A stretch of DNA of 64,000 nt from a plasmid. Where the stretch lies: the sequence record NZ_CP090008.1, one strand, 5' to 3'. The notes under the pieces were generated by a model, which was not told where the DNA came from, did no database searches, and saw only the letters and a program-made list of their open reading frames with translations. Shown piece after piece: positions 1-64,000 of the stretch. Numbering within the stretch: position 1 is the stretch's first letter; the number at the start of each line of letters is the position of its first letter. Both the position numbers and the translations under genes were made by a program.

Positions 1-9932: not shown

Positions 9933-10829
9933 ATGGATTATAAACTTATTTCTACTTACTTAGATTATTGCAAAACTCATAAGCGTTTGAGTTCACACAC
10001 GATTCGCGCTTATAAGAATGATCTTATGCAATTTTATAACTCAGACTATGATAATGTCGAATCCTATATAGAACAGTTGACACGATCTAACATAAAAACG
10101 AATACATTAAGAAGAAAAATTGCTTGTATGAAGGTGTTTTATAACTATCTAAAATACCAGAACATAATTGAAGAGAATCCCTTCAATCAATTGCACTTTC
10201 AATTTAGAACTGAAAAAGTATTGCCTAAAACGATTCCGTATGACATTCTGAAAAGCATTTTTATATATTTAGAACGGAAAGTAATTGTATCTAAAACTGA
10301 CTATCAAAAACAACACGCTGAAAGAAATCTACTAATTATTTCCCTTTTACTTTCAACAGGTATCAGAATTTCTGAACTTTGTCACATTCACCTCAAAGAT
10401 ATTAATCTTTCCAATAAGACACTCCATATTATAGGAAAAGGTAAGAAAGAGCGTATCCTATTTTTAGGAGATCAAACAACCTTCAATTTATTAGAAACAT
10501 ATATAAATAAAAACGGAAAGGAATCTAATGATTTCCTATTCCCAGGGAAACATTCGCCTAAACCATTGTCAGAGCAAAGTGTACGTTTAATTTTAAAGAG
10601 AATCGTTGAACAAAATAGCTTATCTAAAACTATTACACCACATATGTTTAGACATAGCTTTGCAACAATGCTTCTAGATAATGATGTAGATATTCGATAC
10701 ATTCAACAAATTCTTGGACACAGTTCTATATCAGTCACACAAATCTATACTCACGTATCTCATTCAAAACAAAAAGAAATACTTAGTTCTTTTAATCCTA
10801 TGTCAGTGATTCATTCTGAAATCGAGTAA
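9933..10829 (+). CDS. Tyrosine site-specific recombinase, XerC/XerD-like
   Basis: ATG at 9933 follows the RBS AAGGAG. C-terminal catalytic region HMFRHSFATMLLDNDVDIRYIQQILGHSSISVTQIYTHV (RHxxR…HxxxxxxY). An upstream ISELCHIHLKDI region is also present. Confidence 0.8.
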   Translation: MDYKLISTYLDYCKTHKRLSSHTIRAYKNDLMQFYNSDYDNVESYIEQLTRSNIKTNTLRRKIACMKVFYNYLKYQNIIEENPFNQLHFQFRTEKVLPKTIPYDILKSIFIYLERKVIVSKTDYQKQHAERNLLIISLLLSTGIRISELCHIHLKDINLSNKTLHIIGKGKKERILFLGDQTTFNLLETYINKNGKESNDFLFPGKHSPKPLSEQSVRLILKRIVEQNSLSKTITPHMFRHSFATMLLDNDVDIRYIQQILGHSSISVTQIYTHVSHSKQKEILSSFNPMSVIHSEIE

Positions 10830-11078
10830 GAGACATTCCAGGAGGTTACAGTTTACTTCATCTTAAATTAATGTTTGTAGTTCGACTTCAGTTAATAGAT
10901 TTTATACTCAACAAAAGCAAAAATCATACAAAACTCCACTTTGAATCAGCAGTTATACTAGATTCCGTATTAAGAACTCCATAATTGTTTTTCTAAAATA
11001 TAACTTTCAAATATCCTTAAATATTGATGAGGAAAAACTCAAGCTCTGAAGAAAATGGAGTAAATCTTCCTACAAGAA

Positions 11079-11130
11079 AACGCATAGTATCAAGTTTCAA
11101 TACCTAATACTATGCGTTTTTCTGATTTTA
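11079..11130. terminator. Bidirectional stem-loop between the convergent recombinase (+) and pezT (-)
   Basis: aaacgcatagtat...atactatgcgttt: a 13-bp inverted repeat flanked by T/A runs on both strands. Confidence 0.45.
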
Positions 11131-11175
11131 AAGACTTTTTTTATCCTAAATAGACTATATTTTAAAATTCGTGTT

Positions 11176-11946
11176 CTAACCACCATTTCGATTGGTTAAA
11201 TCTTTCAATCTTTCTTCCCCAGATTTAAGCATCTCTTTCTCAACTTGATTCCATTCTCCAAATAGTAAATCATGAAGAACGGTTGCTGCTGAAGTTGTAT
11301 TTTCTTTTGAATCATATACACAACTTCTATCTCGTTGATAAATTTGAATTCTTTCAAAGATAGATAGTTCTTCCAATTGTCGTGTATTATCAACTAGATG
11401 ATTTACAATGAAATCATGATGTTCTTTTGGAGTTGCGCGTGCTTGATTTGGATTGATAGCGTACAGTTCTTCGTATCGGATAAGGGTGCTTAGATAGGAC
11501 AATTCGGGCTTTGTTGCGATTATGGCTAATTGTACTTCATATCCCTTATTTTTCAAGAGTTGTGCCGTTTTCTTTGGAATATCAACTGTTCGTAGAGTTC
11601 CCTCTATCAAAAGATTGTATCCCAAACTACTCAATTTTGTTACTAAAGACTCTACCATTTTCCCTGCAAAATCTTTGGTGTATTCAACGCTATCTTTGCC
11701 ATATTCTTGCTGAAGTTCTAAATAGTGTGGATGCTGAGAGCGAAAACTATCGCCATCTATGATAACAATATTTCCTTGAAATTCTTTCTGTTTAATACGA
11801 TGAATTGTAGTCTTGCCAGCACCACTTTGCCCTCCAAGCAAAATCGCTATAGGTTGCTTACTGGACTTTTTTCCTCTTGTCAGAGAACGAAGATTCCGTG
11901 CTAAAGCATGTTTGAATTCGCTATCAGTATAATCTTGGATTTCCAT
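11176..11946 (-). CDS. pezT: Zeta-toxin family UDP-GlcNAc kinase PezT
   Basis: Walker A LGGQSGAGKTT, 256 aa. Overlaps the upstream antitoxin gene by 1 nt. Near-identical in organisation to pneumococcal PezT. Confidence 0.9.
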   Translation of the reverse strand: MEIQDYTDSEFKHALARNLRSLTRGKKSSKQPIAILLGGQSGAGKTTIHRIKQKEFQGNIVIIDGDSFRSQHPHYLELQQEYGKDSVEYTKDFAGKMVESLVTKLSSLGYNLLIEGTLRTVDIPKKTAQLLKNKGYEVQLAIIATKPELSYLSTLIRYEELYAINPNQARATPKEHHDFIVNHLVDNTRQLEELSIFERIQIYQRDRSCVYDSKENTTSAATVLHDLLFGEWNQVEKEMLKSGEERLKDLTNRNGG

Positions 11947-12422
11947 TAGGCTACCATCCGTTTTTCAGATATCTCTAACATGCGTTCAATTCCATCCAAA
12001 TAGCCGCTATATCTCTCTATTTCATCAAAAGTTTCTACTAAATAGATATTCGTATGAATCAAGTCAGATAGATCATCACTCATTAAAATCCAAGGATTAG
12101 ATTCTTCATCAATGCTAATTCCCTGTCTATCTTGATAACGATAGAGTCGAGATAGTAGATTAGCACCCCTTTCTTTCACAATTTCAATTTTTAAAGTCAA
12201 TTCATAATCTTCAACAGGATTGAGCATTTTGTCTTCTCCTACAATATCGACATAAGATACATTAAATTTCTGACAAATGATGTCTATTAATTCGGTTGAG
12301 ACTGAACTCGTTCCATTTTCATAACGACTCAGACTATTTCGTGAAATACCTACAATCCGTGCAAATTCGGGTTGTGTTAAGTCATGTGTTTTACGTAAGG
12401 ATTTTATGTTCTTTCCAATCAT
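11946..12422 (-). CDS. pezA: PezA antitoxin (XRE HTH fused to an epsilon-antitoxin domain)
   Basis: 158 aa. N-terminal HTH MIGKNIKSLRKTHDLTQPEFARIVGISRNSLSRYENG. Matches my recollection of S. pneumoniae PezA almost residue for residue. Confidence 0.9.
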   Translation of the reverse strand: MIGKNIKSLRKTHDLTQPEFARIVGISRNSLSRYENGTSSVSTELIDIICQKFNVSYVDIVGEDKMLNPVEDYELTLKIEIVKERGANLLSRLYRYQDRQGISIDEESNPWILMSDDLSDLIHTNIYLVETFDEIERYSGYLDGIERMLEISEKRMVA

Positions 12423-12446
12423 GGCAAACTCCTTTATTTTTATAAT

Positions 12447-12500
12447 TCAATTATAGCATAAAAAAGCATTACGCACCAATTTTGGTGCGTAATTGGCTTT
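12447..12500. terminator. Bidirectional rho-independent terminator overlapping the stop of the 97-aa gene
   Basis: 10-bp stem ttacgcacca/tggtgcgtaa with an aatt loop, followed by T6-7 on both strands. Confidence 0.55.
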
Positions 12501-12762
12501 TTTTCTTAAATCTCTCTAGATTCTTCTCCAATTGTTCCTTATGAAGTTGATTCTTAGCTTCCTTTAATGTGTCGTCCAGAGTTTCTTCTCTGTAAGTTGA
12601 TTCTGTTTTTATTTGTTCTGATTCTTGTTCTGGAGTGAAAATGATATCTAACAGTCTGTCAATTTTTTCAAGATTTTGGACGGGCATATCAGATAGTCTA
12701 TGAATTAGCTTCTTGAATATATCACTATTGTCTTGATTCTTCTTAAAAAATGTTGTAAACAT
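12469..12762 (-). CDS. Hypothetical protein, 97 aa
   Basis: ORF in the minus-strand operon downstream of the primase. Confidence 0.4.
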   Translation of the reverse strand: MFTTFFKKNQDNSDIFKKLIHRLSDMPVQNLEKIDRLLDIIFTPEQESEQIKTESTYREETLDDTLKEAKNQLHKEQLEKNLERFKKKSQLRTKIGA

Positions 12763-12799
12763 CTATAACCTCTCAAAAAAAGCAGTCTCTTTGGACTGC

Positions 12800-13183
12800 T
12801 CAGTGTAATTCTGAAATCGCATCATAAATTGACTGTAATTTCTTATTATCTTTATTCTTTGTGTCAATCAAAGTATGTAGCTCTTCAATTTTCTTTTGAC
12901 TACTTTGAATATCGCTATTATTATCTGCAATAAGTCTTTTAAGATGTTGCTGATAACTGGTAGTGATATCTGTCTCTTTTCCTGTTCTAACCTCTGTAAC
13001 TTTGGGTTTAGAACTAAAATTTGATTCCGTCACAGGTGCTTGTTTGCGCTTTTGAAAAGCTGCTTCATAATTTACATCATTACCCCCTTGATGATTTCCA
13101 AATAAGGCCGCAATTTTATCTGGATCTTCTTGATTTTCTGATTTACTTTCTAATGGTTGATTAAAATTCCAATCTTTTGTCAT
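12800..13183 (-). CDS. Hypothetical protein, 127 aa
   Basis: ORF overlapping the upstream gene by 4 nt (ATGA), so probably translationally coupled. Confidence 0.45.
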   Translation of the reverse strand: MTKDWNFNQPLESKSENQEDPDKIAALFGNHQGGNDVNYEAAFQKRKQAPVTESNFSSKPKVTEVRTGKETDITTSYQQHLKRLIADNNSDIQSSQKKIEELHTLIDTKNKDNKKLQSIYDAISELH

Positions 13184-13413
13184 TCACTCATTTCATCCTT
13201 TCTAAATTCAGAATCATCGAATTGTCTTTCTTTACCAAAGGCATGGTCAAGAGCTTCTTCAAAACTCATGTGACTGATGCTTTGACGCCTTTTGAACGTC
13301 GCAAACATCGCTGTCTCCAGTTGTTCTTTGTAAGCAGCTAGTTTTTCTGTCTCTCTTGCTACCTTGCTTTCTTGCCTAGTGACCTTTTCTTCTAAGCGTT
13401 TGATTATGGTCAT
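13180..13413 (-). CDS. Hypothetical coiled-coil protein, 77 aa
   Basis: ORF in the operon with the primase. Confidence 0.4.
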   Translation of the reverse strand: MTIIKRLEEKVTRQESKVARETEKLAAYKEQLETAMFATFKRRQSISHMSFEEALDHAFGKERQFDDSEFRKDEMSE

Positions 13414-13463
13414 ATATGATCCTCCTTCATTCTGATATTAGCTAAAACATCTTGATTTTGTTA

Positions 13464-14549
13464 TCACAATTCTAAACATTGAGAGGTTTGTCTTACTGGT
13501 GGATTTCCAAAAGTCTCTTTCACAGTCTCAAGCATAAATTGTAAATCTGATTTCTTTTCACTAAGAATATCGTTCCAGTCTATTTTTTCTTTCCTAGACT
13601 CATTATTAGGTAAATCCAGTAAAACAGGCAATCCTGATTGAGATAACTTATCAGAAAAAGCTTTTCCTGCATCATCACAATCTACCGCCAATATCAGTAA
13701 AACAGGATGATTATCAAAATAGGTAGTGGTATCACGAATTGTATTGAACAAAGGCAATAACTTTGAAGGTGTTACTGTATCTAAGAATTCCAACTTCTGA
13801 TTTTCTTCAGCTATCAGTCGTAAAGTTTGATAAGCCACAACAGACCTTTTTAATCCCTCCATAGATACCAAACGAACATCTGATAAACTTTGTTTGTGCA
13901 GCTCGTAATAACTCATTAAGTCGATGAACGATTCACAAAAGACCAGTCTATTTGGTTTACCAATGTCAAAGGAGATTCCAACATGTCCATGGCTTCCTTT
14001 TAGAATTGTTTTTAACCTCTCTCTAGGAAGAGAGTGATTCTTATAAATACCTTGTAAGCTTGCTGCCTGCAGCTTGTGACGATGATCAAAGCTTTTAAAA
14101 ACAATAACAGGTTCAACAGTTTCATTTGTTTTCCAACTGGCTTGTGCCATCAAACCTTCTTGTATCATCTTTTCTATGATTTCTTCTGAGATTCCTCTAC
14201 ATTTTGTTAAGTAATATCTTGCCAGACTACAGTTAGAATCTTCTACTCTCTTTAAAGGATAATAAAATAGTCTCTCTCTTTTTTCTTGAACAGCTTCTTT
14301 TTGAAAAGGTTCTTCAGAAAGAAAAGCTAGAGCTTCTTTAAAAGAAATTCCCTTAACAAGTCGAACAAAATCAATGACATCACCTTGAATATCTCTTGAA
14401 AACCATTTAAAAGTATTGGTAGTTGAAAAAATCCGAAATGAATCATGTTCAGGATGTTCATAGACACTGCTAGAAACTTGTTTAAAGGAGATACCTAAAC
14501 GACTTGCTACATCAAGAATTGAAATTTGCTTACATTCTTCTATTTCCAT
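13464..14549 (-). CDS. DUF3991/Toprim-domain DNA primase typical of ICEs
   Basis: 361 aa. C-terminal Toprim-like LLILAVDCDDAGKAF (DxD) and an upstream conserved glutamate. Typical of Tn5253-family backbones. Confidence 0.6.
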   Translation of the reverse strand: MEIEECKQISILDVASRLGISFKQVSSSVYEHPEHDSFRIFSTTNTFKWFSRDIQGDVIDFVRLVKGISFKEALAFLSEEPFQKEAVQEKRERLFYYPLKRVEDSNCSLARYYLTKCRGISEEIIEKMIQEGLMAQASWKTNETVEPVIVFKSFDHRHKLQAASLQGIYKNHSLPRERLKTILKGSHGHVGISFDIGKPNRLVFCESFIDLMSYYELHKQSLSDVRLVSMEGLKRSVVAYQTLRLIAEENQKLEFLDTVTPSKLLPLFNTIRDTTTYFDNHPVLLILAVDCDDAGKAFSDKLSQSGLPVLLDLPNNESRKEKIDWNDILSEKKSDLQFMLETVKETFGNPPVRQTSQCLEL

Positions 14550-14558
14550 GCAATATCA

Positions 14559-15195
14559 TCATTTTGTCGTAGTATTTGGCAGTGATGGTATTGAGGATGA
14601 TTCTTCTAAAGTTTTAGGAGTGGCCTTATCTAAATCATCCAACCCAGATTTCCAAACCTGTACTTGATTGACCAATAACTTACCTGGTAGTTTCGAATAA
14701 GACAACTTAACCGTTCTGGTTTCTGTCTGATTGGTCTTTGATTGGTTGGCATTCTTTAAATCAGATACATAGGTTACATTATAAGAGACCATGGCAATGG
14801 CTTGATTCGTAGTCTGATTGACAAAGATATCAGCTTTTTCAAAATGATAATCCAAAATCCTTATACACTTGGTTCATGGCATCATTTTGACTTGTCAATT
14901 CTTGAGAATAAGCCGATTCAGTCATATAAGGTTGAATACGTGTATTATTTTCTCCGAGCTTTTCTTTCGTATAGTACTGAGTCAAAAATTCTTTTACAGT
15001 ATCCGATGACAAAATACTTGCTTTATCTTCTGCTTGTTTGTCCTCTACAAGTTTAGCTGCAGCCAATTCGATTTCTTTGCGACTTTGTTTAGCAGTAGAA
15101 TGTTGACCAGCAGTATATCCCATCATGAGAATAAAACTAGTTGCAGCCACTGCTCCAACACTAATTAAGGCTTTAGTTTTGAGTTTATTTAACAT
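14559..15195 (-). pseudogene. Membrane-anchored NTF2-like/TcpC-like conjugation lipoprotein split by a frameshift
   Basis: ORFs 14839-15195 (signal/TM plus domain) and 14559-14855 overlap by 17 nt in different frames at a T-run (GATTTTGGATTATCATTTTGA). Together they would make about a 215-aa single-domain protein. Confidence 0.4.
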
Positions 15196-15263
15196 CTTAG
15201 ACCTTCTTTCTAAAAAAACTAGGTCAAGAATAGCAGATAAATCTTGAAAAAAGTATCACAGAG

Positions 15264-15292
15264 CCGTAAAAATGCCACCCGAAGGTGGCCAA
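15264..15292 (-). terminator. Rho-independent terminator downstream of the LanT gene
   Basis: gccacc-cgaa-ggtggc hairpin followed by AUUUUUA on the minus strand. Confidence 0.6.
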
Positions 15293-15306
15293 TATAACTT
15301 ACAAAA

Positions 15307-17430
15307 TTAGTAATCCGTCTGATAAAGTTTTTTATACAAACCATTTTTCATATTCAATAGTTCTGTATGACTTCCTTGTTCTACAATTTCTCCTTTATCC
15401 ATTACAAAAATCTGGTTAGAATCGATAATGGTAGAAAGTCGATGTGCAATAACAATAATTGTAATATTTTGTTCTTTAAATTTCTGCATAATCTCTTTTT
15501 CATTAACATTATCTAGATAACTTGTGGCTTCATCTAAAAGTATTATTTTAGGTTTCTTAACTAGCGCTCTTGCTAAAATTATTCTCTGACGTTGCCCTCC
15601 TGACAGATTCATTCCCATTTCTGAAACTAAAGTATTATACCCCATGGGCATTTCCATAATTTCATCATGGATATTAACTAACTTACAAATTTTTGTCATT
15701 TCTTCCTCTGAGACTGAGATATCTCCAGCAATATTCTCATGTATGGTTTTATTAAATAAAGTCATGTCTTGTGGGACAATGCCAATTTGTTGACGAAGAT
15801 ACTGTTTATCCAACAAATTATAATCTAAGTCATCAAATAAAATACTACCTGAGGATGCTGGAAATAAACCTATCAATAATTTGGAAAGGGTACTTTTACC
15901 TGATCCAGAAGAGCCAACAATTGCTACCTTTTCCCCTTTCTTTATTTCAATAGACACATTAGAGAGTACTTTTTTACTATCTCTAGTATATGAAAATGAA
16001 ACATTTTTAAGTGCGATTTCCCCATTTAAGTCGTGTTTCACTACACCATTTATTTCAGTTTCTTCATCTAAAATCTCTAAAATCCGAGATAAAAATGTTT
16101 TGCTATTGTAGAATGCTACAATCGTATCAAAAATACTATTAATCTTACCAAATAATAGAGATGACAAAGAATATACTGCAAAAATTCCACCTAACTTATT
16201 ACCTAAATGATTATCTGGCAACAACATAATAAATAATAGGATAAATGGAGATATAAAAGTGATAATTGAAAATAACGAATTAACAACACTTGAGAACAAT
16301 TCACTGGCTCTATATCTATAAAGATACTTATCTAAATAACCTTTCCATTGTTTAAACGTTCGAACTTCAAATCCTTCCATTTTTATTCCCATCATAGAAT
16401 AAATCATTTCGATTTGTTTATTTTGGAGATCATTCTGAGCTATCACAAAAGATTTACTTTTTTGTTCCAAATTCTTTCTAGTCAATAGAAGCAACAACAA
16501 ATTTATTACCACTAACATAAGAGCGATAATCGCCACGAAAAAATCAATATATAGAAAGTAAAACAAAATACAAATTACAAAACCAATATCTAATATTCCT
16601 AGTACAACCTGATTTGTAAATAATTGCCGAATTCTACCCAAACCATTTATAGAATAAATTAAATCACCACTACTTCTAGTAGAGAAAAATTTATATGGTA
16701 ATTGAAATAAACGACCAATTACACTATTATTCAGTCTTTTATCTATATCGTTTGTCAGATTAATAGAAAGATATCTCTGACCGAGCATTATAATAAAGTA
16801 TAGTAATGTAAAAATAATAAAATTGAGCGCTAAAATTGCTGGATTAAACTGATTACCACCTGTTGCTTGATTTAATAGCTGTTGCGTCCATATAGGTAGA
16901 ATAAAGCTAACCGCATAACTTACAAAAGTTAGAAATAACAGAGGTACAAAATATTGCCAAGATTGCCAAAGTTGCGCATAAATCTCTCCGTAATTCTCTT
17001 TTGATTTTTGTTTTATTACTCTATCACTGCTAGAAATACTAATTAAAAATTCTGAGAAACCGGCTGAGAACTCATTTAAATCATATCTTAATTTTCCGAG
17101 TTCAGGATCAATTACCCAAACAAATTTAGAAGTTACTTTTTCTACAACAACAAAATGCTTACTCTCCCACAATGCAATGGCTGGAACTTTTATCTGTTTA
17201 TATACATCTGGTCTATCTTTTGGAAAACGGAATGATTTCACTTTAAATCCCATATTTTCTAACAGTTCAATTAAATTTTGAAAACTAGTTCCATCCCTCC
17301 CTGTTTCTTTTAGATTTCTCAGATCTTTAACGGAAATTTCGTGATTATAAAAACTCGACACCATCGCAACACAGCATAATCCACACTCTGTTTTTTGGTG
17401 TTGTTCGATAAACGGGATGTTTCTTTTCAT
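15307..17430 (-). CDS. pldT: Lantibiotic/bacteriocin ABC exporter with an N-terminal C39 double-glycine peptidase domain (LanT)
   Basis: N-terminal QHQKTECGLCCVAMVSSFY (C39 Cys), 6 TM helices, Walker A GSSGSGKSTL, signature LSGGQRQR, Walker B ILLDEATS. 707 aa. Confidence 0.85.
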   Translation of the reverse strand: MKRNIPFIEQHQKTECGLCCVAMVSSFYNHEISVKDLRNLKETGRDGTSFQNLIELLENMGFKVKSFRFPKDRPDVYKQIKVPAIALWESKHFVVVEKVTSKFVWVIDPELGKLRYDLNEFSAGFSEFLISISSSDRVIKQKSKENYGEIYAQLWQSWQYFVPLLFLTFVSYAVSFILPIWTQQLLNQATGGNQFNPAILALNFIIFTLLYFIIMLGQRYLSINLTNDIDKRLNNSVIGRLFQLPYKFFSTRSSGDLIYSINGLGRIRQLFTNQVVLGILDIGFVICILFYFLYIDFFVAIIALMLVVINLLLLLLTRKNLEQKSKSFVIAQNDLQNKQIEMIYSMMGIKMEGFEVRTFKQWKGYLDKYLYRYRASELFSSVVNSLFSIITFISPFILLFIMLLPDNHLGNKLGGIFAVYSLSSLLFGKINSIFDTIVAFYNSKTFLSRILEILDEETEINGVVKHDLNGEIALKNVSFSYTRDSKKVLSNVSIEIKKGEKVAIVGSSGSGKSTLSKLLIGLFPASSGSILFDDLDYNLLDKQYLRQQIGIVPQDMTLFNKTIHENIAGDISVSEEEMTKICKLVNIHDEIMEMPMGYNTLVSEMGMNLSGGQRQRIILARALVKKPKIILLDEATSYLDNVNEKEIMQKFKEQNITIIVIAHRLSTIIDSNQIFVMDKGEIVEQGSHTELLNMKNGLYKKLYQTDY

Positions 17431-17442
17431 ATCTAACCCCCA

Positions 17443-20397
17443 TTAATTTAAAAGTAGTATATCATTTAATCTAGTCCTACTTTTTCTATCATTAGCCATC
17501 AATATTCCCATTTCTCCTGTCAAAATCCCCCAATCATCACATTCATAAGTTTCTTTATCCAAAAGATATGAACTACTTTCAGTAGCTATTCTATTTTCTA
17601 TATCAACAGAATAGCCTAAAATAGAATCTAAAATGACTAGGTTCCCGATACTTCCATGACAGATTGAATTATCTAAAGTAGAATCTTGATTTAAAATTTT
17701 ATTGGAATAATCTTGAACTTCGGTCTTTAAAAATTTGTCAGGAAATTCATTAGTTTCTAAATAGTTCTTGGCATTAACTATTCCCACAATACCATTACAC
17801 CATGAATAATACTTGACATTATTTCTTAAAGGAAAACAATTTTTTCCACATAGTAACGAACGTTCTTTGTCAAGATATTCTTTTATACAAGAAATAATGG
17901 AAGTTTTTGCATCAGATTTGCATGTGTTAGATAAAGAATATCTATAAAGTTGCGTAATAATGCCATAATTACCATGAGCATATCCAGGATCATTTTCAAT
18001 CCAAAATCCATCTTTTTTATATTTTTCTAGTATTTTTTGAACTACACCTTCAGACAATTTCTGAGTCAACTCAGTTACCCGAGAACTATCGAGCATTGTT
18101 TTCTGGATTTTTATCAGTACTCCTAAAATTCCTGCTAAACCACCTATTATATCTAAATTGTCAATATTTCGTAGATGTCTAAATGTTGATGACAATGTTT
18201 CATATATAATCTCTTCGATATCTTCAACAAATGGAGTACCTTCTTCTCTCAACACACACAATGTATATAAGTATCCATATACACCAGTAAAAGCACCTAA
18301 CTGGTGTACAGGGAAATTCCCTTGTAATTCTTTTATATAGTTATTGGTATAATTGATAACCCCAGGTAAAAGCGTCCGTAATCTAGTATCATCTATGCTT
18401 GTTATTCCTAAAATCATACCAGAAGTTCCACTATATAGACTATAATCCATTGGATATATCTCATAATTTTTATTCATAGCCACCATCGATAACCAACTAA
18501 TCTCAGTATTAAATTCAAATTTAGCTGATGAAATTCGATTGATTATATTTGAAGTAATAGTCTCAGTATTCGTGTGTTCTTCAGATATCCTAGATTTCTT
18601 TGGAAATAACTCGCTCCCCATAAAAGCCATATTTATAATTCGTTTTTGTCTGAGTAAATTATCATCTGATAAACTAGTTATTCTATTTAAAACTTTATTA
18701 ACAATACTATGTCCGTCTAAAGAACAAATATATCGACCTAGTCCATTACGAATTTCATTGCTACTTGTATTCGCATAAAATATTGGAATATCACCTTTTC
18801 TAAACTGACAAACCTCATCTTTCATCATAACATTATCAAAGAAATTAGCAACATCACCATATTCAAACAAACGAAGCAAATACATTTCAAAATCATATTT
18901 ATTTTTTAACAATTCTGGGTGGTGACTTGTTTCAAGAAATTGTGCATAAACATTGGTATTTCGATAAATATATCTCGTCTCACAATTCTCAAAATATTTA
19001 ACGATCATCCTAGAAACTATATCTCTATTTTGTAAAACAACTTTGTAAATAGTTTCAAATCCTCTTTGAACCTCGTTGAGATAATTAGAACACGATACGT
19101 TATTCCCTTTATATCTTACTGTGCTAGGGAAATCCCCGACCATTTTAAATACTTTTTCAATTCTAATTTCATCAGTCCCAACATTAGCCAGTTGATGGGA
19201 TAAATAAGGTGATTCTCGTCTTTCGCCTGAATTTAATGCTCCAATTTCCATTCCTTTGTCATTATTCGCTGAATAAAGACTCATTGGTAATATTCCCACA
19301 CTATAAACTGAGTTAGTTACAAAATTATAAATATTTTGTGAATTGGAAGTGATATTTACAGGTTCACTAAAATGCAATATCGTCTCATTATCAATAAGAT
19401 AAGGGTATTCTTGACAAGCTAAAATATTTTCACCATGATAATCTTTAGCACCAAAAATATGTAAAAATGCTAAAAGTTTTCCCATGTTTGTATAATAAGC
19501 TTCTACCTCCTGAAGTGAATTGCATTCTTTTTCTTCTATAAATTCTACAAAGCTATAAGAATCTTTACTCAATGTTTTAGGGACGAATAATGATTCTGAA
19601 AGTCCAAAACGATGAGCAAATTCTTTAGAAAATAAGCTCAAATTAACATCAATAGACATATTCCTTGGTTTGTAAACCAGCTTTTTCTTAGTATTTAATC
19701 TAAGAATACAGACGCTTTTACCATTAGAGTGAGTATCACCTGCATTAAAATCAATACTTGATAATTTTAAATCCTTATAATTAAAATAACTTTCTAAATC
19801 TAGTAGATTCTCTTCAAAATTAAGGATAATTTGTTCAATATAGTCCAAGATGTTAGAAATCTTTTTATCTAATAACTCAAACAAAACGGGATACTTTTTA
19901 TAAAACTCCAGGATGTAATCTCTATCCTTTAATAAAGTATTGATAAAATAATTATATCTCTTTTTACTGTCTTCACCTTTTAAACGAGACGCTCTCCTTA
20001 AATCATTAATCTCTAAAACAACCGTTCTGTAGCTCATATTCATACAAATTTCAAAAAATACTGATTCAATATCTAGAATAAATTCATTTGTATTAGTTAT
20101 ACATTGCGCTTTATTTAAAAAGCTAGTTAATCGCTCTAAGTATTTAAAGCAAATTGGTTTAAATAAATCTAGCCAATGAATACTTACTCTGAGTTTTTCC
20201 TGAGGGTTATATTCATCATATAAGATTGTTCCTAACTCTCGCTCAATATAATCTTTTCCCCACTGCTCGTACTGAAGAAATTTTTCTTCCCAATCTTGTA
20301 GACTATCTCCAGAGGTAGTCTTTAAAAATTCATCTAACTGCTCATCATCTTCGATATTATTAAATAAACTTAACCATTTTTCAGACACCATAGACAT
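17443..20397 (-). CDS. pldM: Class II lanthipeptide synthetase LanM (dehydratase plus LanC-like cyclase)
   Basis: About 984 aa from the ATG at 20397 (RBS AAGGAGG). C-terminal LanC-like motifs GYAHGNYGI, YSWCNGIVGIV and SICHGSIGNL. The ORF-track start at 20466 is a less likely extension. Confidence 0.85.
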   Translation of the reverse strand: MSMVSEKWLSLFNNIEDDEQLDEFLKTTSGDSLQDWEEKFLQYEQWGKDYIERELGTILYDEYNPQEKLRVSIHWLDLFKPICFKYLERLTSFLNKAQCITNTNEFILDIESVFFEICMNMSYRTVVLEINDLRRASRLKGEDSKKRYNYFINTLLKDRDYILEFYKKYPVLFELLDKKISNILDYIEQIILNFEENLLDLESYFNYKDLKLSSIDFNAGDTHSNGKSVCILRLNTKKKLVYKPRNMSIDVNLSLFSKEFAHRFGLSESLFVPKTLSKDSYSFVEFIEEKECNSLQEVEAYYTNMGKLLAFLHIFGAKDYHGENILACQEYPYLIDNETILHFSEPVNITSNSQNIYNFVTNSVYSVGILPMSLYSANNDKGMEIGALNSGERRESPYLSHQLANVGTDEIRIEKVFKMVGDFPSTVRYKGNNVSCSNYLNEVQRGFETIYKVVLQNRDIVSRMIVKYFENCETRYIYRNTNVYAQFLETSHHPELLKNKYDFEMYLLRLFEYGDVANFFDNVMMKDEVCQFRKGDIPIFYANTSSNEIRNGLGRYICSLDGHSIVNKVLNRITSLSDDNLLRQKRIINMAFMGSELFPKKSRISEEHTNTETITSNIINRISSAKFEFNTEISWLSMVAMNKNYEIYPMDYSLYSGTSGMILGITSIDDTRLRTLLPGVINYTNNYIKELQGNFPVHQLGAFTGVYGYLYTLCVLREEGTPFVEDIEEIIYETLSSTFRHLRNIDNLDIIGGLAGILGVLIKIQKTMLDSSRVTELTQKLSEGVVQKILEKYKKDGFWIENDPGYAHGNYGIITQLYRYSLSNTCKSDAKTSIISCIKEYLDKERSLLCGKNCFPLRNNVKYYSWCNGIVGIVNAKNYLETNEFPDKFLKTEVQDYSNKILNQDSTLDNSICHGSIGNLVILDSILGYSVDIENRIATESSSYLLDKETYECDDWGILTGEMGILMANDRKSRTRLNDILLLN

Positions 20398-20508
20398 AAT
20401 GATTTCCTCCTTAATTACTAATAGATTATCAAATTTACCGTTTATTAGAATGAGTAATATGTGCAATTTTTGTAAATAAATTAAAAAAGCTGCATCTTCT
20501 GCAACTTT

Positions 20509-21105
20509 TTAATCTGGTGGAAAATAGCCCAACTGCTCAGCGATATGAATCGCCTCCTGCCTGTTAGTCACTCCAAATTTTGAAAAGATATTGGCCAAGT
20601 GATTGGAAACTGTACGTTTACTCACATCGACCTTGTCACAGACATCATCAATGGTCAAGCCATTTCTAACCAATTCTAGTATCTCGATTTCTCGTGGTGT
20701 TAGCACCTCTACCATCACTTCATCTGAAAAGACCTTACCACCTAGATAAATCTTTTCCAGTTTTTTCACCAACTCATCTGGGTTCATGCTTTTATCCAGA
20801 AAACCATAAGCCCCCATAGCTTTAGCTCGGTGTTCATACATCTTTTTGCTGTATCCCGTCAAAATTACAACCTTACTAGAGCAACCATTGTCGATAATCT
20901 CTTGTGCCAAGGTCAGCCCATCATCTTGATACAGACTCGTCAGGTTGATGTCAATCAAAATAATGTCGTAGTCATTAAAAGCAATCTTCGAAATAGTCGA
21001 AAAATTATCCACTAACTGGACCTTTTTAATGTTTTCCGATAACTCTAAAATCATCTTGATACTTTGGCTAAATAATTTATGATCATCAATTAACAAAATT
21101 TTCAT
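20509..21105 (-). CDS. pldR: Response regulator, NarL/LuxR family (REC plus LuxR HTH)
   Basis: MKILLIDDHKLF…DIILIDINL (REC Asp) and the C-terminal LuxR HTH VSKRTVSNHLANIFSKFGVTNRQEA. Start ATG at 21105 with RBS AAGGAG. Confidence 0.8.
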   Translation of the reverse strand: MKILLIDDHKLFSQSIKMILELSENIKKVQLVDNFSTISKIAFNDYDIILIDINLTSLYQDDGLTLAQEIIDNGCSSKVVILTGYSKKMYEHRAKAMGAYGFLDKSMNPDELVKKLEKIYLGGKVFSDEVMVEVLTPREIEILELVRNGLTIDDVCDKVDVSKRTVSNHLANIFSKFGVTNRQEAIHIAEQLGYFPPD

Positions 21106-22660
21106 AACACAACTCCTTATCAATCGGGAGAGAAATTTCTACACGAAATCTCTTATTATTTTCAAAAATCTGCATCTGACCACCTAAAACACTAATTTTA
21201 TTAGACATATTTTTCAAGCCATAACCTAAGGATTTTTCTGTTTGAAGGCAGTCATTTTCAGAAATGATAAAAATAGCGTCATCATGCACATCAATCTTCA
21301 AAGAAATCGTTCCACCACTAGCGTACTTAACGGCATTGGTCGCCAACTCCTCAACCAGACGATAGGCAATTTTATCGTAAGGAGATAAAAGCCTAAAGTG
21401 GTCAGGAAACTGTGTGACGACTTCATTTTCTGCGTGATAGCGCTTGACAATCCGATTAATCAGCCCTTGATACTGGATGTCTAACTGCTCGTCTGTTTCT
21501 ACCATTGGCTGATAATAATCCATCCGCTCACGAATCCGCTGAACCAACTCCTCTGTCACCAGATTGATCTGTTCACCAAAAGCTTGATTGCTACTATATT
21601 GATTGAAATTTTTTATCGCCATCACATTTTGCAGGATTTCATTGTGAAGAAATTCGGAGAACTGTTGTTCTGTGTCTTCATTTGCCAGCAGACTTTTCAC
21701 CATACGATTACGCTTTAAAAAGAGAACTTTTACATAATCCCTAGCATCTAGCATTTCAGCAGAACGAAAGAGGCGAATCAATTCTTCCGAACAAATCCCG
21801 AACAATAGTAACATGATATTCAAGACCAAAAAGCTCGTGTTTAAGTCTAGACGAAAAATGATGAAAATACCTACTAACAAAAATATAACTAGTAAAAACA
21901 AGTGTGAAAAAGCTTTTATATAGGACAATTTCAACTCTGATACCTTTTTTTGAAGAGAGCTGACAATCGTTTTGAAGTGTACAAAAGCTAAGATACCAAG
22001 AATTTCTAGATACCAGACTAGGTTCATCACTCCTGAGCCCATCGTATTGATATACAAAAAGAAATAAGAAAGAGGCAATATCAAAGCTAATATCCACAAA
22101 TTTCGTCTCTGATACTTGAGCTTGCTTTTCAACTCTTTATGATATAAAATCAGTAAAATCAAGGGAACAAGGTTTAAAAAGAAAGACGCAAACAAGGACA
22201 GAAATAGAAAAATTGAAGGACTTAACAGATACGAACTAATGGTGATTAGTGTCAACACAAAGGACACACTCAACAGTTCTTCTCCTATTTTCTCTCCCAG
22301 AAAGATAATAGACAGAGAACTATACACCAATAAAAAAGAGTTGAGCGGATGAAGAATATCAAAAAAGTACAACAGGGTGCTCGCAACTCCTTGATTAAAT
22401 ATGGATTGCCAGCTAATGAGAAACATCATCAGGAGCAACCAAAGTTTCAACTCACTATACCGAAAGGTCACAATATTACAAATATAGCTAAATACAATTA
22501 AGGCAATAATCAGCAATAAAACCATCTGTAAGGAAAAATCTGTCGAAAAATCCAGAGGAATCCTATAATAAATATAAATCATCAAAGTTAGATGATTAAA
22601 AATCGTCAACCACCACAATAAAAGTGAGTTTTTCGATATCAATTTGACAAACTGTTTCAT
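21086..22660 (-). CDS. pldK: Polytopic membrane sensor histidine kinase
   Basis: About 10 TM segments followed by a HisKA_3-like H box (…FLHNEILQNVMAIK…) and an HATPase_c region (ELATNAVKYASGG…GYGLKNM). Overlaps the response-regulator gene by 20 nt. Confidence 0.75.
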   Translation of the reverse strand: MKQFVKLISKNSLLLWWLTIFNHLTLMIYIYYRIPLDFSTDFSLQMVLLLIIALIVFSYICNIVTFRYSELKLWLLLMMFLISWQSIFNQGVASTLLYFFDILHPLNSFLLVYSSLSIIFLGEKIGEELLSVSFVLTLITISSYLLSPSIFLFLSLFASFFLNLVPLILLILYHKELKSKLKYQRRNLWILALILPLSYFFLYINTMGSGVMNLVWYLEILGILAFVHFKTIVSSLQKKVSELKLSYIKAFSHLFLLVIFLLVGIFIIFRLDLNTSFLVLNIMLLLFGICSEELIRLFRSAEMLDARDYVKVLFLKRNRMVKSLLANEDTEQQFSEFLHNEILQNVMAIKNFNQYSSNQAFGEQINLVTEELVQRIRERMDYYQPMVETDEQLDIQYQGLINRIVKRYHAENEVVTQFPDHFRLLSPYDKIAYRLVEELATNAVKYASGGTISLKIDVHDDAIFIISENDCLQTEKSLGYGLKNMSNKISVLGGQMQIFENNKRFRVEISLPIDKELCYENFVN

Positions 22661-22740
22661 AAGTATCCACTTCCTGAACTACTTTAATATCAGTATAACA
22701 CAATACCAGAATTGTCGGATAGGCAACTCTGGTATTTGAC

Positions 22741-24756
22741 TTATTTTTCAATAATTTGCCAACTTACTCTGTAAGTCACTAGCAGGTAAAGGACAAAGAG
22801 TAAAACCGCTACTCCCAGATAGGTGATATCAATAGAAATGCTGGTATTAGCGAAATTCTCAAAATAGCCCAAAAGAGCTGTACTCAAGGCAAGTGCTAGC
22901 GGACCAGCGATAACCAGCGGAACCAAGAAATAACTTAGAATCTGTTGCAAAAGAATAGAGCGATTTTGCTTTCTCTTATTCCCAAGAAGGTATAAGATTT
23001 GATAATCATTGACACTTTCCAAAGAACTTGTAGAAGTTTGAAGTGACAAGATACTGAGGGAAATAATGATAAAAATAACACTGACAAAAATCATGACAAA
23101 GACGATGACGCCCATAAATCCAAGATAAATCTCAAAAATTCTTCCTTTCGTTTGATAGGTGAACGGATTCAACTCTGCTCCATCACGAGTGAAGTAGTAT
23201 TTTTCTATCCACTGACTTAAGAATGTTTCTACTTTCCGTTTGTCGATATTTTCTTTGAAATTGGCAACATAGGTCGTGTGGTCTTCCATCAATCCAACTA
23301 CTACCTTATCTGGTACAATTAAGGTTCCTGTGTCATTTGTACCCACTGACGATAAAAAGTAAACTGTTTCAAGTGGCTTTGAAGACGCAAGATTAAGAGA
23401 ATAACCGTTAATCATGAGGGTTTTTGTCGTTAATAGAAAGTCCTGAATCTGCTTGGCAGTTCCTTTATAGTTAGCATTGACCAGAAATTGGTTATCTGCC
23501 AAGTCAACCTCTCTTTCACCTTGCAGTTTGCGGAGATGATTGTAGGCAGAAATTCCTAAAATCGGTACTTTTGATTTAGGAAGTTCCTTATCATGCGCCC
23601 AGAGATTGCTAGTATCAATCAAATCTTTATAGGTTAAATCACTAGAATAGATAGGATAGCTGTACTCCTCTTTGAAGAGGTTAAAGTCAAATCCATCTGC
23701 TTTCAATCTGTCTTTGACAGATTCCTGAGAAAACTGGAACTCTTGACCACGATAAAGATTGACAGATACGTCATAAGGTGAGTATTTGTTCAGCTCTCGG
23801 TTCATAGTCGTATAGGCACTACCACTAAAAACTAGTAAGCTGAGAGCCAGTGTCAAGGTCAAGGATAAGACAGCCAACGTGACCGAATTACTATCAGCTT
23901 GTTTTGAAAATTGACGAATTTTAAAACTGTTTAGTTTGTTATAGTAGGTTTGAGGCAGTTTTCTAAGGGAAACCAAGATAAAATGGCTCAAGGTATTGTA
24001 AAATAAAATCACAAAAATCACGAAGACAGATACTAGCAAGATACCCCAACTTTTCAAGAGTGATAGATGGTGATAGTCTGAAAAATAGAAAGCACCAAAA
24101 CCGATAACAGCTGTCGAAAGAATAAAGAGAAGTGCTTGAAGAACTGGCTTGCCTTTTGCCAAGACAGATTTCTTGACCCCATTTTCTTGAATGAGTGCAA
24201 TGATATTCTGCTTTCTAAAGGTAAGAATGTCCATGACACCAACAATAAAACTGGTTACCAAATAGGAATAAACTAGTAAGATGACAGACTTGCTATCAAA
24301 GAAAAGCAGACTACCAAAGTAATTGGCCATAAAAAACTCAGATGCAATCTTAGCTAGAATGACCAGTAAGATCACTCCAAGCAAGAAACCTAGAATCAAG
24401 GAAAAGATATTGACCAGCATGGTTTCAAAGAACAGGGTACGGATAATCTGCCTCTTCTTCATTCCCAGCGTTGCATAAAGTCCCAGCTCTTTCTTGCGCC
24501 GTCCCAGGACAAAGTTTGTGGAATAAACGACGAGAAAGGCAATCGCCGATAGAATCAGATAGGAAAGCAAGCCCATGTACTGGCTCATCACCGTCGTTAA
24601 CATTTCCTTTGCTCCTGATAAACTTTGCATCACTGGATGGCTAGGTAAAGCATTAAAAGCGTAGAGCAAGCTATAAATCAAGGTCAGACTGAAAAAATAG
24701 ATGGTATAGGTCTGTAAATTTCGAAATACATTTCGTAAAATCAATTTTGGATACAT
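22741..24756 (-). CDS. pldE: FtsX/BceB-type ABC permease with 10 TM helices and a large extracellular loop; probably lantibiotic immunity
   Basis: 671 aa. FtsX-like TM bundles at both ends. Adjacent to the MacB/BceA-type ATPase gene. Confidence 0.7.
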   Translation of the reverse strand: MYPKLILRNVFRNLQTYTIYFFSLTLIYSLLYAFNALPSHPVMQSLSGAKEMLTTVMSQYMGLLSYLILSAIAFLVVYSTNFVLGRRKKELGLYATLGMKKRQIIRTLFFETMLVNIFSLILGFLLGVILLVILAKIASEFFMANYFGSLLFFDSKSVILLVYSYLVTSFIVGVMDILTFRKQNIIALIQENGVKKSVLAKGKPVLQALLFILSTAVIGFGAFYFSDYHHLSLLKSWGILLVSVFVIFVILFYNTLSHFILVSLRKLPQTYYNKLNSFKIRQFSKQADSNSVTLAVLSLTLTLALSLLVFSGSAYTTMNRELNKYSPYDVSVNLYRGQEFQFSQESVKDRLKADGFDFNLFKEEYSYPIYSSDLTYKDLIDTSNLWAHDKELPKSKVPILGISAYNHLRKLQGEREVDLADNQFLVNANYKGTAKQIQDFLLTTKTLMINGYSLNLASSKPLETVYFLSSVGTNDTGTLIVPDKVVVGLMEDHTTYVANFKENIDKRKVETFLSQWIEKYYFTRDGAELNPFTYQTKGRIFEIYLGFMGVIVFVMIFVSVIFIIISLSILSLQTSTSSLESVNDYQILYLLGNKRKQNRSILLQQILSYFLVPLVIAGPLALALSTALLGYFENFANTSISIDITYLGVAVLLFVLYLLVTYRVSWQIIEK

Positions 24757-24768
24757 ACTCTCCTCCTC

Positions 24769-25506
24769 CTATCTGGTACGGCTGTAAATCTCTTGCAAAT
24801 ACTGTTCATTAGATAAGCTGTTACGTTCCAAATCATCCATAATCTTTCCATCGCTAAGTAGCACCATCCGTGAAGAGTACTTGGCTGCGGCAGGGTCATG
24901 CGTAACCAGTAAAATGGTAATACCAAAACTTTTATTGATTTCCTGCAAAAGTACCATCAGTTTTTCAGAATTGGCAGAGTCCAAGGCTCCTGTCGGCTCA
25001 TCTGCGATAATCAGTTTAGAATCATCAATCAAGGCTCTAGCAGTTGCCACGCGTTGCCGCTGACCACCTGATAACTGATTAGGAAACTTATCTTTTAAGT
25101 TTTGGATGGCCAACTTATCCAAAATTTCCTCAATCTTATCCTGATGTTTTTTGATAGTTTTCCCCTGAATTTGAAGAGGTAGAACAATATTTTCATAAAC
25201 TGTCAAGGTTTCCACCAAGTTGTAAGCTTGGAAAATATAGGAAATGTTTTTAGCACGATAGTCAGCTAGTTCATTTTCCTTGGCATGGATGATGTCAAAA
25301 TCTTCAAATCGAATCTCACCTGATGTTGGTTTATCAATCGTTGAAATACAGTTGAGAAGTGTTGTTTTTCCACTACCACTAGCCCCCATAATTGCCAGAA
25401 ATTCACCTTTTTCAACGGACAAGTTCACATCTAATAAAGCATGAACGATATTATCCCCTTGACCAAATGTTTTCGTTAAGCCTGTCACATTAAGCTGTTT
25501 CATCAT
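24769..25506 (-). CDS. pldF: ABC transporter ATP-binding protein, BceA/MacB-like
   Basis: Walker A GASGSGKTTL, signature LSGGQRQRVATARAL, Walker B LIIADEPTGALD. Confidence 0.85.
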   Translation of the reverse strand: MMKQLNVTGLTKTFGQGDNIVHALLDVNLSVEKGEFLAIMGASGSGKTTLLNCISTIDKPTSGEIRFEDFDIIHAKENELADYRAKNISYIFQAYNLVETLTVYENIVLPLQIQGKTIKKHQDKIEEILDKLAIQNLKDKFPNQLSGGQRQRVATARALIDDSKLIIADEPTGALDSANSEKLMVLLQEINKSFGITILLVTHDPAAAKYSSRMVLLSDGKIMDDLERNSLSNEQYLQEIYSRTR

Positions 25507-25593
25507 TTCATTCCTCCGTTTCTTTTTTACACTCTCATTATACGGTTTCTTTCAAGGTTTGCCATGAGTATTTTGTGCAATATATTTATGCTA

Positions 25594-25624
25594 TAAAAAA
25601 AGCCGATACTTTTTAGGTATCGGT
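25594..25624 (-). terminator. Rho-independent terminator downstream of the 35-aa peptide gene
   Basis: ccgatac/gtatcgg stem followed by CUUUUUUUAU on the minus strand. Confidence 0.55.
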
Positions 25625-25633
25625 CGATATTGA

Positions 25634-25741
25634 TTATTTTCGATTGTTTCTTTTTTTCATAAAGTAAACAATCCCTATGACAATAACTCCTAAGACCAGT
25701 ACAGGTGCATAGAAGTCTAGTGTTCCAATAATCCCTTCCAT
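25634..25741 (-). CDS. Unannotated 35-aa single-TM peptide (MEGIIGTLDFYAPVLVLGVIVIGIVYFMKKRNNRK)
   Basis: Strong RBS (caGGAGGataaaATG), a hydrophobic helix with a basic tail, and its own terminator. Lies between lanA4 and the immunity ABC genes. Below the ORF-track length cut-off. Confidence 0.5.
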   Translation of the reverse strand: MEGIIGTLDFYAPVLVLGVIVIGIVYFMKKRNNRK

Positions 25742-25772
25742 TTTATCCTCCTGTCAAAGAATAGAGGTGGTT

Positions 25773-25949
25773 TTATCCACAGCGCACGTTTGGCGAAGTA
25801 CATTCATAAGAATGTGTAAACCACCAACCACAGCGACCCTGTACTGTTAATCTAACAGCCGTACTCCACCCAGCAGCAGATTTACCATTCAACTCTTGGC
25901 TATTAATTTCATAATCCAAAGAATCAATCTCAAAGTTATCTTGTTTCAT
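25773..25949 (-). CDS. pldA4: Lanthipeptide precursor LanA4, 58 aa; missed by the ORF track
   Basis: MKQDNFEIDSLDYEINSQELNGKSAAG|WSTAVRLTVQGRCGWWFTHSYECTSPNVRCG. The leader (EIDxLxxE, ELxGKS) and the Cys/Thr/Ser-rich core are paralogous to the three upstream peptides. Confidence 0.75.
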   Translation of the reverse strand: MKQDNFEIDSLDYEINSQELNGKSAAGWSTAVRLTVQGRCGWWFTHSYECTSPNVRCG

Positions 25950-26035
25950 TTGTATTTATCCTCGTAAATATAACACTAAATCAAAGTGTTGTCAATGTTT
26001 TGTAATAAAATACTAGAATTTTCCTTTTGTTTTAT

Positions 26036-26218
26036 CTAACAATGAACATTATTTGTCGTACACTCATAGGAACAGGTGAAACACAATCCACAGCGACCTG
26101 CTAGTGTCATTTTAAAAGCTGTGTACCACCAGCCAGATCCTGAGGTACCATTGAGTTCCTGATTGTCAATTTCAAATTCAAGCGTATCAATCTCAGTATT
26201 TACTTTTTTACTTTTCAT
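26036..26218 (-). CDS. pldA3: Lanthipeptide precursor LanA3, 60 aa from MKSKKVN
   Basis: MKSKKVNTEIDTLEFEIDNQELNGTSGSGWWYTAFKMTLAGRCGLCFTCSYECTTNNVHC. The ORF-track N-terminal extension starts at a TTG and is unlikely. Confidence 0.75.
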   Translation of the reverse strand: MKSKKVNTEIDTLEFEIDNQELNGTSGSGWWYTAFKMTLAGRCGLCFTCSYECTTNNVHC

Positions 26219-26379
26219 AATTTTACTCCGTAAATTTCTTTCATTCCGTTCATATTTTCCGTAAACCTGTATATAGTCCTTCAGTCTACTCTCAAACCAA
26301 AGGACTATAACAAGTTTCAAATTGAAAAATGAATCCTATAGAAACAAATCTACATCAAACTTTTTAGTGGTGAGAAAAA

Positions 26380-26562
26380 CTAGCCACACTTCACATTGTT
26401 CGTTGTGCATTCATAAGATCCTGTAAACCAACGTCCACAACGTCCCGCCAATGTAAGTTGAACAGCTGTAAACCAACCAGAACCTGATTTACCAGAAAGC
26501 TCTTGGTTTTTTACTTCAAAATCAAGTGTATCAATTTCTTTACGATTGTTATTTTTTCTCAT
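26380..26562 (-). CDS. pldA2: Lanthipeptide precursor LanA2
   Basis: MRKNNNRKEIDTLDFEVKNQELSGKSGSGWFTAVQLTLAGRCGRWFTGSYECTTNNVKCG. Confidence 0.8.
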   Translation of the reverse strand: MRKNNNRKEIDTLDFEVKNQELSGKSGSGWFTAVQLTLAGRCGRWFTGSYECTTNNVKCG

Positions 26563-26719
26563 TTTCTTCTACTCCTACTCACTATGGTTTAAACCTAGTT
26601 CTATACTCTCCAAAGAAAATGAAAATTTAAGTAAAAGAATCATTAAAAACAGTTTAATTTCTACAAAGTTATATTAACTTAAAATTTCATTTTCAAATTG
26701 ATGAGCATCGAAATCTAGG

Positions 26720-26902
26720 CTATCCGCATTTCACATTGTTCGTTGTGCATTCGAAAGAACCTGTGAACCAACGTCCACAACGTCCCGCCAATGTAAGTTG
26801 AACAGCTGTAAACCAACCAGAACCTGATTTCCCGGAAAGTTCTTGGTTTTCAACCTCGAAACTTAGAGAATCAATCTCTGGACGACTTGTATTTTTAGCC
26901 AT
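26720..26902 (-). CDS. pldA1: Lanthipeptide precursor LanA1
   Basis: MAKNTSRPEIDSLSFEVENQELSGKSGSGWFTAVQLTLAGRCGRWFTGSFECTTNNVKCG. RBS GGAGG. Confidence 0.8.
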   Translation of the reverse strand: MAKNTSRPEIDSLSFEVENQELSGKSGSGWFTAVQLTLAGRCGRWFTGSFECTTNNVKCG

Positions 26903-27257
26903 AAGGTTGCCTCCTTCCTTCTTTTAGATGATCATCTTTACAGTAACTAGTATAAACTCTAGTATTGGCTAAGTAATGAGTAAATCGTGCAAGTTTCTTA
27001 TTTTCGAGAAAAATTTTTATAGTGCCCAAAAAAAAACCTGCCAAATTAATTTTTGGTAGGGTTTTTGGTAGGAAACTAAATTAATTTATCAGTTTCTAAA
27101 ATGTGTTCACGATTCTAAAAGGCTGATACTATAGTATTCCGAATTCTATTTGGTATATGCCTCTTATTTAAGACTAATTATATCTCCCGCATTTGCTAAT
27201 AACAGTAAAGTGCTTCTTCAGAAAAACTTATATTAAATTCGTATTAAGCATATAGTA

Positions 27258-28480
27258 AACATATTAAGACTAGTAGTGAAGAAATTTCCGACGGGAGAGA
27301 GTACTCACTACTTTTTCTTTATGTTAAAGTAGTGGTGTCTTGTAAAGTCGTAGGAATCTATGGTACTAGACGTCGAGTATTGAAAATGAAATCACTAAAA
27401 CATGGAATTATTCAAGACAAAAGAGGTAATGTCATGCGTGCAGTATTTGGAATTGATGTAAGTAAAACAAGTTCTGAGGTGGCAATTTTAGTCAACTGTT
27501 AGAAGGTTCATGGCTACACCATACTCAATGATGCCACTGGATTCAATAGCCTGTTGGGTGACTTAAAAACTGTTCATAATCCTGAGATTATATTTGAGAC
27601 TACAGGCTTCTATTCTCGACGTCTTCAAGCCTTTCTTGAGGAATATAGTTACGCTTACACTCAGCTAAATCCGCTGGAAGCTAAGAAGTAATTGAATAGT
27701 TTGTGAGTTCGTAAAGCAGATAAAATTGACGCTGAAAAGTTGGCTAATTCTTAGCTTGTGCACAATCGTAAACCAACTTACGTGCAGCAAGAAGTTTATC
27801 AACACCTACGTGATTTAAGCCGTTTCTATCAAAATATGAATGAAGATCTTGTTCGAGCTAAAAATCGTCTGCACAAGGTTCTACAAATCACTTTTCCTGA
27901 ATTGGAGAATCTATTATCCACACCTACTTGAGAGCAATATTGGAACTTAGTGATGGCTTTTCCATGCAAAGAGTTTGTATTAAGCATATCTCTAAGTGAC
28001 TTGTGTGAGATTATCCAGCAATCTACCTCAAAACGTATCTCTTAAAAGAGTATTGCTTACCTGACTGATAAACTTTTAAAACTCGCTAAACAATCTTTTT
28101 GTGCAATCAAGAAAACCTCTCCAATGCTTGAAGAGGTTCGTTCCTATTCTCAAGAATTACTTCGTCTTTCTGAACGCAGACAAGTTGTCTTAAACGACAT
28201 GGTAGCTCTAGCTCAGCCTTTACCAGAGCATGACATCTTACGGTCAATTCCTGACATCGCAGAAACCACAGTGAAATCTAACATAGGCGAATTGGGAAAT
28301 ATTCGTTGCTTTCAGTCTACCAATTCATGCAATATTGCTGACTTTTATGAGAAACGAAAAAGACAATACCTTTAACAAATCCTCATGCAGTTCCATCAAT
28401 ACATCGTCTCATTCAGACAATGTTTTACCTCAAGTACCTAACCTTTATCATCCCTGCTAAAAAAACGATCAAGTTTGACT
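27258..28480 (+). pseudogene. IS110-family insertion sequence with several in-frame stops in the transposase
   Basis: MRAVFGIDVSKTSSEV…: an IS110 N-terminus (DEDD RuvC-like) interrupted by TAG/TAA/TGA codons at about 27500, 27690, 27760 and 27930. The 3' part 28124-28375 is an intact ORF. The ends match the fragments at 1203-2104. Confidence 0.7.
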
Positions 28481-28673
28481 ATCCATTTAATTGTATCTCC
28501 TTATAAATAGGGTCTCGTTTTTTTGAGTGATTAATTTCTAAGTTACTATGAAGAATATAGCATTAGCTTTAAACACCCCTTCACATAATATTTTGTGTCT
28601 AAAAAGTATTGATTTGTCTTAGGCCTGAAAAGTACTTAAAATTATATCCCTTCCCCTTTATTCATTCTAAATA

Positions 28674-29402
28674 CTATTTAAATACTACACTTTCTGAGTT
28701 GTATAATAGTTTACCGCTAGAGAAACGAAGTTGAGAACTCCTTAAAAATCTTTTTTCAATCACTTCATCTACTGCAGCATCGTCAAAATGGATGACTTCT
28801 CCGACTTTTTTCAAACATCCAGCTTCACTTGAATCAAGTAAGCTAAAGATTTTCGCTAGATCTGGAACTTCTCCGACACCAGCGTATTTAAACAATTCGG
28901 CTAGAGGAATGTAATTAGTTAGCGTCTTAAGTGGTAAATTCTTAACATATTCCCTACAACCTTTCATGAAGGCTAATTTTTTTACTTCATTTTGTTGACG
29001 ACTATTTGTCAAACTAGAAATCCTTACTTGGACTTCTTTTGAAGCTAGGTTATTTTGTCCCGCAAGCAACATATCAAATAGCATATATTGATAGTACGTT
29101 GATATCACATCTTTAGCTATGGCTTTAGCTTCAGTCTCTGGTTTTCCCTCTTCGATTAGCTTTCTCCAGAGTTTATCAGAAATATCTCTAGTTGCCTGAT
29201 AAAACCATGGTGATCCAAACTTCTTATATCGAGTAATTGCAAATGGTCCTTCTGAATCAAGCATATACTCAATAATGGTTCGGCATAGGTCATCATTAAA
29301 TTTATAAATAAATGATTCTAACTTTTCTTCTAGGTCTTCTAAAGTAATTATCTTTGGATTATTGGCTGCTGTTGTCATTGTCCTACTCTTATTTTCAATC
29401 AA
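28674..29402 (-). CDS. Hypothetical protein, 242 aa, downstream of the cro-like gene
   Basis: ORF co-oriented with the small HTH gene. No family recognised. Confidence 0.45.
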   Translation of the reverse strand: MIENKSRTMTTAANNPKIITLEDLEEKLESFIYKFNDDLCRTIIEYMLDSEGPFAITRYKKFGSPWFYQATRDISDKLWRKLIEEGKPETEAKAIAKDVISTYYQYMLFDMLLAGQNNLASKEVQVRISSLTNSRQQNEVKKLAFMKGCREYVKNLPLKTLTNYIPLAELFKYAGVGEVPDLAKIFSLLDSSEAGCLKKVGEVIHFDDAAVDEVIEKRFLRSSQLRFSSGKLLYNSESVVFK

Positions 29403-29445
29403 AAAAATTGGTATTTACTTCGTTACACTTGATTAGTAATTAATA

Positions 29446-29634
29446 TTATCTTGTTCCTAAAATATCGTCAGTAGATACACCAAAATACTCGGCTATAGCT
29501 ATAACGTTTTCCATACGTATATTAGCTCCATTCTCCCACTTGTCAATAGTCCCTGCATCGACATCTAGGTCATGAGCTAAGGTTTTCTTTGACAATTTCC
29601 GTCGTTGTCTCAAGTCCGAAATAATATTTCCCAT
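29446..29634 (-). CDS. Cro/XRE-family HTH regulator, 62 aa
   Basis: LSKKTLAHDLDVDAGTIDKWENG is a classic XRE HTH. Divergent from the CI-like repressor gene across a 350-bp AT-rich intergenic switch region. Confidence 0.75.
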   Translation of the reverse strand: MGNIISDLRQRRKLSKKTLAHDLDVDAGTIDKWENGANIRMENVIAIAEYFGVSTDDILGTR

Positions 29635-29983
29635 GTATATATAACCTGCCTAATCAATATAGTCCTGAAATGATTTTACTATTTTTATGGCAAACAATCA
29701 AGAAAAGTTCATAATAAAATTACACCTAACTCATATTTTTTTAATTAAAAAGCTATGATTTTCTACTAAAACATGGATTTGTTTTAATTATAACTTAGCG
29801 TTAAATTAGTAATTATTTCATTTTCATTCAGTTTGCAACCGTCTTATATAGATATTTTATACAGTCTATAAAGTCTTTTGAATACTGTTATTTCTACATT
29901 TGTTTATTGTTTCTAAAACTGCTATAATGATTTTGATTATAAAAAATTATAATTTTTTTAGGAAGATGTTATAGGGATAATAC

Positions 29984-40264: not shown

Positions 40265-41812
40265 CTAAAACTCAATTTTAAGCTTTCCACAATGAGCTAA
40301 AAATTGTTCTGCTTCTTTCTTTGCCTCTTCATCTGCGGATTTGTTCCTTTCTCCTTTCAATTGAATGATCCTATTGTTTTTCAATTCAAGAGTATAGAGA
40401 GGGGTTTCTCTGTCAGTTTTATCACGAACAAAGACAATAATAGAAGTTCCGTAGACAAAGTGTTTTTTTGCATAACTTCCAACACAATGATGTAGGGTTT
40501 TGCCTTCTTTGACAATTTCACTTTCGTCTTTAGGAAAGATAAAAGCATACTTGTCAAATGCGGTCTGAGCCTTCATCATGTTTGTCAAACGTTTAGCTGT
40601 TTCAATCTTCAACTTCGCCTCTTTCTTTTCGTCCTCAAGGCGTTGTTTCTCTTCTCTCAAATCTCTGACAGCATTAGTTACACGTAAATATGTACCACGT
40701 GCTTGTTGATTCTCGAGAAGAGCTGAATAATTTTCTACGATCTCTGTATGTTTATTTTCCCAATTTTTTGGGATAACTACATAATCTCCATCAAATGGAA
40801 TTCCCAGAGCTTCTACCATTTCTTGATAGTCCTCATAATCACGAAGGGAGATATTGTTTTTCATCATCCAGTTAATAAAACGAATTGGTTTCACAGTGGA
40901 TGGTATGATACTTTCCAAACGCTTAATTAGTGGCTTCTTGTCAGAAATCATAGCGTCTGTAATCAACTCGTATAACCCCTTGAAAGTTCGACCATATCGT
41001 CTACGCAAATCTTCCTCAAAAAATGCCTTTTCAACATTCATATCCGTATTTTTTAGAAACGGTTTATTCCTTTTAAGAAAGTTCATGGTAACCTTACCCA
41101 TATTTGCATGACCATGTCCTAGACTAGATGAGTAATAAGACCTATAAAAAGTAGACCCTACCAAGTCTTTGACGATTCCACGCGCCTTGATTTTTTGAGC
41201 GAATTCAATACGTTCTCTATATTTATAGAGGTGAGGTAGTACTAAGTTTATCTCAAAATTATCTTTAATCACTTGTCCAAAATCTAAATATCTCAACTCA
41301 GACTTTGTTTGTAATTTCTGAATAAGACTTTCCATATCCCCATAAAGCGTATAGACACTAAATGCACCAGAACCAAAAAAGAGAGCATTCCTCTGATTTT
41401 GGAATCCACTTCTATAGATATCTTTACCTTTTTGGGCTGAAAGATATGGATCCCGGTGGGCTTTAACAATCTTATTGTTGGCAAGCTGATAAAAGTTGTA
41501 AAGTCTGACTTTGAACTTTTCTTTTCCTTTTTCGAAGGATTGAGTCACAGAATACATCTGCATTTCAATGCGTTTCTTTGTAACTCCCATCCAGACATAG
41601 TAGAAAGTATCTCCTACAAAGGTCAAACGGCTATTAAGTGATAAGCGTTTTGTAACCTTTTCCGAAAATTTTTTTCGGTCTGAAGAGATAATTGTCCTGG
41701 ACTTATTAGTCCATTCATAGATAGGAAAATCATTCATCGCCCACTTGAAAAATCCGTTAGGAACTTTTAGACGATTGTCAACGATTTCTTGAATAGTCAT
41801 TTCTTTTGTCAT
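40265..41812 (-). CDS. PcfJ-like conjugative-element protein, 515 aa
   Basis: C-terminal HHCVGSYAKKH…IIVFVRDK segment resembles the PcfJ-like domain found in Gram-positive conjugative elements. A coiled coil precedes it. Confidence 0.45.
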   Translation of the reverse strand: MTKEMTIQEIVDNRLKVPNGFFKWAMNDFPIYEWTNKSRTIISSDRKKFSEKVTKRLSLNSRLTFVGDTFYYVWMGVTKKRIEMQMYSVTQSFEKGKEKFKVRLYNFYQLANNKIVKAHRDPYLSAQKGKDIYRSGFQNQRNALFFGSGAFSVYTLYGDMESLIQKLQTKSELRYLDFGQVIKDNFEINLVLPHLYKYRERIEFAQKIKARGIVKDLVGSTFYRSYYSSSLGHGHANMGKVTMNFLKRNKPFLKNTDMNVEKAFFEEDLRRRYGRTFKGLYELITDAMISDKKPLIKRLESIIPSTVKPIRFINWMMKNNISLRDYEDYQEMVEALGIPFDGDYVVIPKNWENKHTEIVENYSALLENQQARGTYLRVTNAVRDLREEKQRLEDEKKEAKLKIETAKRLTNMMKAQTAFDKYAFIFPKDESEIVKEGKTLHHCVGSYAKKHFVYGTSIIVFVRDKTDRETPLYTLELKNNRIIQLKGERNKSADEEAKKEAEQFLAHCGKLKIEF

Positions 41813-41870
41813 TGTTTTTCTCCTTAATCAATAAAAAATGGCCCTAGGACCATTTTTTTCATCATTTTTG

Positions 41871-42425
41871 TTAAAATTCCCCTTCTTCAACAGATAAATC
41901 TGAAAAAAGATCTAACTGTTTCCCAACCTCTTTAGGCATTTTCTTTGTTTTTGGGGGCTTTTTAGGCTTCTTGGTTGATTCTTTGCTACCAGTAGTCGTT
42001 TTACCTGCTACTGATTTAGTCTCAACTTTAGGGGGGTTCTTTTTAGTTTGGCTCTTCTTTTTGGGATTTTTTGTTGGTTTCTTACTACCAGTAGCCATCC
42101 TACCAAAAACAGAACCTATTTCTACTTCTTCCTCAGTAAAATACTCCTTAACCCAAGAAAAGACCGTATCATCATCAACCATGGCCCCTTGACCATTTTT
42201 ATAGTCAGATTTACTGGCTTTTCTGATGCAGTAACGCATAGCATTCTTAATCGTACGATCAAGGTGTGTTAGGATTCCAGAAATCAGCTCATCATCCTCT
42301 TGATGATCAACTATCCAATTATGAATAGCATCCTCAGTCGGCGTGTGAGCTTCCGCCATTTCATCATCAAAATGGCTTACTGCCATGAAGCGGTCAAAAG
42401 CATCAATCTTAATTTTATCTGTCAT
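41871..42425 (-). CDS. Hypothetical protein with a Lys/Thr/Pro-rich tail and a C-terminal QLDLF motif
   Basis: 184 aa. The C-terminus …KQLDLFSDLSVEEGEF contains a beta-clamp-binding-like QL[SD]LF pentapeptide. Confidence 0.5.
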   Translation of the reverse strand: MTDKIKIDAFDRFMAVSHFDDEMAEAHTPTEDAIHNWIVDHQEDDELISGILTHLDRTIKNAMRYCIRKASKSDYKNGQGAMVDDDTVFSWVKEYFTEEEVEIGSVFGRMATGSKKPTKNPKKKSQTKKNPPKVETKSVAGKTTTGSKESTKKPKKPPKTKKMPKEVGKQLDLFSDLSVEEGEF

Positions 42426-42440
42426 TGTTTTTCTCCTCTT

Positions 42441-43241
42441 TTATTTAACTAAAGCTACGTTTCGTTTCCCATCTTGTCCTTGTTTCATTTCTAAAACATC
42501 ATGTGGGATTAAAAAGTCATCTTGATAGGCTGTTGTAACGACACTTAATCCTGCAGAAACAGCCTTAAGTACTGCTTCTACTTCTTCTTGTGTATTAGCT
42601 TCACCGATAAATAAGACATTGGGATTAAAGCGTGGGACTAAAGTGACCAGAGCATCATAGTCCATACGGTTAACCTCATTGACTTGTAGCTGGCCAAAAG
42701 ATACATCCTTAATTTCGACATGTCTTTCAATTGTCATTACTTGCCCTTCTTTAAAAGCTTCAGCAATTATCAAGTAGGCTAAAGTCGTTTTGCCAACACC
42801 TGCACGACCAGTAATGATGTGTAAGCCCGGAATGCGTACTTGTTCAAGTACGTTTTCCAAGCTACTATCAAAATCAAAGTCACGTAAACAAACTCGATGC
42901 TCATCCCTATTGATACAATCTAATAGTCGTATAGCCATCGTTTCTAGTCCTCGAAAATCGCCTACCGTGGATATCCTGATGGTGATAACTCTCCCATCAT
43001 CCAACGGATAGTCACAAGTACCTAGTTGCCCACGCCGTTTTTCGATCACAATCATATCAGCCGTAACTTTTATATGATTAAATAGAACATCCGCATCTTC
43101 TGATGAAATGTGGTCATAGACCTGTTTGACACCAGCTTTTCTAAATGCTACCTCGTATTCTTCACCATGTGGGAAGAAGGTAATATCTTGGATATTGTTA
43201 TCGATAGCTTCTTTCAAAGCCTGTTTAATGTAAGTAATCAT
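42441..43241 (-). CDS. Compact PilT/GspE/VirB11-superfamily ATPase, about 266 aa
   Basis: Walker A GRAGVGKTT, Walker B/Asp box NVLFIGEANTQEEVEA, His-box-like LSVVTTAYQDD. ATG at 43241 follows the RBS GAGGAG. Confidence 0.5.
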   Translation of the reverse strand: MITYIKQALKEAIDNNIQDITFFPHGEEYEVAFRKAGVKQVYDHISSEDADVLFNHIKVTADMIVIEKRRGQLGTCDYPLDDGRVITIRISTVGDFRGLETMAIRLLDCINRDEHRVCLRDFDFDSSLENVLEQVRIPGLHIITGRAGVGKTTLAYLIIAEAFKEGQVMTIERHVEIKDVSFGQLQVNEVNRMDYDALVTLVPRFNPNVLFIGEANTQEEVEAVLKAVSAGLSVVTTAYQDDFLIPHDVLEMKQGQDGKRNVALVK

Positions 43242-43254
43242 TGTTTTTCTCCTC

Positions 43255-44739
43255 TCAGAACTCAAACAAGCTTAACTGCTCACCTTCAGTCGTTGGTTTA
43301 TCGTCAAGTGGCTTTCGACAAGCTACTAGTGCTTTTGGCACCTTCTCGACCTTATAAATAGGTTGCATGGCATAGTAGTTCTCAAAGAACGTATCAAAAA
43401 ATGCAAACAAAAGGTGTCGACATTGCCTTAAAGCCCTATACTCTAATCGAGTATAGTAAGTTGTTTCATCAGATAGCAATTCTGAATCCTTGGTATAAGT
43501 TTCAAAAACCCACCATTCAAAGCCACGTGCAAACACCTCGGTTGGTGTCAAATAATAGTCCAACTTCTTCTTAATGTGAACAGCTTGAGCTAAGTCCGTT
43601 CTGGTTTCCTCAGCTATTTGAATTAACTTCAGCAAGCTAGCCTTGTAGATATATCGAATATCTTTAAAGCTATGTGACGTAGAACTAATGATTCCAGTTT
43701 TATCATACGTATAGTCTAAATAATGTCCATACTCATGTATGAATGATGAGGAATCTCTTACATCAACTGCCATGATATTTAACCCTGGCACATAAAGTCC
43801 GCTTGCTTTATGTTTTCCTAGCTTTCGGAATTTGAGTTCAGGTTCTACAGTCGAATGAGGTAAGTGATTACACAACTTCTCCCATTCGTTCTCTAAAACT
43901 TTAAATTTCTCCTTGTCAAAATCACTACCTCGATAACGCTCAGTATCAACTTCAACTTTCGAAAACCCTAAATCAAGAAATGACGTGTTACTGTTCATTT
44001 CATTATCTTGAAAGATTTTATCCTCACGCACACTGGCTATCGTCTTAGTTGACTGATTAACATATTGTGCATTAAGGTTGGCTGCAAGAGCATCTTCATA
44101 CTCTCTTTTAAGAACGTTAGCTATCTTTTGGATATTTCCATAATAACTACATTCCTTATAGATACCTTCACTATGGATAGACATCAATTCAAGAAAGCTA
44201 AAAGATACTAGTCCATACCTTGTTTGAGAACTTCTCTCTCTCCAAAAACTTAGGTTTTTCTTCAAAGGTACTCTAACCTTTGAATCGTCGACAATGAGAA
44301 GATACAAAGTGCGTTTGGTATTTTCTGCGCTTTTAGTAGCAGGTAATCTACTCCCATGGAGTGTGAGAAGAATCTGTTCACCGAAAAGGTGTTCGTGATT
44401 TTCTTCATCCCTCAAGCTCATGCTCTCGAACAGTCTTTTTAGCTTATTCGAAAAATGTGCTTGATCATAACCAATGGTTTCAATATCAGCCATGATGTCT
44501 TTGACTTTATAGGCTGTATAAACATTATCTTGTCCAAATACCTCTACTGCTAGTGCTCCGACTTCTTGAGATAAAAGTTCCTGACCTTGATATCTGCGAA
44601 TATTCGCATAGTAAGTACAAAACTTTCTCACGATATCTGCAGCTTTATCAGTCTCTTTTATCTTAGGAAAAGTGACTTTTTTAGTCGTTTGCTGTGCTAC
44701 TGCTAGTAAATTAGTCATTGTTTTTCTCCTTAATAGCAA
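43255..44739 (-). CDS. Hypothetical protein with an HExxH metallopeptidase-like motif and a C-terminal QLSLF
   Basis: FIHEYGHYLDY (HExxH). The C-terminus …TEGEQLSLFEF is a second clamp-binding-like motif, in the gene next to the first. Confidence 0.5.
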   Translation of the reverse strand: MLLRRKTMTNLLAVAQQTTKKVTFPKIKETDKAADIVRKFCTYYANIRRYQGQELLSQEVGALAVEVFGQDNVYTAYKVKDIMADIETIGYDQAHFSNKLKRLFESMSLRDEENHEHLFGEQILLTLHGSRLPATKSAENTKRTLYLLIVDDSKVRVPLKKNLSFWRERSSQTRYGLVSFSFLELMSIHSEGIYKECSYYGNIQKIANVLKREYEDALAANLNAQYVNQSTKTIASVREDKIFQDNEMNSNTSFLDLGFSKVEVDTERYRGSDFDKEKFKVLENEWEKLCNHLPHSTVEPELKFRKLGKHKASGLYVPGLNIMAVDVRDSSSFIHEYGHYLDYTYDKTGIISSTSHSFKDIRYIYKASLLKLIQIAEETRTDLAQAVHIKKKLDYYLTPTEVFARGFEWWVFETYTKDSELLSDETTYYTRLEYRALRQCRHLLFAFFDTFFENYYAMQPIYKVEKVPKALVACRKPLDDKPTTEGEQLSLFEF

Positions 44740-44855
44740 AAAGGAAGGTAAAGCTTAAAGCTACTACCTTCCTCTTTCTCTTATATGTACTGTGTACGAT
44801 ACACTATGAACTATACATAGTATAACATGCAATTTATTGCGTAAAAAAAGGAAAC

Positions 44856-45428
44856 CTAATTATTGTTATCAAGTTTCCTTGCATAATCTCGTTTGTGACT
44901 CTCTATATTTCGAGAAATATCATTCTTATCCCAGATTTGTAACTCCCAAGGATAATAGAAATGACTCTTGTTTTTAAAGTAGAGATGGATGCCAGTATAG
45001 TCTTCAGTATCTTTTAAATACCAATTTTTTAGACCGTATTCTTCCTTCCAATCATCTAAACGATCCATCACTTCAGTAATGACAGATGTTGGCAAAATGA
45101 CACGTGCTCCAAAAATATCATTTAAAACCGAATTTACTGGATACCCTTCTGGTCTTTTAGTAAAACGCTCAATCTTATCTAAAATAGATTCAGATGTCTT
45201 CACTCTATAGAAGTAACTAATATCTCTGACATCTGCTACCATCAAATAATCGTTGATAGATTCGTGCAGATTCAAACGATATTTTAGAATCTCATCAACT
45301 GGTACCTTCGCAAAAGTGTTATTAAGATTGACTTTAGCAAGTTTACCATTTTCAAAATACTCTTCTGAATACTTTATATGAATGGTGTTGATTTCAAAGA
45401 TCAGTCGCTCTACTTTCTTGATATCCAA
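44856..45428 (-). CDS. Hypothetical protein, 190 aa
   Basis: ORF in the same minus-strand operon. Confidence 0.4.
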   Translation of the reverse strand: MDIKKVERLIFEINTIHIKYSEEYFENGKLAKVNLNNTFAKVPVDEILKYRLNLHESINDYLMVADVRDISYFYRVKTSESILDKIERFTKRPEGYPVNSVLNDIFGARVILPTSVITEVMDRLDDWKEEYGLKNWYLKDTEDYTGIHLYFKNKSHFYYPWELQIWDKNDISRNIESHKRDYARKLDNNN

Positions 45429-45459
45429 CCCTTATACGTCTCCAAATAATTTTTCTTCA

Positions 45460-46800
45460 TTATACCATATCCTGTTTATTAAACGTTTTGAACTTAATCT
45501 TTTCTTCTGGGGAAGCTTTCAAAAGGAAATCATCAATTCCCTTTTCGTGAGGCCAGATTAGAGCACGAACCGTACAAGATTGCTTAGTAACTAGATCTTG
45601 AACCATGTCATACATACGTTCAAATACCGAGTCATTATCCTCAAAGTCTTGGTCAAATGCAAGATAAATTGGTTTAACCTTTTTGAGTTCAGTCTTTCCG
45701 ATAAAGTCCGAGATAGGACGCCATGCTGCTACTCCTGCCATAGAGATAACACAGATATTCCCCAATTGAAAAAGACGAGTGTTTTTCGCAACTGATGCAG
45801 TGATATCTCCTTTAAGCAAACCTTCCGTAACTAGAAGGTTATCAACTTTACTCATAAGGTTTACTTTAGCCTTACCTGCATCCGAAAAGCGTGCTTGTTT
45901 TAAAATATCATCGGAATAAGCAAAATGGGGAAAAGACTTAGCACTTGTTCCTTCTGGCTTATATGCTGACGAAACAAAGACATATTTTTGCCCTTTTTTA
46001 AATGTCAACTCAAGTCCAGAACGAAGTTTAACACTAGTTTCCTTAGTTGTCCCACTTGCTAGTTCGTGTGATGAACCTTTAGCAAACACATACCAATCGA
46101 AACTTCCATCGTCATTTTGGAAGACCTTAGCAGTACGTGCATTTCGTCCCTCTTGAAAGGCTTCGTTTACTTTGGCTTGATAACTAACGTTATCAAGACG
46201 TACTTGAAAACCTACAATTTGTCCCCAAGAATTGCGACATGGAATTAGGATTCCATCTTTTGATTCAAAAATAGGACATTTTGCGTTTTCGTTCCAATAG
46301 AAACCAGGAACTCCACGCCAAGCGTCTTTAGGAAGTCCATTTGCAACAAAAAGCTTTTCCCAAATAGTTGCTGGATGAGATACTGTTGTATCAACCTGCT
46401 TCTGGCGTGTTTGCTTTGTTGATGAAGCGTAGCCACGCAGTGCAATGGTCTCAACAGAAAGACCTCGTTCCGCACTTGTTAAGTGCTCTACATGTTCCTT
46501 AGTCAATCCCAACACATCAATAACAAGAGAATTTACTTTGTGAAGTGTTGAGATACTTGCCAAAGGTTGACTTTTCCAACTAGGTTCAAAAGTCACCTCT
46601 TTCGCTTTTTTAGGGTCCAAATCATAAATAGTCCCAGCACTACCAAATTGTGGTTTGTCTAGGTCAATCTTTCTAGCACAGACAGCCTTAGTCTGATCTG
46701 CAAAAACCAGACACCAATCTGGTTTCCCACAAATAGGACAAGGGTAATCACGTCCTACCCTAATCATTTCGGTTTGTCCAATCGTAATAATTTTTGTCAT
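45460..46800 (-). CDS. Zinc-finger/Toprim primase-like protein, 446 aa
   Basis: N-terminal CPICGKPDWC…C zinc ribbon. C-terminal IYLAFDQDFEDND (Toprim DxD). RBS AAGGAGAAAAAA. Preceded by a 320-nt leader. Confidence 0.5.
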   Translation of the reverse strand: MTKIITIGQTEMIRVGRDYPCPICGKPDWCLVFADQTKAVCARKIDLDKPQFGSAGTIYDLDPKKAKEVTFEPSWKSQPLASISTLHKVNSLVIDVLGLTKEHVEHLTSAERGLSVETIALRGYASSTKQTRQKQVDTTVSHPATIWEKLFVANGLPKDAWRGVPGFYWNENAKCPIFESKDGILIPCRNSWGQIVGFQVRLDNVSYQAKVNEAFQEGRNARTAKVFQNDDGSFDWYVFAKGSSHELASGTTKETSVKLRSGLELTFKKGQKYVFVSSAYKPEGTSAKSFPHFAYSDDILKQARFSDAGKAKVNLMSKVDNLLVTEGLLKGDITASVAKNTRLFQLGNICVISMAGVAAWRPISDFIGKTELKKVKPIYLAFDQDFEDNDSVFERMYDMVQDLVTKQSCTVRALIWPHEKGIDDFLLKASPEEKIKFKTFNKQDMV

Positions 46801-47299
46801 TTTTTTCTCCTTATAAAATATAACATTGTTGTTGTAAAGTGACCTTAGAAAGTCTCAAACACCTGTTCGAAGCCTTTCCTCCGTTTGCCGACAAGTTAGA
46901 GTTGGGAACACCTGTTCCTCACCTCTAATCATCGAGATGTCGCCTTCCTTTTTCGTCCGTCTACCCAAACTCAAAACAAAAAAAGCATAACAAAGAAGCC
47001 GGCAAGCCTTGTCTCAAAAAACAAGGTTGCGCGTGCCTATGGCAAACCATAGGATAAACTTCTCGTTATGCTTAGTTGCTAATAACGTTTGTTGTAGCCT
47101 TTCAAAAAATTAAAGGCAAATTATCTCGTACCTGTTGTAAGCGTCAAGCCCCTTCTTCTGTCTGATGGCTTAACTGATAGCTAAAAGCGAGTACGCTCCC
47201 TTTTAACCCAATCAAACATGTGATACCTATTGCTGGGACAGAACCAGTAATAGCATCTCCTCTTCCATGTTTACTTTTAAAATAGTCACTTGACTATGA

Positions 47300-48460
47300 A
47301 TTCACCGTTAGAGGTAGTGAAAAAAGATATAAATATAATTATTTATGACTTTAGTATAGCAAAGAGAAACTAACATTACAAGTTAATCGTTATTCGAATT
47401 ATAACTATATATACTACTCTTCATTGTATTATATACTATACATAGTCTATAGTTTACAACACATTATGTATAGCTCACCATTCGTAACAAACGTAGAACC
47501 AAACGTCATGAAATAAAGCATACAAGATACATTACTAAACTATGTATCTTGTATCGTAAATCACCTATTACGCTCTTTATACTATTTTTTATATATAACT
47601 TATTAAACAATAAAATGTAATCATATATATAGTTTCAAAATGTATCGTTCACTATACATCGTAGACTATCTACAATATACGATAAATAATAAACAATATA
47701 TTATTTACACTACATATTGTATCGTGTATAGCAATGTATGTTGATGTTCTTTATTTTCAGAAGTATTTAATAAAAGATATACGATACAATACTTAGTAAT
47801 ACATTATTTAACTATATACTCTACATCGTCTATAATATACGATAAAAGATTTACAATTTGTTTCATTACTCATATATATAGTAATGCTATGTATAGTGTA
47901 GTGTGTAAATTGTATTACGTTTGAGTTAGAACTCGAATATGATGCTATACACTATATATCAATACAGTATGTATAATATATAGTGGTAATATACATCGTC
48001 TAATATACATTATCTTATTTTATATAACATATAGTGTATCGGGTATACTCTAGTTATGGTTTGATACTCTGTAATATTTTTTGTTATTGAATAGTATAAG
48101 GAATAGATGAAAGATATACGATATAATACTTAGCAATACATTATTTAATAATATATTTTACATCGTCTACCGTACATTCTTATATTTTATATAATATATA
48201 ATGTATCGTGTATTATTCTTGCTGAGTTTTGATACTATGATATATGCTTTTTTTCAAAACAGCATATAGTGAACGATACACTATGTATAACTTAATGCGT
48301 AACAATCAGGTTTTAAAAAGTTTTATATACTATACATAGTGTATCTTGTATTATTTACGATATATCTACATACTACTTGATATTCGATTTCTATATGGTA
48401 TACTTTAAGTAGTTAATTACATGTATCGTTTTGTTATACATAGTGTATCGTATATATTGT
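47300..48460. repeat. AT-rich repeat field upstream of parA, with at least four TACATCGTCTA-type iterons, repeated ATAGTGTATCG motifs and two 70-bp repeats
   Basis: The 70-bp units at 47776-47870 and 48103-48215 are about 85% identical. TACATCGT(C/A) occurs at about 47655, 47825, 47993 and 48160. CATAGTGTATC occurs three times in 48290-48460. No ORFs. Confidence 0.6.
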
Positions 48461-48476
48461 ATTGAGAGGAGTAGAT

Positions 48477-49307
48477 ATGGTTGCAAATACAATCGTAGTA
48501 ATGGATGAAAAAGGAGGAGCAGCCAAAACAACATTAAGTTTATTATTGGCTCAAGCTCTAGGAAATGCTGGCTATAAAACGTGTGCAGGTGACTTAGATG
48601 GACAGTGCAATCTAACTACAGCAGCAGGAGTGAACGAAGACGAACAAGAAGGTATTTATTCTGTACTAAAAAAAGAAGTAGAAGTAGCTGATGCTATTGT
48701 CCCGGTTGACGGATATGATCTGCTTCCAGGTAGTAAGCTGATGAAGAACTGGGAGAGTGAAGCATCTGGTTTAAAAGATAGAGATTTTCGTTTAAGAAAT
48801 GTTGTTCAAGATATCAATGACTACTATGATTTTGTTCTCTTTGATACCCCTCCTTTCTTTGGCGTTTCAACAACTAGTACGCTTTTTACTAATTCTAAAG
48901 TTTTTGTACTTATCCCTACAACACCTGATAAGTTTGGTATCGAAGGTGTAAAGGATACAATCGAAGATATTGAAGCAGTTCAAGAAGGATTCTCTTTCTT
49001 TGGAATTGATATTGTTATAGCTGGGATCGTTATAACTCAGGTTGATAAAGGGCCAGGCTTTAGTAAAAAATCAATTAAACAAGTCAAAGCAAGAGAAGCA
49101 GTATCAACTCTTGAGAAAATTGCGGAAGAACATAATACTAAAGTTTTTGAGCAATACTTATTTAATAATAAACAATACAAAGATATGATTGCTAATCAAG
49201 CAAATGTTTTTACAAATAGTGGCTATAGCATCCCTCAAAAACAAATCACAAATGTTATGAATGAACTAATTAAGACGATTGGAGAACACGATGCCGAAAA
49301 AGCTTAA
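48477..49307 (+). CDS. parA: ParA/Soj-family partition ATPase
   Basis: Deviant Walker A VVMDEKGGAAKTT and Walker A' FVLFDTPP. ATG at 48477 follows the RBS GAGAGGAG. Confidence 0.8.
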   Translation: MVANTIVVMDEKGGAAKTTLSLLLAQALGNAGYKTCAGDLDGQCNLTTAAGVNEDEQEGIYSVLKKEVEVADAIVPVDGYDLLPGSKLMKNWESEASGLKDRDFRLRNVVQDINDYYDFVLFDTPPFFGVSTTSTLFTNSKVFVLIPTTPDKFGIEGVKDTIEDIEAVQEGFSFFGIDIVIAGIVITQVDKGPGFSKKSIKQVKAREAVSTLEKIAEEHNTKVFEQYLFNNKQYKDMIANQANVFTNSGYSIPQKQITNVMNELIKTIGEHDAEKA

Positions 49308-49815
49308 TACAATCCAACAAAGAAATTTTAATAACCTTTTATCAGCTGTTGAATCAAATGATCGCACAACAGCTAAAGAAGTATTTGACCGTTTTTTTAA
49401 AGGGAAAGAGATTGAAGAAGTAGTAATTGATAAACTTAAGGAGAAGCATGATATTGCTTTTCTAACTGAAGAAATTGTAGAACCCAAAAAGGCTGCTGTT
49501 TCTCCTAAAAAAGTAAACATTGTTACTCAGAAAAAAGAAAAAAACAAAATTCCTACTAAACTTGAACCAGCAAAAACCCCGGAAGAAAAAGTGCGTTCAA
49601 ATCTAAACATGACACAATTATCAATGTCTCGTTTTAGTGCATTAAGAGCTGTTTTAAATAAAAAAGACCTCAAAGGAGAAAATGGCAATTATCCTAAACG
49701 TGGAGGATCTGATAAGCTATTCACTGAAATGTTAGATCAGATGTACCAACTTCTAGATGAAGAACAAAAAGAGTTGTTTAATACATTGGTAGAAACTGAG
49801 ATGAGTTTTAAATAA
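49291..49815 (+). CDS. Small partition-adaptor protein (ParB/ParG-like role inferred from position)
   Basis: Overlaps the parA 3' end by 17 nt. Lys-rich, about 174 aa. No recognisable ParB-box. Confidence 0.4.
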   Translation: MPKKLNTIQQRNFNNLLSAVESNDRTTAKEVFDRFFKGKEIEEVVIDKLKEKHDIAFLTEEIVEPKKAAVSPKKVNIVTQKKEKNKIPTKLEPAKTPEEKVRSNLNMTQLSMSRFSALRAVLNKKDLKGENGNYPKRGGSDKLFTEMLDQMYQLLDEEQKELFNTLVETEMSFK

Positions 49816-50087
49816 TCTAATTTAACATGTAGTTATCATACAAAAATGTAGGTAACTCGAATTGAAATCATTTTTTGCATACAAAAGTGTAGGTAATTAC
49901 TACACTTTTTGTTTTGTTGTGATTTTAAATATAGTTTAGAGAGAACATAGTGATGTTTTAAAGCTTATTATTACTAATTTTGTTTTAGTAATAATAGTTT
50001 AAATAGTATTAAGTAGTATTAAGTGGTTAATTATAGTTTAAGTAGTAGAACTCCTGAAACCCTTGCTATTATTGAGCTAAGCCTACC

Positions 50088-50320
50088 TTTATCATATAAA
50101 AGTGTATGTATATCCTACATATTGGCAGGTATATCATATAACTTTGCATGAAAGTCACACAAAGTTGTATGTTAAGTCTACAAAAATGTATGTATGTCAT
50201 ATAAAATTGCAGGCGTATCCTACAAAACGGTATGTATGTCCTATAAATTTGTATGTTAAGTCTACAAAAATGCATGTATGTCATATAAAATTGCATGTAT
50301 ATCCTACAAAATGGTTGTAA
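50088..50320. repeat. About eleven tandem 21-bp iterons (an 84-bp super-repeat of four sub-units), probably the oriV/Rep-binding array
   Basis: For example gtatgttaagtctacaaaaat at 50167 and 50251, and g(t/c)atgtatgtcatataaaatt at 50188 and 50272. The repeats are contiguous with no spacers and lie immediately upstream of the Rep gene. Confidence 0.7.
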
Positions 50321-50503
50321 ATTTAAAAAAATACTATGAAAATCAGAATATTAGTGATATAATGTCATACAAAAGGGTTGTAAATTAATATTTTTATACC
50401 CTGTCACATATTGCAGTAAGTAATTAGCTTGTAGTAAAATAATTACTTTTATTTAAAATACAACCAAAATGTATGATGAATGAACTAAGAGAGGTAGAAG
50501 CAT

Positions 50504-51967
50504 TTGGTAGAGAATAGAGAGTTCAGAGAGATCATCAAATATGATAATAAGTTTACCCAAATGTTCCAACTTGGAGACCTTTCTCCTCTTCAAGAAAACA
50601 TGATTTATTCTATATTTGGTGAGTTGCGAGATGTTTATGACGAAAACGAAGCAGCAATCTTTTCTTATTCGAGTCTGGCAATGCTAGCAGGAAATACATT
50701 TTACAGCTCTAGGGAACAAAAAATTGTTCCTAGGACTGGTAAACGCTTTGAAACTACAGTTGAGGAACTAGAGGAAAGAATGACTAAAATTGTATATCGA
50801 CATCCCGAAAAGGTTGTCGATGGTAAGGTAGTCTCTTACACCTCCATCCCACTGTTCAAGACCTTTAGAGTAGACCACGAAAATAAACTCATTAAAATCC
50901 ACTTGTCTGATGCGGAATATACTGAATATGATGAAGTAACTACAGAAGATGGAACAAAAGTAAAAGTAGCGGTTAGGCGTACAGTTAAAGACCTTTTTAA
51001 CAACCCAGAGTGGGGTAAAAAAGCTAAGTACATTCAGTATGGTCGTGACTACCATAATCTATTGAAGAGTAAGTATTCTAAACGATTATTTAGACATTTA
51101 GCAGACTGGCGTAAAACAGGCTTTGTAAAAGATACAGCTCACGAGCTTGAGCAAGAAGTTTTGATTTTGGATAGTCCTAGTTTACTTCGTTCGAAAGGTA
51201 CTAAGCTGCAACAAGCAATGGATGAAATCAATACGCTATTGGTCGATGAGCATGGACTTCCTGTTATTCAAGATTTGACAGTCGAGCGAATCAAAAAAGG
51301 AAAATCAATTACCCACTATATATTTAGGTTTAAACCGTTCGATGACGATTTGAGACGTATTGTTGCAACAAACGATAAAGTCATTACCTTTGAGAAGAAG
51401 AAGGAGTTAGACTTCAAACGTAAGATGGCTATTGTCATGGAGAAATTCTACACTGTTTTTCCTAAAGGGAGCAAAGCTGACAACTACAATAATAAAAATC
51501 AACTCAAACGTTGGCTTGAAACAATGGACCATGAACTAGTTATTGAGGCGTTGGAAAGAACAGGAAGTGATGCAAACCGTACTTTTGGTTGGACAAGAAC
51601 ATTGCTCAATAAATGGGAAGTAGCGGGATACACAAAGCTTTCAGACTTGAGAGATAGTCACCCAACTAATAAGGATAATCGTCCTTCAAATGTTCCAGAC
51701 TGGTCTGAGCCAAACTATGAAAATGGAACGGATGACAAAGACCGTTTAAGACTAGTAGTGGTAGCAGTAAAATCAGCAATTAAAATAGAACTCTCAAAGA
51801 TTCCTGACGAAGATAATAAGTCGGATATTAAACATTTAGCAGAGAAACTGTTACAAGAGAAGCTGTGGGAACTTAAAGATAAAGGATTAGAGTCACTGTC
51901 TGATAGTCATTTTGAAGAGACAAGAGAACAACTTTTGACTGAGATACTTGATTATTTTAAAGTATAA
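50504..51967 (+). CDS. repA: Plasmid-type replication initiator (winged-helix Rep-like N-terminus, DnaD/DnaB_2-like C-terminus)
   Basis: 487 aa. C-terminal …NQLKRWLETMDHELVIEALERTGSDANRTFGWTRTLLNKWEVAGYT resembles the DnaD-like domain. Iterons lie upstream. The start codon is uncertain (TTG at 50504). Confidence 0.5.
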   Translation: MVENREFREIIKYDNKFTQMFQLGDLSPLQENMIYSIFGELRDVYDENEAAIFSYSSLAMLAGNTFYSSREQKIVPRTGKRFETTVEELEERMTKIVYRHPEKVVDGKVVSYTSIPLFKTFRVDHENKLIKIHLSDAEYTEYDEVTTEDGTKVKVAVRRTVKDLFNNPEWGKKAKYIQYGRDYHNLLKSKYSKRLFRHLADWRKTGFVKDTAHELEQEVLILDSPSLLRSKGTKLQQAMDEINTLLVDEHGLPVIQDLTVERIKKGKSITHYIFRFKPFDDDLRRIVATNDKVITFEKKKELDFKRKMAIVMEKFYTVFPKGSKADNYNNKNQLKRWLETMDHELVIEALERTGSDANRTFGWTRTLLNKWEVAGYTKLSDLRDSHPTNKDNRPSNVPDWSEPNYENGTDDKDRLRLVVVAVKSAIKIELSKIPDEDNKSDIKHLAEKLLQEKLWELKDKGLESLSDSHFEETREQLLTEILDYFKV

Positions 51968-51989
51968 CTTCAGTTGTATTTTTGTAAAT

Positions 51990-52790
51990 AGATTATATAT
52001 ATAATAGCGATACACGATGTATCGCTATTTTGTTATGCGATTTTAAGTCCGTTTCGCTCCAAAGGTGCGAAACAAATAAACGACCCGCTATGCGGATGCG
52101 CATCGAAGGTTATACCGTCATAACAAAAACACTCCAAACGAGTTACAATATAGGTGTTCAAGCCAATTGTAAAACGAAAGGAGTTAAGACTATGGCGCAA
52201 AAAGCTCACAGTTTATCACATACAAAATGGATGTGTAAGTACCACATTGTATTTACACCTAAGTATAGACGAAAAATAATCTATAATCAATATAGGAGTA
52301 GTCTGGGAGAGATTTTTCATAGACTATACCACTATAAAGGTGTTGAAATAATTGAAGGCCACTTAATGCCAGATCATGTCCACATGTTAGTAAGTATTCC
52401 CCCACGAATGAGTGTGGCTAGTTTTATGGGATATTTAAAAGGTAAAAGTGCATTAATGATGTTTGAAAAACACGGCAATTTAAAATATAAATTTGGTAAC
52501 AGACATTTTTGGGCAGAAGGTTATTATGTAAGTACAGTAGGACTTAATGAAGCCACAATTAAGAAATATATTCAGGAACAAGAGAAACATGATATCGCAT
52601 TGGACAAATTAAGCGTTAAAGAATATGAAAATCCCTTTAGGGAAACGGTAAGTAATGCGAATGCCTCTTTGAGAGGCTTGTGACGAGTCAAAAGCAATAA
52701 AGCTTGAACAAAGTGAAAGCCAGCGTCTTTAGGCGCTGGCTGGTATTATGGGCTTATAGCCCTTGATCAAACCACCCGTTAGACGCGTGG
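51990..52790 (+). mobile_element. IS200/IS605-family insertion sequence
   Basis: Left subterminal hairpin atagcgatacacgatgtatcgctat (52003-52030), the tnpA gene, and a right hairpin gccagcgtctttaggcgctggc (52716-52746). Confidence 0.7.
52192..52683 (+). CDS. tnpA: IS200-type Y1 (HUH) transposase TnpA
   Basis: HUH motif HVHMLVSIPP and the catalytic-Tyr region WAEGYYVSTVG. RBS AAAGGAG. The ORF-track start at 52030 is an upstream read-through. Confidence 0.8.
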   Translation: MAQKAHSLSHTKWMCKYHIVFTPKYRRKIIYNQYRSSLGEIFHRLYHYKGVEIIEGHLMPDHVHMLVSIPPRMSVASFMGYLKGKSALMMFEKHGNLKYKFGNRHFWAEGYYVSTVGLNEATIKKYIQEQEKHDIALDKLSVKEYENPFRETVSNANASLRGL

Positions 52791-52920
52791 TTATGATTTA
52801 GAGATTATTTATACTAGTTAAATCTAAAAAAAACATACAATTTTGTATGATATAATAGGTCTAAAAATATAAGTGGTAAACGTGTAGTTAATTACTATCA
52901 GTGTTGAGAGGAGGGAGAAT

Positions 52921-53904
52921 ATGTCGAAACAGAAAGATAAATATCTAACACTAAGAAGTCAATTACCAGAACTAATAGACGAATATATAGCTTACCTTCA
53001 AGTAGATGTTGAAGAACCTTCTCCCAAAATGGTCGAACGTTTGTCAGTGATTCAGAAATTTTTAAATAGCTATGCAATTACGATTGATAAAGAGGGTGTC
53101 TCACTATCATTGACAGACTTAGAAAAAATACCACGAGAATTTGTTCAAAATTATTTGGCAAATTTACGTCTGAAACCAGCGGGAAAAAGATTTATTCTCT
53201 ATACTTTGGCAGGATTTTGGAATTATCTTACGAATACCTCTTTTACAATTGAGAGAGGGATGCCGTTGTTTTATCGTAACGTGTTTAATGAATGGAAGAT
53301 AGTTTATAAAGAGAGTTATCACAACATAATATATTCTGAATCAAAGAAGAAGACTATTTTGTATACGCAGCAAGAGCTCGAAGAGTTGCTTGATTTCATG
53401 GCAAACAGTTATGTTACAACGCTACCAACTCAGAAGAAGGCTGATAATTGGGAAAAGGAGAAGGAGCGAAATATTGCTATATTTGCAATCATAATTGGTA
53501 CTGGAGCAAGTACTCAAGAAGTTGTTAACTTGACAGTCAGGGATATTGATATGCGTAAAAAAGGAATTTGGGTTGTTAGAAACAACGAGAAACAGTTTAT
53601 ACGTTTTCTACCCTTCACAGTTCCTTACATAGCTCCATTTGTTAAGGAACGCCGGGGACGCTGGGATTTGGATCCTTCTATACCATCATTATTTTTAACC
53701 ATGTTGAAAAAGCCTATGGGAAGAAATACAATAGGTCATTTGGCAAAGAACATTGGACATGCTTATGGAAAGGTAATCACGCCTAGTATTTTAAAAGACA
53801 GCCACGCCTCTATTGTCTATAAAGAGACAGGTGATATTAAGAAAGTTGCTGAAATACAAGGCTATAGTTTAGACAAGAATCACCTCATAAGATTTATCGA
53901 ATAA
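52921..53904 (+). CDS. Tyrosine-recombinase-fold protein with degenerate catalytic residues
   Basis: 327 aa. The C-terminal fold aligns with integrase box I/II, but the motifs read GTGASTQE (Arg to Ala) and KDSHAS (HxxR to HxxS). The Tyr position is …EIQGYSLD. Confidence 0.5.
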   Translation: MSKQKDKYLTLRSQLPELIDEYIAYLQVDVEEPSPKMVERLSVIQKFLNSYAITIDKEGVSLSLTDLEKIPREFVQNYLANLRLKPAGKRFILYTLAGFWNYLTNTSFTIERGMPLFYRNVFNEWKIVYKESYHNIIYSESKKKTILYTQQELEELLDFMANSYVTTLPTQKKADNWEKEKERNIAIFAIIIGTGASTQEVVNLTVRDIDMRKKGIWVVRNNEKQFIRFLPFTVPYIAPFVKERRGRWDLDPSIPSLFLTMLKKPMGRNTIGHLAKNIGHAYGKVITPSILKDSHASIVYKETGDIKKVAEIQGYSLDKNHLIRFIE

Positions 53905-53932
53905 TAATATTGATAAAATCCTATATTAGTAA

Positions 53933-53953
53933 AAGGCCACTTGAGGCCTTTTT
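53933..53953 (+). terminator. Rho-independent terminator after the recombinase-like gene
   Basis: aaggcc-acttga-ggcctt followed by TTTG. Confidence 0.5.
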
Positions 53954-53965
53954 GATGTCACTGGG

Positions 53966-53994
53966 TTACGAATAGAGACTCCTGTGTCTATAAT
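53966..53994 (+). promoter_or_regulatory. Sigma-A promoter for the nuclease operon
   Basis: -35 TTACGA, 17-bp spacer, -10 TATAAT. The RBS AAGGAGG and the ATG at 54022 follow. Confidence 0.5.
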
Positions 53995-54021
53995 GAATTT
54001 ATAGAGATTTAAGGAGGTCTT

Positions 54022-54927
54022 ATGCTAAAAAAAAGCAATGAAAAAAGAGGTTGTCTTGGCAATCTGATTTGGATACCGATATCTATTATTGTTATGTTTT
54101 GTATAGCTGGATATGGTATGTCCCAAGGAATTAATGTACCTGGTATTTTATCTAGTGGCTTTAATGTTATTAGTAAAGGGGAGCATGCCAATTCAAGTGA
54201 TGTCGGAAAATTATTTGGGAGATTTATTCCCAAGTCAGAATCTTCGGAAACAGGAAACAGTTCTTCTAAAACAAGTGGTGTAAAGTCTGATGCTTTCAAC
54301 TACAGTCCATTGCCTTTTGAAAACCATAAGCTAATGGTCAATGGAGATTTGGATAGTCTTGGTAGAGCAACATATGGTCACATCAGACTAAAGTATTCGG
54401 ATAAACCACAAGATGATAGGGAAAGTAAAATTAATGTTGATCCAGTCGGTTGGCATAACTATCGTTTTAAGTACGAAGATGAGTCTGGAAAAGTCAAAAA
54501 AGCTTATCTGATGAATCGTGGCCATCTTATTGGTTATCAGTTTTCTGGATTGAATTCTGAAATTAAAAATCTAGTACCTATGACACGCTATTTGAATGCA
54601 GGAACGATGTCTGATAGTAAAACGGATGCTAATAATCCAAACGGTATGCTATACTACGAAAATGCACTAGCCAAATGGTTGAAGAAAAACCAAAATATGT
54701 ACTTAGATTATTGTGTTGTTGCAAACTATACTGACAATGAGTTAGTACCTAGGACTGTGACGCTTTACTGGACATCCTTTGATGAAAATGGGACTCAATA
54801 TGGAGTTGAACTATCAGAAGCAGGATTAGCAACGAGTGATGGAAATGTGAGTTCGGTCACACTTCAGAATGTTTCAAAGAATGCTAATATTAACTACTTA
54901 GATGGTACAGCCACAAGTAATTACTAA
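54022..54927 (+). CDS. Membrane-anchored DNA/RNA non-specific endonuclease (His-Me finger, DRGH-type)
   Basis: N-terminal signal-anchor LIWIPISIIVMFCIAGYGM. Active-site region MNRGHLIGYQFSG (DRGH-like). 301 aa. Confidence 0.65.
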   Translation: MLKKSNEKRGCLGNLIWIPISIIVMFCIAGYGMSQGINVPGILSSGFNVISKGEHANSSDVGKLFGRFIPKSESSETGNSSSKTSGVKSDAFNYSPLPFENHKLMVNGDLDSLGRATYGHIRLKYSDKPQDDRESKINVDPVGWHNYRFKYEDESGKVKKAYLMNRGHLIGYQFSGLNSEIKNLVPMTRYLNAGTMSDSKTDANNPNGMLYYENALAKWLKKNQNMYLDYCVVANYTDNELVPRTVTLYWTSFDENGTQYGVELSEAGLATSDGNVSSVTLQNVSKNANINYLDGTATSNY

Positions 54928-55127
54928 CATTGACTATAGAATGTTTTATGCTAAAATAAGAATCAGCGTAAGCGTTTGAACAACAAAAAGGGGGGGTATA
55001 GCCTCTTTTTTGTTGATATAATGGATTTTTAAAGATATCTCTTGATTTGTTGCTCTCTAGCCTTGCATTGATATCAAAAATCTATATAATAATAATTAAA
55101 ACAGAGCCAGAAGAAAGGGTGAGAATT

Positions 55128-55271
55128 ATGTTTATGATCTTGGTTCTATTACTAACATTAGCGAGTTTCTTCTATGTTGCCATCGGTATTGCCAAGAAAA
55201 TCTTTTCAATTTTCGCCTTAATTACACCAATTATAGTCTTGGGTGTTGGGCTTCTTATCGCTATGAATTAA
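55128..55271 (+). CDS. Small two-TM membrane peptide, 47 aa
   Basis: MFMILVLLLTLASFFYVAIGIAKKIFSIFALITPIIVLGVGLLIAMN. RBS GAAAGGGTGAG. Confidence 0.45.
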   Translation: MFMILVLLLTLASFFYVAIGIAKKIFSIFALITPIIVLGVGLLIAMN

Positions 55272-55358
55272 CAAAAGTCAAGGGGGGTCACTATCTTACA
55301 GGTAGTGACCTTTTTTGTTATGCTTTTAATGTCAAAAAAGACATTAAAGGAGAAACAT

Positions 55359-56690
55359 ATGAAAGCACTTAAACTTATAAGAGAGGACGGTTATGAGAAC
55401 GTCCATTATGCTAGTTTAGGGGAGCAAAAATTTAAAACATTGGTTGTTGCTGATAGAAAAGATGAACAAGAACAATGGTTTGAGCAACCAGAAATTGAAT
55501 GTGTCCCAGAGGAAGTCTCAGATATCATTCGAAACTACACACTCCCATATATTGATCTTGGAAATACTGAAGATGAGTATTTGTTAGAACAAGCAACTAA
55601 TAAGGTTGTATCAGTTGTGGTAGAGAATGTACTTGAAACACAGCCATTTATTCCGAGAAATAGAAATGGTCGCCCTATCGGTGAAGGTGTCGCTTTCTGC
55701 GATATGTTAGTAGGGCGTGTTCAGAATGGAGAACTTGCTGGAACAACAGTTTATATTAAGCAAACAGAATCTGGCTTCCGCCAACCAAAAGACTTCTTTA
55801 AAATGGTTGGGCGTATTTTCCCTTGCAAATTAACTGAAATTCATATCCAAACTATCGACAATTATAAACTAACGATTAATAACCCATCAAACTATGTTGT
55901 TGAAGGTAGTATTGAGTTAGCTGAGTGGTTAACTAATTACCAGCTTCTTCAGCAAATTGAAAAGAGTAAAGATAACTCTTCTCGTAATCGAGATAGAAAA
56001 AACATCTTGGAACGTACTCATGAAGGTATTGTATCTGCCGTGATTAACAATGGTAGCAATGCAGGTATCATGGTAATGACCAAAAAATTACAAACGGTAT
56101 TTATTCCAAAACATAGGGTAAGTTATGAGTGTGATTCTTCATTTGTTAACCTAGACGAAGTAGTATCAGTCTTTGATAGGGTGGAATTTAAAATTACTGG
56201 GGCCAATACCCAAAAACCAAGTCCAAATCAAAGAGAACGTCACATTATTCATGACTATATTCGTATCGAGGGAGATATGAAAGTTCTCGAAGAAGCACCT
56301 CAAGATGCTTTGATTGAGATGATTGATAATAAGAAAGTCATAGGACGATTGTTTAAAGTGCGATTTATCAGTTTTGATCCACAGAGTCTACATACAGTAG
56401 AGTTGGTTGACTTTCCAGGTATCAAAATAAAAATGAAGGACTCAGGTTCTTTAAATCGAGTTCCTTTTAAGCAAGGAGATGAAATTTCAGTTGTTATTCA
56501 AGATGCTCATTATCGCTGGGTAGACGCAAATAGCAGGGGGCGTCGAGTGGCTAAAAAAACTGAAGAAGTGAGCAGTAATTCACAGAATACGGAAGAGAAA
56601 AAATGTCTGTTTCGTATCAAATCACGTTTCAATAGTTTCTATCCAAATCGTGTGAACAGTAAAATCTTATCAACATTTTTTACTAGTTGA
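55359..56690 (+). CDS. Hypothetical soluble protein, 443 aa
   Basis: ATG at 55359 follows the RBS AAAGGAGAAA. No family recognised. Confidence 0.5.
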   Translation: MKALKLIREDGYENVHYASLGEQKFKTLVVADRKDEQEQWFEQPEIECVPEEVSDIIRNYTLPYIDLGNTEDEYLLEQATNKVVSVVVENVLETQPFIPRNRNGRPIGEGVAFCDMLVGRVQNGELAGTTVYIKQTESGFRQPKDFFKMVGRIFPCKLTEIHIQTIDNYKLTINNPSNYVVEGSIELAEWLTNYQLLQQIEKSKDNSSRNRDRKNILERTHEGIVSAVINNGSNAGIMVMTKKLQTVFIPKHRVSYECDSSFVNLDEVVSVFDRVEFKITGANTQKPSPNQRERHIIHDYIRIEGDMKVLEEAPQDALIEMIDNKKVIGRLFKVRFISFDPQSLHTVELVDFPGIKIKMKDSGSLNRVPFKQGDEISVVIQDAHYRWVDANSRGRRVAKKTEEVSSNSQNTEEKKCLFRIKSRFNSFYPNRVNSKILSTFFTS

Positions 56691-56764
56691 GTCGCATATA
56701 GTTCCCTCTGAAATGGGAACTTTTTGTTTACGTTCGGAACAGAAAAATTTAACAAGGAGGGATC

Positions 56765-57253
56765 ATGAATCATCACAATATCAATGCTATTGTCTATTAT
56801 CTGATAGTCTTTATTCGCTATGTCTTACCTATTACCTTGGTCTTCATCGGTATCGGTAGGTGGAGTTATGCTAAATCTATCAATAATCCAGAGAAACAAA
56901 TTATGGGAGTAAATTTTGCTTTAAAATCAATTTTATTCTTATATATCGTTACATTTATCCCTATTTTCATCATCTATGGACTCGCAATGATATCAAAGGG
57001 AGGCACACATAGTGGTGACTTCTCTATGATTAGTTTCGTAGAGGTCTTTACCCTAATAGAAATTCTAGCAGTTGGAATATTACCTGCATATGGTTTCATA
57101 CAGGGATACATATATCACTATCAATGGTTGATTACAGAAGGTAAGAAAACAACAAGCTTACCTCGACGAAATCTATTCATTAGACTTGGAATAATAAGTC
57201 CGATTGCTATTGTTGTATTTATGGAATTCTTGAAAAGAATGTTTGCTTACTAG
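56765..57253 (+). CDS. Hypothetical integral membrane protein with four TM helices
   Basis: 162 aa, hydrophobic. RBS AAGGAGGG. Confidence 0.5.
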   Translation: MNHHNINAIVYYLIVFIRYVLPITLVFIGIGRWSYAKSINNPEKQIMGVNFALKSILFLYIVTFIPIFIIYGLAMISKGGTHSGDFSMISFVEVFTLIEILAVGILPAYGFIQGYIYHYQWLITEGKKTTSLPRRNLFIRLGIISPIAIVVFMEFLKRMFAY

Positions 57254-57264
57254 AGAGGTGCTTT

Positions 57265-60200
57265 ATGCGGAAGATCTTGAAATTATTTTTTAATCGTTAT
57301 TATACAAATGGTAAGCGAACTATAGATATCTTATTGTATTGTTGGCGAAAATATATTGATTGGGTATATCATATATCTTTTGGATTATTTGCTTTCAATA
57401 TTATTATGTTTATCTTTAGATGGCGTTTACCTAATTGGGTATTTATATCTTTATTTATATTTTTGTTCGTTAATATGGCTTTAGTTTTATACATTGGTGT
57501 ATGGCACAGTAATGTTACAAGTCGTCAAATTTTCGTGTTATTTAAAAAATATGATACCTTAAAACGAGCAGAACGAAAGAAGATTATTGGTAAGTATGCT
57601 ATAAGAGCAGCACTAGCAGCAGTACTTATATCTTCTGGATTATATGTATTAACAATCAATAACTTTATCTTATCCCTCATCAATCGTATGTATGATGTAG
57701 CAGATAATTATCTCAAATATATGCCCTGGTCAATACCAAATGGAAGTCAGACAGGTATTGTATTAAGTTATCATACCCTCAAACCTTTAATAGGAGCTGA
57801 CTGGTTTAACAGTTTATTATTGTTGACTCCGATTGGAGCAATTGGTCTTATTTTTTATAATAGTTATGCGACTGGGATTGCTGAAAAAACCTATGAGAAA
57901 CTTGTTGAGCAATGGTTAGGAGGACGTTACTTCCAAGACAGTGTATTAAGTAATATTGTTCATAATCAAGATGAAAAAGGTCAAGCGAATTTGGTTATGG
58001 GACTTAACTCTAAAACTGGAGAGCAAGTGATTTTACATGCTAATGAGAGGACTTATCACACTATTATCTTTGGTTTGATTGGTACTGGTAAATCGGCAAC
58101 GATTCTGATTCCAGCAATGCTACAGGATATGGAAAATATGAAATACTATCTATTATCCTATCGTAAGTATTTGATGAAAGTAGATGAAGAACTGGAACAA
58201 GAATTCTTTAGCACAGAGTTTGAACGTAAGAAAAAAAGACGTGAATTGTTGGAGCAGTGGTATAACAATGGTTATGCTGCAGAGCTTACAAATGGTATTT
58301 ATATGACTGAACCATCAGGTTCGATGTATGGCACAATTGTTAAGTATGCTCATAAAATGGGCTTTCCTGATGAAATGATTTGGACTCTAGATCCTACTAA
58401 CCCAGGAACTGGTGCAATTAATATTTTGGATGGAGATACTACTCAGGTAAAAGGGGCTGTTCGAGACTTATTTAAACGATTTAGTGATCCAAGTGGGACT
58501 GGTTCTTCTTTCTTCCTTAACCAAGAAGGGCAACTTACTGATAATATCATTACGGTCATTAAAGAGGTAGCGTTGATACCAGATGCTCCAATAAACTACA
58601 TGTTAAAAGGTAAGTCTCCAACACTAACTGAATTCTCAAATATGTTACGTTCTAGTGATTGGATTGAAGCCTATATTGTTGTTTTTGAACAATTACTCAA
58701 TCGAAAGAAAAGGCTTTTTGAAGAAACGCTGAAAAAGCATGAAGAGTTCTTAGAGCAGGAAAAAGAAAAGTGGTTAGAGGAATCAGAGTACAATCGTGAA
58801 CACGAACAACTCTTTGATACTATCCTTAGACCAGAGAATGTTCATGAAGCTATAAACGCATTTAATGATGAAAGAAATAAACTTGAAAACCTCCAAAGCT
58901 CTTATGATTATTTCATCAATGCTCATCAATTAAATTCGTACACAGAGGAATATTATTATACCTTTGACGCTAACGTTTCTGGTCTAAAAGCAGTTATTGA
59001 TGACCTATCATCTTCACCAGAAATTCGCCGTGTATTTTTCTCTCAAAGTACCAAAGATTTAGATATTGTTTTAAAAACGGGTGGAATGATTTTGGTCAAT
59101 TCTGCTAAAGGTGTTCTTGGTAAAGAAAAGTCTCGAATGGTAGCACAGATGGTAACATTAGTAATGCAAAATGCTGCTCAAAGACGTCTTCCAGATAAGT
59201 CTCCTTTCTTTGCCTTTTATGAAGATGAAAAGAATGGTTATTTGATGCCAGGTAATGATAGTAACTTCCTAGATGAGTCTCGTAAGTTCCATGTTCCAGT
59301 TATGCATGCTTATCAACATGACGAACAAATTAGAGATTCTATTGGCGAATCTGGGGCTGATGCAATCAAGATGTCTTATCGTAATGCCTTTACCTTCCAA
59401 CAAACCTCAACAAAGGTTGTAGAGTTCATTAATCTACGTTCAGGAGGAAAACATTATGCTCTTAAAGAAACCAAACGTGCAGCAAACGATGATCTCTTAG
59501 CAGGAAATCAGGGGAACTCAAGTGCGACTTCAGAGGAAGTAGTAGAAGAAGATAACTTCACTGCTAGAGATGCAAATAACCTAGAGAAATTCCAAGTTGG
59601 TGGTGTTATCGTCAGTGATGATGAAGTATCAAATATGATTTATTTGACAACATCTCCGCATTTTGAAATGGATATTTCAAAGGACTCTTTTGTCTCACAT
59701 ACACCTTTCAATAAGGTTTATGGGCTTGGAGAGGAAGAACCGGAAATTGCAAAAGCATACAAGTTGTGGAGAGCAGAAGTGGTAGAATATTATGCTCAAA
59801 AAGAGTCTGAAAGCCACCTCTATGAAAGTGATTTTACTGAAGAAGAATGGCAAGCAATCATGGATGTTAGGGTGCCAAATGTTGATAGTAATGTAAATGA
59901 TACAGTTGGTAAAAAAGATGATTCCCCATCAGTTAAAAGAACAATATTAGTCAACGAGAGTATAACAGAACATAGAGAAAGTACTTCAATTAGTGAAGTG
60001 GTAACAGAGGATATTGAGCAAAAAGAGGAGGTCAATAACTCAGAAATTCCTCCATTTGTTGAAGAAAAACAAACTGTAAATAGCAAAAATGATATTGGTG
60101 AGTTAAAGGATAAAGAAATAACTCAAAGAGTGATCCTAGCTCCATCATCTACACCCGAAACAGTTGATACTCAAAATATTCAAGCACCTAATCAAGAGTT

Positions 60201-60303
60201 TGAATTACCTCAAGAACTCTCTCGTGTAGCTCGTGAGAAAGCAACTAGAACTTTAGAAAGTAATGTAGAACAAATGGATATTGATGAAGAAGAAGGGTTT
60301 TAG
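57265..60303 (+). CDS. Type IV coupling-protein-like ATPase (VirD4/TraG family or FtsK-like) with N-terminal TM helices and a long acidic tail
   Basis: TM helices at aa 30-80 and 110-200. Walker A IIFGLIGTGKSATIL. Walker B-like FFAFYEDE / FLDESRKF. A …VMHAYQHDEQIRDSIGESGADAI region resembles the T4CP QSxxQL motif. 1012 aa. Confidence 0.5.
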   Translation: MRKILKLFFNRYYTNGKRTIDILLYCWRKYIDWVYHISFGLFAFNIIMFIFRWRLPNWVFISLFIFLFVNMALVLYIGVWHSNVTSRQIFVLFKKYDTLKRAERKKIIGKYAIRAALAAVLISSGLYVLTINNFILSLINRMYDVADNYLKYMPWSIPNGSQTGIVLSYHTLKPLIGADWFNSLLLLTPIGAIGLIFYNSYATGIAEKTYEKLVEQWLGGRYFQDSVLSNIVHNQDEKGQANLVMGLNSKTGEQVILHANERTYHTIIFGLIGTGKSATILIPAMLQDMENMKYYLLSYRKYLMKVDEELEQEFFSTEFERKKKRRELLEQWYNNGYAAELTNGIYMTEPSGSMYGTIVKYAHKMGFPDEMIWTLDPTNPGTGAINILDGDTTQVKGAVRDLFKRFSDPSGTGSSFFLNQEGQLTDNIITVIKEVALIPDAPINYMLKGKSPTLTEFSNMLRSSDWIEAYIVVFEQLLNRKKRLFEETLKKHEEFLEQEKEKWLEESEYNREHEQLFDTILRPENVHEAINAFNDERNKLENLQSSYDYFINAHQLNSYTEEYYYTFDANVSGLKAVIDDLSSSPEIRRVFFSQSTKDLDIVLKTGGMILVNSAKGVLGKEKSRMVAQMVTLVMQNAAQRRLPDKSPFFAFYEDEKNGYLMPGNDSNFLDESRKFHVPVMHAYQHDEQIRDSIGESGADAIKMSYRNAFTFQQTSTKVVEFINLRSGGKHYALKETKRAANDDLLAGNQGNSSATSEEVVEEDNFTARDANNLEKFQVGGVIVSDDEVSNMIYLTTSPHFEMDISKDSFVSHTPFNKVYGLGEEEPEIAKAYKLWRAEVVEYYAQKESESHLYESDFTEEEWQAIMDVRVPNVDSNVNDTVGKKDDSPSVKRTILVNESITEHRESTSISEVVTEDIEQKEEVNNSEIPPFVEEKQTVNSKNDIGELKDKEITQRVILAPSSTPETVDTQNIQAPNQEFELPQELSRVAREKATRTLESNVEQMDIDEEEGF

Positions 60304-60342
60304 ACAACATAATAAGCAACGGAAATTTCCGTTGCTTTTGTT

Positions 60343-60651
60343 CTAATTTTGAGAGTCATTATACGTTTCTTTATTAGTCTTCTCAGCATCCTTTCTTGCT
60401 TTTTCTTCTGCTCTTTTTCTCTTAATTTCCTCTTTTTCTTCTTTGACCTTATTTTGTGTTTCAACAACTAAATCATCAATAGATAAATCTGGATTTTCTA
60501 GTTTTTTCAATTCAAAATAGATTTGCCCTAGTTTATCAGTTTGTGATTTTTGATAAGCTTTAAGTTGCTCTGTAGCTTCTTTCTTTTGTTGTTCTAAGGC
60601 TTCAAGTTCCTTGATAAAATCTGATTCAGTTTTTTTGTTTTTTCCTGCCAT
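60343..60651 (-). CDS. Small Lys/Glu-rich coiled-coil protein
   Basis: 102-aa ORF convergent with the T4CP gene. Confidence 0.4.
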   Translation of the reverse strand: MAGKNKKTESDFIKELEALEQQKKEATEQLKAYQKSQTDKLGQIYFELKKLENPDLSIDDLVVETQNKVKEEKEEIKRKRAEEKARKDAEKTNKETYNDSQN

Positions 60652-61191
60652 AATTTGCTCCTTAATTATTAATTATGTCTAATAGTATAGAGCAAGAATA
60701 TTAAAAGTCAACCCATGTCACTCCCTTGAAAATAACCTATTCTAGGGTATACTGAACACTATAGCGACCTATTATAAATGAATCCTAAATGTAGTTATTA
60801 AGTGCTTAAAACCCCATAAAACCGGTTGTTACGAGTATTATGTAATAACCAGATTTTATAAATGAAAGTACAGAGAGAACAAAAGTCTAAGAGTTTACTG
60901 TATTTATAGGGTTGATGACTAATATTAGAAACTCGTAAATCATAAATGAGTAAATAGTGGCTACTATATAGCTAGAATAAACCATGTTTTTTAGGGATTA
61001 TCGTTATAAAAATAAACTACGACGTTATGAATGAGAGGAGATGAAAGTATCAATCAACATTTTACGGGTACAAAGGAATGTTTGAGCAGGTCTATATCAA
61101 AGGCTAAGCATAACTTTAAAAATAATAGCTATACTCTTCGAAAAAAGACCAGACTATATACCCTATTGATTGACTATTTTAGGACTACAAA

Positions 61192-62460
61192 ATGCAAGAT
61201 ATAAAATATAGAGATTTTACCTCACTTATTTCAAATAAAAAAAATAAAATTCATTACACTCAGAGAGATAAAATAGCTTCTTATTTTGTTTCAAAAAAGC
61301 AAAATACCTCACTGTCGTTTTCAGAAGAGGAGCTTATCATCTTTTATCATTTACTAAGGTTTAGTTATTTTGATAAGGAAATAGTAGACCTCATTTATAC
61401 TGCAGTAACTCGAAAATCCAAAACCCCTAATTCATGGTTTTATCGTCTTGTTGGAAAGGTGAATCATCCTATTTCAGCATGTTCGGATGCTAGAAGCGGT
61501 AAGAGAAAGATATATTATCTGAACAAAGGTTTTAGTACCTGGTTGCTTACTATGATTAAGGGGATTGATAAAATACGGTTGCTAACGACAACGACAGAAT
61601 ATGATAGGTCAGTATATAGCATTGTCAGTAATAATCTTCTAGGAGGGAAACCTCAAACCGTAAATATTCATGATCTAGAGACCAGACGATTAGTTGCTAA
61701 AATCTTAAACAAGCTTTTCTTTAAAAACCAAGACAAGTCTGTATATGACCTAAACATACAAGTCGTATTTCCTATTAGTCGGGTTAATCTTTTATTGGTT
61801 CCTGATGCTGTTGTATTTGTGAACGATAACCCTTTTTTTATTGAGTATGACCGAGCAACAGAACGTCAAACAATTCTACTTTCTAAAATATTTGGTTATG
61901 CAGAAGAACCAGCATTCGAAAATTCTAGTTTATTTTTCGTTTTCGAGAATAGTCGTAAAGATAATACGCAAGTATCTAAACGTTTAATGAACTTTTTGGA
62001 ATATGTAAATGAGGTTGAGGTTGAAGGTGTGACTGGACATGACATGTTAAAGCGTAAAAATATTTCTTTATTCAGTCAAACAACAACAAATGCTTCTGAC
62101 GTTATTGTCGAAATCATTCAAGAAAAGATGTTTTCAAATCATAAAGATTGGTGTGATTGCGAGGCTTATGATTTTTCTGAACTGCAGAAAATAGATTATC
62201 TTGTAAAGGAGATATCAGAACCTTTAGATGATGATAAATTCCAGTTATCAGCTGTTGTTGAAACAGACTCTTGGGAATTGAAAGAGTACCCTATGGTACC
62301 TATGGCATATATCAAAAATGACTTGATTTCACACTTAACTAGTCTCTATGAAGAATTCTCAATAGAGTATGAACATATGATCATTGTATTCCCAAAAGAA
62401 GTTCTACCAGAAAAAATAAAACTCCCTTTTGATGATTATTTCTTGATTGTTTATAGATAG
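61192..62460 (+). CDS. Hypothetical protein, 422 aa
   Basis: Long ORF with no recognised motifs. A weak RBS. Confidence 0.4.
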   Translation: MQDIKYRDFTSLISNKKNKIHYTQRDKIASYFVSKKQNTSLSFSEEELIIFYHLLRFSYFDKEIVDLIYTAVTRKSKTPNSWFYRLVGKVNHPISACSDARSGKRKIYYLNKGFSTWLLTMIKGIDKIRLLTTTTEYDRSVYSIVSNNLLGGKPQTVNIHDLETRRLVAKILNKLFFKNQDKSVYDLNIQVVFPISRVNLLLVPDAVVFVNDNPFFIEYDRATERQTILLSKIFGYAEEPAFENSSLFFVFENSRKDNTQVSKRLMNFLEYVNEVEVEGVTGHDMLKRKNISLFSQTTTNASDVIVEIIQEKMFSNHKDWCDCEAYDFSELQKIDYLVKEISEPLDDDKFQLSAVVETDSWELKEYPMVPMAYIKNDLISHLTSLYEEFSIEYEHMIIVFPKEVLPEKIKLPFDDYFLIVYR

Positions 62461-62477
62461 AGTAAAGGTATTTGTAA

Positions 62478-62840
62478 ATGGATTATTTGGAATACTTAGG
62501 AAGAAGACTTGTATGGTTAGTTGTTTCGCTTGTAGTTGTAATCGTAGTAAAAAGACCAAGAATTTTGAAAAGGCTAGCCATAGTTAGTGATGTAGCTATT
62601 GGAAAAATCAACTACTTTGTTTTTCCAGCAATTGCTTGTTTGGTTCTTGTCACTTATTTTATTTTGTACTTGTTTATGGTAGTTACTTTTTTCCTATCAT
62701 GGCGTTCTCTATCACTGAATAACGTGATGGAAATTATTTTACAAACGGTATTAATCAGCCCAACACTCTATACTTTATTTGTCCCACATAACGAGGTTAT
62801 CATGAGAGTTGATGAATTCATATCAGCGAAAGAAGAATAA
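62478..62840 (+). CDS. Hypothetical membrane protein, 120 aa
   Basis: Three hydrophobic helices. Confidence 0.4.
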   Translation: MDYLEYLGRRLVWLVVSLVVVIVVKRPRILKRLAIVSDVAIGKINYFVFPAIACLVLVTYFILYLFMVVTFFLSWRSLSLNNVMEIILQTVLISPTLYTLFVPHNEVIMRVDEFISAKEE

Positions 62841-62980
62841 ATAACGCGCAGCAACTGTAACACATAATCATTCTCTCAACTATTTAAAAGTATGTAAGAA
62901 AGTCACATGATAGTTTGAATTTGTTGTAAGTATCTGGTGGTGTTTTAAAGATAAAAAAGATTGAAAGGTAACGGTAATTA

Positions 62981-63778
62981 ATGACAATAAAAATTGAATC
63001 TGCTTGGGAAACCCTTTGTGATGCTTTCCCCAAGCTAAAGGATAATCCTCTTTACAAGGGTTGGTATATTAGCTATGCGATCCTTGTGACGTTTTCTATT
63101 TTGACGGTAGTTGTAGTGAACCATAGGGTTGTCTATGCTTTTCCGTTTGATTGGCTTGGTTTGCTTTTTGGAATTATCTTACCTTGGGTTTTTACAACCT
63201 TTTATATCGTATATCAAGGTGTGGACCATGCTCACCAGTTTACATCGACTAAAGTTGTTCTTGGGTTATTTATGTTACCAGTAATTCTGATTGGTTTTAC
63301 TTCTAATTTTAAGAATGAATATAGTTATAGCAATCGTATGGTTACTTCAGTTTTTGACCAAGAACTCACTCAACAAAGTTTCCACGCAACGAGGATTACA
63401 TCAAACCAACTTGATTACTTTAAGAAAGATAATGTCATTTTTCCTTATAAGAAGAATACGGCTTCAGAGATATATGTGTTCTTTAGACCTGATTGCCCTT
63501 ACTGTCAAAAATCAATTCCAGTACTCAACAAGAGCTTAACTGAAAAAGAACGAAACAAGATTATCTATGTTAATGTTCTTGACGAAAGTGGCAAGAATTT
63601 AGCTAAAGCTATGGGGGTAGAGAAAGCAGCAACAGCAGTTATCTATCATAAGGATAAGACTTCTGGTGGATGGTCCAAACTAATTGAACGAATGGCAGGT
63701 GGGAAGCATGCTGCACCTCGTCTTGATGAGGATGCTATTCGTGATATCGTATCAGTCGCAAAGGAGGAAACAAAATAA
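62981..63778 (+). CDS. Membrane-anchored thioredoxin-fold thiol-disulfide oxidoreductase
   Basis: N-terminal TM helices. C-terminal FFRPDCPYCQKSIP (CxxC). 265 aa. RBS GAAAGG. Confidence 0.6.
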   Translation: MTIKIESAWETLCDAFPKLKDNPLYKGWYISYAILVTFSILTVVVVNHRVVYAFPFDWLGLLFGIILPWVFTTFYIVYQGVDHAHQFTSTKVVLGLFMLPVILIGFTSNFKNEYSYSNRMVTSVFDQELTQQSFHATRITSNQLDYFKKDNVIFPYKKNTASEIYVFFRPDCPYCQKSIPVLNKSLTEKERNKIIYVNVLDESGKNLAKAMGVEKAATAVIYHKDKTSGGWSKLIERMAGGKHAAPRLDEDAIRDIVSVAKEETK

Positions 63779-64000
63779 TGTATTTATCAAAAACTCTAAG
63801 CAGGCTTAGCCTGCTAACTCATGACAGAAAAGAAAGTTCGGCTTATAATGAAGGTGAACAATACCAATCCGTTGTCTTTAATAGGGCTTTGCCTAGCCTG
63901 TATCAAAAACTGGATGAACAAGAGTCATGAGATAACTCGAATATGCCTTGAGCATGAAAATAAAATTACTAATAGCCTCTTGTTCTATTGTTCAATAGTT

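Follow-up and report, generated by a model that had tools for sequence, protein, structure and literature searches.

The segment at 46801-51967 of the window (the whole 64-kb stretch of plasmid DNA analysed) very probably holds the basic replicon of a low-copy megaplasmid, together with its active-partition cassette; the megaplasmid belongs to a known, bacteriocin-carrying family from the oral bacterium Streptococcus salivarius. The layout proposed in the initial annotation, a theta-type iteron-controlled replicon beside a ParA-type partition operon, is borne out, and the features that it listed were all recovered in place and are non-random. Plasmid pSsal-YU10 matches the module with 100% coverage and 96% identity, as do six further megaplasmids, at their own levels of identity, of the Streptococcus salivarius group, all circular and 126-236 kb in size, which carry the same cassette in identical gene order (7/7). 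Within the pSsal-K12 family of lantibiotic megaplasmids (pSsal-YU10, pSsal-NU10, pIKMIN-B501), module DNA is 88-97% identical and the Rep proteins are 94-99% identical to that of the window, with a shared order of DUF3854, repeat field, parA, 174-aa gene, iterons, rep, tyrosine recombinase and nuclease. The searched literature yielded no experiments on origin or centromere activity in this plasmid family and no description of either element, public records merely naming the genes.

The first part of the segment (46801-47310) had been taken as AT-rich repeat DNA, which requires correction. With a G+C of 0.40, it is a conserved structured leader of about 520 nt on the minus strand, upstream of the divergent DUF3854 operon, and it plays no part in the par or rep functions. 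Identity is 75-100% per 100-column block, mostly above 90%, in an alignment of seven related plasmids, and the folding z-scores are -5.3 and -6.1, one for each strand. An Rfam search of the leader returned no match. It contains a sigma-70-like promoter (TTGACG-16-GATAAT, 47147 to 47120, minus strand), and a second copy lies upstream of an ssb-ERF operon in pSsal-YU10. This duplicated, highly structured leader is the most interesting by-product of the analysis.

The AT-rich repeat DNA with several repeat families and two 70-bp repeats is found at 47311-48476, a field of 1.17 kb with a G+C of 0.24, against 0.34 for the window, and with a chance 47-aa frame as its one open reading frame of at least 40 aa. 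All three exact copies of TACATCGTCTA lie inside it, as do three of the four window copies of ATAGTGTATCG and five of the six of ATATACGATA. The core common to these repeats, ATCGT, is present in 17 copies where the rest of the window would predict 2.5 (Poisson p 1e-9). The field is unusually long and its composition is biased to TA/TG/CA (alternating pyrimidine-purine) steps, so this k-mer enrichment may partly be compositional. The 70-bp repeats extend over 88 nt at 80% identity (47745/48082) and 60 nt at 82% (47987/48154), or 63 nt at 89% by BLAST. Allowing up to two mismatches, 14 of the 28 window matches to KATACA-N3-TGTATM fall in the field, including three perfect palindromes of the form (G/T)ATACA-N3-TGTAT(C/A) at 48275-48289, 48331-48345 and 48435-48449. 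These flank the parA promoter, which has a -35 element TTGATA (48377-48382) and a TG-extended -10 element TATACT (48399-48404). All eight plasmids have perfect copies of the two promoter-proximal palindromes; the one just 5' of the -35 element is a 1-nt variant in some. Every plasmid examined confines its perfect palindromes to the surroundings of the parA promoter and to the rep terminator, and none is found elsewhere in the 139 kb of pSsal-YU10. A related motif, ATACATCACCTAT, is repeated upstream of parA in the distant module L010. The field is a plausible candidate for the centromere and for the operator region that controls the par operon.

The partition operon begins with parA (48477-49307, plus strand; best start ATG at 48477), encoding a 276-aa ParA/Soj-type ATPase that matches Pfam AAA_31 (E 7.5e-35) and CbiA (E 2.8e-16), its best PDB sequence matches being ParA/Soj proteins (E 1e-18). 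The deviant Walker motif reported earlier is present as KGGAAKTT, differing from the usual P-loop in that Ala or Ser replaces the Gly before Lys. The protein lacks an N-terminal DNA-binding extension and is 55% identical to ParA of L010. The following gene (49291-49815, plus strand) encodes a basic 174-aa orphan, a presumed centromere-binding adaptor, whose 17-nt overlap with parA indicates translational coupling. The description of this product as an overlapping small basic ParB is upheld for the overlap and for its basic character (pI 9.2), but not for the name, as it has no ParB/ParBc domain. HMMER found just 13 matches among 1.84 billion representatives and none from outside this plasmid group, and searches for a DNA-binding domain with Pfam, NCBIfam, PDB sequences and Foldseek were all negative. 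In the AF2 model, residues 1-60 form a confidently predicted N-terminal domain of three helices, followed by a basic linker and a C-terminus of low confidence. This C-terminus appears RHH-like by eye only, with no confirmed RHH signature. In three lineages the gene always follows one for ParA, and the small protein of L009/L010 is 50% identical to it. The palindromes are likely targets of the 174-aa protein.

ParA and the 174-aa protein resemble a type Ib pair. Type Ib systems (TP228 ParF/ParG, pSM19035 delta/omega, pB171 par2, pAD1 RepB/RepC and pCF10 PrgP/PrgO) combine a small ParA, a downstream small basic protein and repeats at the parA promoter, and pB171 has both parC1 and parC2, the latter a further site beyond the par operon. 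The ParA of the window is likewise small and lacks an N-terminal DNA-binding domain; a gene for a small basic protein lies directly 3' of parA, repeats surround the parA promoter and, as with parC1/parC2, an additional palindrome site is found past the operon. In contrast, no homology of its adaptor to ParG, omega, RepC or PrgO could be detected, and the protein is larger than type Ib adaptors (174 aa) and has a folded three-helix N-terminal domain; the match to pCF10 PrgP scores 42 bits, well short of the cut-off of 400, and the candidate centromere, at about 1.2 kb, is much longer than usual.

It is unlikely that the field is not a centromere and is instead rapidly evolving AT-rich DNA serving as spacer or promoter, or transfer/leading-region DNA of the divergent DUF3854 operon, with the 174-aa protein acting as a regulator or having an unrelated function. 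The modules of the field (170-350 bp) differ in copy number between plasmids, which would suit such DNA, as would the skew to TA/TG/CA steps and an adaptor without a known DNA-binding domain. However, ATCGT cores stay at 17-19 in each of the eight plasmids despite these rearrangements, the promoter-proximal palindromes are invariant, and ParA and the small gene are paired in three lineages. Moreover, no such field adjoins the second leader copy in pSsal-YU10, and the field therefore goes with parA.

The operon ends at an intrinsic terminator (49883-49909, plus strand) whose stem is an iteron-like sequence, with a second iteron-like copy nearby at 49836-49858. The origin region includes a TAGT-type tandem array (49986-50049; units of 9-11 bp, TRF period 10, G+C 0.18), a candidate DNA unwinding element kept in all eight plasmids, though shorter by one 21-bp unit in the window than in the pSsal-K12 family. 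In L009/L010 and in S. equinus p1_CNU_G6, equivalent arrays, TAGTTATTA, precede the iterons. A conserved origin box, CTGAAACCCTTG (50054-50065, plus strand), follows; expected 0.03 times per 64 kb, the CTGAAA(N)CCCTTG box occurs once per locus in three Rep lineages, in each case with the AT-rich array on one side and the iterons on the other, and is inverted in L009/L010.

The claimed eleven contiguous 21-bp repeats, arranged as 84-bp super-repeats, are present at 50095-50325, the eleventh unit being degenerate, and a twelfth copy at 50368-50388, directly 3' of the rep -10 box, completes an array of direct repeats at 50095-50388 (plus strand; TRF 84-bp super-period, 90% matches). All copies share one orientation, and the motif is restricted to this intergenic region, with 10 matches against 1.2 expected in the window. 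Arrays differ between plasmids in whole 84-bp blocks, NU10 and FDARGOS_251 having one extra block and 15 iterons against 11 contiguous ones in the window; the repeat arrays as such are kept in the relatives. No DnaA boxes are present. The rep promoter (ATGAAA-16-TATAAT with extended TG, 50336-50363, plus strand) lies in a region nearly invariant in eight plasmids. The plan of AT-rich TAGT-type array, box, 21-bp iterons and rep is common to the three Rep lineages, while the iteron sequence itself is unrelated between the window, L009/L010 and p1_CNU_G6.

From its arrangement, the origin appears to be of the class A theta type, like that of lactococcal pCI305 but with a larger number of iterons. 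In lactic acid bacteria, origins of this class have an AT-rich region and then, ahead of rep, direct iterons of ~22 bp; repeats also extend over the signals for rep expression, and inverted repeats lie at the rep promoter (PMC4490491). The window shares the AT-rich region, the upstream direct iterons and the repeats over the rep expression signals with such replicons (pCI305, pWV02, pUCL22; Rep_3 family), as well as Rep3_N, its Rep being 26-29% identical to lactococcal plasmid Reps. It differs in having 11-15 iterons of 21 bp in 84-bp super-repeats across its family rather than 3.5 of 22 bp, a direct iteron copy at the rep promoter in place of inverted repeats, the additional conserved CTGAAA(N)CCCTTG box, and a larger Rep (487 aa) with an added DnaD/DnaB_2-like domain and helical tail.

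There is a slight chance that the TAGT-type array would be the true centromere, the upstream field merely serving as promoter or regulatory DNA. Its counterparts would be the TAGTARRR repeats to which pAD1 RepC binds, or parC2 of pB171. The array stands directly 3' of the par operon, its short tandem units would suit a small dimeric binding protein, and a similar motif accompanies the 50% identical small protein in L009/L010. Yet p1_CNU_G6 has such an array upstream of its iterons while no parAB adjoins its rep; the array therefore travels with the origin. Its 18% G+C beside the iterons is also what is expected of an unwinding element, and TAGTWWWAAR shows no enrichment in other parts of the window.

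The initiator gene rep (50504-51967, plus strand) encodes 487 aa, comprising WH1, WH2, a DnaD/DnaB_2-like domain and a helical tail. Its TTG start is preferred to the alternative ATG, which would leave out a conserved IKYD motif further 5'. Rep3_N scores 29.7 bits, above the Pfam cut-off of 22.4, RepM_Acin matches with E 2.4e-5, and DnaD_dom lies slightly under its cut-off (E 1e-4); among six family members, Rep3_N is found in five, DnaB_2 in four and Rep3_C in two. The Rep-like initiator with a DnaD-like C-terminus that the initial annotation described is supported. The three Rep lineages are distant, with 34% identity between the window and L009/L010 and 33% to p1_CNU_G6. The AF2 model (pLDDT 72.7) has as its best Foldseek matches RepE and Rep-iteron-DUE complexes (probability 1.0, E 3e-5), and the N-terminal 330 residues are accordingly predicted, from profiles and modelled fold, to be a RepE-type WH1-WH2 module. 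The reference system here is RepE/ori2 of mini-F, to which the iteron initiators TrfA, pi and pPS10 RepA are related, and which also has direct iterons beside an AT-rich element. Sequence identity is only ~16%, and the window differs in lacking DnaA boxes, in the additional C-terminal DnaD-like domain, and in its iterons, which all precede rep, a downstream control array being absent. A reading of the gene as a primosomal DnaD paralogue or phage-type replisome organiser without origin-specific activity draws on the DnaD_dom and DnaB_2 signals and on relatives annotated as 'DnaD domain protein' or 'conserved phage C-terminal domain', but is highly improbable given the RepE-type N-terminal module in profile and fold, the lineage-specific iterons always directly upstream, and a region in which no other replication initiator was found. 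Downstream, the rep terminator hairpin (52003-52029, plus strand) is present in all plasmids and encloses a fourth perfect palindrome, GATACA-N3-TGTATC (52009-52023); an IS200 element directly 3' of it sets the window apart from the pSsal-K12 family.

The setting within an ICE, or as an integrated plasmid, does not hold, since the module and both its flanks match the same free circular megaplasmids with identical gene order. An integrated plasmid, or an ICE auxiliary module replicating and partitioning only after excision, could be read from the tyrosine recombinase downstream of rep (52921-53904) and from nearby conjugation-associated genes (PcfJ, PcfK, a VirB11/T2SSE-like ATPase, DUF3854), but has very little probability: the 64 kb are matched throughout by circular plasmid records, as a mosaic, neither chromosomal genes nor attachment-site repeats were seen, and the recombinase adjoins rep in all the related plasmids, which fits a multimer-resolution role. 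The cassette is the sole typed replicon of the seven complete relatives (MOB-suite rep_cluster_199 in each), and, being common to all of them, is therefore the plasmid's own replicon and no part of an ICE.

For the megaplasmid family, we infer that RepE-like Rep monomers bind the 11-12 direct iterons, whose spacing of two helical turns therefore places all copies on one DNA face. Binding would open the adjoining TAGT array as the unwinding element, and the DnaD/DnaB_2-like domain would recruit the host helicase-loading machinery, leading to theta replication. The twelfth iteron, at the rep transcription start, may mediate autorepression of rep, and the large iteron number may keep copy number low through handcuffing. 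The 174-aa protein would bind the palindromes, perfect and degenerate, of the 1.17-kb field, together with one further site in the rep terminator, both repressing the parA promoter and assembling a partition complex that nucleoid-bound ParA-ATP would then move. The module is an ordinary, as yet uncharacterised representative of known kinds.

At 46801-51967 lies the native replicon of an already known family of megaplasmids, put together from parts of known kinds. The pSsal-YU10 megaplasmid matches this 5.2-kb region with 100% coverage and 96% identity, and six further circular Streptococcus plasmids of 126-236 kb also match it. All seven related plasmids encode a Rep 94-99% identical to that of the window, are typed as rep_cluster_199 by MOB-suite, and keep the same gene order, namely DUF3854, repeat field, parA, the 174-aa gene, iterons, rep, tyrosine recombinase and nuclease. 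The remainder of the window and its flanks give mosaic matches to the same circular plasmid records. Because the region, its gene order, the rep typing and the rest of the window all match circular megaplasmids, the module is read as the plasmid's own replicon. The initial annotation had described a plasmid maintenance module embedded in an ICE; the maintenance module was correctly recognized, with all component features found, whereas the ICE setting is dropped, since window and flanks match circular plasmid records and no chromosomal flank was seen. The matching plasmids are the bacteriocin megaplasmids of S. salivarius already described in the literature (PMC6318363; PMC10086258), and the window carries a LanM/LanT lantibiotic cluster. 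No description of an origin for these plasmids was found in the literature searched. Across the GTDB species representatives scanned, copies occur in the S. salivarius group only. The related plasmids are typed as non-mobilizable by MOB-suite, whereas the literature calls them transmissible.

The ORF map and the raw sequence place the start of the DUF3854 gene at 46800 on the minus strand, and the ORF map shows 1.68 kb without credible ORFs between this start and parA. The parA gene occupies 48477-49307 on the plus strand; its best start is the ATG at 48477, which the RefSeq copies also use. It overlaps by 17 nt the plus-strand ORF of the 174-aa protein (49291-49815), which is followed by 688 bp of non-coding DNA and by rep at 50504-51967, again on the plus strand of the ORF map. 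A window-specific difference lies directly after the rep terminator, where an IS200-family (Y1 transposase) element occupies 52030-52800; it is absent in all five related plasmids aligned at that junction. A tyrosine recombinase gene (52921-53904 in the window) follows rep in all eight plasmids and, as a candidate for multimer resolution, would form part of the maintenance region. Another recombinase, of XerS type, is annotated where the plasmids match the window's first ~7.6 kb.

Several lines of evidence, from profile searches and a structural model, place Rep among the iteron-binding initiators with a predicted tandem WH1-WH2 architecture. The WH1 domain, Rep3_N, scores 29.7 bits against a Pfam cut-off of 22.4, and a RepM_Acin match covers residues 175-330. 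Among six members of the Rep family, Rep3_N is found in five, DnaB_2 in four and Rep3_C (WH2) in two. The best Foldseek matches of the AlphaFold2 model (pLDDT 72.7) are RepE and Rep-iteron-DUE complexes, with a probability of 1.0 and an E-value of 3e-5. The DnaD-like C-terminus proposed for this protein is right, as indicated by DnaB_2 in those four family members and by a DnaD signal confined to residues 330-381. The sole match in a PDB profile search is likewise a DnaD-like protein (E 0.1). Reading Rep as a primosomal DnaD/DnaB paralogue is nevertheless rejected, since residues 1-330 are occupied by WH1-WH2 and the DnaD signal falls just under its cut-off.

The eleven contiguous 21-bp repeats upstream of rep, arranged as 84-bp super-repeats, are borne out by Tandem Repeats Finder and by setting the register by hand; they extend over 50095-50325 on the plus strand, with a 42/84-bp higher-order period, and their unit length falls in the 17-22-bp range of such replicons. 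Where 1.2 matches to the iteron motif are expected, the window has 10, and 9 of these 10 lie in the intergenic region, all on the plus strand. The 72-aa and 75-aa ORFs within the iterons are rejected as repeat artefacts. A twelfth iteron at 50368-50388, a direct and not an inverted copy on the plus strand, begins 5 nt past the TG-extended -10 box of rep (50358-50363, plus strand), and this position directly after the -10 box suggests rep autorepression. The TAGT array at 49986-50049 has a G+C fraction of 0.18 and is likely the unwinding element. TAGTWWWAAR is not enriched outside this array, and DnaA boxes with at most 1 mismatch are lacking in both intergenic regions, their total in the window being at chance level. 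With an initiator, iterons, an AT-rich region and a promoter-overlapping repeat all present, sequence and model assign the module to the iteron-type replicons (putatively class A theta, Rep_3/RepE-like). This layout is an enlarged form of the one published for class A theta origins of lactic acid bacteria (PMC4490491).

The origin aligns well over the eight plasmids, and the iterons are conserved, with exactly one additional 84-bp iteron block in each of NU10 and FDARGOS_251. The length of the TAGT array varies by whole repeat units; the array of the window is one 21-bp unit short relative to the other seven plasmids (alignment A2, columns 212-232), and that of DB-B5 lacks a 10-bp unit. More distant Rep proteins come from a metagenomic element (L009/L010; 34% identical) and from S. 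equinus p1_CNU_G6 (L014; 33% identical). Upstream of rep, both carry an AT-rich TAGTTATTA-type array, followed by one CTGAAA(N)CCCTTG box and by a run of 7-8 contiguous 21-bp iterons (super-period 42 or 63 bp); more iteron copies sit near the rep start. The repeat arrays, checked in related elements, are present in the related plasmids and in the distant lineages. Between the Rep lineages the iterons show no sequence relationship, which is what recognition of its own repeats by each Rep would predict. The position of the TAGT array is kept in all three Rep lineages, and the array is assigned to the origin because p1_CNU_G6 has no parAB adjoining its rep; for the same reason the array is not the first choice for a centromere. 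In each of the three lineages, whose Rep proteins are 33-34% identical, the box stands exactly once per locus, flanked by the AT-rich array and the iterons, against a chance expectation of 0.03 per 64 kb. Its copies lie at 50054-50065 in the window, at 8657-8669 in L009 and at 4497-4509 in L014, with an inverted orientation in L009/L010.

ParA, at 276 aa, is clearly a ParA/Soj-type ATPase of the deviant-Walker kind initially recognized, and it has no N-terminal DNA-binding (helix-turn-helix) extension; the AAA_31 domain begins at residue 9 of the 281-aa parA ORF. Its P-loop, KGGAAKTT, spans residues 12-19 (48510-48533) and contains the signature lysine. Glycine is nearly universal at the P-loop position preceding the Walker A lysine, where this ParA and those of the related plasmids have alanine or serine. 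The variant is kept in the L010 ParA, which is 55% identical and has the P-loop KGGVAKTT.

The overlapping gene encodes the small basic protein expected from the initial reading (17-nt overlap, pI 9.2), whereas its identification as ParB does not hold, as no ParBc or HTH domain is found. The 174-aa protein matches no family of Pfam or NCBIfam, those of ParB/Spo0J (type Ia) included, and Pfam searches to E 10, NCBIfam, a PDB sequence search and Foldseek on its AF2 model are all negative. An exhaustive HMMER profile search of 1.84 billion representative proteins returned 13 hits. Almost all of these are fragments or close relatives; two distant relatives are among them, and each also follows a ParA gene. 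The small protein of L010, 50% identical, likewise lies after its ParA gene, and the pairing of a ParA gene with a small gene is kept in three lineages. The AF2 model shows a confident three-helix N-terminal domain and a poorly predicted C-terminus (pLDDT below 50), and the linker is basic, of low complexity and variable in length. By eye, the C-terminus of the protein and of its relative P0030 follows a strand-helix-glycine-helix pattern resembling RHH proteins, for which profile and fold searches give no match. Position and size point to a putative type Ib-like adaptor of no known adaptor family. Three features of type Ib systems are present, namely a ParA within the usual range of about 200-300 aa without an N-terminal HTH, a small gene immediately downstream, and repeats at the parA promoter, where binding is predicted. 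The pSsal-YU10 record (L001, 22494-23019) splits the 174-aa gene into two short ORFs that overlap, which points to a frameshift or sequencing error there.

The candidate centromere is the repeat-packed field at 47311-48476, with 24% G+C. The 1.2 kb of AT-rich, iteron-bearing DNA described earlier corresponds to this field and does not extend over 46801-47310, which is non-repetitive and has 40% G+C. The iteron families are real, with all three window copies of TACATCGTCTA, three of four copies of ATAGTGTATCG and five of six copies of ATATACGATA lying in the field. Their common core, ATCGT, is present in 17 copies against 2.5 expected (p about 1e-9). The two 70-bp repeats are borne out by longer repeats of 60-88 nt with 80-89% identity. 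The field is a mosaic in which blocks of 170-350 bp are gained by duplication or lost between plasmids, and despite this block variation each plasmid keeps 17-19 ATCGT cores. The parA promoter region (-35 at 48377, -10 at 48399-48404) is almost invariant in the eight plasmids. Perfect (G/T)ATACA-N3-TGTAT(C/A) palindromes flank this promoter at 48275, 48331 and 48435, and the sole other perfect palindrome of the window lies inside the rep terminator at 52009. Every related plasmid has the same distribution, with no perfect palindrome elsewhere in the 139 kb of pSsal-YU10. Degenerate palindromes with at most 2 mismatches have 14 of their 28 window matches in the field. In L010 the DNA preceding parA is shorter; it contains repeats of a related 13-mer, ATACATCACCTAT, and the parA leader holds a palindrome. 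The palindrome pattern fits a dimeric protein that would bind these sites, repress parA and nucleate the partition complex. The motif GTAGTTAATTA recurs in the leaders of parA and of the recombinase and in the TAGT array; with 5 matches against 3.4 expected it is not above chance and is discounted. At 44796-44828, upstream of a 494-aa LPD1-domain gene, two degenerate copies of the parA-type motif TATACATAGTGTATCGT, with 3 mismatches each, stand back to back and may form an outlying operator.

The adjoining 46801-47310 is, on the minus strand, a non-coding stretch of ~520 nt. Against the seven related plasmids its identity is 75-100% per 100-column block, mostly above 90%. It is highly structured, folding much more stably than shuffled controls on both strands (z values of -5.3 and -6.1), and it has a good minus-strand promoter, a long hairpin of ~200 nt, and a second, terminator-like hairpin with a U-run after it. 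No RNA family was detected by Rfam in 46700-50600 at gathering and E-value thresholds. Elsewhere on the minus strand, the Listeria sRNA families rli38 (27028-27168, 70.6 bits) and rli28 (31207-31391, 60.3 bits) score over the gathering threshold. Each related plasmid has two places matching the leader; the second copy in pSsal-YU10 (L016, 13894-14411) is 528 nt long and 91% identical, and it is followed immediately, in the same orientation, by an operon for a hypothetical protein, ssb, a nuclease and an ERF recombinase. The window copy precedes an operon for DUF3854, a small alarmone-synthetase-like protein, a PcfK/AcrIIA9-like protein, PcfJ and an SNF2-methylase. Each of the two operons resembles an early-establishment ('leading region') gene set. 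Possible roles for the element are attenuator leader and single-strand promoter. The minus strand of 34144-46800 includes genes of the conjugative leading-region kind, for a PcfK/AcrIIA9-family protein, PcfJ, an SNF2 helicase with an Eco57I-like methylase, a VirB11/T2SSE-like ATPase and DUF3854.

That the partition half constitutes a distinct ParA subtype, marked by an orphan adaptor with a new N-terminal three-helix domain, a KGGxAKTT P-loop and a kb-scale, rapidly rearranging palindrome centromere, is an unlikely reading. On that reading the adaptor could link partition to parA repression and to the termination of rep transcription, since perfect palindromes bracket the whole par-ori-rep cassette. 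As a standard iteron replicon with a ParA system and an uncharacterised adaptor, the module offers a small conceptual gain, and modest novelty attaches to the orphan adaptor, to the candidate centromere with its unusual length and variability, and to the conserved origin box. The salivaricin lantibiotics of K12 and M18, both commercial oral probiotics, reside on S. salivarius megaplasmids and are no longer produced once the plasmid is lost (PMC10086258). Once defined, the minimal replicon with its partition cassette could serve as a stable low-copy vector for cloning in oral streptococci, for incompatibility-based curing of these megaplasmids, and as a marker for metagenomic tracking, the Rep cluster having ~2,000 member sequences.
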